The notes beneath the pieces were generated by a model, which worked only from the letters and a program-made list of their open reading frames with translations, had not been told where the DNA came from and searched no databases. 64,000 nt of DNA from the NCBI GenBank assembly GCA_963754085.1, contig CAVWFA010000003.1:391854-455853 (forward strand), in the 5' to 3' direction. Shown here one piece after another: positions 1 to 64,000 of this stretch. The stretch's first letter is position 1. Each line of letters starts with the position of its first letter. The stretch comes from Candidatus Aminicenantes bacterium. Lineage in GTDB: Bacteria; Acidobacteriota; Aminicenantia; Aminicenantales; Saccharicenantaceae. A program made the translations under genes and the position numbers.

Positions 1-1448
1 TGACCGTCGAGGATACGGGCATCGGCATCCCGGCCAACATGCTCGAATCCATCTTCGACCGCTTCTCGCAGGTCGACGGGTCCAAGTCGAGGGCCCAGGA
101 AGGGACGGGCATCGGGCTGGCCCTGGCCCGGGAGATCGTCGACGTCCATAAGGGCCGGATCCACGCCGAGAGCGAGCTCGGCCGGGGCTCCCGGTTCATC
201 GTCGAGCTGCACAAGGGCGAAGAGCACTTCGACGAGGCCGTCCTCGACCGCCGCTCCGAGGACCTGCCCATCGGGCTGCGGCGCCGCCTGACCGACACCG
301 AGGAGCCCCGGGTCCAGGACATCGTCACCGATTACCGCCGGCTCCAGCTCGTCGACCTGGAGAAGGTGGACCTCGAGGGCGGCCGGGTGGAAGAGGCCAA
401 GGTCCACGACGCCTTGATCCTCTGCATCGACGACAATCCCGAGGTCCTCAAGCTCATGAAGATGCTCCTCTCCGACGAGTTCGACCTGGAGCTCGTCACT
501 TCGGCCGAGCAGGGCCTCAAGTTCGTCCGGGCGAAGAATCCCGACCTGGTCCTCTGCGACGTCATGATGCCGGGCATGGACGGCCACGCCTTCTCCCGGA
601 CGGTCAAGGCCGACGAGGCGCTGAAGCACATCCCCATCATCCTGGTCACCGCCCGGACCGGGGCCGAGATGATCAACGAAGGGCTCCAGGCCGGCGCGGA
701 CGACTACATCTCCAAGCCCTTCGATTCGACCGAGCTCAAGGCCCGCATCCGCTCCCAGCTCCGGCTGCGCCAGATGGAGTCGGAGATGGCCCTGATGAAC
801 AGGAACCTCCGGGTCCGGACCTCCGACCTCGTCGAGCAGCAGCGGTCGCTGTTCCTGTCGACGGTCAAGTCGCTGGCCTCGGCCATCGACGCCAAGGACG
901 AGTACACGCGCCACCACTCCACCCGGGTGACGGATTTCTCGCTCAAGCTCGCGGCCAAGATGGGCTTCAGCGAGAAGGAGCTCGGCGACCTCGAGTTGGC
1001 CGCGCTTCTGCACGACGTCGGCAAGATCGCCGTCCCCGAGCTCATCCTCAACAAGCCGGGCAAGCTCACCGACGAGGAGTTCAAGCTCATCAAGGAGCAC
1101 CCCGCCCGCGGCGAGTCCATCCTCAGCCCGGTCGTCGAGCTCAAGGAGATCGGCCGGGTCGTCCGGTCCCACCACGAGCGCTACGACGGGACGGGCTACC
1201 CCGACCGGCTCAAGGGTCAGGAGATCCCCCTCGGGGCCCGGATCATGACCATCGCCGACACCTACGATTCCATCACCTCGGAGCGTCCCTACCGGAAGGC
1301 CGCCTCCCACCGCTACGCCGTGAAGGAGATCATCAGCTGCTCCGGGACCCAGTTCGATCCCGAGGTGGTCGGGCATTTCCTGGAGATCGCCGGCGCGTTC
1401 GTCCAGGGCGCGGACCCGGATAAGGAGCCGCCGGCGAACGAAGCCTGA
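1..1448 (+). CDS. Hybrid signalling protein, 5' end cut by window edge: histidine-kinase HATPase_c C-terminus + REC receiver + HD-GYP phosphodiesterase
   Basis: Frame is open from nt 3 (TVEDTGIGIPAN precedes the ATG at 39). DTGIGI / GTGIGL ATP-lid boxes; receiver motif LVLCDVMMPGMDG..KPF; HD ... HHERYDGTGYP motif. Confidence 0.85.
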   Translation, partial: TVEDTGIGIPANMLESIFDRFSQVDGSKSRAQEGTGIGLALAREIVDVHKGRIHAESELGRGSRFIVELHKGEEHFDEAVLDRRSEDLPIGLRRRLTDTEEPRVQDIVTDYRRLQLVDLEKVDLEGGRVEEAKVHDALILCIDDNPEVLKLMKMLLSDEFDLELVTSAEQGLKFVRAKNPDLVLCDVMMPGMDGHAFSRTVKADEALKHIPIILVTARTGAEMINEGLQAGADDYISKPFDSTELKARIRSQLRLRQMESEMALMNRNLRVRTSDLVEQQRSLFLSTVKSLASAIDAKDEYTRHHSTRVTDFSLKLAAKMGFSEKELGDLELAALLHDVGKIAVPELILNKPGKLTDEEFKLIKEHPARGESILSPVVELKEIGRVVRSHHERYDGTGYPDRLKGQEIPLGARIMTIADTYDSITSERPYRKAASHRYAVKEIISCSGTQFDPEVVGHFLEIAGAFVQGADPDKEPPANEA

Positions 1449-1482
1449 GCGCCCCGTCCCGGGCGCCGGCGCCGCCGAAAGG

Positions 1483-3555
1483 ATGAGCATGCAGATCGGT
1501 TATTACGCCCTCGGCCTTTTCGCCGGGCCCCTCATCGCCGGGGCGGTCGCGGCCATCGCCTGGAAGCGCGCGATCACGCCGGTCGGGCGGCTTCTGGCCG
1601 TCCTCATGGGGTCCGTTTTCGTCTGGTCCCTGGCCGCCGCGTTCGAGGCGGTCGAGCCGGAGCGCGCGGCCAAGGTCCTGTTGTCGAAGTTCGAATACGT
1701 GGGCATCGCCATGGTGCCCGTACTGATGTTCCTGTTCGCCTTCCAGTTCCTGCGTTCCGGCCGGATGCTGCACCGGGACCTGCGGGCGCTGCTGTGGGTC
1801 GTCCCCGCGATCACCATCGCCCTGGCCTTCACCAACGAGTGGCACGGGCTCATCTGGACGGATTTCAAGCCGGCGGCCGGGGCGGGGGAACATCTCCTGC
1901 TCTATTCCCACGGCACCTGGTTCTGGATCCACGCCGCCTACTCCTACGCCCTGCTCTCGGCCACGACCGTGTTCCTGGTCCTGGCCTGCTTCCGGTTCAA
2001 AGGCATCTACCGCCGGCAGGCCGCCACCCTGATGCTGGCCTTCCCCCTGCCGTTAATCGCTAACGCCGTCTACCTGGCCGGGTTGGCGGGCGCCGATAAA
2101 GGCTATGATTTCACGCCGATCGGCTTCGCCTTCTCCGGGCTCTTCCTGCTCTGGGCGATCTTCCGGCTCCAGCTCGTCGACCTCATCCCGGTGGCCCGCG
2201 AGCGCGTCATCGAGAGCATGGGCGAGTCGCTGCTCATCCTCGACCCGGCCGGGCGCCTGGCGGCCTCGAACCCGGCCGCCCGCAAGCTCATGGCCGAGGT
2301 CGGCGGCCCGGCCGAGATCGTCGCCGAAACGAAGCTGCTGGGGCGGTCGGCGTCGGAGCTCTTCCCCGGCTGGCCCGACCTGGCCGAGGCCCTCGGCGCC
2401 CCGACGGCCTCGATGCGCGAGTTCCCGCTGGTCAAGGACGACCAGCCCCACTATTTCGACCTGCGTCTCTCTCCGCTTCTCGGACAGGGCGACCTGGTCA
2501 CCGGCTGGGTGGCCGTCCTCTACGACATCACCCGCCTCAAGAATGCGGAGACCGCGGCCATCGAGGCCCGCAAGATCGCCGAAACGCTCCGGGAGGCCGG
2601 CCTGACCCTGAGCTCGAAGCTGGACTTCAAGCAGATCTCCGCCCTCATCCTCGAGCTGCTGAAGCGGGTCATCCCCTACGACATCGGCGCCTTCCTGACC
2701 GTCGAGGAGGCGGATCTGCGGCTGGCCGCCATCAAGAGGCCGGCCGACGTCCGGAACCTCATCGGGGAGACCTATCCGGTGGCCGGCTCGCGGCTGTGCA
2801 ACATGGCCGTGCAGATGAAGCGGCCTCTGATCAGCCCCATCAAGAGCCCGGAGGACATCCTGCTGCCGCTCCGGCCCGACCAGGAGGTGCGGTCCTTCCT
2901 GGGCGTCCCCATCGTGTTCCGCGATCGGGTGACGGGCCTCATCGCCCTCTACAACTTCGGCCTGCGGGACTTCACCGAGGCCGACGCCCAGGTGGCCGAG
3001 CTCTTCGCCAGCCAGGTCGCCATCGCCATGGACAATTCCCGCCGCGTCGAGGAGTACGAGCTGCAGGCCGTGACCGACGGGCTGACCGGGCTCTACAATC
3101 GGCGGGCCTTCATGCCCCTGGGCGAGAAGGAGGTCGGACGCGCCCGCCGTTACCGGAGGCCGCTGTCCCTCATTCTCTTCGACATCGACCATTTCAAGCG
3201 CGTCAACGACTCCCACGGCCACCTGATCGGCGACCACGTCCTGGAGGTCCTGACCAGGCTCGTCGGCAAGACGACGCGGGCGACCGACATCGTCTGCCGC
3301 TACGGCGGCGAGGAGTTCATCGTCCTGATGCCCGAGGCCAGCCGGGAGGAGGGCCTGGCCATGGCCGAGCGGCTGCGCCAGGAGATCTCCCGGATGACCG
3401 TCGTCACGGCCGGCGGCACGCTCTCCCTGACGGTCAGCCTGGGCGTCGCCGCGCTCCGGCCCGAGGAGGACGACAACCTCGAGAGCCTCATCGCCCGGGC
3501 CGACCGGGCCATGTACCAGGCCAAGGCCGCCGGCCGGGACACCGTCCGCGGCTGA
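1483..3555 (+). CDS. Membrane sensor diguanylate cyclase (7TM N-terminal sensor - PAS - GAF - GGDEF)
   Basis: 690-aa ORF with about 7 N-terminal TM helices and a C-terminal RYGGEEFIVLM (GGEEF) active site with DIDHFKRVND. RBS-like GAAAGGA lies before the ATG. Confidence 0.9.
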   Translation: MSMQIGYYALGLFAGPLIAGAVAAIAWKRAITPVGRLLAVLMGSVFVWSLAAAFEAVEPERAAKVLLSKFEYVGIAMVPVLMFLFAFQFLRSGRMLHRDLRALLWVVPAITIALAFTNEWHGLIWTDFKPAAGAGEHLLLYSHGTWFWIHAAYSYALLSATTVFLVLACFRFKGIYRRQAATLMLAFPLPLIANAVYLAGLAGADKGYDFTPIGFAFSGLFLLWAIFRLQLVDLIPVARERVIESMGESLLILDPAGRLAASNPAARKLMAEVGGPAEIVAETKLLGRSASELFPGWPDLAEALGAPTASMREFPLVKDDQPHYFDLRLSPLLGQGDLVTGWVAVLYDITRLKNAETAAIEARKIAETLREAGLTLSSKLDFKQISALILELLKRVIPYDIGAFLTVEEADLRLAAIKRPADVRNLIGETYPVAGSRLCNMAVQMKRPLISPIKSPEDILLPLRPDQEVRSFLGVPIVFRDRVTGLIALYNFGLRDFTEADAQVAELFASQVAIAMDNSRRVEEYELQAVTDGLTGLYNRRAFMPLGEKEVGRARRYRRPLSLILFDIDHFKRVNDSHGHLIGDHVLEVLTRLVGKTTRATDIVCRYGGEEFIVLMPEASREEGLAMAERLRQEISRMTVVTAGGTLSLTVSLGVAALRPEEDDNLESLIARADRAMYQAKAAGRDTVRG

Positions 3556-3576
3556 CCCCGTCCCTCTGACGAACCC

Positions 3577-3607
3577 TTGTCCCGCCGGACGGGGCCTGTG
3601 CTATAAT
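3577..3607 (+). promoter_or_regulatory. Candidate sigma70-type promoter for the DUF1015 gene (TTGTCC-N19-TGcTATAAT, extended -10)
   Basis: Perfect TATAAT at 3602-3607 preceded by TG at 3599-3600, 22 nt upstream of ATG 3630. GGAGG RBS at 3620-3624. Confidence 0.35.
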
Positions 3608-3629
3608 AAGCCCCTTTTTGGAGGTACCC

Positions 3630-4871
3630 ATGGCCCACATCCGGCCTTTCCGGGGCGTCCGGCCCCGCAAGGAGATCGCTTCTCTCGTCGCCGCTCCGCC
3701 CTACGATGTCCTGACCTCGGAGGAAGCCCGGGAGCTGGCGGCCGGCAATCCCTTCTCGTTCCTGCACATCGGCAAGCCGGAGATCGACCTGCCGCCGGGG
3801 ACCGATCTCTACAGCGACGCTGTCTACGCCAAGGGCAAGGAGAACTTCGAGCGTTTCCTCCGCGAGGGGACGATCGTCCGGGACAAGACCCCCGATTTCT
3901 ACATCTACAAGCAGATCTGGGGCGAGCACGTCCAGATCGGGCTCGTCGCCGCGGCGTCCTGCCAGGATTATCTCGACGACATCATCAGGAAGCACGAGCT
4001 GACCCGGGTGGACAAGGAGAACGACCGGATGCGCCACATCGAGACCCTCGGCGCCCAGACCGGCCCCGTCTTCCTGACCTACCGGCGGAGCGACGCCGTC
4101 GACGCCCTCGTCGCCGAGGGCATGGCCCTCGGGCCCGAGGTCGATATCACGACCTACGACGGCGTCCGGCACATCTTCTTCGTCGTCGACGACCCCGGGC
4201 TCGTCGACCGGCTCCAGGCCGCGTTCGCCGCCCTGCCCTTCCTCTATGTCGCCGACGGCCATCATCGCTCCGCGGCCGCGACCCGGATCAAGGTCAAGCG
4301 GGACCGCGAGCGCCCGGGCCGGACCGGCCGCGAGGAGGACAACTTCTTCCTGGCCGTCATCTTCCCCCACAGCCAGATGAAGATACTGCCCTACAACCGT
4401 GTCGTCCGCGACCTCAACGGCCTCGACCCGGCCGGCTTTCTGGCCAAGCTCGCGGAAAAGTTCGTGGTCACCCCCGATGCCGCCAAGGCCCCGGTCAAGA
4501 GCCGGGAGTACGCCATGTTCCTCGGCGGGCGCTGGTACGGCCTCGCGGCCAAACCCGGCACCTTCGATCCGGGCGATCCCATCGGCTCGCTCGACGTTTC
4601 GATCCTGCAGACGAATCTCCTGGCCCCGGTCCTGGGGATCGCCGACCCGCGGACGGACAAGCGGATCGACTTCGTCGGCGGCATCCGGGGGCCGGCCGGG
4701 CTCGAGAAGAAGGTCCTCTCGGGCGGGTTCGCCGTCGCCTTCTCCCTCTCGCCGACGACCGTCGAGCAGCTCTTCTCCGTGGCCGACGCCGGCCGGATCA
4801 TGCCGCCGAAATCGACCTGGTTCGAGCCCAAGCTCAAGGACGGCCTGGTCGTCCACATGATCGACGAATGA
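3630..4871 (+). CDS. DUF1015 family protein (function unknown)
   Basis: MAHIRPFRGVRP N-terminus typical of DUF1015. I prefer ATG 3630 (GGAGG 6 nt upstream) over the TTG at 3618 used in the ORF track. Confidence 0.8.
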   Translation: MAHIRPFRGVRPRKEIASLVAAPPYDVLTSEEARELAAGNPFSFLHIGKPEIDLPPGTDLYSDAVYAKGKENFERFLREGTIVRDKTPDFYIYKQIWGEHVQIGLVAAASCQDYLDDIIRKHELTRVDKENDRMRHIETLGAQTGPVFLTYRRSDAVDALVAEGMALGPEVDITTYDGVRHIFFVVDDPGLVDRLQAAFAALPFLYVADGHHRSAAATRIKVKRDRERPGRTGREEDNFFLAVIFPHSQMKILPYNRVVRDLNGLDPAGFLAKLAEKFVVTPDAAKAPVKSREYAMFLGGRWYGLAAKPGTFDPGDPIGSLDVSILQTNLLAPVLGIADPRTDKRIDFVGGIRGPAGLEKKVLSGGFAVAFSLSPTTVEQLFSVADAGRIMPPKSTWFEPKLKDGLVVHMIDE

Positions 4872-5524
4872 GCCCCGCCATCCCCCCGGCCCTCGTCGCC
4901 CTCATCCGGGAAGAGGCCGGGGCCTTCTTTCGCAGCGCCCGGGGCAGCCACGACTGGGACCACACGGAGCGCGTCTACAGGCTCTGCCTGAGGATCGGCC
5001 GCCAGGAGAAGGCCGACCTGGGCGTGCTCAAGCTCGCCGCCCTGCTCCACGATATCGGCCGCGAGGAAGAGGATCGCACGCACGGCCGGATCTGCCACGG
5101 ACGGAGCGGGGCGGCGCTGGCCAAAGCCATCCTGGAGGGCCACGGCTGCGATCCCGCCACGGTCCGGTCGGTCGTCCACTGCATTAGCACCCATCGCTTC
5201 CGCCGGGGGGCGGAGCCGGCGACGCTCGAGGCCCGCGTCCTCTTCGACGCCGACAAGCTCGACTCGATCGGCGCCGTGGGCGTCGGCCGGGCCTTCCTCT
5301 TCGCCGGCGAGGTCGGGGCCCGGCTCCACGACAAGACGGTCGACGTCCGGAAGACGAAGCCCTACACGCGTGAGGACACGGCCTACCGGGAGTACCTGGT
5401 CAAGCTCCGCCGCGTCAGGGACCGCATGACCACGCGGGAAGGCCGGCGCATCGCGGCCGACCGGCACCGCTACATGGCCGCGTTCTTCGCCCGGCTGAAC
5501 AAGGAGACGGACGGGGTTCTTTAA
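4868..5524 (+). CDS. HD-domain metal-dependent phosphohydrolase
   Basis: HDWDHTERV ... LAALLHDIGR (H..HD) motifs. The start overlaps the upstream stop (ATGA), suggesting translational coupling to DUF1015. Confidence 0.8.
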   Translation: MSPAIPPALVALIREEAGAFFRSARGSHDWDHTERVYRLCLRIGRQEKADLGVLKLAALLHDIGREEEDRTHGRICHGRSGAALAKAILEGHGCDPATVRSVVHCISTHRFRRGAEPATLEARVLFDADKLDSIGAVGVGRAFLFAGEVGARLHDKTVDVRKTKPYTREDTAYREYLVKLRRVRDRMTTREGRRIAADRHRYMAAFFARLNKETDGVL

Positions 5525-5525
5525 T

Positions 5526-7169
<1,644 letters not shown>

Positions 7170-7541
7170 ACTGACCTTATCTCTCTCCTAGTTTTGTTTC
7201 GCGCCGAATATTGTCGGGCTATTGAAAAGAGCGCGGCGAAAGGATCGAAAGCACGGGGCGGTGCTGTGACCGCCCAGAGGCCCCCGTGAGGGAGGGGGGA
7301 CCGGCGCGAAGCGGAGTCTCCGGAGCGGAGCTCCAGGTGCGCAGCGGAGCGGCTCGGAGCTGCGCATCTGGGAAATTTCTTGAGAAAGCGATCCCTAAGA
7401 TATTTATCAGAATCCCGGCTTCGTGTGCTCAGCCGCGATTCTGAGGTCCGCTCCCAAGAGTTCGCTCCCCGTAGGCGGGGGCAAGGGGCGGCCCAGCGCC
7501 GCCCGAAACGTGTTTTCGCGACTTGCGCCGCGACCTTATTG

Positions 7542-8480
7542 TTACCCGACGATCTTTTTGACGCCCTTGTACTTGGCTTCGACGCGCTCGCAGGGCAGGT
7601 ACTCGTTCTCCATGGCCCGGTAGTCCTTGAGGCCGACGAAGTCGGTGTATTCCTCGAAGGACGAGACCCACTGCGTCTGGCCGGGCAGGGTGCCGGTCGG
7701 AGAGGCCTTGAGCGCCTTGAAGAAGTTGGTCAGCGCCTTGTGGACGACCATGATGGAGGCGACGGGGATGGAGACGCGGCCGACGCCCATCTTCTTCAGC
7801 TCGGGGATGGGGATGAGCTCGGTCTTCATGCCGGTGATGGCGTCCATCAGGTTGACCGACAGGGGGCCCTTGATCGACTTGACCGCCTTCTCGATGTCGG
7901 CCCGGCTCTTGATGCCGTCGATGAAGGCCAGGTCGGCGCCGGCTTCGAGGTAGATGTTGCAGCGCTTGATGGCCTCGGCCAGGCCCATCCCGGCGAAGAC
8001 GTCGGTCCGGGCGTTGATGATGAAGTCCTTGTCGAGCCTGTCCCGGACGGCGGCGCAGGCCCGGATCTTCCCGGCCATCTCTTCGGCCGAGATGACTTCC
8101 TTGCCGGCCATGTGGCCGCAGCGCTTGGGGAAGACCTGGTCCTCGATGTTCATGCCGGCGACGCCCATGGCGACGAGGCGCTCGGTGACCCAGGCCGCGT
8201 TGACGGCGTTGCCGCCGCCGGTGTCGATGTCGGCCATGACCGGGATGGAGACGGCCTGGGCGATGTTCCAGGTCAGGTCGAGGACGTCCTTCATCCGGAC
8301 GAGGCCCACGTCGGGCTTGGCGAGGAAGGCTCCGGCCAGTCCGTAGCCCGAGACCTGGATGGCCTCGAACCCGGCCTTCTCGATGACCTTGGCCGAAAGG
8401 GCGTCGTGGCAGCCGGGCACGGCGACGGCCCGGCGCTCCATGATCGCTTTCCGCAGGACTTTGGTTCTTTTCATGTTCAT
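7542..8480 (-). CDS. Isocitrate lyase / PEP mutase superfamily enzyme (methylisocitrate-lyase-like, KRCGH motif)
   Basis: VPGCHDALSAKV..GFEAI, ADIDTGGG and EDQVFPKRCGHMAGKEV motifs. AAGGAG RBS before ATG 8480. Confidence 0.85.
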   Translation of the reverse strand: MNMKRTKVLRKAIMERRAVAVPGCHDALSAKVIEKAGFEAIQVSGYGLAGAFLAKPDVGLVRMKDVLDLTWNIAQAVSIPVMADIDTGGGNAVNAAWVTERLVAMGVAGMNIEDQVFPKRCGHMAGKEVISAEEMAGKIRACAAVRDRLDKDFIINARTDVFAGMGLAEAIKRCNIYLEAGADLAFIDGIKSRADIEKAVKSIKGPLSVNLMDAITGMKTELIPIPELKKMGVGRVSIPVASIMVVHKALTNFFKALKASPTGTLPGQTQWVSSFEEYTDFVGLKDYRAMENEYLPCERVEAKYKGVKKIVG

Positions 8481-8626
8481 TGGCTCCTTGTGATGGCAAA
8501 ACGGGTCCCTATTCTACCGCATCCCGGCCCCGCCGGAAAGGGGGGCCGGCCTTCGGCGCGTGTCCTTGACAATTTCTCCCCGTTCGCGGAGACTTGGCCA
8601 TATTTCCGCCCCGCTCGGAGGACGCC

Positions 8627-9698
8627 ATGAGCAAGATCGCCGGTCTCTCCATCGAACCGTTCCGCGGCGACTACGAGGGCCTCGAGCGCATGGCCCACGC
8701 CTCCTGGCGCGACGAGTACGGCCAGGCCTCCTTCCCCAATTTCTACCGGCCGGCCTTTCTGCGCTACCTTTTCGACCGCATCCCCGCCGACCGGCGCGAC
8801 CTCCTGCTCGGGGCCTATAAGGGCGACGAGATCGTCGCCTTCCTGGCCAATCTGCCCGAGAAGTTCCATTTCGAAGGGACGATCCGGAGCGGCGTCTACA
8901 GCTGCCTCCTCGTCGTCCGGAAGGAATATCTCCGGAAGGGCCTGGCCCTCGAGATCATCCGGGCGGCCGTGGACCTCAACAAGAAGTACGGCTTCGATTT
9001 CTCGCTCCTGACCCTCGAGACGGGGCACCGGTCGACGCTGATGATGAACAAGTTCATCGCCGAGGGCCAGCGCATCGAGCGGATCCGCAAGTCCGGGGTC
9101 ATGGCCCGCGTCCTCGACCTCGACCGCGTCGACGGCGCCGAAGGGCTGAAGGGCTACGAAAAGGCGGCCATCCGCCTGCTCGGCGTCCACAAGCCGCCCA
9201 AGGCCGCTCCGGGCGTCGATCTGCGGGACTACCGGCCCGCCGACCTCGACGCCTGCCACGCCCTCCTCGACCGCTACAAGGACACGGTCCGGCTGGCCCT
9301 GGCCTGGGACAAGAAGGACCTGGCCGTCGAGCTCGACACGCCCGAGCGTCGCCCGGACCCTCGTCTGGGAAAAGGACGGCCGCGTCCAGGCTCTCGTCAA
9401 CTTCGTCCGGCACGACCAGATGGGCCGGCAGACGGTGCCTTACGCCTGGATCAACCATGTCGCCTTCCCCGATCTCTCGCCGGCCGAGCGGACGGCGTTT
9501 CTGCGGGCCTATCTCACCCGCATCAAGGCGGACGGCTTCGCGGCCACGATCGACTTCACCAAGCGCGGCTGGCCGGCCGGGCCTTTCTACCGGGCCCGCT
9601 TCATCCCCTTCCCCCGGGCCGTCAATCTCGTCTCCTGGACGTTCAACCCGGAGATCTCGCTCGCCGGCATCCCCATCGTCTATGAGATCCAGGTCTGA
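8627..9698 (+). CDS. GNAT-like acetyltransferase with one apparent frameshift near 9347
   Basis: N-terminal part runs in frame 2 (start ATG 8627 after GGAGGA). The sensible continuation VARTLVWEKDGRVQALVNFVRHDQMGRQ..IVYEIQV runs in frame 0. The 8594 ORF tail after about 9345 is Arg/Pro junk. Confidence 0.6.
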
Positions 9699-9707
9699 TT
9701 CCGGGAT

Positions 9708-9736
9708 GGGGACATGTACCTGAGGTACGTGTCCCC
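9708..9736 (+). repeat. 29-nt hairpin element GGGGACATGTACC-TGA-GGTACGTGTCCCC (type 1)
   Basis: 13-bp arms with one T:G pair on the + strand, 9 nt after the GNAT stop. One of four near-identical copies in the window. Confidence 0.9.
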
Positions 9737-9760
9737 GGCCCGCAGCCTGGCGTCCGCTCG

Positions 9761-9789
9761 TTGACAGTCCGTTTTATTGCTGATAAAAA
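9761..9789 (+). promoter_or_regulatory. Candidate sigma70 promoter for pckG (TTGACA-N17-TAAAAA, with TG at -15/-14)
   Basis: Consensus -35 at 9761-9766 and an AT-rich -10 at 9784-9789. GAGG RBS 7 nt before ATG 9808. Confidence 0.4.
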
Positions 9790-9807
9790 TGGAAGCCGAG
9801 GCCTAAT

Positions 9808-11574
9808 ATGATTTCAGCCGCGGAACGCTGGGTCGCCGACCAGGAACGACTGGCCAAGCCGGCCCGCGTCTACTGGTGCGACGGCTCCGACGGCGAGGCC
9901 TGGCGCCTGCTCGAGATCGGCCTGAACGAGGAGCGCCTCAACGGGCCGGTCTTCCAGCCGCTCAACCACAAGACCTGGCCGACGGCCTACCTCCACCGTT
10001 CCGCCACGAACGACGTCGCCCGGGTCGAGCAGCTGACCTTCGTCTGCCATCCGACCAAGGAGGCGGCCGGGCCGAACAACAACTGGATGGACGTGGGCAA
10101 GGCCAAGAAGCTCATGGCGTCGCTCTCGGACGGCTGCATGGCCGGCCGGACCATGTACGTCATTCCCTACATGATGGGCCACCCCGACTCGCCCTACGCC
10201 AAGGCCTGCATGATGATGACGGACTCGAGCTACGTCGCCGTCAGCATGCGCATCATGACCCGCATCGGCTCGGCCATCCTGGAGAAGCTTCGCAACCGCG
10301 AGGACTTCGTCAAGGGCTTCCACTCGATCGGCACGCTCGACCCCGACCGCCGCTACATCATGCACTTCCCCGAGGAGGGCCTGGTCTGGAGCGTCGGCTC
10401 GGGCTACGGCGGCAACGCCCTGCTCGGCAAGAAGTGCGTCGCCCTCCGGATCGGCTCGTTCCTCGGCTACAAGCAGGGCTGGCTGGCCGAGCACATGGTC
10501 ATCATGGGCATCGAGGACCACCGCGGCAAGACGACCTACGTCACGGCCGCGCTGCCGAGCGCCTGCGGCAAGACCAACCTGGCCATGATGGAGTCGGCCC
10601 TGCCCGGCTACCGGGTCTGGACGCTCGGCGACGACATCGCCTGGCTCAACATCGGCCCCGACGGGCGCCTCTGGGCCATCAATCCCGAGGCCGGGTATTT
10701 CGGAGTGGCGCCGGGGACGTCCATGAAGACGAACCCCAACATGATGAAGACCATCCAGCGGGGCGCCTTCAACCCGACCCTGTTCACCAACGTCGCCCTC
10801 GACACCGACCGCAACGAACCTTGGTGGGAGGGCCTCGACGGCCCCGTCCCCGAACATCTCCTGGACTGGCAGGGGAAGCCCTGGACGCCGGCGCTGGGGA
10901 CCAAGGCGGCTCACCCCAACTCCCGGTTCACGGCCCAGATCGTCAACTCGCCCATGCTGGACAAGCAGGCCGAAAACCCGCAGGGGGTGCCCATCTCGGC
11001 CATCATCTTCGGCGGCCGCCGCACCCAGCTCATCCCGCTCGTCATCGAGAGCTTCAATTGGGCCCACGGCGTCTTCATGGGCGCGCGGATGGGCTCGGAG
11101 ACGACCGCCGCGGCCACCGGACAGGTCGGCGTCGTGCGGCGCGACCCGATGGCCATGCTCCCCTTCTGCGGCTACAACATGGCCGACTACTGGCGCCACT
11201 ACCTCAACATGGGCAACCGCATGACGCGGCCGCCCAAGATCTTCGGGGTCAACTGGTTCCGGACCGACGATCGGGGCAAGTTCATCTGGCCGGGCTTCGG
11301 CGACAACATGCGCGTCCTCAAGTGGGTCATCGACCGGGTGACTGGCGCCGTGCCGGCCCGCGAGACCCCGGCCGGCCTGGTGCCGCGGGTCGAGGACTTC
11401 GACATGACCGGGCTCGACATGCCCAAGGACCGCCTCGAGACGCTGTTCGAGGTCCGGATCAAGGACTGGAAGTCCGAGGTCGACGGGATCCGGGACTTCC
11501 TCAAGCCCTACAAGGGCCGCCTGCCAGCCGAGATCCGCGAGCAGTACGAAAAGCTCGAGCGCCAGGTCCGCTGA
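9808..11574 (+). CDS. pckG: Phosphoenolpyruvate carboxykinase (GTP)
   Basis: 588 aa with GTP-PEPCK hallmarks: YWCDGS N-terminus, GSGYGGNALLGKKC, SACGKTN P-loop, GDDIAW, FGGRR. Confidence 0.95.
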   Translation: MISAAERWVADQERLAKPARVYWCDGSDGEAWRLLEIGLNEERLNGPVFQPLNHKTWPTAYLHRSATNDVARVEQLTFVCHPTKEAAGPNNNWMDVGKAKKLMASLSDGCMAGRTMYVIPYMMGHPDSPYAKACMMMTDSSYVAVSMRIMTRIGSAILEKLRNREDFVKGFHSIGTLDPDRRYIMHFPEEGLVWSVGSGYGGNALLGKKCVALRIGSFLGYKQGWLAEHMVIMGIEDHRGKTTYVTAALPSACGKTNLAMMESALPGYRVWTLGDDIAWLNIGPDGRLWAINPEAGYFGVAPGTSMKTNPNMMKTIQRGAFNPTLFTNVALDTDRNEPWWEGLDGPVPEHLLDWQGKPWTPALGTKAAHPNSRFTAQIVNSPMLDKQAENPQGVPISAIIFGGRRTQLIPLVIESFNWAHGVFMGARMGSETTAAATGQVGVVRRDPMAMLPFCGYNMADYWRHYLNMGNRMTRPPKIFGVNWFRTDDRGKFIWPGFGDNMRVLKWVIDRVTGAVPARETPAGLVPRVEDFDMTGLDMPKDRLETLFEVRIKDWKSEVDGIRDFLKPYKGRLPAEIREQYEKLERQVR

Positions 11575-11728
11575 TCTCTCTCATTGTCCTCGCTTCGCTC
11601 AATTGTCCTTTTATCAGGACAGAATTCAACCTTCGGTCCCCTCTTATCAGGCAGGGACTTTGGCATAATCCTTGCAGCACATTATTAAAGAGGGATTAAT
11701 GTTATCTTTCGCAAATGTGGGGTCTAAG

Positions 11729-12949
11729 ATGAAAAAGCTATGGCTGGCGGGAGCATTGTTCTCTCTGGTCGCAGCAGGTTGCCAGACTTCCGGGGGACCT
11801 GCCGAAGCCGAAGGTCCGTTCACCGTCACTGTCTTGACGACCTCCGGTGTTCGGCTCGAGGGCGCCGTGATCGAAGGCGGCATCGATTGGGACTCTTTCG
11901 AGATCGCGACGAATTCTGAAGGCCTCGCCTCCCTGCCCGACCATGCCCGAGGGGTCAAAGCGATCATCCACCTCGACAACTATTTTCCTTTGCCCGTGAC
12001 CTTGGAAGAGCCGTTCCGGTACACCCTGACGCCAACGCCCAAGACGTTGAGGGTCCTCGGGAACGTCGAGGGATCGCTCGTGCGCGTCACTCCCGGCCGG
12101 CTGGCCACCGTGGATTATTATGGGACCTATCACCTATATGCGGTCGACGACAGCGGATCGGCCGAGATCGCATCGGCGAACGTCCCGCGGACTGTCAAAC
12201 AGACCCAGCTCATCGGCGACACTCTCTGGCTCTCCACCCACGAGGATGGCATCTTCGCCTATTCCCTGGCCGATCCGGAACATCCCTTGGAACAGCTGCA
12301 TCTGGACATTCCCGGCTACACCCCGCTCTTCGCTCTGCGCGATAATATGATCGTCGTCGGGGGCTATGCCGAGGTTTCGGCGCTCGGCGTCTACCGGTTC
12401 GAAGCGGACGGGAGCTTCGTGGAGGTCTCGCGCTTTGGCGATTACTACGTCTCGTCGATCGCCTTCGTCGAGGGATATCTTGTCGTCACCGGCTATCGCA
12501 ACGCCAATCCCCGCGTCTACTCTCTGGCCGACCCCTCAAACCCCGTGCTCGTGTCAGGGGGCGCCGATCCCGGATACTGGAGCGGCTTTCTGTACGGACA
12601 TCAATACATACAGATCCCCGAGTGGGACCAGATCACGGAAAGCTCCGCATTCGGCTGGCTGGACCTCGCGGATCCCTTGGTTCCCCGCAGGGCCGGCACG
12701 GTCGCGGCCGATTCGAGGTTGATCGGCATCGTCGACGACGCCACGGCCATCGGCTACTACTACACGATGGGCAACGCCCTGTCCGTTCTGAAGGGCAGCC
12801 TGGCCGCGGGTTTCCGTACGGTAGCGCTTATTTCCGAGGATCCCCATTACGATCTCAACGAGTTCGGGGGATGCGCGTCACCCTACTACGTGATCAGCCA
12901 CCGCCTCTGGCTCCTTGAAGACAGGATCATTCCGGGTCCTTCGAAATAA
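11729..12949 (+). CDS. Lipoprotein, LVIVD-like beta-propeller repeats (hypothetical)
   Basis: MKKLWLAGALFSLVAAGC lipobox signal at internal ATG 11729. Repeated motifs (IFAYSLADPEHP, LGVYRF, RVYSLADPSNP). The region is visibly lower in GC than its neighbours. Confidence 0.55.
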   Translation: MKKLWLAGALFSLVAAGCQTSGGPAEAEGPFTVTVLTTSGVRLEGAVIEGGIDWDSFEIATNSEGLASLPDHARGVKAIIHLDNYFPLPVTLEEPFRYTLTPTPKTLRVLGNVEGSLVRVTPGRLATVDYYGTYHLYAVDDSGSAEIASANVPRTVKQTQLIGDTLWLSTHEDGIFAYSLADPEHPLEQLHLDIPGYTPLFALRDNMIVVGGYAEVSALGVYRFEADGSFVEVSRFGDYYVSSIAFVEGYLVVTGYRNANPRVYSLADPSNPVLVSGGADPGYWSGFLYGHQYIQIPEWDQITESSAFGWLDLADPLVPRRAGTVAADSRLIGIVDDATAIGYYYTMGNALSVLKGSLAAGFRTVALISEDPHYDLNEFGGCASPYYVISHRLWLLEDRIIPGPSK

Positions 12950-12980
12950 ACGCTTCGGGGTCTTTCCCAGTATTCTCAAT

Positions 12981-13322
12981 ATGAGAGGATCGCCCCGGCC
13001 GTGCGCCAAGGCCGTCCTGGCGTTTTTCGGGTCTCTCTTCCTGATCGCTTTGCTGGCCGTCCCGGTGACGACGAGGACGGCCCAGGTCCGCCAGGACAAG
13101 AGCTCCAACCTGGTCTTCCGGACGACCTATCCACGGAAGGCGACCATGTTCCTCCCCTCCTATCTGGCGGCGAGGAGCCGCTCTAAAGACGCGGCGGCGG
13201 TGAAGGTCCGGGCCGCCCCATGGATCGGGACGATGGCCATCATCGCTTTCCTGGGGGTCTTTGACTACGTCGTGTTCTGCCGTTTGTGGAAGCGGAGGCG
13301 TCGCGTCCCAGACGAAGCCTGA
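12981..13322 (+). CDS. Small hypothetical membrane protein (N-terminal signal/TM plus C-terminal TM followed by KRRRR)
   Basis: 113 codons with consistently G/C-ending codons. Two hydrophobic segments. No family recognised. Confidence 0.4.
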   Translation: MRGSPRPCAKAVLAFFGSLFLIALLAVPVTTRTAQVRQDKSSNLVFRTTYPRKATMFLPSYLAARSRSKDAAAVKVRAAPWIGTMAIIAFLGVFDYVVFCRLWKRRRRVPDEA

Positions 13323-13324
13323 CC

Positions 13325-14539
13325 TCAGATCGCGCCTTCGTGCGCTATCGGCATCTCCGTGGGTCGGCCTTCCTTCCCGCCGAAGAACTCCGGTCCGCGG
13401 GGAGCGTAAAAGGCGAAAACGGCGAGCGTCAGCACCCCGGTCAAGACGAAGGGGAACCAGATGCCGATGATGTCCGAGAGGACGCCGGCGACGAGCGAGA
13501 CGAGCGCCCCCGAGAGCAGCTGGATGTTGCTGACCCAGCTGAAGGCCATGGTCTGGCCCGAGGCGGGCACGGTCGATCCGACGAACGTGTGGAGCGAAGG
13601 ATAGGTCATGAGAAGGAAGCCGCCGAAAAGAAGGAGCCCGGCGACAGCCAGGCCCTTGGTCGTGGCGAAGCCGAGCAGGAAGAGGGCCGCGGCGGCGCCG
13701 CCCAGGCTGGCCATGAAGACGGTCTTGCGGCCGAACCGGCGGCTCCAGATGCCGTAGCCGTATCCGGTGACGGTCCCCAATCCGATCCACAAGGCCAGGA
13801 ACAGGCCCGTTTGGCCCATGGGGATGCCGTGCTTGTTGTGGAGAAGCGAGGGGGCATAATAAACGGCCACCGACCAACCGGCCCCGCCGAAAAGGAACCC
13901 GGGGACGAAACGCCGGATGGCGCGGAGCGACCGCCACCAGTCGGCCAGTTTGAGGGACGGGCGCTCCTCGCTCCGTGACGAGACGCCGCGCAGGGCCCAG
14001 CTGCCGAGGCCGGCCAGAACGAGCCCGAAGACAGCCCAGACATAGAGCGGGGTCTTCCAGCCCCAGCCTTGGGCCAGGAAGCCGACCGTGAGGTAGGCCA
14101 GGCCGACGCCGAGGTTGCCCGAGCCGCTCTGGATGCCCATGGCGTCGTCGAGCTCCCGGCCCGACCCGGCCCGCGACTTGGAGATCCAGGCGATGACGAT
14201 GGGATGGTAGAAGCTGGAGAAGATGCGCAGGACCAGGAAGAACAGCAGCAGCGTCCCGAAGGACCGGGCCAAGGGGATGACGGCCAGGGTGGCGCACAGG
14301 CCGAGGCCGCTGAGGACCATGAGCGTCCGGTACTCGCTCCGGTAGGAAATGCGGACGACCAGGAACTGGACGACGAACGAGGTCAGGAGGCCGAGGTTGG
14401 ACAGGATCCCGATCTGGGCGTAGTTGGCGATGAGAACCCCCTGGGCGAGGAGGAGGGGGAAGACCATCGGCGTGACGACCGAGGCCGCGTCGTTCAGGGC
14501 GTGGAAGAGCGAGGCGGAAAGGAGGATCTGCTTCTTCAT
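13325..14539 (-). CDS. MFS transporter
   Basis: 404 aa with about 12 TM segments and MFS-type loop motifs. Confidence 0.85.
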   Translation of the reverse strand: MKKQILLSASLFHALNDAASVVTPMVFPLLLAQGVLIANYAQIGILSNLGLLTSFVVQFLVVRISYRSEYRTLMVLSGLGLCATLAVIPLARSFGTLLLFFLVLRIFSSFYHPIVIAWISKSRAGSGRELDDAMGIQSGSGNLGVGLAYLTVGFLAQGWGWKTPLYVWAVFGLVLAGLGSWALRGVSSRSEERPSLKLADWWRSLRAIRRFVPGFLFGGAGWSVAVYYAPSLLHNKHGIPMGQTGLFLALWIGLGTVTGYGYGIWSRRFGRKTVFMASLGGAAAALFLLGFATTKGLAVAGLLLFGGFLLMTYPSLHTFVGSTVPASGQTMAFSWVSNIQLLSGALVSLVAGVLSDIIGIWFPFVLTGVLTLAVFAFYAPRGPEFFGGKEGRPTEMPIAHEGAI

Positions 14540-14557
14540 GGGCCCGGACGGACCGCT

Positions 14558-15853
14558 CTAGCGTTTCTCGAAGGACTCGACGATCGACTGGTAGACGAGG
14601 GCCTTGAGCTTGGCGTGGGCGTCGCTGCCGGCCGCCGGAAGGAGCTGGGTCATGAACACGGCCACGAGCTTCTCGGCCGGGTCGACCCAGTAGGTCGTGT
14701 GGTAGGCGCCGCCCCAGCCGAAGGCCCCGACCGAGCCGGGCTCGCCGTTGTGCCCGAGCTCCTTCGTCACCCAGAAGCCGAGGCCGAAGCCATTGCCGCC
14801 GCCGCGGTAGAGCGGCCCGCAGTGGTCGACCGTCATGAGCTGGACCGATTTCGGGCTGAGGATGTGGACGCCGCCCCACTCCCCGCCGCTCTGGAGCATG
14901 AGCAGGAACCGGGCGTAGTCCTCGGCGGTCGAGAGCAGGCCGGCCCCGCCGGCGTAGCACGTCCGCGGGCCCTTGACGTAGGCGGCGTCCTTGGGGTCGT
15001 CGACGAGGGCCGCCTTGCCGTCCGCGCCGATGCCGTAGACCGCGCTCAGGCGGCCGGCCTTCTCCTCGGGCAGGAAAAAGGAGGTGTCGGCCATCGCCAG
15101 CGGCTCGGTGATCCTCTTGCGGACGAAATCGGCCAGGCTCATCCCCGACACGACCTCGACGAGGTAGCCGAGGATGTCGGTGTTGTAGCCGTAGATGAAC
15201 TCCTCGCCGGGCTGGGCGTCGAAGGGGAGCTTGGCCAGCCGCTTGATGACCTCGCCGACGGGCTCGGCCCGGTCGGCCAGGAACCAGCCCTGGATCCCGG
15301 CCTGCTTGTAGAGGTCCTTGGCCGGGCCGTCGCCGTAGGAGACGCCGGAGGTGTGGGTCAGGAGGTCGCGGACGGTGATCTGACGCTTGGCCGAGACGAT
15401 CGTGTAGCCCGGTCCCGTCTTCCCTTTTTCCATCTTGACCGGGACGGCGACCGTCGTCGTCCTGAATTCGGGGATGTATTTCGAGACGGGATCGCCGAGC
15501 AGGAGCTTGCCCTCTTCGAACAGGATCATGACCGCGACGCTGGTCACGGCCTTGGTCTGCGAGGCGATGCGGAAGACGGCATCGGTCGGCATCGCGGCGC
15601 CCGTCCTCGGATCGAGCGTCCCGAAGGCCTGGAGGTAGGCCACCTTGCCGCTCCGGGCGACGAGCGTCACCGCCCCGCCGAGCCGGCCCTCGTCGACATA
15701 CTTCTGCATGACCTCGCCGATCCGGGCCAGGCGCTCCGTCGACAGACCGACGATCTCCGGGCGGACCCGGGGCAGGTCGGCGGCGAGAAGCGGCAGGGCC
15801 AGTCCGAGCAGGACGGCTAATATCAAGAATCTATACGATTTCGTGCGGCTCAT
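14558..15853 (-). CDS. Exported serine hydrolase, beta-lactamase/transpeptidase-like (class C-type)
   Basis: S-x-x-K motif FRIASQTKAVT. Signal peptide after the internal ATG at 15853 (GGGAGG RBS); the upstream extension to 15907 overlaps the neighbouring gene. Confidence 0.85.
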   Translation of the reverse strand: MSRTKSYRFLILAVLLGLALPLLAADLPRVRPEIVGLSTERLARIGEVMQKYVDEGRLGGAVTLVARSGKVAYLQAFGTLDPRTGAAMPTDAVFRIASQTKAVTSVAVMILFEEGKLLLGDPVSKYIPEFRTTTVAVPVKMEKGKTGPGYTIVSAKRQITVRDLLTHTSGVSYGDGPAKDLYKQAGIQGWFLADRAEPVGEVIKRLAKLPFDAQPGEEFIYGYNTDILGYLVEVVSGMSLADFVRKRITEPLAMADTSFFLPEEKAGRLSAVYGIGADGKAALVDDPKDAAYVKGPRTCYAGGAGLLSTAEDYARFLLMLQSGGEWGGVHILSPKSVQLMTVDHCGPLYRGGGNGFGLGFWVTKELGHNGEPGSVGAFGWGGAYHTTYWVDPAEKLVAVFMTQLLPAAGSDAHAKLKALVYQSIVESFEKR

Positions 15854-15881
15854 GCGGACCTCCCTCATTGGCGGCATTACT

Positions 15882-18800
15882 CTATCCACTAAAACGGTGA
15901 CACACAACTAATACACAATTCCGCGTATCGCCACGGGCACATGTCCTCCGGCCCCGTATGCGCCGTTCGTTTAGTTCTTGATCTATGTCCCGAATATACG
16001 GCACGCCTTTGGCGGCCAGCAGCTTGTTGAGCTCCGGAATGTCCTTCTCGGCGATGTCCTTCATCTTGGCGAACAGCGGCTCGGCGAAGGCCTTGAGGTC
16101 GGCCAGCTGATCGATCATGGTCTGCGTCGGCGCGCCCATGCCGGCCGCGCCCCGGCCCGCGCCCGTGACCAGCTCGGCCGCTGTGCCGCCGCGGAAGGCG
16201 ACGAAAAGCGGTTTCCGGTAGAAGCCCTGGTCCGGCGGGCTCACGGCGAACACGGCCTTGATGGCGTCGACCCTGTCTTTGACGGCCTTGACCCGGGCCG
16301 CGAGCTCGGCATCGCCCGGCTTCATTCCCGCGACCCGGCCGGCCACGTCATCGAGCTGCTTCGCCGTCGCGTCGAGCTGGGCGAGGAGCTCGCGTCCGCG
16401 GCGGGCCAGGTCCTGGGAGTCGCGGGCGAACGTTTGTCCGGCCAGCCGGTCCTCCGCCGTGAAGCCCTGGTCCGGGTCCTCGAGCACCTTGAACGGCGCC
16501 TCCATCTTCCGGCCGCCGACCTCGAGGACCGCCTTGTATTCGCCCGGCAGGGCGTAGGGAGCCAGGCCGGACATGGCCCGCCGGCCGCCGCCGCGCCCCT
16601 CCCCCGGCTCGGGGGATGCCGAGGCCGCGCCGCCGCGCAGGTTCCAGTAGACGCGGTTGAGGCCGGGCTCCTTGGTCATGAACGGCGTCGCGACCTCGCG
16701 GCCGGCCTGGTCCTGGATGGAGAGCTTGATCGACCCCGAGCCGAGGACCGATTTGTTGAGGTAGTAGCTCACGGCCGCGCCGAACGGCGCGTTCGGGCCG
16801 GCGAAGCCGGTGTCGCTGTAGTTGTCGACGGTGGTCTTGTACGAGAAGAGCACGGCGTCCCCGACGCCGAAGAGGATGGCGTCGGACTTGACGGCCTCGG
16901 CCGTCAGCCCCTCGAGCGGCCGGATGTCGTCGACGATCCAGACGCCCCGGCCGTGCGTGCCGATGACGAGATCGTGCTCGCGCGGGTGGATCTGGATGTC
17001 GCGGACGGCCACGGTCGGGAAGTCGCCCTTGTACGGGATCCACTTCCGCCCGCCGTCTCCGCTGATGAACAGCCCGAACTCGCTGCCGACGAAGAGGAGG
17101 TTCCGATTGGACGGGCTCTCGCGCACGGTGTGGAGGTAGCCGTATCCGGGCAGGTCGCCGCGGAGCGACACCCAGGTCTTGCCGAAGTCCTCGCTCTTGA
17201 AGATGTAGGGCTGATAGTCCGCGACCTGGTGGCGCGAAACGGTCAGATAGACCCCGCCTTCGACGAAGTGGGAGGCCTCGATCCGGGTCACCCAGTTGTC
17301 GCTCGCGGCGAAGCCCTTGATGGCCGCGGTCACGTTCTCCCAGGTCGTGCCGCCGTCGCGGGTGAGCTGGACCTGGCCGTCGTCCGTGCCGACCCAGAGG
17401 ACGCCGGCCTTGAGCGGCGACTCGGCGATGCTCAGGATGGTGCAGTGGTTCTCCGCCCCGGTGTTGTCGACGGTCAGGCCGCCCGAGTCCTTGAGCTTGG
17501 CCGGGTCGTTGGTCGTCAGGTCCGGGCTGGCCTTGGTCCACGAAGAGCCCCGGTCGGTCGATCTGAACAGGAAGTTGCCGCCGAAGTAGAGGACGTTCCG
17601 GTCGTGGCGGGACAGGTAGATCGGCGAGTTCCAATTGAACCGGTAGGGCGGCTCGCCGAGCGGGGCCTCCGGGCGGACGCGCACGGATTCCCCGGTCTTG
17701 AGGTTGTGGCGCTCGATGCCGCCCATCTGGAGGTTGCGGAACATGATCCACCAGTCGACGGGATCGAACTGGGCGTAGTAGCCGTCGCCGCCGCCGGTCG
17801 GGACCCACTGCGAGTTGAAGATGCCGGCCCGCTCGCGGGTGTCGGAGGGGCCGAGCCAGTTGCCGTTGTCCTGGAGGCCGACGTCGAGCCAGTAGGGGTC
17901 GCGCATGTCGAGGCCGATGTTGTAGACCTCGGCCCAGGGCTGTGCGGCGACGCCGAGGGCCCGCTTGCCGCCGTCCCAGGAGATGTCGATGCCGCCGTCG
18001 TTGCCGTCGATGACGTGCTTGGGGTCATGGGGGTCGACCCAGACGGCGTGGTGGTCGGGGTGGGCCCCGGTGAAGACCTGGGTGAAGGTCTTGCCGGCGT
18101 CGCGGCTGACGTAGCACGAGCCCGAGTAGACGTAGACGACGAGCTCGTTGGTCGGATCGACCGTCAGGCGGCTGTAGTAGAAAGGCCGGAAGTTGACCTG
18201 GTCGTAGGTCGCCTTGTCGCAGGCCCGGCGCCAGCTGCGGCCCTTGTCCTCGGAGCGGAAAAGCCCGCCGGCGGCCGCCTCGACCAGGGCGTAGACGACG
18301 TTCGGATTGGAGCGGGCCACGCCGAGCCCGATGCGGCCGTAGGGGCCGGAGGGCAGGCCGTCCGCGGTCAGGGCCCAGGTCTCGCCGCCGTCGGTCGTGC
18401 GGTAGATGCCGCTGCCGGGCCCGCCGCTCCGGAAATAGTACGGCCAGCGGCGGTGCTCCCACAGGCCGGCATAGAGGATCTTCGAGTTCGAGGGATCGAT
18501 GGCCAGGTCGCAGGCCCCGGTCTCGGGATTGACGTAGAGGACCTTCGTCCAGGTCTTGCCGCCGTCGGTCGTCCGGTAGACGCCGCGCTCCTCGTTCGGT
18601 CCCCAGAGGTGGCCCTGGGCGGCGACGTGGACGATGTCGGGATCGGCCGGGTCGATGACGATGCGGCTGATGAAGCGGGTCTCGGGCAGGCCCATATTCT
18701 TCCAGGTCTTGCCGGAGTCCTCGGACTTGTAGACGCCGTCGCCGGGCGCCACGGAATTGCGGGCCGTGGCCTCGCCGGTGCCGACCCAGACGATATCGGG

Positions 18801-19154
18801 GTGGCTCGGCGAGACGGCCACCGCGCCGACCGCGACCGTCGCTTCCTTGTGGAAGGAGGGGGCCCAGTTCAGCCCGGCATCCTCGGACTTCCACAGCCCG
18901 CTCGGCCCCACCGCGGCGTAGATCGTCGAGACGTTCGTCTCGGGGACGGCGAAGTCGACCGTCCGGCCGCCCATGTTGGCCGGGCCGATATTGCGGGCCT
19001 TGAGCTGCTTGACCACGGCGGCGTAATCGAACGCCTCGGTCTTCGCGGCGGGCGCCGCCGCCTTCTTCGCCTGGGCCCGCCCGGGCGCGGCGGCCAGCAG
19101 CGGGAGAGCGATGAGAGCCGAGAGGACGAGGCCGAGGGATCGGGACGAACGCAT
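15882..19154 (-). CDS. Secreted BNR/Asp-box repeat protein (sortilin/VPS10-like double propeller)
   Basis: 1090 aa with a signal peptide and at least 10 Asp-boxes (SEDAGLNW, SEDSGKTW, TTDGGKTW, STDRGSSW, SEDFGKTW ...). Confidence 0.85.
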   Translation of the reverse strand: MRSSRSLGLVLSALIALPLLAAAPGRAQAKKAAAPAAKTEAFDYAAVVKQLKARNIGPANMGGRTVDFAVPETNVSTIYAAVGPSGLWKSEDAGLNWAPSFHKEATVAVGAVAVSPSHPDIVWVGTGEATARNSVAPGDGVYKSEDSGKTWKNMGLPETRFISRIVIDPADPDIVHVAAQGHLWGPNEERGVYRTTDGGKTWTKVLYVNPETGACDLAIDPSNSKILYAGLWEHRRWPYYFRSGGPGSGIYRTTDGGETWALTADGLPSGPYGRIGLGVARSNPNVVYALVEAAAGGLFRSEDKGRSWRRACDKATYDQVNFRPFYYSRLTVDPTNELVVYVYSGSCYVSRDAGKTFTQVFTGAHPDHHAVWVDPHDPKHVIDGNDGGIDISWDGGKRALGVAAQPWAEVYNIGLDMRDPYWLDVGLQDNGNWLGPSDTRERAGIFNSQWVPTGGGDGYYAQFDPVDWWIMFRNLQMGGIERHNLKTGESVRVRPEAPLGEPPYRFNWNSPIYLSRHDRNVLYFGGNFLFRSTDRGSSWTKASPDLTTNDPAKLKDSGGLTVDNTGAENHCTILSIAESPLKAGVLWVGTDDGQVQLTRDGGTTWENVTAAIKGFAASDNWVTRIEASHFVEGGVYLTVSRHQVADYQPYIFKSEDFGKTWVSLRGDLPGYGYLHTVRESPSNRNLLFVGSEFGLFISGDGGRKWIPYKGDFPTVAVRDIQIHPREHDLVIGTHGRGVWIVDDIRPLEGLTAEAVKSDAILFGVGDAVLFSYKTTVDNYSDTGFAGPNAPFGAAVSYYLNKSVLGSGSIKLSIQDQAGREVATPFMTKEPGLNRVYWNLRGGAASASPEPGEGRGGGRRAMSGLAPYALPGEYKAVLEVGGRKMEAPFKVLEDPDQGFTAEDRLAGQTFARDSQDLARRGRELLAQLDATAKQLDDVAGRVAGMKPGDAELAARVKAVKDRVDAIKAVFAVSPPDQGFYRKPLFVAFRGGTAAELVTGAGRGAAGMGAPTQTMIDQLADLKAFAEPLFAKMKDIAEKDIPELNKLLAAKGVPYIRDIDQELNERRIRGRRTCARGDTRNCVLVVCHRFSG

Positions 19155-19185
19155 GGGGACCTCCTTCGCGGGGCTGATGAGCTTG

Positions 19186-19215
19186 CTTATATCAGATTCG
19201 CCGCGGCCGGGTCAA
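19186..19215 (-). promoter_or_regulatory. Candidate sigma70 promoter for the BNR gene (TTGACC-N18-TATAAG on the minus strand)
   Basis: Reverse complement of 19210-19215 is TTGACC and of 19186-19191 is TATAAG. GAAGGAGG RBS before ATG 19154. Confidence 0.35.
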
Positions 19216-19562
19216 AGCATCTCGGCATACGCCGTCCTCAAGCCCGCGAGCGGCCGGATCAAAGGGCCGAAGGCATCATCGGAGGAGCTCAGCAGGACGG
19301 TGGCGCAGGGGCGATTCCCGGAGACGGCCGAGAAGTGTTGAGCGGGCACGCAAGCCCGAGCGGCGGGAAGCGGATCGAAGCCCTGCAGAAGCGGCCGGCA
19401 CCCGGGCCGCGAGCGACCGACGGAGCAGGCGTCCTGCCGAAATCACCGCAGCGAACGCAGATGATGCCGAGGCCCCAAGCGCCCGCGCGTCTTGTTTCGA
19501 CGGCATTCTCCATATAATTGGCGGGCCATGCGCCAGGCGTCTTTCGCGAAAGGACGATAACC

Positions 19563-21389
19563 ATGCACCTTGCGCTGATCGACTGGATCATCGTCGCGTT
19601 CATCCTGCTCATCTGCTTCGGGCCCGCCCTGTTCTTCCGCAAGCGGTCGGGCAAGAGCACCTCGGAGTTCTTCGGTTCGGGCCGCGCCGTTCCGTGGTGG
19701 CTGGCCGGCCTGTCCATGGTGGCCACGACGTTCAGCAGCGACACGCCGAACCTGGTCACCGACATCGTCCGCCGCAACGGCGTCGCCGGCAACTGGGTCT
19801 GGTGGGCCTTCACCCTGACCGGCGTCGCGACGGTCTTCTTTTATGCCCGGATGTGGCGCCGGTCCGAGGTCCTGACCGACCTCGAGTTCTACGAGCTCCG
19901 CTATTCGGGCAAGGCCGCCAGCGTCGTCCGCGGCTTCCGCTCGGTCTACCTCGGCTTCCTCTTCAACTGCATCATCATGGCCACGGTCAACCTGGCCGCC
20001 TGCAAGATCGCCGCCGTCCTCTTCGGGTTCGACCGCTGGCAGACCCTCCTCTTCGTCGGCCTGCTCAACGTCGTCTTCGCCGCGGTCACGGGTCTCTGGG
20101 GCGTCCTGGTCATCGACATGATCCAGTTCTTCGTCAAGATGACCGCCGTCATCGCCGCGGCCTACTTCGCCGTCCGGGCCGTCGGCGGCATGCCGGCCCT
20201 CATCTCGAAGCTCTCGGCGACGCCCGGCCCCGGCGGCATCAACTTCCTGAGCATGCTGCCGAACTTCAAGAGCAACTGGGACCTGGCCATCGCCATCTTC
20301 ATCATGCCCCTGGCCGTCCAGTGGTGGGCGGTCTGGTATCCCGGGGCCGAGCCCGGCGGCGGCAGCTATATCGCCCAGCGCATGCTGGCCTCGAAGTCGG
20401 AGAAGGACTCGCTCAGCGCGGTCCTCTTCTTCAACATCGCCCACTACGTCCTGCGGCCCTGGCCCTGGATCCTCGTCGGCCTGGCCTCGATCGTCGTCTT
20501 CCCGCAGCTATCGGACATCCAGAAGGCGTTTCCCCATCTCGATCCCAGCCTCATCGGCCACGACATCGCCTATCCGGCCATGCTCAAGTTCCTGCCGGTC
20601 GGCTTCATCGGCCTGATGGTCGGCGGGCTCATCGCGGCCAACTCTTCGACCAACCTGACCCACCTCAACTGGGGCGCCTCCTATCTCGTCCACGATTTCT
20701 ACCGCCGCTTCATCAACAGGACGGCCAGCGAAAAGCACTACGTCCTGGTCGGCCGCCTGGCCACGATCCTCCTGTTCTTCTCCGGCGCCGCGCTCGTCTT
20801 CGTCCTGGACACGGCCAAGGACTCGTTCGACATCATCCTCCAGGTCGGGGCCGGGACAGGCCTGCTCTACCTCGTCCGCTGGTTCTGGTGGCGGGTCAAC
20901 GCCTGGTGCGAGGTCAATGCCATGATCTCGTCGTTCGTTTTCTCCATCACGCTTCTCGTCCTGCGCAAATTCGGCCTCTTCATCCCGACCCATTACGCCC
21001 TCATTCTGACGATCGTCGTGACGACGATCAGCTGGATGCTGACCGCCTATCTCGGACCGCAGACGGACCGGGCCCAGCTCGTCGCCTTCTACAAGAAGGT
21101 CCGGCCGTTCGGCCCGGGCTGGAAGGCCGTCCGCAAGGAGGCGGGGATCAGCGAGGCCGACGCCAAAGCGAGCCACGAGAGCTTCCCGGTGGCTCTCGTC
21201 GGGTGGGTCTCCGGGTCGCTGACGATCTGGTCGGCGCTGTTCACGGTCGGGAACGTCCTCTACGGCCGGTGGATCTACGCGAGCGTGCTCTTCGTCGTGT
21301 TCGCGGCCAGCGGCTACGTCCTGCTCAGGGTCATCAACCGGCTCTGGGCCAAGGGGCCGAGCGGCGACAAGGCCCCGGCCGCGGGCTGA
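19563..21389 (+). CDS. Sodium:solute symporter (SSS) family transporter
   Basis: About 13 TM segments. Typical SSS N-terminus (DWIIVAFILLI..GKSTSEFF.SGR.VPWW) from internal ATG 19563. Confidence 0.9.
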   Translation: MHLALIDWIIVAFILLICFGPALFFRKRSGKSTSEFFGSGRAVPWWLAGLSMVATTFSSDTPNLVTDIVRRNGVAGNWVWWAFTLTGVATVFFYARMWRRSEVLTDLEFYELRYSGKAASVVRGFRSVYLGFLFNCIIMATVNLAACKIAAVLFGFDRWQTLLFVGLLNVVFAAVTGLWGVLVIDMIQFFVKMTAVIAAAYFAVRAVGGMPALISKLSATPGPGGINFLSMLPNFKSNWDLAIAIFIMPLAVQWWAVWYPGAEPGGGSYIAQRMLASKSEKDSLSAVLFFNIAHYVLRPWPWILVGLASIVVFPQLSDIQKAFPHLDPSLIGHDIAYPAMLKFLPVGFIGLMVGGLIAANSSTNLTHLNWGASYLVHDFYRRFINRTASEKHYVLVGRLATILLFFSGAALVFVLDTAKDSFDIILQVGAGTGLLYLVRWFWWRVNAWCEVNAMISSFVFSITLLVLRKFGLFIPTHYALILTIVVTTISWMLTAYLGPQTDRAQLVAFYKKVRPFGPGWKAVRKEAGISEADAKASHESFPVALVGWVSGSLTIWSALFTVGNVLYGRWIYASVLFVVFAASGYVLLRVINRLWAKGPSGDKAPAAG

Positions 21390-21405
21390 GTTCCGGCCGG
21401 AAGAG

Positions 21406-22438
21406 CTAGAACTTGGTGTTGAACACCGGCAGGACGCGGAGGTTCTTCGGATTGTCGCGGACGATGTTGACCAGCCCGATCTGAACGCCCTTCTCGATCC
21501 TCCAGGCGTAGTTGACGATGCCGATGCTGAGGCCCTTGAGCCCGCCCTGGCAGTAATTGAAGGCGCTCGCGGACAGGCCCGAAAGCCGGCCGTCCTTGAC
21601 CACCCGGACCATTCCCAGGGCCAGGAACGCGCCTTTGAGGTCCTCGCCGCCGACGCCGAGGCCGCAGACGGCCAGGCCGCGGATCTTGGGGGCGCCCGCG
21701 CCGATGCCGCAGACGACGAGCCCGTTGATGGACTCCCCGGCGCCGAGCCCGATCCCGCCGATGCCGACGCCGGTCAGGCGCTCCCCGCACCCGGCGCCCA
21801 ATCCGCCGATGACCAGGCCGGTCAGGTTCTCGCCGACTCCGGCCCCCAATCCGCCGATGGCGATGCCGGTCAGGTCGCCGCCCACGCCGGCGCCCAGGCC
21901 GCCGATGAGGATGCCCGTGGCGTTCTCCCCGGCCCCGCAGCCGAGCCCGCCGATGGCGATCCCGGCCAGGTCCTCGCCCGCGCCGGCCCCCAGGCCGCCG
22001 ACGGTGATGCCTTTGACGTTCTCGCCGGCCCCCGCGCCGAGCCCGCCGATGGTGATACCGACGAGGTCGTCCCCCGCGCCCGCGCCGAGGCCGCCGATAT
22101 TGATGCCCTTCATGCTGGTATCGGCGCCGGCCCCCAGGATGCCGATATTGAGGCCGTTCATCCGGCCGCCGCCGGGAGCGATGCCGAGCGAAAGACCGTT
22201 GACGATGGCGTCCTTGTTGTCCTTCTTCGGCCGCCAGAAGGTCACGTTGACCCCGTTGATCCTGTTGACCCGGCTGTCGCGGAAGTTGAACCGCAGGCCG
22301 GAGAAGGTCTTCGAATTGCCGAAGCTGAGGCCCCAGTCTTCGAGGGGATGTCCAGGCTCTGGGCGAACAGGCCGGCGGCCGAGGCCATCCCCAAGACGAG
22401 AACGAAGACGACGATCGCGAACGTTTCATCAGGCGCAT
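21406..22438 (-). CDS. Exported glycine-rich repeat protein (16-residue GIxIGGLGAGAGxxLx units); N-terminal region needs two frame corrections
   Basis: The main ORF 21406..22245 lacks a signal peptide. MRLMKR (frame of 22438), FAIVVFVLVLGMASAAGLFAQSLDIP and LEDWGLSFGNSKTF.. are found in three successive frames. The breaks lie at a T-run (about 22420) and a C4 run (22344-22347). Confidence 0.65.
21630..22155 (-). repeat. About 11 tandem 48-bp coding repeats (16-aa Gly-rich unit)
   Basis: GINIGGLGAGAGDDLV / GITIGGLGAGAGENVK / GIAIGGLGCGAGENAT ... read directly from the translation. Confidence 0.85.
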
Positions 22439-22668
22439 GGGCGGCTCCTTTGCTCGACTATTATACTATCGCTCAGGGGCGGATTTCGACGCACATCTAC
22501 TAATTTTAGACGGAATCCGGCCGGCAAAAGTTCCCTCGTTCCTCGGGGGGAAATGAGATCGTTTCCGGTTTTTTCACAAATCAACGAGAAGCGGCCCCGT
22601 TTTCTTCGCCCGTAGTCCCCGAGGGACGGGTCCGTGATAGAATGAAGAGATATCATCCGGAGGTCATC

Positions 22669-22923
22669 ATGAAGAAGCTCCGAATCTGGGCAACGGTGTC
22701 CCTGACGCTGGGCATCCTGGCACTTGTCCTCCTTTTTCTCATGCACCTGGCGCTGACCGATATCTATCATGGAGAAGAGGACGTCAGCCTCGAGTGGACC
22801 ATCCTCCGGCTGGGATTTTTCGTCATCTTCTTCCTCATCGTCGCGACATTCATCTGCACCGGCCTCGTTCTCAAGCACTTCCGCGACCGGGAAGAGCGGC
22901 AAGATCCCAAGCCCCGCGAATAG
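22669..22923 (+). CDS. Small two-TM membrane protein (hypothetical)
   Basis: MKKLRIWATVSLTLGILALVLLFL.. from ATG 22669 (GGAGG RBS at 22657-22661; TGaTAGAAT extended -10 at 22635-22643). Confidence 0.5.
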   Translation: MKKLRIWATVSLTLGILALVLLFLMHLALTDIYHGEEDVSLEWTILRLGFFVIFFLIVATFICTGLVLKHFRDREERQDPKPRE

Positions 22924-22955
22924 GGTCTTTCGCCGCCGCGGCCCTCCCGATCGTC

Positions 22956-22977
22956 GGGGAATTGGTATTGTGTCCCC
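22956..22977 (+). repeat. Solo arm of the 59-nt element (GGGGAATTGGTATTGTGTCCCC)
   Basis: Its last 19 nt are identical to the right arms at 48463-48481 and 49931-49949. Confidence 0.8.
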
Positions 22978-23036
22978 GGTTTAAAAACCGTATATTGAGA
23001 AAGCAGTCCCCGAAAATCCGGAATCCGGAGGGAACG

Positions 23037-23684
23037 ATGTCACAGAACCCGCAAAGAACGAATTGGGGCCCGGTCCTGGTGCTGGGCAGTCTCTGGGGGC
23101 TCTCGGAAGCGGCTCTCGGGATGTTCCTGCGCCAGTGCGCCTCGACCGTCTCCGGCTCGGTCATGACCGGCGCGGCCCTCTTCTTCCTGGCCGCGGCCTG
23201 GGCCCTGTCGCCCCGGGCCAGGACGGTCGCCTTGATGGTCGGGCTGGCCGCGGGCTTCAAGCTCTTCGACGCCCTGCTCCTGGGCCTGCCCGTCCTTCAC
23301 GGCGCCATCGGCAACCCCATCTTCGCCATCGTCGTGGAGGGCGCGGCCTTCGCGCTCATCGTCAGCGTCGTCAGCCGGTCCGTCACGGCCAAAGCCGCCG
23401 GCCAGGGCCTCGCCGGCGGCCTCACCGCGCTCGTCGCGGTCAACCTCTTCCCCCTCGTCAAGTTCGCGACGGGCGTGGCCCCGTGCGTCACCGGCACGGC
23501 CTACCCGCTCTCGCTCTACTACGCGCCGATCGCCGTGGCCCTTTCGGCCCTCACGGTCCCGCTGGGCCTCCGGGCCGGCGCGGCCCTGGCCGGGCTCGAG
23601 ACGCGCCAAGTGCGGCTGCGCTGGCTCTCGCCCGCCGCGGCGGCCCTGTCCCTCGCCGCCCTGGCCCTGCTCCGGCTTCTCTAG
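23037..23684 (+). CDS. Polytopic membrane protein (hypothetical) immediately upstream of the molybdoenzyme operon
   Basis: 215 aa, about 6 hydrophobic segments, GGAGGGA RBS before ATG 23037. The ORF-track extension to 22794 runs through the repeat arm and is discounted. Confidence 0.6.
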   Translation: MSQNPQRTNWGPVLVLGSLWGLSEAALGMFLRQCASTVSGSVMTGAALFFLAAAWALSPRARTVALMVGLAAGFKLFDALLLGLPVLHGAIGNPIFAIVVEGAAFALIVSVVSRSVTAKAAGQGLAGGLTALVAVNLFPLVKFATGVAPCVTGTAYPLSLYYAPIAVALSALTVPLGLRAGAALAGLETRQVRLRWLSPAAAALSLAALALLRLL

Positions 23685-23708
23685 GCCGGCCGCGCGAAGG
23701 AGGATCCG

Positions 23709-24333
23709 ATGGAGAAAAAGAACAGCCAAGAGTTCGCCGGGCGGGGTCAGCCGCCGGGACTTCATCAAAGGCATGGGCACGGGGGCCCTCGGCACGGCCG
23801 TCATTCCCGAGCTCCTCGGCCAGTCGATCGCGACCAAGAAGGGCCGCGTCCCGGTCTATGAGCGGAAGACGATCGCCCTGACGGTCAACGGCCGGAAGGT
23901 CGGCCTCGAGGTCGAGGCCAACGAGACCCTGCTCGAGGTCCTGCGCGACAAGCTCGACCTCACCGGCGCCAAGAAGGTCTGCGACCGGGGCGAGTGCGGC
24001 GGCTGCACTGTCCTCCTCGACGGCGCCCCCGTCTACGCCTGCATGTTCCTGGCCGTCCGCGCCGACGGCCGGACGGTCAAGACGGTCGAGGGACTGGCCG
24101 ACGGCGACAAGCTCCATCCCGTCCAGGAGGCCTTCATCGAGAAGGACGGCTACCAGTGCGGCTTCTGCACGCCCGGATTCCTCATGACGACGTCGGCGTT
24201 CCTGGAAAAGAACCCGGCTCCGTCGCCCGACGAGGTCAAGCAGGCCCTGGCCGGGAACCTCTGCCGCTGCGGCAATTACGCCAAGATCTGCGGGGCGGTC
24301 GAAGCCGCGGCCAAGAAGATGAAGGGGGCATGA
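23709..24333 (+). CDS. Tat-exported [2Fe-2S] small subunit of a xanthine-dehydrogenase-family molybdoenzyme (PaoA-like); frame break in a G4 run near 23743
   Basis: ATG 23709 with GAAGGAGGA RBS is in a different frame from the twin-arginine motif VSRRDFIKG and the body (C..GECGGC, CGFCTPG, CRCGNY). Confidence 0.85.
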
Positions 24334-24334
24334 C

Positions 24335-26611
24335 ATGAGAGGCAAAGCGTACACCTCCTACGCCCGGGGAGACGCGGCGGGACAGGCCCGTCCGGCTCCC
24401 AAGAAGCCGGCCCCCAAGCCGGAGGCCCCGGTGGCCGAGGCCAAGGCCCCCGACTTCAGGCTCATCGGCCAGCCGACCGCGCGCGTCGACGGCCGCGAGA
24501 TCGTCACCGGCCGGGCCAAGTTCACCCACGACATCAAGCTGCAGGGCATGCTCATCGGCAAGATCCTGCGCTCGCCGCGGGCCGCGGCCGAGGTCGTCTC
24601 GATCGATCTCGCCCCGGCCCTGGCCCTGCCCGGGGTCCTGGCCGCGCTGAAGCTGGCCGACGGCAAGGTCCGCTACGCCGGACAGCAGGTCGCGGCCGTG
24701 GCCGCGGTCGACGAGCGCACGGCCGAAAAGGCCCTGGCCCTGATCAAGGTCGAGTACAAGACGCTCCCGGCCGTCGTCGACTGGGAGAAGGCCCGCGATC
24801 CGAACGCCCCGCAGGTCCGGGACGGCAAGCCCAACGTCGAGAAGTTCAACGAGTACGCCCGCGGCGACGTCGGGAAGGGCTTCGCCGAAGCCGACGTCGT
24901 CGTCGAGAAGACCTACCGGACCGGCTTCGAGGTCCACAATCCGACCGAGACGCACGGCAGCGTGGCCGCGTGGGAGGGCGACCACCTCATCGTCTACGAC
25001 TCGACCCAAGGCGTCCACGGCGTCCGCGACGGCCTGGCCCGGGCCCTCAAGGTCCCGGCGGCCAACGTCACCGTCATCAAGAACTACATGGGCGGCGGCT
25101 TCGGCAGCAAGCTCGCCACGGGCGAATATACGGTCGTGGCGGCCCGGCTGGCCCGCGAGACGGGCCGGCCCGTCAAGATCCTTCTGTCGCGGCGCGACAA
25201 CGCCCTGTGCGTCGGCTACCGGCCCTCGTCCTACCAGACCTACAAGGTCGGGGCGAAAAAGGACGGGACGCTCGTCGCCTTCTCGCTCCTGAATTACGCC
25301 TCGGGCGGCATCGTCCCGGGCGACGAGGTCTCCGAGCCGGTCGTCGACCTCTACAAGTGCCCGAACTGCAAGGTCGAGGAGCACACGGTCTTCACGAACA
25401 CCGGGGCCCAGCGGGCCATGCGCGCGCCCGGCCACACGCCGGGGGCTTTCGGCCTCGAAAGCGTCATGGACGAGCTGGCCGCGGCCCTCAACATGGACCC
25501 GCTCGAGCTCCGGCGCAAGAACTACTCGACGAAGAACCTGGGCGACACGGGTCTCCCGTATTCGTCCAAGGGCCTGGACAAGTGCTACGACCTCGGGGCC
25601 AAGGCCATCGGCTGGGAGCGGCGCAACCGCAAGCCCGGCGACGGGACCGGGACGGGACCGCTGCGCCGGGGGATCGGCTGCGCCTCGAGCCTCTGGTTCG
25701 GGGCCGGGGTGCCGGGGACGCTGGCCGACCTCGTCCTCTACCCCGACGGATCGGTCGAGATCGTCTGCGGGACCCAGGACATCGGCTGCGGCACGCGCAC
25801 CCACATGGCCGTCGTCGTCGCCGAGACCCTCGGGCTCGAGCCCAAGGACGTCACGGTCAAGCTCGGCAATTCGGATTATCCCTGGGCGCCCATCTCGGGC
25901 GGCAGCCTGACGACGCCCTCCGTGGCCCCGGCCGTGCGCGACGCGGCCCTCAAAGCGGTCGAACGGCTCAAGGACGTGGCGGCGGCCCGGCTCAAGATCG
26001 AGCCGGGCGACGTCGTCATGGCCGGCCGGAAATTCTCCTCGAACAGCGATCCGGCCAAGTCGGCCACCTTCGCCGAGGTGTACAGGGACCTGCGCCGGGA
26101 GACCGTCTTCCACGGCGAGCGGGGCCCGATGGACGACGGGAAGTTCGCCTTCAACACCTTCGGCGCCCACTTCGCCGAAGTCGAGGTCGACGTCGAGACG
26201 GGACGGGTCCGCGTCCTTAAATATGTCGCCGCCCAGGACAGCGGCCGGATCGTCAGCCGGCTCACGGCCGAGAGCCAGGTCATCGGCGGCGTCACCCAGG
26301 GCCTGGGCGCCGCGCTCTTTGAGGAGCGGGTCCTCGACGACGCCACGGGGACCGTGGTCAACCCGAACCTGCGCGACTACAAGGTCCCGACCTCGCTCGA
26401 CATCCCGGAGATCACGCCCCTGTTCGCCGACGTCGTCGATCCGCACATCAACAATCTGGGCGTCAAGGGGCTGGGCGAGCCGGCCCGCGTGCCGGCGTCG
26501 CCGGCCATCGCCAACGCCGTCTTCAACGCGATCGGCGTCCACGTCCGGGAGATCCCGATGACGCCCAAACGCGTCCTCGATGCTTTCCGGAGAAAGGAGT
26601 CCGGCTCATGA
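24335..26611 (+). CDS. Molybdopterin-binding large subunit (aldehyde oxidase / xanthine dehydrogenase family, PaoC-like)
   Basis: 758 aa. a/b-hammerhead and MoCo-binding motifs (GGGFG, QGxxQ-type, GEP..P). Confidence 0.9.
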   Translation: MRGKAYTSYARGDAAGQARPAPKKPAPKPEAPVAEAKAPDFRLIGQPTARVDGREIVTGRAKFTHDIKLQGMLIGKILRSPRAAAEVVSIDLAPALALPGVLAALKLADGKVRYAGQQVAAVAAVDERTAEKALALIKVEYKTLPAVVDWEKARDPNAPQVRDGKPNVEKFNEYARGDVGKGFAEADVVVEKTYRTGFEVHNPTETHGSVAAWEGDHLIVYDSTQGVHGVRDGLARALKVPAANVTVIKNYMGGGFGSKLATGEYTVVAARLARETGRPVKILLSRRDNALCVGYRPSSYQTYKVGAKKDGTLVAFSLLNYASGGIVPGDEVSEPVVDLYKCPNCKVEEHTVFTNTGAQRAMRAPGHTPGAFGLESVMDELAAALNMDPLELRRKNYSTKNLGDTGLPYSSKGLDKCYDLGAKAIGWERRNRKPGDGTGTGPLRRGIGCASSLWFGAGVPGTLADLVLYPDGSVEIVCGTQDIGCGTRTHMAVVVAETLGLEPKDVTVKLGNSDYPWAPISGGSLTTPSVAPAVRDAALKAVERLKDVAAARLKIEPGDVVMAGRKFSSNSDPAKSATFAEVYRDLRRETVFHGERGPMDDGKFAFNTFGAHFAEVEVDVETGRVRVLKYVAAQDSGRIVSRLTAESQVIGGVTQGLGAALFEERVLDDATGTVVNPNLRDYKVPTSLDIPEITPLFADVVDPHINNLGVKGLGEPARVPASPAIANAVFNAIGVHVREIPMTPKRVLDAFRRKESGS

Positions 26612-27582
26612 GAGAATTCAAGATCGCGGAGCCGCGGACGGCGGACGAAGTGGCCGCGCTCCTGACCGAAACGACGGGGCCGGTCGCGCTCATCGCGGGC
26701 GGCACGGACCTCCTCGACGGGCTCAAGAGCGGTGTGGCCAAGGCCGACCTCCTCGTCGACCTGCGGGGCGTCGCCGGCCTCACCGGCCTGACGCCCGAGA
26801 AGAGCGGTCTCCGGATCGGGGCCATGACCCGGGTCGTCGAGCTGGCCGAGAACGAGGGGATCGCCAAGGACTACCCGAGCCTCAAGGAGGCGGCCCTGTC
26901 GCTGGCGACGCCGCAGCTGCGCAACGTCGGCACGGTCGGCGGCAACCTGTGCCAGCGGCCGCGGTGCTGGTATTACCGGGACCCCGACGTCGTCTGCCGG
27001 AAGAAGGGCGGCTTCAACTGCTACGCCTTCCAGGGCCGGAACAAATACCACGCCATAATCGGCGGAGGGGCCTGCTACATCGTCTTCCCGTCGGACCTGG
27101 CCCCGGTCCTGATCAGCCTGGGCGCGACGGCGACCATTGGAACGGTCAAGGGCGACCGGACCATCCCGCTCGAAACGTTCTATGCGCTGCCGGACGTCGA
27201 CGTGACCCGCGAGACGGTGCTCGGGAAGGGCGAATTCCTGAAGAGCGTCTGGGTGCCGCCCCCTGCGGCCGGTCAGAAGGCCGCCTACGTCAAGCTCAAG
27301 GAGCGCGGCACCTGGGACTTCGCCCTGGTCTCGGCGGCCGTTACGGCGGTCGTCAAGGACGGCACGCTTGCGAGCGTCTCGATCGTCATGGGCGGCATCG
27401 CTCCGGTCCCGTGGCGGGCGAAGAAGGCCGAGGACGTCCTGCGCGGCCAGCCGGTGACGGAGGCCCTTATCCGGCGGGCGGCCGACCGCGTGCTCTTTGA
27501 CCCGACGCCACTCCGGGAGAACCTCTACAAGGCCGATCTCGTCTTCGCGGCGCTCAAGCGGGCGGTCCTGGCCGTCGTCTAG
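26608..27582 (+). CDS. FAD-binding subunit (CoxM/XdhB/PaoB-like)
   Basis: 324 aa with AGGTDL motif. The start overlaps the upstream stop. Confidence 0.9.
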   Translation: MREFKIAEPRTADEVAALLTETTGPVALIAGGTDLLDGLKSGVAKADLLVDLRGVAGLTGLTPEKSGLRIGAMTRVVELAENEGIAKDYPSLKEAALSLATPQLRNVGTVGGNLCQRPRCWYYRDPDVVCRKKGGFNCYAFQGRNKYHAIIGGGACYIVFPSDLAPVLISLGATATIGTVKGDRTIPLETFYALPDVDVTRETVLGKGEFLKSVWVPPPAAGQKAAYVKLKERGTWDFALVSAAVTAVVKDGTLASVSIVMGGIAPVPWRAKKAEDVLRGQPVTEALIRRAADRVLFDPTPLRENLYKADLVFAALKRAVLAVV

Positions 27583-27620
27583 CGAGGGGTTCGAAGAGCC
27601 GGACCCGACGGCGGCATGAC

Positions 27621-28679
27621 ATGAAATACAGTTTCCCCCAGCTCCTCGAGATCCTGGCGGAGGGCCGGGGTCTCGCCCTGGCAACCCTCGTCGCGACCGA
27701 AGGCTCGACGCCGCAAGTCGCGGGGGCCTCGGCCATCTTCTCGTCGGCCGGGCTCGTCGCCGGGACGGTCGGCGGGGGGCTTCTCGAGGCCAAGGTCGAG
27801 GCGGTGGCGCGCGAAGCGCTGGGAGACCTGACGGCCAGGCTCGTTTCCATCCGGCTCGACGCCGATCCTTCGGATATGGAAGGCGCCATCTGCGGCGGCA
27901 CGGCCCGGGTGCTGGTCGATCCGGAGGCGGAGAGATCTCGGGACGTCTTCCGGCAGGCCCTCGACGCGATCCGCGGTCACGGCTCGGGTTATCTCGCGGC
28001 CGGGATGGAGCCTGTCGAGGGCGATCGCGTCGCCGTGAAACGGCTCTGGATCCCGTTCGCGGAGGAAACCGCCCTGAAGAGCGGGAATATCCCGCCGGTC
28101 CCCCTGGGCTTCAGCGACAGAGAGCACCGTCGCGGGCTCGGGGCGGAGATGGACCGGAGCCGATACGTCTACGCCGAGTACGTCCAGCCCCTGCCGCGCC
28201 TGATCATCGCCGGGGCGGGCCATGTCGGACGGGCCGTCGCCCGGCAGGGCCGGCTTCTCGATTTCGCCGTCACCGTGATCGACGACCGGGCCGAGTTCGC
28301 CAACGCGGAGAACGTCCCCGACGCCGATACGATCATCCTGGGGGACATCGGCGAATCGGTCCGGACCGTCGATGAGCATGGCGACGACTACTATGTCATT
28401 GTCACCCGGGGACACCAGAAGGACGCCGAGGCGCTGCGGGCCGTGTTCGTCAAGCCGGCGGTGTACGTCGGGATGATCGGCAGCCGGCCGAAGATCGAGG
28501 TCATGCGCCGCGAGTTCCTGAAGAACGGCTGGGCCACGGCCGAAGAATGGGCCCGGGTGCACGCCCCGATCGGCCTCGACATCGGGTCGAAGACGGTCGA
28601 CGAGATCGCCGTCAGCATCGCCGCGGAGCTCATCGCCGTGCGGAGCCGACAAAACGGTCCCGAGCGGGGACGGTCATGA
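27621..28679 (+). CDS. XdhC/CoxI/PaoD-family molybdenum-cofactor insertion chaperone
   Basis: N-terminal XdhC_CoxI domain (ATLV.TEGS.P...GA) and C-terminal Rossmann domain (IIAGAGHVG). Confidence 0.85.
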   Translation: MKYSFPQLLEILAEGRGLALATLVATEGSTPQVAGASAIFSSAGLVAGTVGGGLLEAKVEAVAREALGDLTARLVSIRLDADPSDMEGAICGGTARVLVDPEAERSRDVFRQALDAIRGHGSGYLAAGMEPVEGDRVAVKRLWIPFAEETALKSGNIPPVPLGFSDREHRRGLGAEMDRSRYVYAEYVQPLPRLIIAGAGHVGRAVARQGRLLDFAVTVIDDRAEFANAENVPDADTIILGDIGESVRTVDEHGDDYYVIVTRGHQKDAEALRAVFVKPAVYVGMIGSRPKIEVMRREFLKNGWATAEEWARVHAPIGLDIGSKTVDEIAVSIAAELIAVRSRQNGPERGRS

Positions 28680-29260
28680 TCTGGGCCGTCGTCCTGGCGG
28701 CGGGCGAGTCCCGGCGCATGGGGACGCAGAAGCTCCTCCTTCCCTTCGGGGACACCACGGTCGTGGGCGCCGTCGTGCGGACGGCCCTGGCTTCGCGCGC
28801 CGGCGGGACGATCGTCGTCCTCGGCGCCGACCGCGACGCCGTCCGCGGCGAGCTGGCGGACCGGGGCGTCGGTTTCGCCGTCAACGCGGATTTCCGTCTC
28901 GGGATGCTGTCGTCCGTCCAAGCCGGGTTCCGGTCGCTCCCGGCCGGGGCCCGGGCCGCCGTGATCATGCTCGGCGATCAGCCGTTCCTCGCCGCCGGCG
29001 TCGTCGACGCCGTTATCGCGGCCTACGAGGAGAGCGGCCAGGGCCTGGTCATCCCGACCTTCGGGGGCCGCCGCGGCCATCCCGTGCTCATCGACCTCAA
29101 GTTCAGGGACGAGGTCCTCGGTCTCGACCAGGCCGACGGCCTCCGCCGCCTGATGCGGTCACACCCCGGGGACATCCGCGAGGTCGAGATCGGAGACGCC
29201 AACATCCTCCGCGACCTGGACACCCCCGAGGATTACGCCGGCCTTCCCAAACCGAACTGA
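28676..29260 (+). CDS. MobA-like NTP transferase (MocA-type molybdenum cofactor cytidylyltransferase candidate)
   Basis: VVLAAGESRRMG..K N-terminus. ATGA overlap with the xdhC stop. Confidence 0.8.
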   Translation: MIWAVVLAAGESRRMGTQKLLLPFGDTTVVGAVVRTALASRAGGTIVVLGADRDAVRGELADRGVGFAVNADFRLGMLSSVQAGFRSLPAGARAAVIMLGDQPFLAAGVVDAVIAAYEESGQGLVIPTFGGRRGHPVLIDLKFRDEVLGLDQADGLRRLMRSHPGDIREVEIGDANILRDLDTPEDYAGLPKPN

Positions 29261-29277
29261 ACACCCCGTCACGCTTC

Positions 29278-29348
29278 TAAAGAAGGGACCTGGTCTTCGC
29301 ATTTATGGTCGCCTCATTTGAAAATGCGAAGACCAGGTCCCTTCTTTA
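29278..29348. repeat. 71-nt palindromic element, perfect 27-bp arms (TAAAGAAGGGACCTGGTCTTCGCATTT / complement), 17-nt loop
   Basis: Arms at 29278-29304 and 29322-29348 are exact reverse complements. Confidence 0.9.
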
Positions 29349-29362
29349 AATTAAAAAGGTAT

Positions 29363-29377
29363 AGGTTTGACCCCTTC
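29363..29377 (+). repeat. Solo terminal motif AGGTTTGACCCCTTC (matches the right end of the 29749-29833 element)
   Basis: Compare 29818-29833 AGGTTTGACCCCCTCT. Confidence 0.6.
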
Positions 29378-29448
29378 TTATTTGACTTGGGGGGAGCGGC
29401 GACCTACTATATCTCAAAGGGGTATTTTCTCGAGGAAGGGGAACCGCT

Positions 29449-29748
29449 ATGCATGCGCGTCTCTTGAGGATGCAGGTCAAACCCGAGCGGATCGACGAAG
29501 CGGCCCGGATCTTCGCCGAGGAGGTCGCGCCCGGCTGCCGCGCCCTGCCCGGCTTCCGCGGCGCCTATTTTCTGGTCGACCGCAAGCTCGGGGAGTGTCT
29601 GCCCATCACGCTCTGGGAGACCGAGGCCGAAATGATCGCCACGGAGGAGAACCGGTTTTTCCAGACCCAGCTCATGAAATTCCTGGGCCTCTTCCATCAC
29701 GGCCTCGTCCGAGAGGCCTTCGAGGTGGTGTTCTCCGAGCGCGCCTGA
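29449..29748 (+). CDS. ABM (antibiotic-biosynthesis-monooxygenase-like) ferredoxin-fold protein
   Basis: 99 aa, pattern ..PGF.G.Y.L.DR..G....ITLWETEAEM.. typical of ABM/Dabb small proteins. Confidence 0.6.
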   Translation: MHARLLRMQVKPERIDEAARIFAEEVAPGCRALPGFRGAYFLVDRKLGECLPITLWETEAEMIATEENRFFQTQLMKFLGLFHHGLVREAFEVVFSERA

Positions 29749-29833
29749 GAGGGGGTCAAACCTAAACTTCTCATAATTTCGGGCCGGAGACTTTGCGCTA
29801 GGAAATTATAAGAATTTAGGTTTGACCCCCTCT
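29749..29833. repeat. 85-nt imperfect palindromic element (AGAGGGGGTCAAACCTAAA.. / ..TTTAGGTTTGACCCCCTCT)
   Basis: About 32-bp arms with one indel and one mismatch, 21-nt loop. Starts directly after the ABM stop codon. Confidence 0.85.
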
Positions 29834-29868
29834 TTTATGCTATAAATCACCAGAAACGAGGTAGACCC

Positions 29869-30645
29869 ATGACATCAAAGAGGATGACCGTCATCGCCAT
29901 CATGATCCTGACGGCGCTGGCCGTGCTGGCGGCGCTGCCCGCCCTGGCCCAGACTCCTTCGGCGAGCCCGCTCGTCCAACAGGGCGATGAGCTCTACACC
30001 CAGCGCGGCGACTTGGCCAAGGCCAAGGAAGCCCGGGCCAAGTACGAGGCCGCGCTGGCCGCCAAGGAGGACGACTACGGCGCCAGCTGGCGCCTGGCCC
30101 GGGTCCTCTACTGGATCGGCGACCACACGCCCACGAACGACGCCAAGAAACCGCTCTTCCAGAAGGGCATCGAGCACGCCAAGAAAGCCGTCGAGCTCGA
30201 TCCGAACAAGCCCGACGGGCACTTCTGGCTCGGCGTCAACTACGGCGTCTACGGCGAGGCCAAGGGCATCCTCAAGAGCCTGGCCCTGGTCAAGCCCATC
30301 AAGGCGGAGATGCGGCGCGTCCTCGAGCTCGAGCCCGCCTACGACCACGGCGGCGCCGACCGCGTCCTCGGCCGCGTTTATCACGAGCTGCCCGGGTTCG
30401 CCGGAGGCAGCGAGAAGCTCTCCCTCGAGTACCTGCTCAAGTCGGTCGGTTACGGCCCCCGCGTCGGCCTCAACCTCCTCTACCTGGCCGACACCTATCT
30501 CTCGCTCGACCGCGTCGAGGACGCCCGCAAGGCCCTCGAGACCATCCTGACCATGGAGCCTATGCCCGACCTCCTCCCCGAGACCGCCGAGGAACAGGCC
30601 CAGGCCCGCGAACGCCTCGAAAGGAAGCCTTTCAAGAAGAAATGA
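29869..30645 (+). CDS. Secreted TPR-like helical repeat protein
   Basis: Signal peptide followed by helical repeats (AKYEAALAA..DDY.A.WRLARV..). Confidence 0.65.
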   Translation: MTSKRMTVIAIMILTALAVLAALPALAQTPSASPLVQQGDELYTQRGDLAKAKEARAKYEAALAAKEDDYGASWRLARVLYWIGDHTPTNDAKKPLFQKGIEHAKKAVELDPNKPDGHFWLGVNYGVYGEAKGILKSLALVKPIKAEMRRVLELEPAYDHGGADRVLGRVYHELPGFAGGSEKLSLEYLLKSVGYGPRVGLNLLYLADTYLSLDRVEDARKALETILTMEPMPDLLPETAEEQAQARERLERKPFKKK

Positions 30646-31380
30646 CCGGTCCTGCTCCCGAAGGGGGACACGTACCCGGGGTACATGTCCCCGTTCCGAT
30701 ACTCTTCGAGACGGACGATTACCTCGCCGTCGACAAGCCCGAGGGGGTCGTGTCCGTCGCCGAGGCGGGCCGGGGCGGCCTGCCGGAGCTCCTGACAGAC
30801 CATTATGCCGGTAAGCTCTTCCCCGTCCACCGCCTCGACCGCGGCGCCAGCGGTGTCATCGTCTTCGCCAAGACCGCCGAGGCCCATCGCGCGCTCAACG
30901 GCCAGTTCGACCGCCGGGAGGTCCACAAGACTTATCTCGCACTCGTCGACGGCGTCCCGGCCACGAACCGGGGCCAGATCAACGCCCCCATCCGCGAGTT
31001 CGGCTCCGGCCGCATGGGCGTCGACCCCAAGCGCGGCAAGCCCTCCTCGACCGAATGGAAGGTGGCCGAGCGGCTCGACGACGCGACCCTCCTGCGCGTC
31101 AGCCCCTTGACCGGCCGGCGCCACCAGATCCGCGTCCATCTCTATCACATCGGCCATCCCATCCTCGGCGACCTCCGCTACGGCGACAAGGCGCGCCAGG
31201 AGCGGGTCCCGCGGCTCATGCTCCACGCCCTCTCGCTCGAGTTCTCTCTCCCTTCGGGGGAGCGCCTGACCGTCGAAGCCCCGCCGCCGCCGTCCTTCGA
31301 GGAGGTCCTGGCGGGGATGAGGAAGGCCCGGCCGAGAGCGGAAAGGCCGCGACCAAAACCGAACAAAGGAAATCCTGATG
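30642..31380 (+). CDS. RluA-family pseudouridine synthase (3' end uncertain; the ORF as given has no stop until 31994)
   Basis: YLAVDKPEGVV, HRLDRGASGVIVFAK and HQIRVHL motifs. Family-like sequence ends near 31330. A TGATGA lies at 31376-31381, but in another frame. Confidence 0.75.
30664..30692 (-). repeat. Type-1 hairpin element (GGGGACACGTACC-N3-GGTACATGTCCCC) inside the 5' end of the RluA ORF
   Basis: Same sequence as 9708-9736 but in the opposite orientation (T:G pair on the minus strand). Confidence 0.9.
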
Positions 31381-34108
31381 AACCGCATCGCCCGCCGCCC
31401 CTCCGTCCTCCAGTTTGCCGGGATCGTGTCGCTCGCGGCCCTGGCCTCTTATCTCCTCCTCACCCCCGCCGCGGCCCTGCCCGGCGCGGACGCTGCCGCG
31501 GGCGCGGCCAAGAAAGCCGCCCTCAAGCCCACCGCCGACGGCGCCAGGGCCTTCGCCCACGTCCGCTATCTGGCCTCGAACGATCTCAAGGGCCGCAAAT
31601 CCGGCACCCCGGAATACCGCCGCGCCGCCGAGTACGTGGCCGCCGAGATGCAGAAGGCCGGCCTCCAGCCGGGCGGCGACAACGGCACCTGGTTCCAGGA
31701 AGTCCCGTTCAAGAGCTGGTCGGACTTCGAGCAGCCCCTCCGCCTCGAGATCGTCTCGCCGCAGCGTCGCGTCTATTTCGCCGGCCGGGGCCGCGACTTC
31801 ACGCCGGTCGTCGGCACGGGCTCGGGCGCTGTTCGCGGCGGGCTCGTCTTCGCCGGCTACGGCGTCGCCGCCGGGAAGGACGGCTGGGACGACTACGCCG
31901 GGCTCGACGTCAAGGGCAAGATCGTCCTGCTCCTGCCGGACCTTCCCGCCTCCCTCGGAGACGACGCCAAGGCGGCTTGGACCTTCGAGAATAAGGTGAA
32001 GACCGCGGCCGCGAACGGCGCCGTCGGCCTCATCGAGATGGACCTCTCGACCCCCGGCGAGCCCCGCCGGCCCGGCGCCTCGCGCCAGCGCCCGGGCTTC
32101 CTCCGCGCCGGCCAGGCGCCGGAGGGCTTCGTCGTCCTGCGGGCCGGCCGCGACTTCCTCAACGACGCCTTCTATGCCGCCGGCAAGAGCTGGCGCGACC
32201 TCGTCAGCAAGACGCTCCGCCTGAAAAAGCCCTTCACCGCCGACGTCGGCGTCGAGGTCGAGATGGAAGCCCATTACGTCTCGGGCGAGCGGACGGCCCC
32301 GAACGTCGTCGGCATTTGGCCGGGCTCGGACCCCAAGCTCAAGGCCGAGGCCATCGTCATGGGCGGCCACCTCGACCACCTCGGCGTCGGCCTGGACGGC
32401 TGGATCTACCCGGGCGCGGACGACAACGCCACATCGGCCGCCACGGTCCTCGAGACGGCCCGGGCCCTGCGCGACGCCGGCTTCAAGCCGGCCCGGACCA
32501 TCGTCTTCGGCGCCTGGGCCGGCGAGGAGATGGGTCTCCAGGGCTCGCGCTGGTACACCGAACACCCGGTCATCCCCCTCGACAAGACCGTCCTTTATAT
32601 GAACATCGACATGGTCGGGACGGGCGACAGCGACCTCCTCGTGGGCGGCATGACCGAGTTCGCCGAGCTCTACGAGATCGTCAAGAAGGGCCTCGACCCG
32701 GTCGACGATCGCCAAGCTCAAGCCCCGGCCGAACTACCGCGGCTCCGACCACACCTCGTTCTGGGGCAAGAACGTCCCGGCCGTCAGCCTGCGCACGGGC
32801 GAGGTCCTGACCGAGAAGCTCGACGACGAGCACCCCGAGTACCACATGCCGGGCGACGGGCCGGGCACGATCGACCCCGAGCGCCTGCGCCAGGCCGGCC
32901 AGTATCACTGCGACGTCCTCCGGCACCTGGCGACCACCCGGGAGAACCTGCTCGACCCCCTCTTCCGGACGCTCTTCCTCCACCGCGACGCCATGGTCGT
33001 CGACATGCACTGCGACACGATCGGCCGGGCCCTGGCCGGCGAGGACCTGACGAAGGACCTGCCCAAGGGGCACATCGACATCCCCAAGCTCGAGCGCGGC
33101 GGCGTCGACCTCCAGGTCTTCGCCTGCTTCGCCCCGCCGCCGGCGAACGACCTCGAGAAGGCGAAGTCGGCCAACGGCGTTTTCGCCCAGATCGAGGCGG
33201 TCCGCGCGCTCGTCGACAGGAACCCCGACGACCTGGCCCTGGTCCTGTCCCCGCTCGACGCCAACGCCGCGAAGAACGAGAAGACCGGCGCGCTCATCGC
33301 CATCGAGGGCGGCTACGCCATCGAGAACGATCTCGTCCTCCTGCGGGAGTTCCACCGGGCCGGGGTGCGGCTGATGACGCTGACCCATTGGACGGCGACG
33401 GATTGGGCCGACGCCTCGGGCGATCCCCAGCCGGTCCACGGCGGGCTGACCGAGTTCGGCGAGAAGGTCGTGGCCGAGATGAACCGGCTGGGCATGATCA
33501 TCGACGTCTCCCACGCCGGCGACGAGACCTTTTGGGACGTGTTGAAGCTGTCCAAAGCGCCGGTCGTGGCCTCGCATTCGGCCTGCCGGGCGCTCTCTCC
33601 TCATCATCGGAATTTGAGCGACGAGATGCTCAAGGCCCTGGCGGAGAAGAACGGCCTCATCGGCATCACGGTGCTGCCCGGCTTCCTGAACAGCGCGCTC
33701 GAGGGGAAGCAGGACGAGCTCTACGACAAGGTCGCGGCCGAGCACGGCCTGCCCGCGGATTACCAGGCCATCGGCAAGGCCGAGCCGGCCAAGCGCGATG
33801 CCTTCTATGCCGACTTCGAGAAGCGCTGGGCGGCGCTCAAGAAGACGCTCCCCGTGGTGGACGTCAAGACCGTGGTCGACCACATCGACCACGTCGTCAA
33901 GGTCACCGGCGACTGCGACCACGTCGGCCTGGGCTCGGACTACGACGGGACGGGCGACACGCCGGCCGGGCTCGAGAATATCGGCCTCATTCCGAACATC
34001 ACCAAGGAGCTCGTCCGCCGCGGCTACAAGCCCGAGGACATCCGCAAGATCCTCGGCGCGAACTTCCTCCGCGTCTTCGCCGCCGTCGACCAGGCTAAAG
34101 AAAAGTAA
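31378..34108 (+). CDS. Exported M28 aminopeptidase (PA domain) fused in-frame to an M19 (renal-type) dipeptidase; one frame break near 32700
   Basis: M28 motifs: GGHLDH, DDNATS, GEEMGLQGS, and after the shift NYRGSDHTSFW..EYHMPGD. There is no stop before the M19 motifs (VVDMHCDT, RLMTLTHW, IIDVSHAG, SHSACRAL..HHRNL, GLGSDYDG). Confidence 0.7.
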
Positions 34109-34247
34109 TGGGGTCGGACCTCAGGAATAGACTTATTTATCAATTACTTAAGCCTGTTTTTTTAACTCTAAAAGGCTTAAAACCGGTGTTTTTGGCCTCA
34201 AAAACGAAGAGTTCGACTCTCTTTGTTTGAGCCGGAAGGGTTTTTTT
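34107..34247 (+). repeat. AT-rich structured intergenic element, copy X (starts AATGGGGTCGGACCTCAG)
   Basis: About 100 nt at roughly 70% identity to the reverse complement of 63324-63424. Contains GTTTTTG/CAAAAAC and AAGAG-TTCGACT-CTCTT hairpins and a T7 run. Confidence 0.7.
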
Positions 34248-34326
34248 GCTATTTTGTGTGTCCATGAGATCATCAACCTTCAGCACTTCTAAGGCTTCTT
34301 AGCGTCGCCGGCGACATTTTCCGCCT

Positions 34327-35883
34327 ATGGACCCCGATACGACAAACCCCGTCGAATTCGAGGCGCCGGTCATTCTCGACCGCGGCCGCCACCGCATCTC
34401 CCGGCGCGATATCGATCCCGACTGCCTCAAGGTCCTCTACCGCCTGAACGCCCAGGGCTATACGGCCTTCCTCGTCGGCGGGGCCGTCCGGGACCTGTTG
34501 CTCGGCCGCAAGCCGGCCGACTTCGACGTCAGCACCAACGCCCACCCCAACCAGATCAAGAAGCTCTTCCGCAACGCCTTCCTCATCGGACGGCGCTTCC
34601 GGCTGGCCCACGTCCGGTTCCAGGGCGGGAAGATCATCGAGGTGTCGACCTTCCGCCGCAAGCCCGACGAGGAGGAGCTCGCCGCCGAGCGCGAAGAGGA
34701 AGCCGCGCGCGCCACCGAAGCCGCGGCGAGGGCGGAAAGCGGCGAGGCTGTGGAGGGCCAGGGGGCGGAAGAAGACGCATCGGAGGACAAGAGGGACAGT
34801 CCCCTCCAGGGACGGTCCCCGGAGGAAGAACAGACGTTCGCCGCCGGCGCGGAGCCCGGCGCCGCGATCACCGAGGGGCCCGATCTCCCCGACGCCCCGG
34901 ATGACCTCCCGGCGGAGCCGCTCGCCGAAGGCGCTGAGCCCGCCGCCGCGGGCGGTCCAGGCAGGCGCCGCGGCCGCCCGCCGCTCAAGCCCATCGCCTA
35001 CGGCACGCCCCGCGAGGACGCCTTCCGCCGCGACCTGACCATCAACGCCCTGTTCTACGACATCGCCACCTATTCCGTCATCGACTACGTCGGCGGCCTC
35101 GACGACCTCGCGGCCGGCCGCGTCCGCATCATCGGCGACCCGGACACAAGCTACGTCGAGGACCCGGTCCGCATCTGGCGCGTCCTGCGCCACTCCTCCC
35201 GGCTGGGATTCACGATCGAGGAGCGGACGGCCGAGGCCATCGCCCGCCATGCTCACCTGCTCCAGGCCTGCCCCGGCTCCCGCCTCTATGAGGAGCTCAA
35301 CAAGGACATGAAGTCGGGCAACGTCGGGCCGTTCTTCCAGGCCGCGCGCCGCCACGGCCTCCTGCCCCGCTTCCTCGGCGAGGTCGGCGAGCTCTACCAG
35401 GCCTCGGACGAGGCCTTCGAGAAGGTCGTCTTCCTCCTCGGCGCGCTCGACGCCTCGATCCGCGGCGGCGGCTCCCCGCCGGCCGAAGTGGCCTACGGGC
35501 TCCTGCTCTGGCCCTGGGCCGAGCCGCAGCTCGCCGGTATCGAGGGCGACAAGCCCAAGGTCCTTTACGACGCCTTCCGGAGCTCCAAGGCCGCGGCCAC
35601 CGTCCCGAAATCCCTGCTCCTCGAGGCCGTCCACACCCTGGCCATCGTCGAGCACATGCTCCAGTCCCTGACCGACGGCAAGATGCGGTGGGCCCTCAAG
35701 ACCCGCCCCCGCTATCCGGAGGCCTCGCGGATCGCGTCGCTTCTCTTCGAGGGCACCTTCGGCGATTGCGACGATCCGTTCGCGGTCATCTACCGCGACC
35801 GCTTCGGCACCCGGCCCCGGTCCCAGCCCCACCGGCATCGCCGCCGCAAGAAGCCGGTGGTCCCGCCGCCGCCTCCGGAATAA
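34327..35883 (+). CDS. pcnB: Poly(A) polymerase I / CCA-adding-enzyme-family nucleotidyltransferase with a large acidic insertion
   Basis: LVGGAVRDLLLGR.P.DFDV, IGRRFRLAHV and ..EDA.RRDLTINALFYD motifs. A low-complexity E/A-rich segment of about 110 aa lies between them. Confidence 0.8.
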   Translation: MDPDTTNPVEFEAPVILDRGRHRISRRDIDPDCLKVLYRLNAQGYTAFLVGGAVRDLLLGRKPADFDVSTNAHPNQIKKLFRNAFLIGRRFRLAHVRFQGGKIIEVSTFRRKPDEEELAAEREEEAARATEAAARAESGEAVEGQGAEEDASEDKRDSPLQGRSPEEEQTFAAGAEPGAAITEGPDLPDAPDDLPAEPLAEGAEPAAAGGPGRRRGRPPLKPIAYGTPREDAFRRDLTINALFYDIATYSVIDYVGGLDDLAAGRVRIIGDPDTSYVEDPVRIWRVLRHSSRLGFTIEERTAEAIARHAHLLQACPGSRLYEELNKDMKSGNVGPFFQAARRHGLLPRFLGEVGELYQASDEAFEKVVFLLGALDASIRGGGSPPAEVAYGLLLWPWAEPQLAGIEGDKPKVLYDAFRSSKAAATVPKSLLLEAVHTLAIVEHMLQSLTDGKMRWALKTRPRYPEASRIASLLFEGTFGDCDDPFAVIYRDRFGTRPRSQPHRHRRRKKPVVPPPPPE

Positions 35884-35903
35884 CCGCAGAAAAGGAGATC
35901 CCC

Positions 35904-37178
35904 ATGGCGAACGCCCGTCCCGACACATTGACCCTCGGCGGCTGGACGATCCGCCGCGTCCTGAGCTTCATCGCCGGCCTGGGCATGATCGTCGCTTCGG
36001 TCATGACCATCCGGCACTTCTTCATGGCCAACTACCCCAAGACGATCTTCGCCGGCTCCTTCTGCGACATCAGCGCCTTCTTCAACTGCGACAGCTCGGC
36101 CTTCTCGTCCATCTCGCAGATCATGGGCATCCCCCTCGGGTTCTTCGGCATGTTCATGGGCGCCCTGACCGTCCTGGGGACGATCTTCCCGTCGGAGGCC
36201 TTCGAGCGCACCAACAAGTCGCTCTCGCTCGCCAACGTCGCCGGCGTCGTCACGCTCTTCCTCTACTCGGTCTTCCACCTCGGCAGCCTGTGCCTGCTCT
36301 GCTCGGGCTTCTACCTCTTCTCCATCCTGAGCTTCGTCCTGTTCGCCCTCTACGGCATCGACCGCGAGGTCCGGAACCCGGTCCGGCGCTGGGTCCGGCC
36401 GTCGATCAAGCTCCTCGCCGTCTTCGCCGTCGTCGCCGCGGCCGGCGCCTACGGCATGATCGAGTACCACAACGCCCGCAAGGCCGCGCAGACCGGCACG
36501 TCCGTCAACATCGTCAAGCAATTCTTCGGGCTGCCCAAGGTCGCCTCGCCCTCCTTCCTCTCGCCCTACTGGTCGGTGAAGTCGACCGACACGTTCGAGG
36601 AGGCGGCCATCCAGGTCATCGAGTACACGGACTTCATGTGCCCCGACTGCCTCTACCTCAGCCAGCAGCTGGAGAAGCTCAAGGTCGAGTTCGCCGGCAA
36701 GATGAACGTGGCCATCCAGTTCTTCCCGCTCGACGGCGCCTGCAACACGGTCGTCCCGGAGAAGGCCAACCTCCATCCCGGCGCCTGCGAGCTGACCTAC
36801 ATCGCCGCCGGCAACCCGGCCCGCTTCCCCGAGATGCACGACGAGATCTGGGCCAACTTCAGCTCCCGCAAGGACCCGGCCTGGCGCGCCGCCCTGGCCA
36901 AGAAGTACGGCACGGAGGGCGCGGCGGGCGACCCGGCCCTCAAGGACCTGATCACGCGGATCATCGACACCGGGGCCGAGTACGAGAAGACCTCGGAGAA
37001 GTTCTCGCACGGCATCCGCTCGACGCCGACCATGATCATCAACAACCGGATGATCATCGGCACGCTGCCCTACGACCACCTGAAGGCCATCTTCCAGGCC
37101 CTGGTCGAGGAGCGCGAGGGCGGCCCGAAGACGTTCATCGAGAACTGGGTCGAGCCGGTCCGGAAGAAAAAGAAATAG
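35904..37178 (+). CDS. VKOR (vitamin K epoxide reductase family) membrane domain fused to a DsbA/thioredoxin-like domain
   Basis: FCDISAFFNCDS loop cysteines, CLLC in a TM helix, then C-terminal YTDFMCPDC. ATG 35904 follows AAAGGAG. Confidence 0.85.
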   Translation: MANARPDTLTLGGWTIRRVLSFIAGLGMIVASVMTIRHFFMANYPKTIFAGSFCDISAFFNCDSSAFSSISQIMGIPLGFFGMFMGALTVLGTIFPSEAFERTNKSLSLANVAGVVTLFLYSVFHLGSLCLLCSGFYLFSILSFVLFALYGIDREVRNPVRRWVRPSIKLLAVFAVVAAAGAYGMIEYHNARKAAQTGTSVNIVKQFFGLPKVASPSFLSPYWSVKSTDTFEEAAIQVIEYTDFMCPDCLYLSQQLEKLKVEFAGKMNVAIQFFPLDGACNTVVPEKANLHPGACELTYIAAGNPARFPEMHDEIWANFSSRKDPAWRAALAKKYGTEGAAGDPALKDLITRIIDTGAEYEKTSEKFSHGIRSTPTMIINNRMIIGTLPYDHLKAIFQALVEEREGGPKTFIENWVEPVRKKKK

Positions 37179-37188
37179 GGCCGCGGAC

Positions 37189-38812
37189 ATGTCGCCGACC
37201 GGCCGTCGCTTCGCGGCCGCTGCGGCAGCGGGGCTGATCGGCCTGGCCCTCCTCCGCGCTTCCGGGACGCGTCGTCTCCGCCGCTCAGGAGAAGACCGTC
37301 GACCTCCGCTCGGTCGAAAGCGCGGCCGAATACCGGACCGACGAGCCCGAGGGTCCGGGTTTCCTCGGCAGCGACGCCGCGGTCCTCAACCGGTGCCTGG
37401 CCCGCATCAACAAGGCCCTCGGGACGGACCTCCGCCCCGACAATCGCCTGGGCCGGCTGGCCCGGTGGGTTTACGAGCAGCTCGGCCCGGACTACGCCAT
37501 GCCCTCGCAGGCCGCGATGGACGTTCTCACCCACAGGCTCGGCCTCCCCGAGCCGCTGCCTCACCTGCTCGTGACCAACGCCCCGGACGCGCCCCGGGCG
37601 GCCAACGTCGTCTCGTCGCGCCTGGCCCGGCTGTTCAACATCACGGGCTACACCCACATCGGCGGCGTCGCCGAGCGGCAGGCGGGCGGGATCGTCGTGG
37701 TCGTCGCCGTCAGCCGCAGGCGTCTGACCATGGCGCCCGTGCCGCGCCGCCTGGACGGTCCGTGGACGATCAAGCTCGAAGGCCGCCTGGCCGGGGAGTT
37801 CCGGAAGCCGGAGCTGGCCCACACCCTGCCCGACGGCCGGACACGAATGGAACCCCTGGGCGAGGGACCGAGCTTCAGCCGGACGATCGCTCTCTCGGAG
37901 AGGGGCCGGCACCGGCTCGAGATCCTGGCCGAAGGCCCGGACGGGCCGAACGTCCTGGCCAACTTCCCGGTGTTCGTCGGGGTCCCGGTCGACGAGAGCG
38001 CCGCGGCCGGACCGCCGCGGGGAAAGGCCGTCCGCGCCGTCGAGGTCCAGGACATCCTGCTCGAGCTCATCAACGCGGACCGGGTCGAGGCCGGCCTCGA
38101 GCCTCTCGCGCCGGACCTCGAGCTCGCCGAGCTCGCGCTGCGGCACAGCGAGGACATGCGCGAGAACGATTTCGTCGCCCATGTCTCGCCGACGGCGGGG
38201 GCCACGGACGAGCGCCTGGCCCGGGCCGGCGTCGTGACCGACCTGGCCGCGGAGAACGTCGGCAAGGGCTACGGCGCCGAAGAGATCCACCGGGGGTTCA
38301 TGGAGAGCCCCGGGCATCGCGGCGCGGTCCTGCTGGCCGGGGCGACCCATGTCGGGATCGGCGTCGCGTCCAAGAAAGAGGGCGACCTCACGACCTACTT
38401 CGCGACCGAGGTCTTCATCCGGCGCATCCCGCCGCTCCGGTCCGACGCCAAGACCGTCTTCCACATGGAGCTCGACGGCCTCCGCGAGGCGGCCGGTCTC
38501 GGGCGGCTCGAAGAGGATTTCATCTTGACCGAGATCGCCGAGACGGCGGCCCGCGGCTACCTTCTCGACGCCTCACTCACCCGGGACGACGTCATGGACC
38601 GGCTGGCCAAGCGCATCGAGGACACCTATAAGAGGCGCGTGACGATGCAGGTCATCTTCACCGTCATCGGCTCGCTCGAGGACGGGGCCAAGCAGGCGGC
38701 GGCCGACCCGCGGACGGACAAGGCCCGGCGCGTCGGCATCGGCCTGGCCCAGGGCACCCGCCCCGGCCACGCCCCGAACTCGATCGTCCTCGTCCTCATC
38801 TACGCCGATTAG
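37189..38812 (+). CDS. Secreted CAP/SCP (YkwD-like) domain protein; frame break near 37268 between signal peptide and body
   Basis: The signal MSPTGRRFAAAAAAGLIGLALL is in frame 1. VVSAAQEKTVDL... through the CAP motifs (NADR..AGL.PL, HS.DM..NDFV.H, GEN) is in frame 2. Confidence 0.7.
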
Positions 38813-38952
38813 AAGTCCAGCCCGAATCGGACGTAAAACGCGGACGCACGGGCGCGAGCGGTCATAGGCGAGTGGCGCATCCGGCACGCTGTACGGGGGC
38901 CAGCGTGAACTATCGGACCGGGCCGCGGCGCCTGTCAACCGCCCGCCGCGGC

Positions 38953-40230
38953 CTAGGGCATGATCTTCAGCAGGCCGGCGGCCATCAGCATAACGGCGGC
39001 GGCCATGAAAGCGAAAGTCAGCCAGCCCACGACCGTCCGGAACGGCGAAGTCCGAAACTCCTTCACGATGCGCCGGTCCCGGGCCAGCCGGATGATGATG
39101 AAGATGAGGGGGACCGCCGCGACGCCGTTGACGATGGCCGCGAAGTACAGGGCCTGGATCGTGTTGATGCCCACGAGGTCCATCAGCAGCCCGACGACCA
39201 CGGCCAGGGCCAGCACGGAATAGAACCCCCTGGCTTTCGAGAATCGTTTGGCCAGGCCCTCCTTGATCCCCAGGGCGTCCGCCACGGCGTATCCGACAGA
39301 TCCGGCCAGGACGGGGACCGACTGCAGGCCGATCCCGATGATGCCGACCGAGAACAGCACGTAGGCCAGGTCGCCCGCCAAAGGACGGAGGGCCGCCGCG
39401 GCCTGCTGCGGCGTGTCGATGGACAGGATGCCGCTCCGGTGGAGGGTCGCCGCCGTGGTGATCAAAATGAAGAAGGTCATGACGTTCGAGAAGATCATGC
39501 CGATCCGGGTGTCCGTCCCCAGCGCCAGGATCTCCTGTCGCGTCACAGCCGGTTCGTCGTCGAAATCGGCGATCTTCGCTCCCGCGATCTCCTCCTCGAC
39601 CTCCTCGGAGGCCTGCCAGAAGAAGAGATAGGGCGAGATGGTCGTGCCGATGAAGCCGACCATGGTCATCACGAAGGCCGAGTTCAGGTCGACGTGAGGG
39701 ACGAGCGTCGCGGCCGCGACCGCGCCCCAGTCCTGCTTCGCCAGGATGGCCGTCGCGACGTAGGCCAGCAGGCTGAGCCCGAGCCATTTCAGGATGCGGG
39801 AATACCTCCGATAGGGCACGAGGATCTCGAGGGCGATGACGGCGATGGCCACAACGAAGAGCCAAAGGCGATAGGGCAGCCCGACGAGCATCCGCAGGGA
39901 CGCGGCCATGATGCCGAGGTCGGCGCCGATGTTGATCGTGTTGGCGACAACGAGGAGGCCCACGGCGAACCACATCAAGCGCCGGGAGTAATGGCGCTTG
40001 ATCACGGCGGCGAGACCCTCGCCCGTGACCAGCCCGAGGCGGCCGCACATCTCCTGGACGGCCACCATCGACGGGACGAGGAAAAGCGACATCCAGCTCA
40101 TCCGGTAGCCGAACTGGGCCCCGGCGATGGAGTAGGTGGCCACCCCGGACGGATCGTCGTCGGCGACGCCGGTGACGAAACCCGGCCCGACCTTCTTCAG
40201 GAACGCTTTCGCCCTGTCCCCGACGGCCAT
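38953..40230 (-). CDS. mntH: NRAMP-family divalent metal (Mn2+/Fe2+) transporter
   Basis: GPGFVTGVADDDPSGVATYS and MVAVQEMCGRLGLVTG motifs. Internal ATG 40230 chosen; the upstream extension is Arg/Pro junk. Confidence 0.9.
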   Translation of the reverse strand: MAVGDRAKAFLKKVGPGFVTGVADDDPSGVATYSIAGAQFGYRMSWMSLFLVPSMVAVQEMCGRLGLVTGEGLAAVIKRHYSRRLMWFAVGLLVVANTINIGADLGIMAASLRMLVGLPYRLWLFVVAIAVIALEILVPYRRYSRILKWLGLSLLAYVATAILAKQDWGAVAAATLVPHVDLNSAFVMTMVGFIGTTISPYLFFWQASEEVEEEIAGAKIADFDDEPAVTRQEILALGTDTRIGMIFSNVMTFFILITTAATLHRSGILSIDTPQQAAAALRPLAGDLAYVLFSVGIIGIGLQSVPVLAGSVGYAVADALGIKEGLAKRFSKARGFYSVLALAVVVGLLMDLVGINTIQALYFAAIVNGVAAVPLIFIIIRLARDRRIVKEFRTSPFRTVVGWLTFAFMAAAVMLMAAGLLKIMP

Positions 40231-40316
40231 GGGCCTATCATAGGATAAACAGGGCCCCGAGGGGAACAGGGTTCGGACGGCCAAGCCGGGCGCGTTCGAC
40301 TCTCCCGGTGCGCCGC

Positions 40317-41165
40317 TCAGAGCCAGAGCGAGGCCGCTTCGGGGACGGCGGCGCGGTCGACGAGCGAGATCGCGCCCTTGACGCAGACCGGCCGGCAGAT
40401 GCCGCAGCCGTAGCATTTCTTCGGATCGATCCGGGCCTTGGCCTTGCGCTTGTGGGGCAGGTACGCGTCGAAGGGACAGATCTTGACGCACTCGCCGCAG
40501 CCGACGCAGGCGGCTTCGTCCACCCGGGCCATGTATTCGCCCCGGAACATGACCGGCGCCCTGTGGGTCAGCGTCGCCTTCATGGCCATGCAGCCGGGCA
40601 GAGCGCAGTTGCAGATGCCGCCCAGGAAGGGCGTCACGAACGACCAGACGGTGTGGCAGAGCCCTTCCTCTTCGCTTTCACGCATCAAAGCCAGGGCTTC
40701 CTCTTTAGGCAGGAACTCGAGCCCGCCGGTCTGCGGTCCGATGAGATAGCCGGAGTCGACGCTCTTGAGGATGTTCAGCATCTCGCCGCCCTGCGGCGCC
40801 AGGCTGATGCCGTAGCAGTAGCGGTGCTCGGGGCCGAAGGCCACGTGGCGGCAGATGCAGGCCAGGCGGACGACCGAGGTCGTGAAGCCGAGGATGCGCT
40901 CGATGTCTTCGATCGGGACGACCTGGCCGAAATGATTGACCTTCTGCCTCTTGGTGATCGCACGCCGGATGCCGCGGGTGAAGAACGAGGGGATCCGGTC
41001 GAGCTTGCCGAGAGCCTTTTCCCCCTTCGCCAGGTGCTCCGGCGATTCGAAGAAACGCTCGATGAATTTCCGCCTGCGGAGGTCGCTGAGCAGGTCCTCG
41101 GCGTAGTTATTGGCGTTGAGGTACCACTTTTTCCCCTCGCCGTGCTGATGGCAGAATTCGCACAT
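40317..41165 (-). CDS. Uncharacterised Fe-S protein: N-terminal CxxC, Cys-rich core, C-terminal 2x[4Fe-4S] ferredoxin motifs
   Basis: MCEFCHQHGEGKKWYL start; CVGCGECVKICP and CYGCGICRPVC motifs. Low-GC3 codons upstream of 41165 argue against the 41276 start. Confidence 0.7.
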   Translation of the reverse strand: MCEFCHQHGEGKKWYLNANNYAEDLLSDLRRRKFIERFFESPEHLAKGEKALGKLDRIPSFFTRGIRRAITKRQKVNHFGQVVPIEDIERILGFTTSVVRLACICRHVAFGPEHRYCYGISLAPQGGEMLNILKSVDSGYLIGPQTGGLEFLPKEEALALMRESEEEGLCHTVWSFVTPFLGGICNCALPGCMAMKATLTHRAPVMFRGEYMARVDEAACVGCGECVKICPFDAYLPHKRKAKARIDPKKCYGCGICRPVCVKGAISLVDRAAVPEAASLWL

Positions 41166-41461
41166 CTTGAGGCCATCGTGCCACAGGCTTCCCGGGGTGT
41201 CAATGCTTTGAACATGGGGGCCAGGGGCCAAAGACGGAAAAAAACCTTTCCCAAGACGAATTTTCATCAAAAACACCGGAAAAGCAGGGTTTTTCCCCTA
41301 ACACGGCAAGGCTCGCACAAGCCGTTTTGAAGGCTCTGCCTGAAGGCCTCGGCAGAAGGCCGATCGGGCGGCCATTTTCGCAACCGGATCCCCGCCAAAG
41401 TCAGGAAAATCCTAGGAAAATCCCGATCGTTCTCGGAAAAGGACCGGGTTTTTAAAAGTGC

Positions 41462-41490
41462 TTGACAAGCAGTATGATATCCAGTATAGT
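41462..41490 (+). promoter_or_regulatory. Consensus-like sigma70 promoter of padR copy 1 (TTGACA-N17-TATAGT)
   Basis: Read directly from the sequence. The leader carries the direct repeat ACACATCAT at 41496-41504 and 41513-41521; the second copy overlaps the ATG. Confidence 0.6.
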
Positions 41491-41519
41491 TTAATACACA
41501 TCATAGTGAGATACACATC

Positions 41520-41867
41520 ATGACAAACATCGAACCCGATATCGGCAGCCTCGAAACGGAGATGAACCGGGGGTTCCTCCACATCCTCGTCCTGGCCCTG
41601 CTCGAAAAGGACATGTACGGCTATGCCATGGTCAAGCACATCGAGACGCTGGGCTACAAGGTCGAGGAGAACACTCTCTATCCCCTTCTCCGCCGGCTCG
41701 AGAAGAACGGCTGGATCGCGTCGAAGTGGAACCTGGCCGAGGACAGGCCCCGCAAGTTCTACGCGATCACCGCGGCGGGCCGCGCCCTCCGGGCCAACCT
41801 TCTCGACGTCTGGAAGACGCAGAACCGCGTCCTCGAAAAGACCATCAAGGAGACCTCCCATGTCTGA
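41520..41867 (+). CDS. PadR-family transcriptional regulator (copy 1)
   Basis: L.ILVLALL....YGY.....I......V.E.TLYP.L.RLE..G.I...W......RK.Y.IT..G. Confidence 0.9.
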   Translation: MTNIEPDIGSLETEMNRGFLHILVLALLEKDMYGYAMVKHIETLGYKVEENTLYPLLRRLEKNGWIASKWNLAEDRPRKFYAITAAGRALRANLLDVWKTQNRVLEKTIKETSHV

Positions 41868-42529
41868 CAAGCTCGAAGCTTATCTCGAAGAGATCAGCCA
41901 CTTCCTCTCCGGCCGCGCCGAGCGCGAGGAAATCCTGTCGGAGATCCGCAGCCACATCCTGGAAAAAGCCGCCGCGGAGACCGGCGCGTCGGGCGACGCC
42001 GCCGTCGAAACGGCCATCGCCGCCTACGGCGCCGGCCGCGCCGCGTCGCCGAGCGCTACGTCGAAGACCGGCCCATCATCGCCCCGGCCTACAAGCGCTA
42101 CCTCTTCCGTTACACGACGTTCCTCTTCGCCATCCACACCGCGCTGACCCTCATGGCCGTGGTCTTCAAGAAGGACTTCGTCCTCTTCCCGTTCCTGTAC
42201 ATGCCCAAGCTCGGCGTTATCGAGGCCCTGATGTACCTGCCGACGGCCTTCCTGGCCGACCTCGGCATCGTCACGGTCGTGCTCTACTTTATCACCCAGA
42301 GCGGCAAGGACATCAAGCTGCCCTGGCCGAAGTTCGCCGTCGACCTCGACGAGGTCAAGCCCCCGACAGAAGAGCTTCTGGCTGAGCCGCGTCGCCACGG
42401 CCGTCGGGGCGGTCATCATGCTGGCCATCACCGATTTCGCGCTCTATGTCTTCGCCCGGCACCAGACCATCTTCTTCGCCAACGTCGACTGGCACAACCT
42501 GCGTCCGCTGTTCATGCCGGCCGGCAGAA
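41860..42529 (+). pseudogene. PadR-associated HAAS/DUF1700-type membrane protein, copy 1: two frame breaks, 3'-truncated at the duplication junction
   Basis: MSDKLEAYLEEISHFLSGRAEREEILSEIRSHI. Breaks near 42040-42046 and 42366-42372 relative to copy 2. Homology ends at 42522. Confidence 0.7.
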
Positions 42530-43102
42530 TGCCGGCAGAGCGCAGTTGCAGATGCCGCCCAGGAAGGGCGTCACGAACGACCAGACGGTGTGGCAGAGCC
42601 CTTCCTCTTCGCTTTCACGCATCAAAGCCAGGGCTTCCTCTTTAGGCAGGAACTCGAGCCCGCCGGTCTGCGGTCCGATGAGATAGCCGGAGTCGACGCT
42701 CTTGAGGATGTTCAGCATCTCGCCGCCCTGCGGCGCCAGGCTGATGCCGTAGCAGTAGCGGTGCTCGGGTCCGAAGGCCACGTGGCGGCAGATGCAGGCC
42801 AGGCGGACGACCGAGGTCGTGAAGCCGAGGATGCGCTCGATGTCTTCGATCGGGACGACCTGGCCGAAATGATTGACCTTCTGCCGCTTGGTGATCGCAC
42901 GCCGGATGCCGCGGGTGAAGAACGAGGGGATCCGGTCGAGCTTGCCGAGAGCCTTTTCACCCTTCGCCAGGTGCTCCGGCGATTCGAAGAAGCGCTCGAT
43001 GAATTTCCGCCTGCGGAGGTCGCTGAGCAGGTCCTCGGCGTAGTTATTGGCGTTGAGGTACCACTTTTTCCCCTCGCCGTGCTGATGGCAGAATTCGCAC
43101 AT
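42512..43102 (-). pseudogene. 3'-truncated paralogue of the Fe-S protein (lacks the ferredoxin-type C-terminus)
   Basis: Matches residues 1 to about 190 of 40317..41165 up to ..FLGGICNCALP, then runs into junction sequence. Confidence 0.75.
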
Positions 43103-43399
43103 CTTGAGGCCATCGTGCCACAGGCTTCCCGGGGTGTCAATCCTTTGAACATGGGGGCCAGGGGCCAAAGACAGGAAAAAACCGTTCCCAGGACGAATTT
43201 TCATCAAAAACACTGGAAAAGCACGGTTTTTCCCCTATCACGGTCAAGGCTCGCACGGGCCGTTTTGAAGGCCCTGCCTGAAGGCCTCGGCAGAAGGCCG
43301 ATCGGGCGACCATTTTCGCAACCGGATCCCCATCAAAGTCGGGAAAATCCTAGGAAAATCCCGACCGGACTTGGAAAAAGACAGTGTTTTAAAAAGTGC

Positions 43400-43428
43400 T
43401 TGACAAGCCGTATGATATCCAGTATAGT
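43400..43428 (+). promoter_or_regulatory. sigma70 promoter of padR copy 2 (TTGACA-N17-TATAGT)
   Basis: Same architecture as 41462-41490. Confidence 0.6.
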
Positions 43429-43457
43429 TTATTACACATTATAGTGAGACACACATC

Positions 43458-43805
43458 ATGACAAACAACGAACCCGACATCGGCAGCCTCGAAACGGAGA
43501 TGAACCGGGGGTTCCTCCACATCCTCGTCCTGGCCCTGCTCGAAAAGGACATGTACGGCTATTCCATGGTCAAGCACATCGAGACGCTGGGCTACAAGGT
43601 CGAGGAGAACACCCTCTATCCCCTTCTCCGCCGGCTCGAGAAGAACGGCTGGATCGCGTCGAAGTGGAACCTGACCGAGGACAGGCCCCGCAAGTTCTAC
43701 GCGATCACCGCGGCGGGCCGCACCCTCCGGGCCAACCTTCTCGACGTCTGGAAGACCCAGAACCGCGTCCTCGAAAAGATCAACAAGGAGACCTCCCATG
43801 TCTGA
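43458..43805 (+). CDS. PadR-family transcriptional regulator (copy 2)
   Basis: 115 aa, 6 substitutions relative to copy 1. Confidence 0.9.
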   Translation: MTNNEPDIGSLETEMNRGFLHILVLALLEKDMYGYSMVKHIETLGYKVEENTLYPLLRRLEKNGWIASKWNLTEDRPRKFYAITAAGRTLRANLLDVWKTQNRVLEKINKETSHV

Positions 43806-44785
43806 CAAGCTCGAAGCCTATCTCGAAGAGATCAGCCACTTCCTCTCCGGCCGCGCCGAGCGCGAGGAGATCCTGTCCGAGATCCGCAGCCACATCCTGG
43901 AAAAGGCCGCCGAGGGGACCGGCGCGTCGGGCGACGCCGCCGTCGATAACGGCCATCGCCGCCTTCGGCCCGGCCCGCAAGGTCGCCGAACGCTACGTCG
44001 ACGACCGGCCCATCATCGCCCCGGCCTACAAGCGCTACCTCTTCCGCTACACGTCGTTCCTCTTCGCCATCCACGCCGCGCTGACCGTCATGGCCGTCGT
44101 CTTCAAGAAGGACTTCGTCATCTTCCCGTTCCTGTTCATGCCCAGGCTCGGCGTCATCGAGGCCCTGATGTACCTGCCGATGGCCTTCCTGGCCGACCTC
44201 GGCATCGTCGCGGTCGTGCTCTACTTCATCACCCAGAGCGGCAAGGACGTCAAGCTGCCCTGGCCGAAGTTCGCCGTCGACCTCGACGAGGTCAAGCCCC
44301 CGAAGAAAAGCTTCTGGCTGAGCCGCGTCGCCACGGCCGTCGGGGCGGTCATCATGCTGGCCATCACCGACTTCGCGCTCTATGTCTTCGCCCGGCACCA
44401 GACCATCTTCTTCGCCAACGTCGACTGGCACAACCTGCGTCCGCTGTTCATGCCGGCCCCCGGACGGCGCATCTCCCTCATCGTCATCGCCATGTTCGCC
44501 GCCTCGACCATGGCCCTCCTCGTCAAGCTCTTCACCCGCTCCCGCTGGGTCGACGTCGCTTCGAACGTCGTCACGCTCGGCCTCGTCGGCCTCCTTCTCC
44601 GCCAGCCCTTCGACAACCTCTTCGTCCCCGAGATCGCCGGCCGCTTTTCGCCCAGGATCGTCACCTGGGGGAAATATTCGGTCCTCTTCACGCTCCTCTT
44701 CATCGCCCTGATGACCACCATCGAGCTGGTCAAGAGCATCGTCATCATCAGCCGGCGGAAGCTCAATTCGGTGACACACAACTGA
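43798..44785 (+). CDS. PadR-associated HAAS/DUF1700-type membrane protein, copy 2 (full length; one frame break near 43946)
   Basis: The N-terminal helical domain is in the frame of 43798. The TM body (..VAERYVDDRPIIAPAYKRYLF... to NSVTHN) is in the frame of ORF 43664..44785. An extra T in GATAAC relative to GAAAC of copy 1. Confidence 0.7.
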
Positions 44786-44865
44786 GAATCTCGCGTTGTT
44801 CCGTTCGTCTCTTGTCCTGGAGGTGGCCCTTGACAAATATGCATGATAATGGCATCTCTATGCAT

Positions 44866-45059
44866 ATGAGAACGACGATCAACATCGACGACGACCTCAT
44901 CGCCAGGGCCGCCGAGCTGACGGGGATCAAGGAAAAGACGACCCTGGTCAGGATGGCTTTGGAGTATCTGATCGCGCGCGAGAGCGCCAAGAGACTGGCC
45001 AGGCTCGGGGGGACGGCAAGAACCTCCAGCCCATCCCCCGGCGCAAAAGCAACTGGTGA
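44866..45059 (+). pseudogene. vapB: VapB-type antitoxin (MRTTINIDDDL..), frame break in a G6 run near 45007
   Basis: The expected C-terminus KNLQPIPRRKSNW* is present in the adjacent frame and ends 3 nt before the VapC ATG. Confidence 0.65.
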
Positions 45060-45062
45060 GCG

Positions 45063-45419
45063 ATGGTCCTCGTCGATACCTGCATCTGGGTCGACCATCT
45101 TCGTCACGGGAATGGTCGCCTCGCATCCCTTCTTGAAGAGGGAGTCGTGATTTGTCACCCTTTCATCATCGGCGAGCTCGCTTGCGGCGAGCTGCCGGAA
45201 CGATGCAAAAACGCGGGCTTATCGAGGAACTGCCGCTAACGGAAGTCGCCAGCCATGACGAGGTCATGAAATGATCGACTCCCATGGCTTGATGAGCAGC
45301 GGCCTCGGTTTCATCGACGCCCATTTATTGGCTTCCGCGCGCCTATCGGGCGACTCTGTCTGGACCAAGGATCTCGCGCTGAAGAAGGCCGCGGCGAAAC
45401 TCGGCGTTCTCTGTCCTGA
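45063..45419 (+). pseudogene. vapC: VapC-type PIN-domain toxin, at least 2 frame breaks at A-runs; 3' end uncertain
   Basis: MVLVDTCIWVDHLR..HPFIIGELACG, then ..KRGLIEELPLTEVASHDEVMK and MIDSHGL..GFIDAHLLASARL..VWTKD in other frames. Confidence 0.6.
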
Positions 45420-45463
45420 CTTCAGGGCCGTCGCCTGGCCGAAAAGCCCGGCGAGACCCCCTT

Positions 45464-46828
45464 TTACGGCGTCAGGGTCTCGTGGGCCATCAGGAGCTTG
45501 GCCTGGATGGGGACGCCGTAGGGGCAGGCCGCCTCGCAGGGACCCGCGCAGCCCGCGCACTCGGCCGCCCCGCGCGGGCCGAGCGCCGCGTAGAGCCCCA
45601 TGGCCTCCTTCTCCCGCCCCTTGGCCCCGAAGTAGTACTCGTAGCGCATGATCGAGTTGACGGGCACGCCCCGCGGGCAGGCCGGCTCGCACAGCCCGCA
45701 GGCGTGGCGGCAGTACGTGTCGCCGAAGGCCTCGCGGCCGTCGTCGAGCACCCGGGCCGCGGCCAGATCGAGCTTGCGGCCCGACAGCTTCAGGAACGAT
45801 TCGAGCCCCTCGAAGCTGTTGATCGTCGGGCAGACGGCGTGGACGCCGGGGTTGTTGAGGCAGAACATGATGGCCGCGTCGCGCACCTTCTCCCGGGCGT
45901 CGAGGCCGTGTTTCTTCGTGAATTCTTCGGCCACCGCGGCCCGCTCCGCCGCCCGCTGCTTCATCTTCAGCACGGCCTCGGGCAGCTCCTTGCTCTGGTT
46001 CTTGTAGCGCTCCTCGATCGAGGCCAGCACTTCCGTCTCGCTGGTCACGGTCAGGCCCGGGTCCATCTTCATCAGCGTGACGCCGACGTTCTTGGCCGCG
46101 CACGCCTTGAGGGCCTTCTCCCCCGCCTCGCGCTGCAGGAAGTTGTAGACGAAGAGCATGATGTCGAAGCGCCCGTCCTCGGCCGCGGCCAGGACGACCT
46201 GGTCCATGGGGTCGTCGAGCTTGCCGAAGAGGCTGAGGTCGGCGCCGTGGTTCGACAGCCCCGAGAACCGCACCTTCCCCTCGGCCTTGAGCTCGCCGAT
46301 GAGCTCGTGGTAGGGCTCGTACTTGACCTGGGCCAGCGTGCACATGTGGATCATCAGGCAGTCGGCCCGGTCCGTGCCCATGCGCTCGAGGCCCTTCATG
46401 AAGCGGTCCCGGAGCTCCGCCTTCGAGATATGCTTGTTGAAGCTGAGGTTGAGCTTGGTCGTGATGAACAGGGACTTGCGGTCGTGGGTCTTGAGGACCT
46501 GGCCGATCGTCCGCTCCGATCCGCCCATCCCGTAATGCTCGGCCGTGTCGATGTAGTTGACGCCGGCGTCGAGCGCCGCGCGCAGCACGTTGTCGTTGCT
46601 CAGGTCGCCGGCCCCGAAGCTGATGTCGGAGACCTTGAAGCCCGTCCGCCCGAGCGTCCTATAGTCCTTGATCTTGAAGGCCGGCTTGGCCGGCGGCGCC
46701 TCCTGAGCCGCGTCCTGGCCCGCCGCCGCGCCCTGGGCCCTCAGCCCGGCCGCCGAGACCGCGGCCAGCGATGCGCTCAAGAATCCCCGCCTCGAGATGC
46801 CTCTCCCCTTTTCCGTCGCTCTTTTCAC
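45464..46828 (-). CDS. Tat-signal aldo/keto reductase with C-terminal Cys-rich (2x CxxCxxxCP) Fe-S module
   Basis: GTG start after AAGGAG. ISRRGFLSASLAA twin-arginine signal, AKR core (NYIDTAEHYG), CGLCEPACP and CAGPCEAACP motifs. Confidence 0.8.
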   Translation of the reverse strand: MKRATEKGRGISRRGFLSASLAAVSAAGLRAQGAAAGQDAAQEAPPAKPAFKIKDYRTLGRTGFKVSDISFGAGDLSNDNVLRAALDAGVNYIDTAEHYGMGGSERTIGQVLKTHDRKSLFITTKLNLSFNKHISKAELRDRFMKGLERMGTDRADCLMIHMCTLAQVKYEPYHELIGELKAEGKVRFSGLSNHGADLSLFGKLDDPMDQVVLAAAEDGRFDIMLFVYNFLQREAGEKALKACAAKNVGVTLMKMDPGLTVTSETEVLASIEERYKNQSKELPEAVLKMKQRAAERAAVAEEFTKKHGLDAREKVRDAAIMFCLNNPGVHAVCPTINSFEGLESFLKLSGRKLDLAAARVLDDGREAFGDTYCRHACGLCEPACPRGVPVNSIMRYEYYFGAKGREKEAMGLYAALGPRGAAECAGCAGPCEAACPYGVPIQAKLLMAHETLTP

Positions 46829-46939
46829 GCGGGCTCCTTTCGTGCCGGTCGGATCGTCGCGAACATCCTATGACGGACATCCAGCAAAGTCCATGCCAGG
46901 CCTTCTCCCCGAGAGACCGGCGGCCCGGCGTAAAGGCTT

Positions 46940-46968
46940 TTGACAAGAGACGCCCCGGCTGGTAGTTT
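46940..46968 (+). promoter_or_regulatory. Candidate sigma70 promoter (TTGACA-N17-TAGTTT)
   Basis: Read directly. It favours ATG 46989 (GAGG RBS) over the TTG at 46971. Confidence 0.4.
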
Positions 46969-46988
46969 GGTTGCCCGAGGCCAGGACC

Positions 46989-47810
46989 ATGCCCCAGCAT
47001 TCGAGACTCACACCCGTCGCGGCCGCCCTTCTCTGTCTCGCCCCCCTGCTCTTCTCCGCCCGCCCCTCCTCCGGGCAAGCCTCCGCGGCCAAACCCGCCA
47101 CCGGTCCCGACGCCGCCGCCCTGGTCGAAAAGATCGGCGCGCGCATCGCCTCGTATCCCAAGCTCGAGTCCTGGCAGGCCCGGGCCCGCTCGACGTCTTC
47201 CCGGATGACGTCCGAATGGAAGCCGAAGAGCACGACGGTCACGGAGAAGCTCGTCACGGTCGACGGCGGCCTCTGGTCCGAAGAGATCCTGAGCGCCACG
47301 GAGACGGAAGACGGCCAGACCCGCGACGTCACCAAGAAGTCCCAGGAGGAGGCCCGCGAGCGCGCGGCCAAGCAGAAGCGCTCGACCGACGAGGAGCGCA
47401 AGTCCGACCAGCGCAGCCGCGGCCGCCGCAGTCTCGACATGACCCGCGACGAGGTCCTGCCCTTCGGCCCCGACAAGCGCGCGGGCTACGACTTCACGAT
47501 CGAGGGCCAGCGCGACCTCGACGGCTCGCCCGCCGTCCTCCTCCGGTCGCGCTCCCGGGTCCGCTCCGACGAGAAGTTCGAGGGCCTCTACTACGTCGAC
47601 CCGGCGACCGGCGACGTCCGCCGGGCCGAGCTGACCCTGGCCAAGATGCCCGGACCCCTCAAGCGCATGGAGATGGCGATCGATTTCCGGGTCCTGCCCG
47701 AAGGCAGCCAGGTGATGACGAAAGCCGTCATGCGCATCCACGTCGGGCTCATCGTCAAGAACATCCGGGTCGAGGCCGTCGAGAGCTACACCGACCACGT
47801 CGTCCGTTAA
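46989..47810 (+). CDS. Secreted hypothetical protein with a charged central linker
   Basis: Signal peptide LTPVAAALLCLAPLLFSA. No family confidently recognised (possibly a LolA-like fold). Confidence 0.6.
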   Translation: MPQHSRLTPVAAALLCLAPLLFSARPSSGQASAAKPATGPDAAALVEKIGARIASYPKLESWQARARSTSSRMTSEWKPKSTTVTEKLVTVDGGLWSEEILSATETEDGQTRDVTKKSQEEARERAAKQKRSTDEERKSDQRSRGRRSLDMTRDEVLPFGPDKRAGYDFTIEGQRDLDGSPAVLLRSRSRVRSDEKFEGLYYVDPATGDVRRAELTLAKMPGPLKRMEMAIDFRVLPEGSQVMTKAVMRIHVGLIVKNIRVEAVESYTDHVVR

Positions 47811-47814
47811 AATG

Positions 47815-47879
47815 GGGGACATGATACCCGTTTCCCATTTTCCGCTGGCTTAAAAAAGGGAAACGGGTATCATGTCCCC
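47815..47879. repeat. 65-nt palindromic element, perfect 22-bp arms GGGGACATGATACCCGTTTCCC / complement
   Basis: Arms at 47815-47836 and 47858-47879. Lies 4 nt after the stop at 47808-47810. Confidence 0.9.
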
Positions 47880-48004
47880 AAATATTTAACACATTAGACA
47901 GCTGCCCCACCCGTTGTTTTGTTTATAGGGGGGGGCGAGAGTTCGCCGATTAAATAAATGTATTCAGTTGCGTGTCACCGAATCGAATTGGCGGGGGCGG
48001 GAAG

Positions 48005-48367
48005 CTAGGGCAGGTAATTGGCCGAGTCGATGGCGATCGAGGAGTCGAGATAGACGGACAGGGCCCGGGCGATGGTGAAGACGATGAAGCCCATGACGAG
48101 GATGGTCAACGCGACGAGGGCGATGGCCTTGGCGTTCGAGACCTTCCGGGCCAGGCCCTGGGGCGCCAGCACGTCCCAGAGCGACTTGCCCACGAAGCCG
48201 ATCAAGAGCATCAGGCCGAAGAAGAGGCGATAGCCGTTGAGCCGGCCGTTCGCTTCGGTCGAGGCGGTGAGGCGGAAGAAGGGCGAGACGAGCCAGACGG
48301 CGAAGAGCAGGAAGAGCGCTGTGAGGACGACGGCCAGGGTCTTCTTGGGGTCGAGTTCAAGCTTCAC
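48005..48367 (-). CDS. Small 3-TM membrane protein (hypothetical)
   Basis: 120 aa with three clear hydrophobic helices and good GC3. Confidence 0.6.
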   Translation of the reverse strand: MKLELDPKKTLAVVLTALFLLFAVWLVSPFFRLTASTEANGRLNGYRLFFGLMLLIGFVGKSLWDVLAPQGLARKVSNAKAIALVALTILVMGFIVFTIARALSVYLDSSIAIDSANYLP

Positions 48368-48422
48368 CGCGTGTTCCTCCGCACTCTGTTAGACGGGCTG
48401 GGACCGGATTTCTTCCTTAAAG

Positions 48423-48481
48423 GGGGACACAATACCAATTCCCCTATTTTCAATAAATGGGTGAATTGGTATTGTGTCCCC
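48423..48481. repeat. 59-nt palindromic element (19-bp arms GGGGACACAATACCAATTC / GAATTGGTATTGTGTCCCC), copy 1
   Basis: Part of a 70-nt block (48421-48490) that is 69/70 identical to 49889-49958. Confidence 0.95.
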
Positions 48482-48484
48482 GAT

Positions 48485-49705
48485 TTAGAGCGTCCCGGCG
48501 ACGGCCTGATGGAGGACCATTTCGGATTCAGTCTTGGTCGGGTCCTTCACCAGGATGCCCCGGGACGACTGGGCGAAGCCTCCCCTGCCGATGATCGTAT
48601 CCCGCGCTTCCGTCAGCCAAGCATTGATCCCGGCGTGATCGGGCCGGTGCCTCTCGTTGTTGTCGACGGGATACAGGACGTATTTCGCCGACCAGTAGTC
48701 CAGCGCGACCGGGTCCTGGCTGGCCAGGATGGTGTTGGCCCTGGTGGTGGCCGAGGCCGGATATCCCGTCAGGGCCCCTTGCGAGACCCAGATCGCGTCC
48801 ATAATGTTGAGGACTGGAGTGTGGACGGAGACCATCATCTTGCCGCAGGTCTCGCCGAGCCCGCCGTAATGGCGGAAATCCGAATTGCCGTCGGACATCG
48901 AGACCAGGCCGTACACGTGCTTGAGGGCACCTGTGATCTCCGAGCCGCCCGTGTCGTGGTGCTTGAGGACGGGAATGTTGATGAGCTTGAGGTTCGCGCC
49001 GTGGACCGTCCCGTTCCAGACGCCCTCGCGGAGCTCGACGCGCCGGCCGCCCGCCGTCGTGAAGCAGGGGTACGAGACGTTCTCATAGGTCCGGTAGCCG
49101 TTGGCCGAGTGCTCGGACGCCCCGATGAAGTTGCCGCGCACGGGATCGAGCAGGAACGCCGAGACCCGGGAGTCGTTGAACAGGCTGTTGACGAGCCAGA
49201 GGAACGAGTGGCTCTCGTCCTGGGCGTTGGCGTGGACCCCGGTGTCGCCGCCGTAGGAGCTCGAAGTGTTGCAGGCCAGGCTGCCCCGGCCCTGGCCGTT
49301 CTCGACGATGACCACCTCGCCGCCGAAACCGTCGGGGTGTTCGAGGATCCGCTGGATGACGCCGCGGACGAGGTCGCTGTTGGTGCAGCCGCGGTATTTC
49401 CACTGGGCGTTGACCTTGATGAGCACGACGTCGGCGGCGGCGATAAGGCCGTTCGCGCCGTTCAAGGCGCCCGGTGTCGAGGTCCGATAGAACTTGAGCC
49501 CGTTCTGCCCCATGAGCGCGAGGAGCGTGTCGACACCGGAATGGCGGCTGCCCGAGACGATGGCGTTGGCCGGGATCTGGGTGACCTGGAACAGGGCGTT
49601 CCGCGTATCCGACGGCTCATCGGGGGCGTTCGAGGTCTCGCACCGGACGAGCGGCAGCGAGGCCGCGCCGACCAACCCCATCTTGACGAAATCCCTGCGC
49701 TTCAT
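48485..49705 (-). CDS. Tat-signal DUF362-domain protein
   Basis: MKRRDFVKMGLVGAASL signal. VLIKVN, PVLKHHDTGG.EITGALKH, IMDAIWV and ILASQDPVALD patterns resemble DUF362. Confidence 0.7.
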   Translation of the reverse strand: MKRRDFVKMGLVGAASLPLVRCETSNAPDEPSDTRNALFQVTQIPANAIVSGSRHSGVDTLLALMGQNGLKFYRTSTPGALNGANGLIAAADVVLIKVNAQWKYRGCTNSDLVRGVIQRILEHPDGFGGEVVIVENGQGRGSLACNTSSSYGGDTGVHANAQDESHSFLWLVNSLFNDSRVSAFLLDPVRGNFIGASEHSANGYRTYENVSYPCFTTAGGRRVELREGVWNGTVHGANLKLINIPVLKHHDTGGSEITGALKHVYGLVSMSDGNSDFRHYGGLGETCGKMMVSVHTPVLNIMDAIWVSQGALTGYPASATTRANTILASQDPVALDYWSAKYVLYPVDNNERHRPDHAGINAWLTEARDTIIGRGGFAQSSRGILVKDPTKTESEMVLHQAVAGTL

Positions 49706-49841
49706 GGCGATACCGTCCCTTCAAGAGTTTAGTCGGGCAAAGGCTATTATATCAGGCGGAAGGAAAGAGAATTTGCAATATGTTTATTTTGAATTATTTA
49801 TGAAGATTTGAAGAAAATATTATTGGGATCGTGCGCAAAAC

Positions 49842-49870
49842 GGGGACACGTACGAAGCGTACATGTCCCC
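49842..49870 (-). repeat. Type-1 hairpin element (GGGGACACGTAC-GAAGC-GTACATGTCCCC)
   Basis: Same family as 9708, 30664 and 52178. Lies 20 nt from the next element. Confidence 0.9.
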
Positions 49871-49890
49871 TGCTCACAGAGACGAAAAAG

Positions 49891-49949
49891 GGGGACACAA
49901 TACCAATTCCCCTATTTGCAATAAATGGGTGAATTGGTATTGTGTCCCC
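49891..49949. repeat. 59-nt palindromic element, copy 2
   Basis: See 48423-48481. Confidence 0.95.
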
Positions 49950-49952
49950 GAT

Positions 49953-51809
49953 TTAGAGGCCGTGGTACTTTTCGAGGATCTCGGCGTACTTGCGCTCCTC
50001 GAGCCGCAGGATCTCGGCGAAGCGGGGATCGTTCCTCAGCTTGTCGTAGAAATAGTCCCGGGTATTGTTGAGGTAGGAGAAGAAGTAGAGGTAGTCGTAA
50101 ATGTCCTCGAAACCCCGGTCGATGCCCGATTCGATCGTGGCCACCGCCTCGTCGAACATGCCCAGGGCCGCGTAGACGCGCGACCGGAAATAGGTGCCCC
50201 GCGACGGCCGGGACGCGTCGAGCGACGCCTCGATCGTGGCCAGGGCCGCCTTCCTGTCCCCGTTGGCCGCCGCGGCCAGGGCCCTCACGAGCCGGACGTA
50301 TGTGTCGCCCGGCGCCAGCGTCTCGGCCAAGGCCAGCTCGGCCGCCGCCGTGTCGTACCTCTTCATCAGGATGAGCGCCCGGGCCATGTGGCAGCGCGTC
50401 TTGACGTCGGTCGGGTCGAGCCCGATCATCTTGTCGTAGTCCGCCAGGGCCGACTCGAAGAGGCCCATCTGCTCGTAGGTATAGCCCCGCATCATGTACA
50501 TGTCCACCGTCGTGCCGCCGGCCTGGATGACCCGGGTGAAGTATTCGGCGGCCCGCTCCAGCATCCCGATGCTCCGGAGGAACCCGCCGATGTCGGTCAG
50601 GACATGGAGGCTCGACGGGTCGAGGGCCAGCGCCTTCTTGAGACAGGCGTAGGCCTGGTCGTTTTCTCGCCTGAAATAGTGGAACCAGGCCATCCCGACG
50701 TTGGTCTCGGCCCGGTCGGGGGCCATCTCGTAGGCGCGCCGGTAGTTCTCCTCCATCAGGCGCAGCGTGGCGGGGCTGTCCTCCTCGTAGACGAACCGGT
50801 ACTGGTAGGCGTCGCCCAGCCCGAGGTAGGCCAGGGGGCAGCCGGGGTCGGCCTCGCGGGCCTGGGTGAACAGGGCGATGATCTTCTCGAGCTCGGCCGG
50901 TTCGGTCGTGATCACGTACTTGCGGGCGATGGCCCGGGCCGTCTCATAGAGGCGGGTGGCCTGGACCGAGCAGAGGGCCAGGGCCTCGGGCCCGGACGAA
51001 GTCGGTACGCCGAAGGCGCGGCGGACGCCGTCGGCGATGCGGCTCTCGACGACGGGGATGTCGGCTTCCGTGCCCGGGACGTGGTCCGTCTTGAGCGGCG
51101 CGGCGCCGCGGGCCTCGCGGACCTCGTAACCGACGCGGATCTTCGAGCCGGAGCGGGCGAGGAAGCCGGCGACGAGCCAGCCCGCGCCCAGCCGGTCCGA
51201 GACGGCGGCGAGCTCGTCGGGTGTGAGCGGCGCGCCCGGCTCGAGGCCGAGCTTGCGCACGGTCTCGATCACGGCGGCGAAGGTGTAGACCTTGAGGTGC
51301 TCGGAGCTCCGCTGGAGATCCCGGATGAGGTGGTCGGGGACGGACTCGCGAAGGTAGTTGAGGCCGTCGTCGCCCGTCCCGTTGACGAAGGGCAGGACGG
51401 CGACCGCGGGGCGATCCCCGTTCGGGACGTAGTGGGGGTGGCCGTTGCTGATGACGCGCCAGCCGAGGACGCCGACGGCCATAAACGCCGTGAACCCGGC
51501 CAGAACGTACCAGCGACGGAACGAGGCGAAGGAGGTCGGGACGCGGAGGCCGAAGATCACGACGGCGTCGGGTCCGGACGCGGGGCCGGAGCCGGAGTGA
51601 GCCGGTTTCTCGGGATCGTGCTCGTGGAGCTTGGCGTCGAGCCACCAGTCGATCTCGTCTTTGTAGGCCATGACGCGGGCCTTGGGCGAGCCGTCGAGGC
51701 GGTGGACGGGGAGGCCGAGGTTCTCCTCCCAGCGGCGGCAGGTGCGGACGTCGCGGCCGAGGTAGGAGGCGATCTCCTTCCAGGACTGTAGAACTTCGCG
51801 AGCACCCAT
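49953..51809 (-). CDS. N-terminal HTH (SWKEIA.YLG...RT..RWE...GLPVH) - TM - periplasmic domain - TPR repeat protein
   Basis: 618 aa. Excisionase/MerR-like HTH, one TM segment, and multiple TPR-like repeats in the C-terminal half. Confidence 0.75.
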   Translation of the reverse strand: MGAREVLQSWKEIASYLGRDVRTCRRWEENLGLPVHRLDGSPKARVMAYKDEIDWWLDAKLHEHDPEKPAHSGSGPASGPDAVVIFGLRVPTSFASFRRWYVLAGFTAFMAVGVLGWRVISNGHPHYVPNGDRPAVAVLPFVNGTGDDGLNYLRESVPDHLIRDLQRSSEHLKVYTFAAVIETVRKLGLEPGAPLTPDELAAVSDRLGAGWLVAGFLARSGSKIRVGYEVREARGAAPLKTDHVPGTEADIPVVESRIADGVRRAFGVPTSSGPEALALCSVQATRLYETARAIARKYVITTEPAELEKIIALFTQAREADPGCPLAYLGLGDAYQYRFVYEEDSPATLRLMEENYRRAYEMAPDRAETNVGMAWFHYFRRENDQAYACLKKALALDPSSLHVLTDIGGFLRSIGMLERAAEYFTRVIQAGGTTVDMYMMRGYTYEQMGLFESALADYDKMIGLDPTDVKTRCHMARALILMKRYDTAAAELALAETLAPGDTYVRLVRALAAAANGDRKAALATIEASLDASRPSRGTYFRSRVYAALGMFDEAVATIESGIDRGFEDIYDYLYFFSYLNNTRDYFYDKLRNDPRFAEILRLEERKYAEILEKYHGL

Positions 51810-51888
51810 CGCTATATCCGTCTACGGAAATAACGCTTCTGCTAGGTATAAAGTATTCATAAGAAAAAGGATTTGTCAAGGCCCGCTT

Positions 51889-51951
51889 GGGGGTCTGACG
51901 TACTTTTCGCGTATCCCGGTTTTGAGGCAAGCGAAAAGTAGGTCTGACCCC
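51889..51951. repeat. GGTCTGAC-type palindromic element (GGGGTCTGACGTACTTTTCGC ... GCGAAAAGTAGGTCTGACCCC)
   Basis: Same outer architecture as 62301-62366, with a different inner stem. Confidence 0.85.
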
Positions 51952-52002
51952 GTCTTAGTCTTGTTCTTACCGGCTGCCCCTTTTTGAGCTAGAATACCCC
52001 AA

Positions 52003-52823
52003 ATGTCCCGCCGCCACCCGAAAGGTTATTGGTACCTGCCCGGGCTCCTCTACGATCTCGCCTTCAAGCGCATGTTCCGGGGCTTGCGGCGACGGGTCTC
52101 GCGGACGATCGAACGGGAGGGGCTCTATCCTTGGCTGGAGGTCTGCTGCGGCACGGGCGACCAGCTGCGGCACGCGCGGGGACATGTACCGAAGGTACGT
52201 GTCCCCCAAATTGGATTGGCCGAGGAGGGGTTTGCTTGGGGGACGGCGAACATGGAGCCCGGAACGGGTGTCCCCGATGAGCAAGCACAGGGGGTCGAGG
52301 CACGAGACGGCCGGGCCGTAGTTGGCCTCGACCTGAGCTTCGGCTTCGTCCGATACGCCGGGCCCGCGCGCCCCAGGTCCCGTTCATTTGCGGCGATGCG
52401 GCCCGACTCCCGTTCAAGACCGGCTCCATGCGGGCCGTCAGCGTGTCGTTCGGCCTCCACGACAAGAGCCTGGAGCTCCGGAGCGCGATCCTGGCCGAAG
52501 CGAAGCGAGTGTTGAAGCCGGGCGGGCGGCTCATCGCCGTCGATTTCGAGAACCCCTGGGACGCGGCCTCGCGCGCCGGGGCCCTGTTCACCCGGGCCAT
52601 CGAGCGGCTCGCCGGGCGGGAGCACTACGGCAACGGCCGGGATTTCCTGCGCCGCGGCGGCCTGCGGGGCTTTCTCCGGGAGAACGGTTTCGCCGAGGTT
52701 GCGCGCCGCGACGTCCCGGTCGGCTCGGTCAGTGTGGTCGTCGCGAAACTCGACTCGGATCGCCCTTGCGATTTGCCGCCCGCGGAGATTAAGATGGCGT
52801 CAAACCATTTGTTCCCGAGATAG
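52003..52823 (+). CDS. Class I SAM-dependent methyltransferase interrupted by an in-frame block of about 98 nt of palindromic-element sequence, plus one frame break near 52360
   Basis: LEVCCGTGDQL (motif I), then about 52 aa instead of the usual about 20 before VVGLDLS. FICGDAARLPF..SMRAVSVSFGLH, VLKPGGRLIAVDF. Confidence 0.65.
52178..52206 (+). repeat. Type-1 hairpin element (GGGGACATGTACC-GAA-GGTACGTGTCCCC) inside the methyltransferase ORF
   Basis: Arms identical to those of 9708-9736. Confidence 0.9.
52238..52275. repeat. Degenerate GGGGAC...GGAACGGGTGTCCCC element fragment
   Basis: The right end resembles the right arm of 47858-47879 (GGGAAACGGGTATCATGTCCCC) with an internal deletion. 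Confidence 0.5.
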
Positions 52824-52836
52824 AAACGAGGTTGAA

Positions 52837-54594
52837 ATGAGCCAAAGACCGATCATCCGCATCAGCCCTCCCGTCGGTGTCTTCCTGACCGTTCTGCTCG
52901 TTATCGCCGCGGCCTCCCCTGCCCTGCGCGCGGCCGACGAGACGACCGCGAAGGTGGACAAGATCTTCGCGTCATGGGACAAGACGACGTCGCCGGGCAT
53001 GGCCCTGGCCGTGATCAAGGACGGCAAGATCGTCTACGAGCGCGGCTACGGCATGGCCAAGCTCGAGGACGGCATCGTCAATACGCCCGATAAAGTGTTC
53101 GACATCGGCTCGGTCTCGAAGCAGTTCACCGCGGCCTGCGTGGCCATGCTCGTCCGGGACGGCAAGGTCCGGGTCGAGGACGACATCCGCAAGTACCTGC
53201 CCGAGATGCCCGCCTACGGGAAGCCGGTGACGGTCGACCACCTGCTCCATCACACCAGCGGCATCCGCGACTACAACGCCCTGCTCAGCCTGGCCGGGTT
53301 CCGGCCGGAATCGGACTCGCCCACGGTCGAGGAGGCGGTCGAGATCATCCGGCGGCAGAAGAAGCTCAACTACACGCCGGGCGACGAGTACTCCTACACC
53401 AACAGCGGCTTCTTCCTGCTCAGCCAGATCGTCGAGAGGGTCAGCGGGAAGTCGCTGAACGCCTTCGCCCAGGAGCGGATCTTCAAGCCGCTGGGCATGA
53501 CCAAGACGCTCTTCCAGGACGATCACACCCAGATCATCAGGGACCGGGCCACGGGTTACACGCAGGCCGAGTGGCGGCGGCTTCAAGATCAACATGAGCA
53601 ACTGGGACGAGACCGGCGACGGCAACGTCTACACGACCGTGCGGGACCTCTACCTCTGGGACCAGGCGTTCTACACCGGCGCGCTCGGCAAGGACCTGAC
53701 GGACATGCTCCAGACGACGGGCGTCCTCAACTCGGGCAAGGCCATCGATTACGCCTGGGGGCTCGTCGTGCGCGATTACAAGGGCCTCAAGGTGGTCGAG
53801 CACGGCGGGGCCTGGGTCGGATTCAGAGCGGCGATCGCGCGCTTCCCCGAGCAGAAGTTCTCGGTCGTCATCCTGGCCAATCTCGACTCGATCGACCCGT
53901 CGGGGCTGGCGTTCCGGGTGGCGGACGTCTATCTCGCGGAGGAGCTTAAGGGCGCGGCCAAGGCGCCGAAAGGGCGGGGCGGGCGAGTGCGGCGGCGGAC
54001 GGGGAAATGCGACGAAGGCCAAGCCCGAAGGCCGAGCCGTTCGCGGTGCCCAGGGCGGAGCTCGAGGCCCTTGTGGGGAACTGGGAGGACGTCGGGTTCG
54101 GCCAGTGGCTCGCGCTCTCGATAAAGGACGACAAGCTGACGGCGGCCCTGGGAGGCCGGAACTTCACGCTCAAGCCGATCGCGCCGGGGAAGTTCGTCGC
54201 GGCGGAGCGGGCGGACGTCGAGCTCGAGTTCAAGGCGGCCGATAAGGGCAAAGCCGCGACAGGGCGGATGACGGTCGGGAAGAGCCTGGAATTCCGGTTC
54301 GCGAAGGCGGCGCCGCTCAAGGCCATGAGCGCGGCCGAAATGGCCGGATATGCGGGGACTTATGTCAGCGAGGAACTGCTCGACGCCAAGTATGTGCTCA
54401 AGGTCGACAAGGACACGCTGGTCCTCAAGACGCGGGACGTGCCCAGGGCAGAGCTCAAGGCCATGGCCCCGGACAAGTTCACGGTCCCCGGCTACGGGCT
54501 CAACATCGAGTTCGTGCGAGGCCAGGGCGGCAAGGTGACGGGCTTCACGGTGAGCGTGGGCAGGGCGGCGGGGATCGTCTTCTCAAAGAAATGA
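52837..54594 (+). CDS. Exported serine hydrolase (beta-lactamase-like, SVSK motif) with a C-terminal beta domain; two frame breaks (about 53572 and about 53990)
   Basis: FDIGSVSKQFTA, YSYTNSGF. Continuation GGGFKINMSNWDETGDGNVYTT.. and ..PFAVPRAELEALVGNW.. run in successive frames. Confidence 0.75.
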
Positions 54595-54713
54595 ACGATG
54601 GCGCCGCGGGCCTCGAATGACAAACCTCTCTGAAATGACTCCGGCCCGCGCGATCGGGATCAAGCCGGATCAATTCGCACCGACGAAGCAGCCGCCTCCG
54701 TCAACCGCCGAGA

Positions 54714-57040
54714 TCAGGGCGTCACGGTCAGGGTCGCCCTGACGGTGACGCCCCTTCTGGCTGAAATTGTGACAGCTCGTGTCGACGTCACGGCAGACGT
54801 TGTGATCGAGAATGTCGCTGTCGTCGCCCCGGCCGGAACGGTTACTGACGCCGGCACCTGAGCAGTCGAGGTACGGCTGCTCGTCAGTGTGACGACCATC
54901 CCTCCGGCAGGCGCCGGTCCGGTCAATGAGACCGTACCTGTGGATGGGTTACCTCCGCGTACACTGCTTGGATTGAGGCTCAGCGAGGATGCCACGGGCG
55001 CCCTCACCGCAAGGCTCGCCGTCCGGCTGACGCCGTTGTAGAGGGCCGTGATCGTCGACGACCGATTCGAGGTCACGGGGCTCGTCGTCACCGTGAACGT
55101 CGCCGTGGTCGCCCCGGCCGCCACCGTCACCGAGGCCGGCACCTGGGCCGCTGTATTGCTCGAGGTCAGGCTGACCACTGCCCCGCCTGTCGGAGCCGGT
55201 CCACCCAGTATCACGGTTCCCGTCGAGGACTCCCCGCCCACAACCGTCGCCGGGCTCACGCCCACGGACGTCAGCGTCGCCGCCGCCGGCGCCGTCACCG
55301 TCAGGGTCGCCGTCCGGCTGACACTGGAATAAACGGCCGTGATCGTCACGGCCGTATCGGCAGCCACCGGGCTCGTCGCCGCCGTGAACGTCGCCGTCGT
55401 CGCCCCGGCCAGAACGGTCACGCTCGCCGGCACCTGGGCCGCCGCCGTGTTCGAGCTCGTCGTAGCGTGACCACGGCACCGCCCGGTCGGCGCCGGCCCG
55501 CTCAGCGTTACCGTTCCGGTCGAGGAGGTGCCGCCGGGCACAGTCGCCGGGCTCACGCTCACAGACGTCAGCGTCGCCGCCACCGGCGCCGTCACCGTCA
55601 GGGTCGCCGTCCGGCTGACACTGGAATAAGCAGCCGTGATCGTCACCGTCGTATCGGAGGCCACCGGGCTCGTCGCCGCCGTGAACGTCGCCGTCGTCGC
55701 CCCGGCCAGAACGGTCACGCTCGCCGGCACCTGGGCCGCCGCCGTGTTCGAGCTCGTCAGCGTGACCACGGCACCGCCCGTCGGCGCCGGGCCGCTCAGC
55801 GTCACCGTTCCGGTCGAGGACGTGCCGCCGGCAGAGCCGCCGGGCTGACGCTCACGGACGTCAGTGTCGCCGCCGCCGACGCCGTCACCGTCAAGGTCGC
55901 CGTCAGGGTGGCGCTGCCGTAAACAGCCGTGATCGTTACCGTCGTATTGGAGGCCACCGGGCTCGTCGTCACCGGGAACGTCGCCGTCGTCGCCCCGGCC
56001 GCAACGGTCACGCTCGCCGGCACCTGGGCCGCCGTGTTCAAGCTCGCCAGCGTGATTACCACTCGGCCCGCGGGCGCTGGACTGACCAAAGCCACCGTTC
56101 CTTGGAGGACGCACCGCCCGGCACCGAAGCCGGGGTGATGTTCACCCAGCTGAGCGTCGCTGCCGCCACGGTCACCGCCAGGGTCGCCGTCCGGCTGACA
56201 CTGGAATAAACAGCCGTGATCGTCACCGTCGTATTGGAGGCCACCGCGCTCGTCGTCGCCGTGAACGTCGCCGTTGTCGCCCCGGCCACAACGGTCACGC
56301 TCGCCGGCACCTGGGCCGCCGCCGTGTTCGAGCTCGTCAGCGTGACCACCGCCCCGCCCGCCGGCGCAGGTCCGCTCAGCGTCACCGTCCCGGTCGAGGG
56401 ACTCCCGCCCACGACCGAAGTCGGGATCAGGCTGATGGAGCTCAGGACCGGCGCGGGACGCCGTCATGGTCACCGTCAGGGCGGCCGTACGGGTCACCCC
56501 GATCGTAGAGGGCCGTGATCGTCACCGCCGTATTGGAGGCCACCGGGCTCGTCGTCGCCGTGAATGTCGCCGTTGTCGCCCCGGCCAGAACGGTCACGCT
56601 CGCCGGCACCTGGGCCGCCGCCGTGTTCGAGCTCGTTAGCGTCACCACCGCCCCGCCCGCCGGCGCAGGTCCGCTCAGCGTCACCGTCCCTGTCGACGAA
56701 ACGCCGCCCTGCACTGAAGCCGGGCTCACGCTCACGGACGTCAGCGCCGCCTCCGGCGCCATCACCGTCAGCGTCGCCGTCCGATTGATACCGTCATAGA
56801 GGGCCGTGATCGTCACCGCCGTGCTGAGCGCAACCGGGTTCGTCGTGGCCGGGAACGTCGCCGTCGTCGATCCAGCCGCCACCGTCACCGACGTCGGCAC
56901 CTGGGCCGCCGCCGTGTTCGAGCTCGCCTGGACGTAACCACCGTGCCCGCCGGCGGGCGCAGGTCCGCGAGCGTGATCGTTCCGGTGAGACACCCGCCCA
57001 CCGTCACCGGGTCTATGCCGAGCCGATGAGCGCAACGCCT
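54714..57040 (-). CDS. Thr/Ala/Val-rich Ig-like tandem-repeat surface protein (about 8 x 98 aa), many frame breaks; possibly continuous with the CE4 gene upstream
   Basis: Repeat unit: LTSVSVSPATVPGGTSSTGTVTLSGPAPTGGAVVTLTSSNTAAAQVPASVTVLAGATTATFTAATSPVASDTTVTITAAYSSVSRTATLTVTAP. Confidence 0.7.
54740..57010 (-). repeat. About 8 tandem copies of a roughly 294-bp coding repeat
   Basis: The marker GTGATCGT recurs at 55048, 55339, 55636, 55929, 56216, 56515 and 56808. Spacings are 291/297/293/287/299/293, which are not all multiples of 3. Confidence 0.9.
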
Positions 57041-58089
57041 GCCTCGGCCTGGGTGGACATCGGCCGGTACTCGGTATGCGTCGAAATAGACGACTCTTCG
57101 GCTCCCTCGAGGACGGAATCGACGAAGGCGGACGAGTCCCCTTGAGTGATATTGACCCTAAGCCAGGCGGACGGCACGATGCTCCGGACCGTCAGCGGTT
57201 CCCTGAACACGGACACGTTAAGCGGGTTCGTCAGGCTCAATTGGATGGCAGAAGCATCCGACGAGAGCACGCTGAGCGTGGACGCTTTCCGCTCGCGCAT
57301 GTACTGGGCCACTTCCCCGTACGTGGCCATCCAGAGATTCCTAGCTACGATATGGTCAAGAAGCGTTGCCATGTAGCCGGTGTTTTCGGCAGGCACGGCA
57401 TGCAGATACACACAGTACCAGGCATTGTAGGTGATCGCGGTGTCCAGCTTGGCGTCTAACAAGGAGATGGCCATGGTGAAATCAATGTTCTCAGCGGCCG
57501 TGTTATAGAAATTGACGGCCTTGAGTTGTCCGAACTGTATGCCCGGGGGCCACGGCCAGAATTCCGGAATGTCCTCGTAGAAGTTAAAATTGCCCCCTTC
57601 GCTCCCGGCCCAGCCGCCTCTCGCGGCGATGTAGAATTCGCTGGTGACGGCCTGCACAAGGGAATTGCTGTCTGTATAGGGATAGGAGATAGACAGACAC
57701 GGCTGCGAGAGAATGCGCTGATTGATCACTCGCTGGGATTCGCTCAGCAGCTCGTACCGCATCTCTGATTCGGACAAGAAAGCGAGATCAGGGTGGGTGA
57801 GGGTGTGGCTCGCGATCTCATGGCCTTGCCCCGCGAGCGTTAACCACTGGTCCCAGGGGACCTCGGTTGTGGCCGTGGTCACAAAAAAAGTGGCTTTCAG
57901 ACCCCGGGCGTTCAGAAGAGGCACGGCGTTCGTGATCTGAGTCAAGTACCCGTCATCGAAGGTCACGGAAACGGCCCCGGCCCGGTTGTGCCTCCAAGGC
58001 GTGATCTGATGGGCCTGCGCAAAGGCTGTTCGCAAAGGAAGAAGAAGTCCGATCAAAGCGCAGAGGACAACGCGAGAGATCGTGGTCAT
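57013..58089 (-). CDS. Secreted polysaccharide deacetylase (NodB/CE4 domain)
   Basis: Signal peptide from ATG 58089. VSVTFDDGY, HEIASHTLTHPDL and YPYTDSN motifs. Confidence 0.8.
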   Translation of the reverse strand: MTTISRVVLCALIGLLLPLRTAFAQAHQITPWRHNRAGAVSVTFDDGYLTQITNAVPLLNARGLKATFFVTTATTEVPWDQWLTLAGQGHEIASHTLTHPDLAFLSESEMRYELLSESQRVINQRILSQPCLSISYPYTDSNSLVQAVTSEFYIAARGGWAGSEGGNFNFYEDIPEFWPWPPGIQFGQLKAVNFYNTAAENIDFTMAISLLDAKLDTAITYNAWYCVYLHAVPAENTGYMATLLDHIVARNLWMATYGEVAQYMRERKASTLSVLSSDASAIQLSLTNPLNVSVFREPLTVRSIVPSAWLRVNITQGDSSAFVDSVLEGAEESSISTHTEYRPMSTQAEAGVALIGSA

Positions 58090-58558
58090 GTTTGCGTTCC
58101 CCTTGCCCGAAGCGGCCGACCATCCGGCCTTTTCCGGGCCCGTCAGTTCCTGCTTCCCCAAAACGCGACTCTCCGTTTCTTGAAGCTTTGGTCATTTCTC
58201 TTCCCCCTCTCCTCTTCCCCGAACTTGGCGAAACCTCCCCGGGAACGAAGGGAAAACGACCCAGCTTCAGCAATGGCGGTAGATAGTACAACATTAGATT
58301 CCCCGCTTCCCCGTGAGGATATTTTCTAGGATATCGCATCCGCCCCGTCAATGCCAATGGGGAGAAGCCGCCCATCATGGACTTCTGCTCCTCGCCCCGC
58401 ATGTCTAGGACATTCCTCGAACCACTTCCTTGAGGCGCTATTCTGATGATTCCAAGGCCAAATGTAAATCCCCATTTCGTATTCACCCATTCGGGTGTAG
58501 CCAATAGCTTAGAGATCTAAATAAGAGACACCAGCCGGTAGACCTCTAAAGGGGTTTT

Positions 58559-59182
58559 TTATGGAGCTGACCTGGTTTTATTCGAAGGCTCTTTGTCGTC
58601 CTTGGTCTGAAGATAGAGAGCGGCCAGGATGCCGATCCGGGAGTGTTTGCCCAGCTTCAGAGCCAGGCTCTTCAAGTATCCCTTCACGGTGTTCGAGCTC
58701 AGGCCCATCGCCTGCCCTATCTCTTTGTTGCTAAGGTCCGAAAAAAGGTGGCGCACGAGGTCCTGTTCTCTTGGAGAAAGCCCTTTCTCGCGGAAGATCA
58801 TCTGGAGTCGCCCCCGGGCGGCATCGGCCCGTTCCAGAACGAAAATATAACTCGGATAACGGCTGACGGCCCCCAGAAGCCGGCCGTCCAAGGCTACGCC
58901 GCGGACTTCGTACTTGCGACGATGGCTCAGAAAAGTATCGAGAGGCGGATGAACGCCGCCCTCCCGATATTCCGGCGCCACCGGCGCTTTCGCCCGCTTC
59001 TCCAAGAGCGACACCCATTTGGAGCACAGGACTATGACCGACTCGCGGGTTGGGATGGTCTTGCCGGTCGGGTTCTTGGCGAAGGCGAGCATGTTTTCCG
59101 CCAAGGAGCTGATATTGACCCGGGCCTCGGTCCCGGGAGGTCCCGGCTGATAGACGATAAAGGCCATCGCTTTATTGATCAT
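58559..59182 (-). CDS. LuxR-family (GerE-type HTH) transcriptional regulator
   Basis: C-terminal LSPREQDLVRHLFSDLSNKEIGQAMGLSSNTVKGYLKSL. Confidence 0.8.
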   Translation of the reverse strand: MINKAMAFIVYQPGPPGTEARVNISSLAENMLAFAKNPTGKTIPTRESVIVLCSKWVSLLEKRAKAPVAPEYREGGVHPPLDTFLSHRRKYEVRGVALDGRLLGAVSRYPSYIFVLERADAARGRLQMIFREKGLSPREQDLVRHLFSDLSNKEIGQAMGLSSNTVKGYLKSLALKLGKHSRIGILAALYLQTKDDKEPSNKTRSAP

Positions 59183-59362
59183 GCCCGTCCTCCCGTCCGT
59201 CAGGCCATCTTATCAAATCCGGTCGCCGCCCGGCAAATCAGCTTCGACACGCGAGCCGCTCTCCGATACGAGGGCGCTTATTGATTATTCTCGCCATCCG
59301 CGCTAGGCTCCCAAGAGACCGCCCGCCAGGGGATTGAGCGAAGCCAGGGCGAAGGAGTCAAA

Positions 59363-60652
59363 ATGGCCAGAATCACGATGCTCGGCACGGGGCTGATCGG
59401 CAGGTTCTATACACTAACGATCCATGGTCTCCGGAGCCGCGATCGCGTCGTCAACGTCTATTCGCGTTCGGCGGAGAGGGCTCGCGCGTTCGCCGCGGAT
59501 CGCGGAATCGACCGTTGGAGCGATGATCTGAAGAAGGCCGTCCGGGACCCGGAATCCGAGATCGTCGTCGTCGGCGTGCCGAACAATGTCCATCTCGAGG
59601 CCGTTCGTCTCGCGGCGGAGGCGGGCAAGGCCGTCTTATGCACGAAGCCGCTCGGGCGCACGGCCGCGGAGGCGCTCGAAATGCTTCGTGTCGTTGAGAA
59701 AGCGGGGGTCTTCGCCGGCTACCTCGAGGATCTCGTCTACACCCCGAAAACCCTCAAGGCGCTCGCTTCGATGAAAAAGGGCACGATGGGACGCATTCTC
59801 TGGACACGATCCCGCGAGACCCATCCCGGACCGCACAGCGCCTGGTTCTGGGATGCGGAGCAGTCGGGCGGCGGCGCTGTCATCGATATGGGCTGCCACT
59901 GCATCGAGATCGGCCGAATCTTCATCGGCAAGGACAAGCGGCCCCTCCGGGCCTTCTGCTGGGGCGCGACCCAGGTCCATCCCATCGAAGCCGAAGATCA
60001 CGCCATCGGCCTGGTCGAGTACGAGGGCGGCGCCATCAGCCAGTTCGAGGTCAGCTGGACGTTCCGCGGCGGGATGGACCTGCGCGACGAAGTCAGCGGG
60101 ACCGAAGGGACGATCCGCCTCGATCATTTCCTGCGTACGGGCTTCGAGATGTTCACGGCCTCGGGCGAAGGGCGGGTATGTGGCGGAGAAGAGCCGAGAG
60201 TCAGAAGGGCTGGCTCTTCCCCGGTCGGCGACGAGGCCCACGAGCTCGGCTACGTCCACATGTTCCAGGATATGCTGGACGCATGGGAAGCGGGACGCAA
60301 GCCGACGGAGACCTTTTACGACGGCTACGTTGTCAATGCCATCATCGACGCCTGCTACAAGTCGATGAAGTCGGGCCGATGGGAGCAGGTCGAGTTAGGA
60401 TGGAAAACCCTTTGGAGGGAAGCCCCGGAACGCGAAGGGCGACCGAGGGTCGCAGCCGCCCCCCTGAAGGGGCCGAAAAAGGCCCTCGGGAGGCCCCAGG
60501 AAACGAAAACGGGGGGAAATCGGGGGCAAGGCCTGGGGAAGCCCGGGAAAGCGGGTTTCATCGCGATCAAAGTGGAGCGCCTCCCGGACGGCCGGACCAA
60601 GCGGATCCTGAAAGACAAAGCTACGGGCCGCATCGTCGAGGAGATCGATTGA
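59363..60652 (+). CDS. Gfo/Idh/MocA-family NAD(P)-dependent oxidoreductase with a locally scrambled segment (60165-60225) and a C-terminal extension of about 90 aa
   Basis: [13 protein letters not shown] Rossmann N-terminus, [18 protein letters not shown] and [10 protein letters not shown] appear in the two other frames. Confidence 0.8.
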
Positions 60653-60731
60653 CATCCGAAGGTTCAAGACCGGACCACTTCCTGCAGGGAACTAGAATTC
60701 GGCGAGAGACTGGCTGAGAGAGGAGCTAGCG

Positions 60732-62278
60732 ATGGACAAACACTCGCGCTGCCGAGAACATGCCTGGCCAGCCGCCTGCGGACCTATCCTTATCGCCTCG
60801 CTAGCTGCCCGTCGGCCGCCCGTCTTTCCGCCCAGGATCCGGCCGGCCGCTCCGGCGCCTCGCTCGAGGCCGCCAAGGCCCCCGCGGTCGCCGCGCGCCG
60901 GGCCAAGCTGATGGAGATCCACAAGGACGGCGTCATCATCGTCCCTTCGCAATACAAGGCCCGCGACGGAGCGATGCAGGACAATCGCAATTTCCTCTAT
61001 CTCACCGGGCTCAAGGAGCCGGACGCGGTCCTCGTCCTCGACCCGGCCGGCAGCCCTCGCGAAACCCTGTTCCGACGGGCATCCGGCGGCCCCGGAGCTC
61101 GCGGCGCCTCGGGCGGCGGGATGGTCAGCCCGGGCGGTCCGGATGCGCCGATGGTGGCCGTCGCGCCTCGCGGCCAGGCCCCCGCTCAGGAAGCTCCCGC
61201 GCCCGACAAAGGTCTTGTCGAAAAGCCGAACTCGCAGCTCGCCTCCGCGCTCTTCGGCGCCACGATGGCCGGACGCGCCAAACGGGTCCTCCTCCCCTTC
61301 TCCGACTTCGACTTCCTCTCCCGCGCGTTCACCGGCATGAATCCCTTGGCCCAGGCCGAGGCCGTCCTCAACCTCGATCCGACGCTCTCCGAGATGCGTT
61401 TGACCAAGGACGCCGGCGAGATCGCGGCCCTGCGCGAGGCCATCGACCTCACGGCCGAGGCCCTCAACGAAGCGTACCGCGCGGCCGAGCCCGGGATGCG
61501 CGAGGTCGACCTGGCCGCGATCCTCCGCTACGCCTTCGACAAGCGCGAGACGGAGGATTCGTTCCTCCAGGCCGCTTCCGGCCCGAATTCGACCAACGTC
61601 CATTTCGGGGCGACGGCGCGCCCGCTCGCGGCCGGCGACCTCGTCGTCTTCGACGTCGGGGCCTGGATCCGCGGCTACACGTCGGACATCAGCCGGACCA
61701 TCCCGGCGAACGGGCGTTTCACGAAAGAGCAGCGGGAGATCTACGGGCTCGTTCTCGAGGCCGAGAAGCACGGCTGCCGGAGGCTCGTTCCCGGCGTCAC
61801 TTTCAAGGCGGTCCAGACCGAGGTCGAAGACATCCTGATGGCCGGGCTGGAGAAGCTCGGCCTGGTCACGGACGTCAAGAGCGCCTGGCAGCGGCGCCTC
61901 TACATCCAGCACGGGTTCGGCCACGGCATCGGCCTCGACGTCCACGACGTCTGGAGCTGGCACAATGCGCGGCTCGACAAGGTCGCGATGGCGCCCGGCA
62001 TGGTCATGACCATGGAGCCGGGATTGTATTTCCCGGAGGTGCGCTTCGACGCGTTCCTCGACGCGCTCAAGGGCAAGGCTCCCGACGCGGAGATCGCGGC
62101 GTTTCGCGAGAAGGTCGGGCCGGTCTACAAGAAGTACGCCGGCATGGGCGTCCGGATCGAGGACGACGTCCTGATCACAGAGGGCGGGAGCGAGATCCTG
62201 TCGAGCCGCGTCCCCAAGGAGATCAGTGACATCGAGAAGCTGATGAAGGAGAAGAGCCCGTTCAATCAGATGAAATAG
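60732..62278 (+). CDS. M24-family Xaa-Pro aminopeptidase, exported; frame break near 60810 between signal peptide and body
   Basis: ATG 60732 after GAGAGGAG gives MDKHSRC..GPILIASLAA. Body motifs: FDVGA..GYTSDISRT, HGFGHGIGLDVHD, MEPGLY, RIEDDV. Confidence 0.8.
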
Positions 62279-62283
62279 GCAGG

Positions 62284-62366
62284 ATAGGGGTCTGACTGAG
62301 ATAGGGGTCTGACGTGATCTTTACGCCCTCATTGTCCCTAAAGGCGTAAAGAGCAGGTCTGACCCC
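62284..62366. repeat. GGTCTGAC-type element: solo ATAGGGGTCTGAC followed by a full hairpin (GGGGTCTGACGTGATCTTTACGCC ... GGCGTAAAGAGCAGGTCTGACCCC)
   Basis: Fills the 98-nt gap between convergent stop codons (62276-62278 and 62377-62379). Confidence 0.85.
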
Positions 62367-62376
62367 TTCTTGTCTC

Positions 62377-63298
62377 TTACCGCGCCGGCGCCAGCGAGAT
62401 CAGCGCCCGCAGCGTCCTGAATCCCTCGATGTAATCGTTCGCCGTGAAAGTCAGGGTCCTGGCGTCCAAGCGCTTGACGTTGGGCAGCAGCATGGCTCCC
62501 ATGTCGGCCTGGGCCGAGACATGATAGGCCAGCTCGAAAGTATAGGGGGAGGTCATCTTGAACGGCTTGATCTGGCCTATCTTCCCGAGCGCGTCCTTGA
62601 CGCCCGCCTTGATCATCTGGCGGGCTTCGGCCATCGGGACGAGCTTGGCGGCCAGTCGGCCGTAGGCTTCTTTGACGGCGACCGTGGCGACATCCTTCCC
62701 CAAGACCTCACCCGCCTGCCGGCAGACTGCGGTATCTCCGCTGACCAGGATCACCGGGACGCCGTAATAGCCGGCGATCAGGGCAGTTGAGCCCCAATTC
62801 GGGCAGTTCGACGCCGTTGACCTTGATGGCCCGGACGACGCTTCCCGATATCGTATGGTCGAGGATGGCGTTCTCCGTGCCGGCCTTGGCGTGGTATCCG
62901 ATGAGCAGACAGGCCGCGTAGGAGGCGTCGATGCCCTGCATCATCGAAAGAGGCTTCGGAGAGCCGCTGATGAGAATGGCCTTGGGGTGCAGGTCGGCGG
63001 GGCTGACGTTTCGCATGGAGCCGTGGGAATCGTTGACCACGACCTCGGTGGCGCCGGCTAAGAGCGCGCCTTCGACTGCGGCGTTGACGTCCTCGGCCAT
63101 CCATTTGCAGCCGGCCCCGTACTCGGCCGTTCCCGGCGACGTCTGGTCGCCGTGAACGATGCCGGAGATCCCCTCCATGTCGACCGAGATGAAGACCTTG
63201 AGGGGCGGCTTGGGGGCTGGCTTCTGCTGGGCGGAGGCAAAGACCAGAGGAAGCGAAATGATGGCGACGGTGCCGAGGGCGAGGACTGTTCTTTTCAT
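62377..63298 (-). CDS. M55-family D-aminopeptidase (DppA-like), exported; frame break near 62786
   Basis: ISVDMEGISGI, NDSHG and GYHAKAG motifs. Continuation ..LIAGYYGVPVILVSGD.. runs in the neighbouring frame. Confidence 0.8.
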
Positions 63299-63323
63299 TG
63301 AACCCTCCGAAAAACACAATATT

Positions 63324-63424
63324 CTGTTTTCAGGGCCAAAAACATCGATTTAAGGCCTTTATCGTGCCAATTTATCGGTCTAACTTATTGATTTCTATGT
63401 ATATTTCTGAGGTCCGACCCCATT
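63324..63424 (-). repeat. AT-rich structured intergenic element, copy Y (minus strand; starts AATGGGGTCGGACCTCAG)
   Basis: An 18-mer identical to 34107-34124, then about 70% identity over about 100 nt, including the TGTTTTTGGCC..AAAAC hairpin. Confidence 0.7.
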
Positions 63425-64000
63425 GTAAGGCGCCTTCCGGCCCTGGCAGTGCTCGCGGTCGCAGAGCTGGCAGGCGACGAATCCCTCCTCCGAGGGGAAG
63501 AGGATACCGGAGATGGACTTCCGCGGTACCATGAGCATGCTGTCGGTCAGGCGCACCCCGATGAGTTTCTCCGTATCCCCGAAGATCGAGAAGAGCTTCG
63601 GTTGCTCGGTGATGGGCCAATCCACGAGCGACCCGGGGCTCATGTTCGAGAGCGGGCCAAGGCCATAGCGCGTCTCGATGTGCTTCGCGAGCCAGTCCGC
63701 AGCCTGTTCGAGAGCGATGTTGGCGATCTCCTCGAGGTAATACTGCTTGAGGAGATCGTCCTGGGCCGCGGCCGCCCGCTCGAGCTCAGGCCCGACCGTG
63801 ATGATGTACGGAAAGACCTTGTTAGCGCCTCTCGAGATTCTTCGCGCAGGAGCGGGCTATCGAACGTGACCCCGGCCACCTCGACCGTCCCCTCCCCTTC
63901 GCCCCGACGAACGCAACGTCCCAGGCCGCGCGGGAACGGATGAGCTCCCGGGCCAGGCGTACAATCTCGTCCAGGCTCTCGAATCCGGCCCTCGCGGGTC
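63395..64000 (-). CDS. Protein resembling the methionine-synthase B12 activation domain (Met_synt_B12-like), 5' end outside window; at least 2 frame breaks (about 63830 and about 63905)
   Basis: ..SPGSLVDWPITEQPKLFSIFGD..IGVRLTDSMLMVPRKSISGILFP. Upstream segments (AGFESLDEIVRLARELI.., GTVEVAGVTFDSPLL.., NKVFPYIITVGPEL..) run in three frames. Confidence 0.6.

Follow-up and report, generated by a model that had tools for sequence, protein, structure and literature searches.

The DNA analysed here, hereafter the window, is a 64,000-nucleotide stretch of one strand of a Candidatus Aminicenantes bacterium genome (GCA_963754085.1 CAVWFA010000003.1:391854-455853). It contains two asymmetric hairpins, an isolated copy of one of their boxes and hairpins of related types, listed below by position in the window. 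The source genome is referred to as G000, and other G-numbers denote genomes of the same genus.

51890-51951, + strand: asymmetric hairpin copy 1, at the originally predicted site, supported by its fold and by orthologues
51890-51900, + strand: 5' box of copy 1, GGGGTCTGACG
51901-51910, + strand: inner stem of copy 1, TACTTTTCGC, followed by the loop at 51911-51930
51931-51940, + strand: opposing inner stem of copy 1, GCGAAAAGTA, followed by the 3' box, GGTCTGACCCC, at 51941-51951
51952-51956, + strand: flank of copy 1, 3' of the 3' box, N-TCTT (here GTCTT), the flank consensus of the family
62287-62296, + strand: isolated additional 5' box, GGGGTCTGAC, set 17 nt upstream of copy 2's own 5' box
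62304-62366, + strand: asymmetric hairpin copy 2, supported by its fold and by an orthologue in G024
62304-62314, + strand: 5' box of copy 2, followed by the inner stem TGATCTTTACGCC at 62315-62327 and the loop at 62328-62342
62343-62355, + strand: opposing inner stem of copy 2, GGCGTAAAGAGCA, followed by the 3' box at 62356-62366
62367-62371, + strand: flank of copy 2, 3' of the 3' box, TTCTT, as in the family
29752-29829 (C3:421605-421682), unstranded: canonical family member, GGGGTCAAACCTAAAC...TTTAGGTTTGACCCC
29280-29346, unstranded: sister-type hairpin, AAGAAGGGACCTGGTCTTCGCA...TGCGAAGACCAGGTCCCTTCTT, whose end was originally described as 'GGTCCCTTCTTT'
52178-52206, unstranded: second-family hairpin, GGGGACATGTACC-GAAG-GTACGTGTCCCC

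Both full copies lie where the original prediction placed them and have the layout it described, GGGGTCTGACG-stem-loop-stem'-A-GGTCTGACCCC. Its further observations were also borne out in both: the 8-mer GGTCTGAC occurs in direct orientation in each arm, folding produces T:T and G:G mismatches that coincide in position between the two copies, and the inner stems are unrelated in sequence yet each self-complementary. Folded as single-stranded DNA, the hairpins reach -20.3 and -22.9 kcal/mol (z = -5.7 and -8.9), and none of 200 shuffles matched the energy of either. The 8-mer GGTCTGAC by itself is not significant, with five occurrences in the window against 2.6 expected and five reached in 10 of 100 shuffles. 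Its direct repetition is partly a by-product of the sequence, because GGTC-N-GACC is itself a 9-nt palindrome whose direct and inverted copies differ only at the centre. Copy 2 sits between the stop codons of two convergent genes.

A third asymmetric copy lies elsewhere in the source genome and 12 more were found in 10 sister genomes, so that 11 of the genus's 42 genomes carry 15 copies between them (one to three each). These 15 reduce to 13 distinct arm sets from at least four loci. When these additional copies were compared with shuffled controls, a check proposed in the original prediction, both the co-variation and the mismatches held. Pairs 7 and 11 are unpaired in all 13 arm sets, whereas all nine variable pairs of the inner stem change on both sides (36 cells against 11.2 in shuffles, a value reached by 0 of 500 shuffles). 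The boxes are invariant in 13 of 13, to be read with the caveat that of their 22 positions 19 were fixed by the search pattern; the three left free, G1, G11 and C46, are nonetheless invariant, as is the adjoining T12-A35 pair. In the orthologues of copy 1 in G003, G004 and G023 the inner stems differ in sequence but are compensated, and the orthologue of copy 2 in G024 has the same mismatches.

The asymmetric hairpins are not a separate entity but a rare, lopsided, low-copy subtype of a large palindromic repeat family. Canonical members read (T)AAGA-N-GGGGTCAAACC-T, an AT-rich stem of about 17 nt, a unique GC-rich loop, the opposing stem and A-GGTTTGACCCC-N-TCTT(A), with perfectly palindromic arms. 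The source genome holds about 45 copies (42-47 hairpins found, and 36 exact canonical copies), there are hundreds across the genus, and the canonical family is present in 20 of 24 sampled genomes. GGTTTGACCCC occurs 94 times in the source genome, against 29 for the next commonest 11-mer ending GACCCC. In the canonical stems 95.6% of cells are paired and 16 pairs change on both sides, values that none of 500 shuffles reached. The loops are unique (59% GC against 21% for the inner stems), range from 3 to about 50 nt and are unrelated between copies. Nearly all arms are paired, and single copies are not in large excess within genes. The arms lack both an internal palindrome and a GTAG tag at their foot, which is AAGA-N-GGGG. 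The original prediction had noted similar ends on other hairpin types, and these are real: GGTTTGACCCC, GACCNGGTCCCTTCTT and GGTCCGACCCC ends were all found, with about seven GACCNGGTCCCTTCTT hairpins in the genome and GGTCCGACCCC forming the end of a separate element of about 95 nt.

A search beside the copies for genes of DNA- or RNA-binding proteins, also suggested originally, found none adjoining; the candidate protein is encoded on another contig. The source genome has two Y1_Tnp genes. One, on contig C23, is flanked by the second hairpin family (GGGGACATGTACC-GAAG-GTACGTGTCCCC). The other, at C16:385980-386951 and thus outside the window, encodes a 324-aa HUH/Y1 transposase and is bracketed by family arms, GGGGTCAAACCTCCACTTTTACAG ... 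CCGTAAAAGTGGAGGTTTGACCCC. Its product scores 47.8 bits against Pfam Y1_Tnp, and its best NCBIfam model is REP_Tyr_transpos (NF047646) at 65.8 bits, below the curated cut-off of 80. The HUH histidines H60 and H62, F98-Q99 and Y119-x-H121-x-N123-P124 are invariant in 40 homologues (consensus NHYHL / FQ / YIHLNP), and the motifs of the C16 protein itself, NHYH / FQ / YIHxNP, fit subclass 2.1 (signatures in PMC6006769, Table 1). The protein sequence has no match among PDB chains. Its AlphaFold model (pLDDT 81) best matches E. coli RayT (4ER8), followed by IS200, ISDra2 and IS608, at a sequence identity of only 12-21%. The modelled C-terminal domain (residues ~235-315) resembles the DNA-binding domain of M. 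tuberculosis DnaA (3PVP; target TM-score 0.77, rmsd 2.0 A), a likeness of fold only, as Pfam gives no match in this region.

At one syntenic locus, 27 of the 42 genomes in the genus have a full-length homologue (40-64% identity); the source genome, 73% complete, has one full-length gene of the C16 type. In more than 20 genomes the transposase gene lies between the same pair of convergent neighbours, and bracketing by arms is seen in the source genome and more than 20 relatives. Each homologue locus has a clamp variant of its own, which in seven genomes also characterises the dominant hairpin family; there the hairpin clamp matches the arms of the genome's own gene, as does the inner stem in five of the seven. 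Arms of the GGGGTCAAATC type flank the gene in G011, G043, G045 and G053, and exactly these four genomes hold 18-29 hairpins with the GGGGTCAAATC clamp and that inner stem. Likewise, in G055 and G012 the gene lies between GGGTCAGACC arms, and the clamp is frequent only in these two and G048. In G020 the inner stem flanking the gene is the dominant one as well. In G003, G049 and G057 it is the sister type (AAGAAGGGACCTGGTCTTCGCA...TGCGAAGACCAGGTCCCTTCTT) that lies on either side of the transposase gene, with related variants in G014 and G048.

Taken together, the two elements are very probably non-autonomous hairpin repeats belonging to the repeat family of a TIRtron, here a single-copy HUH/Y1 transposase gene of RAYT/TIRYT type bracketed by the same arms. 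In the terms of the literature they are inverted dimers of terminal inverted repeats (TIRs), which are REPIN-like. This is a known kind of selfish DNA in an unstudied phylum, the Aminicenantes. The transposase on C16 is a plausible, putative protein partner of the hairpins. The original prediction took the co-varying stems and mispaired boxes for the signature of a structure with protein-recognition sites. What stands is that these are no chance palindromes, given the co-varying stems and conserved boxes, and that they have a plausible protein partner; but the GGTCTGAC type is a minor subtype of a larger palindromic family rather than an independent element, and co-variation in a two-stranded DNA palindrome does not by itself show selection for an RNA or a protein site.

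Several observations count against the TIRtron assignment. In the source genome the inner stem flanking the gene, TCCACTTTTACAG, belongs to a minor subtype, and several other inner-stem subtypes exist alongside the single gene. In G002, G006, G010 and G017 many hairpins were found but no full-length gene, G002 and G010 being incomplete assemblies and G006 and G017 94-95% complete. G003 retains 20 canonical hairpins although its gene has a different clamp type. Copies that share arms have unrelated loops, so simple copy-and-paste of whole hairpins fails as an explanation. Finally, the NCBIfam score under the cut-off and the sequence search of PDB chains that returned nothing also count against it. 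In favour of the assignment, orthologous intergenic sites show gain, loss and replacement of copies. Depending on the genome, the site of copy 2 is occupied by that hairpin, by one lone box, by a canonical hairpin or one of the other family, by an element of 125 nt or by an ordinary hairpin rich in GC, or it is empty.

The biochemistry of IS200/IS605 and of E. coli RayT suggests how such repeats might move. When the DNA is single-stranded the arms would fold back, and the Y1 domain would recognise the foot of the hairpin, comprising the AAGA-N flank and the GGGGTCAAACC clamp, and would cut and rejoin that strand. Such recognition of the foot would constrain the clamp sequence, the AT-rich inner stem would co-vary because it need only pair, and the loop would be free of constraint.

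The closest described systems are the TIRtrons and their TIRYT transposases (Di Nocera, De Gregorio & Rocco 2013, PMC3733652), which Quentin et al. (2018, PMC6006769) equate with their subclass 2.1 of TnpA(REP)-like proteins, found in about 15% of the strains surveyed. In both cases the Y1/HUH protein exceeds RayT in length, has a helix-turn-helix of DnaA type at its C-terminus and shows the motifs NH[YF]H, FQ and Y[IV]HLNP. Long inverted repeats beginning GGGG(T/A)(C/G)A bracket the gene, and the same repeats are scattered through the genome mostly as inverted dimers (36-47 in the source genome). Described members include Acidobacteria, a phylum neighbouring the Aminicenantes, which are themselves absent from the text of both studies. 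The TIRs of TIRYTs have GGGGWSAS in common (PMC3733652). The canonical clamp here, GGGGTCAA, matches it at seven of eight bases, the eighth being unfit, and the asymmetric GGGGTCTG subtype breaks the motif's conserved A. The motif does fit the GGGGTCAG arms of G012, the 3' arm of G055 (GGGGTCAG on the bottom strand; the 5' arm starts CGGGTCAG) and the second family, GGGGACAC. Whereas Quentin et al. reported no REP-like sequences near subclass 2.1 genes (PMC6006769), the link between gene and hairpin is explicit here and varies by genome.

REPINs and their RAYTs (Bertels & Rainey 2011, PMC3116915; Bertels et al. 2017, PMC5581495) are similar in that inverted doublets form a long hairpin with conserved arms, a less conserved spacer and common compensatory changes, and in that a single-copy, vertically inherited transposase is flanked by its own repeats, all copies being extragenic. 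However, each REPIN arm is a small palindrome (REP) with a GTAG-type tag, both of which the present arms lack; classical REPs are 20-40 nt imperfect palindromes with GTAG or GTGG at the foot. REPIN spacers, moreover, are nearly fixed in length, unlike the loops here, and the C16 protein falls under the curated RAYT equivalog threshold. With the TnpA proteins of IS200/IS605 (IS608, ISDra2) and with RayT, which has been solved bound to a REP hairpin (PDB 4ER8, PMC3479197), the catalytic fold is shared on structural matching. Further likenesses are that those enzymes act on single-stranded hairpins, with imperfect palindromes telling the strands apart, and make no target-site duplications, none of which were found around the present copies either. 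These proteins, however, have no extra DnaA-like domain, and the hairpins here are much longer, with 28-bp stems.

What, then, are the mismatches of the asymmetric subtype? They touch the 5' arm only, the arm that also lacks the AAGA-N flank of the family (as on the 5' side of copy 1), and its T at position 7 breaks the published TIR motif. They may therefore mark an altered arm from one founder, not recognition sites. The likeliest reading, with about an even chance of being right, is that the GGTCTGAC copies are an old, low-copy subtype whose shared mismatches were inherited from that founder and kept because the clamp is constrained. The 3' arm of this subtype is a normal arm of the GGGGTCAGACC/GGTCTGACCCC clamp variant, whereas its 5' arm is altered (A7 to T, C11 to G) and has lost the flank. 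Counting against a founder, the inner stems diverge between orthologous copies while the boxes stay identical, a difference that a founder effect leaves unexplained.

The mismatches may instead be functional, although I consider this unlikely. The GGTCTGAC repeat would put the same cleavage or recognition motif on one strand on both sides of the inner hairpin, exactly the arrangement a strand-specific HUH enzyme would need, and T:T and G:G would let the top-strand hairpin be told from the bottom-strand one. The mobile unit would then be the inner hairpin with one box, inserting beside a GGGGTCTGAC target. Imperfect palindromes are the rule in end recognition by IS200/IS605 elements, and the box invariance across 11 genomes, which extends to G11 and T12 outside the fixed search positions while every variable inner-stem position has changed, points the same way. 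So do the extra solitary 5' boxes, often degenerate, 14-20 nt upstream of 7 of the 15 asymmetric copies, and the orthologous site of copy 2 in G002, which holds exactly one box, AAGAGGGGGTCTGACCCCTTCTT. Slipped-strand deletion between direct repeats would, however, equally leave that single box, and the search pattern selected for intact boxes, decayed versions being present in G020 and G021. Furthermore, the canonical family, whose arms are perfectly inverted and form no direct repeat, has spread far more successfully, the asymmetric copies numbering just one to three per genome, and in none of the genomes were asymmetric arms found on either side of a transposase gene. A more specific form of the idea, which I consider doubtful, is that the asymmetric elements are not decayed copies but the strand-specific form of the substrate, with the GGTCTGAC repeats marking two TIRYT cleavage sites and the inner hairpin as exchangeable cargo. 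If true, it would reveal the cleavage site and mobile unit of TIRYT (subclass 2.1) enzymes, a class in which no activity is known to have been demonstrated, and would explain the swapping of inner stems at fixed genomic sites.

Genomic placement raises the alternative that the hairpins are selected by the host at the RNA level, as bidirectional terminators, stabilisers of mRNA 3' ends or small RNAs, the transposase link being incidental. Every one of the 47 copies sits in intergenic DNA, and for ~25 of them a stop codon is no more than 12 nt away. Convergent gene pairs have more than their share: 14 of the 47 copies fall between such genes, compared with 188 of the 1246 intergenic gaps in the whole genome. 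In ~12 arms the TAA of the TAAGA flank is itself the stop codon. E. coli REPs act on mRNA ends, and the ordinary GC-rich hairpin that one relative has at the site of copy 2 is terminator-like. Nonetheless, I regard the RNA-level alternative as improbable: ~12 copies, including copy 1, lie between divergent genes (on rough gene calls), the asymmetric copies point in either direction with respect to the genes beside them, the elements in general show no set orientation to genes, and the loops, of 14-48 nt, are unconstrained. Rfam gave no match at the gathering score anywhere in the window, the tail is just N-TCTT with no U-tract, and a terminator scan called none of the hairpins, though its loop-length limit would exclude them anyway. 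Intrinsic terminators and paired uptake sequences (Neisseria DUS, Haemophilus USS) likewise consist of a conserved sequence in inverted pairs around a variable loop, immediately downstream of stop codons, but here nearly all arms are paired and they bracket a transposase gene whose allele the clamp follows, which a host RNA function does not predict.

It is very improbable that the hairpins are miniature derivatives (MITEs) of a DDE transposon such as the Tn3 family, whose inverted repeat starts with the same 11 bases GGGGTCTGACG, or integron attC-like sites, which also combine conserved outer boxes, a variable palindromic centre and conserved unpaired bases: the likeness to Tn3 stops after those 11 nt (literature matches to the string are cloning-vector sequences), no Tn3-type transposase (DDE_Tnp_Tn3) was found in the 73% complete genome, no target-site duplications occur at any assumed boundary (flank identity ~25%, the random level), copies are dispersed singly over at least nine contigs instead of lying in cassette arrays, and the arms lack the attC R/L box consensus.

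As probable repeats of a TIRtron, these hairpins bear on a type of transposase that is widespread yet not known to have a demonstrated substrate. The genus offers a natural series of putative matched enzyme-substrate pairs, in which a syntenic gene has diverged to 40-64% identity, and which could be used to study recognition by the Y1 as against the DnaA-like domain and the co-evolution of transposase and repeat. For annotation, the family accounts for dozens of intergenic hairpins per genome, for stop codons that come from repeat flanks, and for places where contigs break off in Aminicenantes assemblies.

The hairpin repeats described here are well supported as those of a RAYT/TIRYT-type transposon system, and the window holds two asymmetric members, each with outer boxes (the clamp), an inner stem and a loop. 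Their box, GGTCTGAC, occurs five times in the window, on the + strand every time, and four of the five occurrences build the two hairpins:

51890-51951, + strand: copy 1, GGGGTCTGACG-TACTTTTCGC-loop-GCGAAAAGTA-GGTCTGACCCC
62304-62366, + strand: copy 2, GGGGTCTGACG-TGATCTTTACGCC-loop-GGCGTAAAGAGCA-GGTCTGACCCC
62287-62296, + strand: solitary box GGGGTCTGAC, the fifth GGTCTGAC occurrence

As a count, the 8-mer is unremarkable (5 observed against 2.6 expected; at least 5 in 10 of 100 shuffles), but the two hairpins do stand out, folding as single-stranded DNA with -20.3 and -22.9 kcal/mol (z = -5.7 and -8.9). The original prediction placed the same T:T and G:G mismatches in both copies, and both folds indeed contain them, at pairs 7 and 11; the inverted repeat of the box resembles a direct repeat differing only at its centre because GGTC-N-GACC is a small palindrome. 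Copy 1 has a near-consensus promoter (TTGACA-16-AATACT; 51852-51879, minus strand) for the gene at 49953-51809 at a distance of 11 nt, and this promoter is kept next to the orthologous hairpins of three compared genomes (G003, G004 and G023). A Tn3 link of GGGGTCTGACG was rejected, as no Tn3 transposase was found in the genome and the literature matches to the string are cloning vectors.

The source genome (G000; 2.96 Mb, 66% G+C, 32 contigs) carries a much larger canonical family. The asymmetric 3' box is one base off GGTTTGACCCC, which has 94 occurrences in the genome (the next commonest 11-mer ending GACCCC has 29). Almost every one of the 94 has a partner, giving 42-47 hairpins built as GGGGTCAAACC-T-[~17 nt AT-rich stem]-[loop]-[stem']-A-GGTTTGACCCC, with the palindrome extending outward on both sides as (C/T)AAGA-N. 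The inner stems fall into the subtypes TAAACTTTTCCACTTTT, T(T/A)AATTCTTATAATTT, TATACCTTTTTA(A/G)TTT and TACACTTTT(C/A)CAGTTTT. Aligning the arms alone for 32 distinct copies gives 95.6% paired cells and two-sided changes at 16 of 28 pairs, values reached by none of 500 shuffles. The loops, unique to each copy and 3-48 nt long in all but two, have 59% G+C against 21% in the inner stems; the idea that they are captured or targeting sequences was dropped, since none matches elsewhere in the genome bar one that is a copy of a 125-nt repeat. A check for fold-back synthesis of the second arm found a slight excess, with 2-7 extra pairs reaching into copy-specific sequence, under a boundary definition too loose to be relied on. 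By rough gene calls (home-made codon-usage log-odds covering 81% of the genome, which makes "divergent" contexts of hairpins uncertain), the canonical copies are intergenic without exception; roughly 25 of the 47 have a stop codon no more than 12 nt away, and some 12 arms provide the stop codon through the TAA of their TAAGA-N. Among 16 genomes sampled outside the genus, only G027, from another family of the same order, has the clamp: nine of its hairpins carry an identical GGGGTCAAACCTACAC (e.g. C1:694442-694516) around more complex interiors that are partly not self-complementary (...TTTGTCACTTAGTGCAA...TTGCACTTTTTGACAAAG...).

A Pfam Y1_Tnp search of G000 returned two genes. The first, on contig C16 (C16:385980-386951), encodes a transposase of 324 aa with family arms upstream (GGGGTCAAACCTCCACTTTTACAG) and downstream (CCGTAAAAGTGGAGGTTTGACCCC), in flanks that contain the TAA stops of both convergent neighbour genes. 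The protein matches Y1_Tnp, its top NCBIfam model is the REP-associated tyrosine transposase (under the curated cut-off), and the HUH histidines and the Y-x-H-x-N-P tyrosine motif are retained in 40 of 40 aligned homologues. A sequence search against PDB chains gave nothing at E ≤ 1; the matches came from fold comparison alone, in which the AlphaFold model (pLDDT 81) best resembles E. coli RayT with its REP hairpin (4ER8) and next the transposases of IS200, ISDra2 and IS608, and the C-terminal domain resembles the DnaA DNA-binding domain. The NHYH, FQ and YIHLNP signatures and the DnaA-like tail are shared with subclass 2.1 (Quentin et al., 2018), which those authors (PMC6006769) equate with the TIRYTs of Di Nocera et al., 2013 (PMC3733652), that is, tyrosine transposases between long terminal inverted repeats sharing GGGGWSAS, whose repeats form moderately abundant families and are often dimers. 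By analogy with IS608 and RayT, the arms would fold once the DNA is single-stranded, and the enzyme would recognise clamp and flank and would cut and rejoin one strand. An 8/9 match to the DnaA box TTWTNCACA, found in subtype TAAACTTTTCCACTTTT only, would suit the DnaA-like domain; as a general rule the DnaA box fails (26 matches of at least 7/9 against 29.6 expected in shuffled arms, p = 0.82). Many close homologues sit on contigs of only ~1.1 kb, as expected if flanking repeats break metagenome assemblies; the protein search also gave relatives at 99% and 92% identity (P0002 and P0003).

Full-length homologues of the C16 protein (40-64% identity) were found in 27 of the 42 genus genomes, with the same two neighbour genes in more than 20, and each is bracketed by its own arm variant. 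The GGGGTCAAATC clamp with inner stem TCCACTTATTAAATTTT surrounds the gene in G011, G043, G045 and G053, and exactly these four genomes contain 18-29 such hairpins, against 0-3 in the others. GGGTCAGACC/GGTCTGACCC arms surround the gene in G055 and G012; the genomes in which this clamp is frequent are G055 (9 copies), G012 (6) and G048 (22) alone. In G020 the inner stem beside the gene, TTTAATTTTTTAATTTT, is also the dominant hairpin stem. Other transposase alleles carry AAGAAGGGACCTGGTC... or AAGAAGGTACCGGGTC... hairpins, and it is to the former that the "GGTCCCTTCTTT" type of the original prediction belongs. Because clamp changes are compensated on the opposite arm, clamp pairing matters. 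The fit is imperfect: G000 has several inner-stem subtypes but a single gene, in G003 the gene is of another type yet 20 canonical hairpins persist, and G006 and G017 have hairpins, with a full-length gene found in neither. Across the 27 genomes (loci L051-L077) the slot between the two convergent genes shows five or more distinct types of flanking hairpin. Two full-length transposase copies are present in each of G011, G012, G043 and G052, one full-length and one split copy in G001, and nothing but a broken copy in G047. The pattern at the transposase locus resembles replacement of alleles in one fixed position.

The asymmetric subtype is rare by comparison. G000 has one GGTCTGAC-type copy beyond the window pair, at C16:401942-402025, and a pattern search of the 42 genomes recovered 15 copies in 11 of them, 1-3 per genome, at no fewer than four orthologous loci as judged by flanks. 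Both mismatches are present in all 13 distinct sequences, in a search that held most box positions fixed; G1, G11, T12, A35 and C46 were free in the pattern and are nevertheless invariant. All nine variable inner-stem pairs show changes in both partners, in 36 cells where shuffles give 11.2 (none of 500 as high), and shifting the partner by 1-3 columns lowers pairing from 88% to 34-52%. At locus A the orthologous inner stems TACTTTTCGC, TGTTCATTGC and TGCTTTTTACGC are very different yet compensated, within flanks ~83% identical, a contrast that I cannot account for by point mutation alone. An extra 5' box, often degenerate, lies 14-20 nt upstream in 7 of the 15 copies; in G052 it is the canonical GGGGTCAAACCTAA.

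Why should the mismatches be conserved? The 3' arm of the subtype with its N-TCTT flank is a normal arm of the GGGGTCAGACC variant; set against the 5' arm of that variant, the subtype's 5' arm has A7 changed to T and C11 to G, and the AAGA-N flank is missing. I prefer descent from a founder whose 5' arm had been rebuilt, an explanation with about an even chance of being right. Alternatively, though I consider this rather unlikely, the mismatches could be part of a substrate that is strand-specific and has its two cleavage sites marked by the directly repeated box. The bare box of G002 is compatible with both, because slipped-strand deletion between direct repeats yields the same product. A strand-specific role as RNA is argued against by the mixed orientation of the copies relative to neighbouring genes.

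Copy 2 separates the stop codon of an aminopeptidase gene from that of a convergent gene, and what occupies the orthologous site varies among genomes:

G024: the same asymmetric hairpin
G002: AAGAGGGGGTCTGACCCCTTCTT alone
G010: nothing
G001: a short canonical hairpin
G019 and G020: a GGGGACA-type hairpin, in G020 beside a decayed 5' arm
G004: a 125-nt repeat ending CCGTAGGTTTGACCCC
G006: an ordinary GC-rich hairpin

This empty-site comparison between strains covers one locus, and intergenic boundaries are blurred because the genomes available are only ~75-88% identical around the sites. No direct repeats indicating target-site duplication occur at any assumed boundary in the flanks of 46 non-duplicate G000 copies, which fits a Y1 (IS200/IS605-like) mechanism rather than a DDE transposon.

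The second Y1/RAYT-like gene (C23:12567-13287, ~229 aa) has no long C-terminal domain and lies among copies of a different hairpin, GGGGACAYGTACC...GGTACRTGTCCCC, two of them upstream and one downstream. This hairpin family has ~29 copies in the genome, one of them in the window at 52178-52206, and 100% identical 30-mers in many sister genomes; gene and family are a second, separate REP-RAYT system of G000. The window copy (GGGGACATGTACC...GGTACGTGTCCCC) lies in extra sequence (52171-52321) of a SAM-methyltransferase-like ORF (52003-52515), whose frame stays open; in relatives, the pieces that align to 52014-52170 and 52322-52498 are separated by far less sequence. The "GGTCGGACC" type of the original prediction proved to be a ~95-nt element family (CGTTTTTGGCCCTAAAAAC ... 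TTTAAGCC ... AT-rich ... TAACTNATTGAT ... TGCTGAGGTCCGACCCC) of nine copies, two in the window (at approximately 63320-63421 and 34110-34210) and seven on C4, C13 and C24. One end is fixed and resembles the clamp; the element does not form a simple hairpin and might be either a further kind of mobile element or a gene for a small RNA. A further repeat of ~110-125 nt (...GATATTTC(C/T)CAGAAG...GCTCCGAGTCGCTCCGC...CTTCTGATGGTCGC...CCGTAGGTTTGACCCC; in G000 at C15:157631-157760, C12:35150-35266, C3:104521-104721, C16:27400-27509 and others) has only its last ~15 nt in common with the hairpin family; besides the G004 example at the copy 2 site, there is one inside the same gap of G042.

Neither sequence string occurs in this context in the literature searched, and PMC6006769 makes no mention of Aminicenantes. 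This kind of system is already known (PMC3733652, PMC6006769, PMC3116915); new here are the asymmetric subtype and the explicit matching, one genome at a time, of a subclass 2.1 gene to a hairpin family.

Follow-up and report, generated by a model that had tools for sequence, protein, structure and literature searches.

I consider it probable that the methyltransferase gene described here carries a REP-like dispersed palindrome inside its coding sequence, in a linker that joins helix alphaA to strand beta2 and is exposed to solvent, and that this palindrome spread non-autonomously, was inherited at this site, and has since evolved close to neutrality. The gene lies in a stretch of DNA of 64,000 nt, the whole of which is referred to as the window. 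The palindrome (called type-1 below) matches the window four times, against 0.01 matches expected. Its copy in the gene is accompanied by full, collapsed and decayed copies at the same site in related genomes, and by translated copies in unrelated genes.

The Methyltransferase Gene and the Hairpin in Its Linker

The open reading frame begins with the ATG at 52003 (+ strand), proceeds in frame 1 to about 52359 and then in frame 3, and stops at 52821-52823. With one base restored, the product has 273 residues. Pfam scores were computed on the protein repaired in this way, and all three exceed the curated cut-offs: Methyltransf_25 (1.1e-15, 58.5 bits, cut-off 27), Methyltransf_11 (7.6e-15, 55.8 bits, cut-off 21.2) and Ubie_methyltran (2.2e-11, 44 bits, cut-off 20.1). 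The gene (52003-52823, +) is that of a UbiE-type class I SAM methyltransferase: it has the profile, motif I with the acidic residue of beta2, and the Rossmann-like fold, and what it lacks is an uninterrupted frame. The acidic residue at the end of beta2 typically binds the ribose of SAM in class I methyltransferases. The parts of the gene and the other features of the window are listed in Table 1.

Table 1. Positions of the methyltransferase gene, its parts, and the hairpins of the window.
Feature	Positions	Strand	Remarks and evidence
Methyltransferase, N-terminal part, frame 1	52003..52359	+	N-terminal helix, motif I, hairpin-bearing linker, beta2 GLD, FGFVRYA; from the ORF, Pfam and homologue alignment
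Motif I codons C-C-G-T-G-D	52144..52161	+	Glycine-rich SAM loop; G50, T51 and G52 invariant in 118 homologues
Hypervariable linker from motif I to beta2, 165 nt (55 residues)	52159..52323	+	Length comparison of orthologues and homologues; equivalent region of P0001 is coil
Type-1 hairpin GGGGACATGTACC-GAA-GGTACGTGTCCCC, T.G-forward	52178..52206	+	Translated as (R)GHVPKVRVP in the gene frame; same site in orthologues
Lineage-specific tail of the linker	52207..52275	+	GGGGGAC (52238-52244) and TGTCCCC (52269-52275) perhaps remain from the two ends of a degenerate old hairpin
G-L-D codons, end of beta2	52324..52332	+	G108, L109 and D110 invariant, in 26 homologues as well as in 118
Frame break, one base missing, TACGCC[A]GGGCCC	52359..52360	+	Alignment with L081-L083
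Methyltransferase, C-terminal part, frame 3	52360..52823	+	11-residue extension beyond the usual ...PPAE stop
Type-1 copy	9708..9736	.	Outside any called ORF; pattern search
GGGGTCAAACCTA-type long hairpin	29748..29833	.	Matches terminal inverted repeats of the Y1 transposase gene of L117; in methyltransferase linker of other lineages
Type-1 copy, reverse orientation	30664..30692	.	In frame in N-terminal extension of RluA-type pseudouridine synthase, read as GHVPGVHVP
Type-1 variant, 2 mismatches	49842..49870	.	Downstream of the stop of a - strand TPR gene; followed by long hairpin 49891-49949
GGGGTCTGAC-type long hairpin	51890..51951	.	Promoter-side intergenic; second copy nearby in L082 and L083, type-1 hairpin nearby in L081

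In the window gene, 55 residues (165 nt) separate CCGTG from GLD, and no stop codon in the gene frame occurs across them. Among 115 homologues the same spacing ranges from 11 to 65 residues, with a median of 26, and is 11-14 in the shortest; relative to the shortest orthologues, the excess in the window amounts to about 126-132 nt. An earlier reading made from the sequence alone had remarked on the long spacing and had explained it by an in-frame, stop-free element insert of about 98 nt, running from GGGGACA at 52178 to TGTCCCC ending at 52275 and made up of a perfect type-1 hairpin and a degenerate second element. Much of this stands. The spacing is long, both boundary motifs lie where they were placed, the translation is open throughout the segment, and the hairpin of a dispersed repeat does sit in frame between motif I and beta2.

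The hairpin at 52178-52206, however, falls just short of perfection. It has 13-nt arms and a 3-nt loop, and 12 of the 13 pairs are Watson-Crick, the remaining one being T.G. Folded as RNA, it reaches -23 kcal/mol (z = -6.3). Nor is 98 a multiple of three. Of the proposed insert, comparison with related sequences leaves only the first 29 nt as demonstrably element, the other 69 nt being lineage-specific linker. That tail of the linker (52207..52275) is common to L081-L083 alone, at 93-95% identity, and a search of 1.2 Mb of related DNA found no further copies of 52207-52290 outside the orthologous loci. The putative second element at 52238-52275 was rejected as a copy of the repeat: it shares only the ends GGGGAC/GTCCCC, it is unrepeated elsewhere, and its fold is no better than that of shuffled sequence (z = -0.65). 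One part of the idea survives. In an alignment with L004-L010, TGTCCCC-GAT (52269-52278) falls opposite the right end of their hairpin, which supports the right boundary as the end of an old element.

Close relatives suggest what the insert means for the protein. P0001, encoded by L081, is an intact ORF of 262 aa with the same 55-residue linker and 84% overall identity to the window protein, and in L082 and L083, which have the same insert and one hairpin more, the frame is open from the normal start. For L082 and L083 the gene caller placed the start further on, at a Met within the insert. AlphaFold2, given 118 homologues, models P0001 with beta1 at residues 44-47, beta2 at residues 106-109 and, between them, a short helix at 53-58. 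From helix alphaA to beta2 the chain is coil, with pLDDT of 35-47 as compared to 82-96 in the Rossmann core, and the loop that holds the insert is accordingly predicted to be disordered. The nearest solved folds found by Foldseek (1ve3, 8ys9 and 4obw, all at probability 1.00) are class I methyltransferases, and the stretch aligned to beta2 begins with residue 60 of 1ve3 and residue 103 of P0001. The model and these folds together make the insert a surface loop, at the place where a loop had been anticipated from the sequence. The protein evidently tolerates the insert in the intact relatives, judging from their open frames, while the window gene itself is formally frameshifted.

The Same Site in Orthologues and Homologues

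A protein search gave 302 homologues, of which those that are named belong to Aminicenantes. Nucleotide sequences were compared at 15 orthologous loci taken from GTDB genomes labelled Aminicenantes or Acidobacteriota, with a few under other uncultured labels, and in these 15 orthologues the linker from motif I to beta2 ranges from 33 to 177 nt. L001 (two copies), L005, L007 and L010, and the close relatives L081, L082 and L083 (two copies), all have the full hairpin at this site, with orientation and frame unchanged. Collapsed palindromes of 14 nt, such as GGGGACGTGTCCCC, are found in L002, L006 and L008, and the linkers of L003, L009 and L011-L015 have no hairpin. Among the orthologues that share the hairpin are some only 56-65% identical in protein; the stem is identical in these, and the loop and flanks vary.

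The hairpin peptide is intact in 30 of 115 homologues, is present as a relic in 31 (e.g. GHLPLVRVP, GRVPAVRIP, GDAPLARVP and GHAPD), and is represented in neither form in 54. Many of the hairpin-free linkers start with R-G (CGG GG.). Hairpin-free homologues mostly have linkers of 11-14 residues rather than linkers as long as that of the window, which speaks for the sequence-only reading of the extra length as an insertion. The states of the linker need at least 18 changes on a rough midpoint-rooted NJ tree (calculated without support values), and hairpin-free sequences with short linkers lie at its base. From this distribution I infer that the window copy was inherited and not newly inserted.

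Turnover of the Hairpin over Short Times

L207 and L208 are about 99% identical over the gene and yet differ by an in-frame indel of 15 nt that turns the full hairpin into GGGGACATGCCCCC. A single clean slipped-strand event was considered as the source of the deletion from L207 to L208 and rejected, as one extra substitution is required. L083 has an in-frame tandem duplication of 54 nt that covers the hairpin and its flanks, and in L082 this duplicated arrangement is present in diverged form.

The intergenic DNA just upstream of the gene also changes. L082 and L083 have an extra 67-nt hairpin of the GGGGTCTGAC type, and what is only a remnant in the window is a type-1 hairpin in L081. The filled and empty forms of the 67-nt intergenic site show no target-site duplication. 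Among the loci compared, no clean filled and empty pair with unchanged flanks was found for type-1 within the methyltransferase, and its insertion there is consequently deduced from the distribution among homologues.

The Type-1 Family

Type-1 hairpins have the form GGGGACAYGTACC-NNN-GGTACRTGTCCCC, 29 nt in all, and as a rule a T-rich tail comes after them. An exact-pattern scan of metagenome contigs found them in at least 120 stretches. Of the 143 exact copies analyzed (at least that many exist in metagenome contigs), 137 have the T.G/C.A mismatch at stem position 8. The two orientations are about equally frequent, 71 as compared to 66. In 133 unique copies aligned on the T.G strand, the loop is variable and the tail has 50-73 T per 133 at each of positions +2 to +6, in DNA of about 64% G+C. 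A flank logo of the same copies shows neither a conserved tag nor a direct repeat. The methyltransferase copy has no T-rich tail.

Most copies of type-1 are intergenic or at the edges of ORFs, and about 15 of 143 are credibly gene-internal, as called by a crude gene finder based on GC3. The strict form of the call missed both coding copies in the window, so strict counts are lower bounds, and a looser form admits false positives at ORF edges, e.g. L142 and L171. The stems have no stop codon in any frame.

The genes that contain translated copies are diverse. Hosts checked by Pfam are a ROK kinase, whose ROK domain includes the hairpin peptide; TsaD, in which the insert separates N-terminal strands (two contigs); a GH38 mannosidase-like protein, which has hairpins at three different sites, the same in three contigs; and the N-terminus of RluA. 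A DnaE-like polymerase with type-1 copies was recognized by eye. All three frames are used, giving GHVPxV[RH]VP, GT[RC]TxGT[CR]P and GD[TM]YxRY[MV]SP, and the copies in other genes lie in both orientations. The start codon of the RluA-type gene in the window overlaps the stop codon of the gene upstream.

The window also has longer hairpins with similar ends, at 47815-47879, 48423-48481, 49891-49949, 51890-51951, 62303-67 and 29748-29833, several of which directly adjoin stop codons. The genes at 48005-48367 and 48485-49705, which are flanked by long hairpins, were considered as transposases and set aside, for by eye their translations resemble an ordinary membrane protein of small size and a protein bearing a Tat-type signal.

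A Second Hairpin Family and a Y1 Transposase

The methyltransferase linker has another kind of occupant in other lineages. In P0084, P0096, P0102 and P0120 it reads ...KRGSNL...RFDPL..., and the DNA of L204 and L205 has in the linker a long in-frame hairpin, AAGAGGGGGTCAAACCTAC...GTAGGTTTGACCCCCTCTT. On the best-supported reading of these sequences, hairpins of two families or more have entered the methyltransferase loop.

This second family may be connected to a transposase. Positions 162-1157 of L117 hold an ORF of 331 residues that matches Y1_Tnp (PF01797, 4.4e-10) and is bracketed by perfect 33-nt inverted repeats of the GGGGTCAAACC type, beginning GGGGTCAA. The repeat sequence is found again in the hairpins at 29748-29833 of the window and in L204 and L205. 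A motif search of 1.2 Mb of related loci found this Y1_Tnp gene as the only one; its flanks are of the GGGGTCAAACC type and not type-1, and nowhere in these loci did type-1 hairpins bracket a transposase gene. Mobilization by a Y1 transposase is thus most likely for the GGGGTCAAACC family. For type-1 it can be suggested by analogy only, given that no transposase gene with flanking type-1 copies was found.

What Maintains the Hairpin in the Gene

The account that I prefer runs as follows. Type-1 hairpins would spread as non-autonomous elements, probably moved in the form of single-stranded DNA hairpins by a RAYT/TIRYT-type Y1 (HUH) transposase. Of the copies that reach coding DNA, only in-frame, stop-free survivors would persist. 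In the methyltransferase the hairpin would have entered, or been inherited in, a permissive and disordered loop of a working enzyme, where it would be translated as a short peptide. The linker may be regarded as a permissive sink whose copies evolve nearly neutrally and are later altered by duplication, internal collapse and point decay.

One observation sits uneasily with this account. Species with methyltransferases only about 60% identical have all 26 bases of the stem in common, and to explain this the hairpin must have been inserted repeatedly, been subject to gene conversion, or had its stem under selection; pure neutrality is hard to reconcile with stems so exactly conserved. A more ambitious proposal takes this as its starting point. 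There may be a superfamily of hairpins with GGGG(A/T)C ends in Aminicenantes that TIRYT-type Y1 transposases still actively move, and that gain access to coding DNA with such ease that disordered loops in housekeeping enzymes (TsaD, DnaE and the methyltransferase) serve as renewable traps. The exact stems would then reflect ongoing re-insertion or gene conversion, and not inheritance alone, and might be exploited as intragenic structure. I regard this proposal as possible but rather unlikely.

The exact stem might instead be kept by selection for a function in nucleic acid, such as an intragenic terminator or attenuator by which transcription is coupled to translation, an element of mRNA stability, or a protein-binding site in DNA. 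The stem that stays the same while loop, flanks and protein diverge to 56-65% identity would fit such a function, as would the great stability of the RNA hairpin (-23 kcal/mol) and the T-rich 3' tail of the family consensus, which resembles that of intrinsic terminators. The window copy, however, is without the tail, and a scan of the whole window against Rfam gave no family at the gathering score. Nor do hairpins downstream of genes prefer the orientation that would put G.U in the mRNA: 22 are forward and 21 reverse, and a rule at the level of RNA was dropped for that reason. Half of the homologues are without the hairpin, and many copies are decayed or collapsed. Absence or decay in about three quarters of homologues, the difference between near-identical strains, and the use of both orientations and all three frames in other genes argue against a required function at the methyltransferase site, and I judge selection for a nucleic-acid function to be improbable.

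It could also be that the gene in the window is a decaying pseudogene and a mere landing pad for the element, an alternative that the sequence-only reading had kept in view when it noted a frame break near 52360. The break is real in the assembled sequence, and alignment with L081-L083 puts it between 52359 and 52360. L081 and L083 read TACGCCAGGGCCC, with an A at the break, and L082 likewise has one base more than the window at this point. Decay would be in keeping with the state of the adjacent beta-lactamase-like gene, a single ORF of 588 residues in L081 that is split over three frames in the window by indels of -2, -1, +3, -1 and -2 relative to L081, and with the loss from the window of a 160-aa gene that relatives have. 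But an unrelated gene for an M28-like peptidase (31378-34108), 20 kb away from the methyltransferase, also switches frame, near 32690, in a pattern more typical of assembly indels. These two comparisons at the level of genes were used in place of a count of frameshifts by phase segmentation, which was too noisy across the window. With frame-disrupting indels in two other genes of the window, the 1-nt break appears more likely to be an assembly indel than gene decay. The hairpin and the entire 55-residue linker, moreover, are common to intact ORFs of close relatives, so the insertion would predate any decay, and even orthologues of only 56-65% identity have the hairpin in that position, with orientation and frame unchanged. 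On these alignments the hairpin insert is older than the frame break and independent of it, and the landing-pad explanation is very improbable.

The peptide GHVPxVRVP, together with the long linker, might be a functional module, e.g. for proline-rich interaction or as a membrane-proximal linker, inasmuch as the frame is always kept and all orthologues use the GHVP frame at the methyltransferase site. I find this scarcely credible, however, in view of a region predicted with very low confidence to be disordered, a linker that varies from 11 to 65 residues, other proteins that read the element as GTRTxGTCP or GDMYxRYVSP, and an unrelated hairpin that encodes a different peptide at the same site.

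Finally, that the hairpins are immobile, being created and perfected where they stand when template-switch (quasi-palindrome) mutation acts on G-rich sites (...CGG GG...), and resemble each other by convergence, is suggested by the collapsed 14-nt palindromes (GGGGACRTGTCCCC) that stand exactly where relatives have full hairpins and by the many hairpin-free linkers that begin R-G (CGG GG.), but I consider it very improbable, as convergence cannot account for 26 stem bases and a lone mismatch that recur identically at 143 loci or more in many metagenomes, or for the match of the second family to the inverted repeats of a transposase gene.

Significance

The preferred account, that of a dispersed palindrome inherited in a permissive loop, has several implications. 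An uncultured phylum would join the few cases (RPEs of Rickettsia and intragenic REPs) in which selfish palindromes are translated within working proteins. A single loop that has two hairpin families and an in-frame polymorphism of 15 nt at the level of strains offers a natural system in which to follow gain, collapse and decay. There are practical consequences for annotation, as gene callers truncated the intact orthologues P0012 and P0013 at an internal Met inside the insert. Linkers with hairpins inflate the apparent diversity of proteins, and the hairpins may cause problems of assembly and indels. The Y1_Tnp gene of L117 and the GGGGTCAAACC repeats are a candidate pair of transposase and repeat.

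Comparison with Known Systems

A search of the literature on palindromic repeats in Aminicenantes turned up only papers related to CRISPR and no report of hairpins such as these. Four kinds of element described elsewhere bear comparison, along with MITEs.

The palindromic elements of Rickettsia are confined to that genus, RPE-1 having a length of about 100-150 bp (PMC10969869, PMC3733652). Like them, type-1 is a dispersed palindrome found in frame in many unrelated functional genes, in this case genes for the methyltransferase, RluA, TsaD, ROK kinase, and GH38-like and DnaE-like proteins. Both add a short peptide, apparently tolerated in a loop, and both are shared at orthologous sites between species. 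In contrast to RPEs, and set apart from them by description, type-1 is 29 nt in length, sometimes with a short tail, belongs to Aminicenantes (Acidobacteriota), and is mostly intergenic.

Intragenic REPs tagged with GTAG or CGTC have been described in several phyla (Di Nocera et al. 2013, PMC3733652). They are imperfect palindromes of 20-40 bp that lie mostly downstream of genes, a minority being in ORFs, where they encode 10-30 residues; they often occur clustered or as dimers, and their stems commonly include G.T pairs. Type-1 resembles them in these respects and is likewise a short palindrome of many copies, mainly extragenic. It differs in its ends, GGGGACA/TGTCCCC with an internal GTAC and no GTAG/CGTC tag, and in a host phylum that was outside the survey of Di Nocera et al. 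(PMC3733652).

TIRtrons consist of RAYT-like Y1 transposases flanked by inverted repeats with the motif GGGGWSAS, and include an Acidobacteria group (PMC3733652). The Y1_Tnp gene of L117, in a contig of Aminicenantes type, is similar to the TIRYT arrangement in that its 33-nt inverted repeats are also dispersed as hairpins, so that the sister GGGGTCAAACC family has both a bracketed Y1 gene and genomic copies of the brackets. Set against GGGGWSAS, the type-1 start GGGGACAC (the C variant of GGGGACAC/T) fits, and GGGGACAT and GGGGTCAA miss the last position. Type-1, in contrast, has in common with the transposase repeats only a GGGG(A/T)C start and its overall architecture.

SPRITE and other mobile hairpins that resemble terminators have also been described (PMC10969869). 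Type-1 is likened to them by sequence alone, as a GC-rich hairpin with a T-rich 3' tail that is found mostly just after stop codons, whereas its copy in the methyltransferase lies in a coding region and is without the tail. A MITE has terminal inverted repeats and a target-site duplication and measures about 50-500 bp. Type-1, at 29 nt, is shorter, its flank logo contains no direct repeat, and the filled and empty forms of the 67-nt hairpin reveal no duplication. In its behavior, type-1 is closest to the palindromic elements of Rickettsia and to the intragenic REPs (PMC10969869, PMC3733652), and by definition it belongs to neither group.

The Stem Mismatch of the Type-1 Hairpins

Among 143 exact copies of the 29-nt type-1 hairpin examined on metagenome contigs, 137 have one mismatch in the stem, always T.G / C.A at position 8, and only six have fully paired stems. 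This asymmetry seems to be a recognition feature and not the product of drift. In one of these contigs (L108), five tandem copies of ERGHAPEGLQ are followed immediately by the full hairpin peptide ERGHVPEVHVP, within the N-terminal region of what I judged by eye to be a periplasmic binding protein-like protein. These repeats look like collapsed-hairpin units that have been amplified.

Features of the window and of related loci
Locus	Coordinates	Feature	Remarks
Window	29278-29348	perfect hairpin	27-nt arms TAAAGAAGGGACCTGGTCTTCGCATTT, 17-nt loop; a further, different sequence type
Window	30642-30700	start of RluA-type pseudouridine synthase gene	type-1 hairpin, reverse orientation
Window	31378-34108	M28-like peptidase	frame switch near 32690
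Window	47815-47879	long hairpin, GGGGACA...TGTCCCC ends	begins 3-5 nt past stop codon
Window	48423-48481	long hairpin, same ends	begins 3-5 nt past stop codon
Window	48485-49705	gene between two nearly identical long hairpins	both copies contain CTAAATCGGGGACAC, stop codon included
Window	49891-49949	long hairpin, same ends	begins 3-5 nt past stop codon
Window	52838-54594	beta-lactamase/DUF3471-like gene	three frames
L108	around 3284	tandem ERGHAPEGLQ	- strand
L082	620-1159	public methyltransferase gene call	179 aa
L083	2000-2539	public methyltransferase gene call	179 aa
L117	114-1217	Y1_Tnp gene (IS200-like, RAYT/TIRYT-type), 331 aa	perfect 33-nt inverted repeats TAAGAAGGGGTCAAACCTACACTTTTCAAGTTT on both sides

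Hairpins Within Genes

The orthologues of the hairpin-bearing methyltransferase in two close relatives (L082 and L083) have a complete reading frame, open from the normal start, and yet both public calls begin at an internal Met within the hairpin-derived linker. Gene callers appear to be misled by hairpin inserts. The model of the protein from a third relative (L081) found its best full-length structural match in 8ys9, a bacterial phosphatidylethanolamine N-methyltransferase (TM-score 0.61, normalised to the target). The model also predicts a long N-terminal helix (residues 12-39), which would suit a lipid methyltransferase associated with membranes better than UbiE itself.

A hairpin also lies in frame within the first 17 codons of the RluA-type gene, whose product begins MTGPAPEGGHVPGVHVPVP... 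and whose start codon (ATG) shares bases with the TGA that ends the upstream gene. The gene has no other in-frame start 3' of the hairpin.

Frame Changes and the Downstream Junction

In L081 the beta-lactamase/DUF3471-like gene is intact (588 aa); compared with that copy, the one in the window has indels of -2, -1, +3, -1 and -2, which split it over three frames. Together with the frame switch in the M28-like peptidase, these changes in the sequence suggest an indel-prone assembly.

In all three relatives, a 160-aa gene separates the methyltransferase from the beta-lactamase-like gene, and it is missing from the window (52780-52840, compared with L081 1895-2470). The usual TAA of the window's methyltransferase is out of frame, adding 11 residues. 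The junction where the gene is absent, GGCGTCAAACC, resembles an arm of the GGGGTCAAACC family of long hairpins, for which the Y1_Tnp gene of metagenome contig L117 is a candidate autonomous partner.
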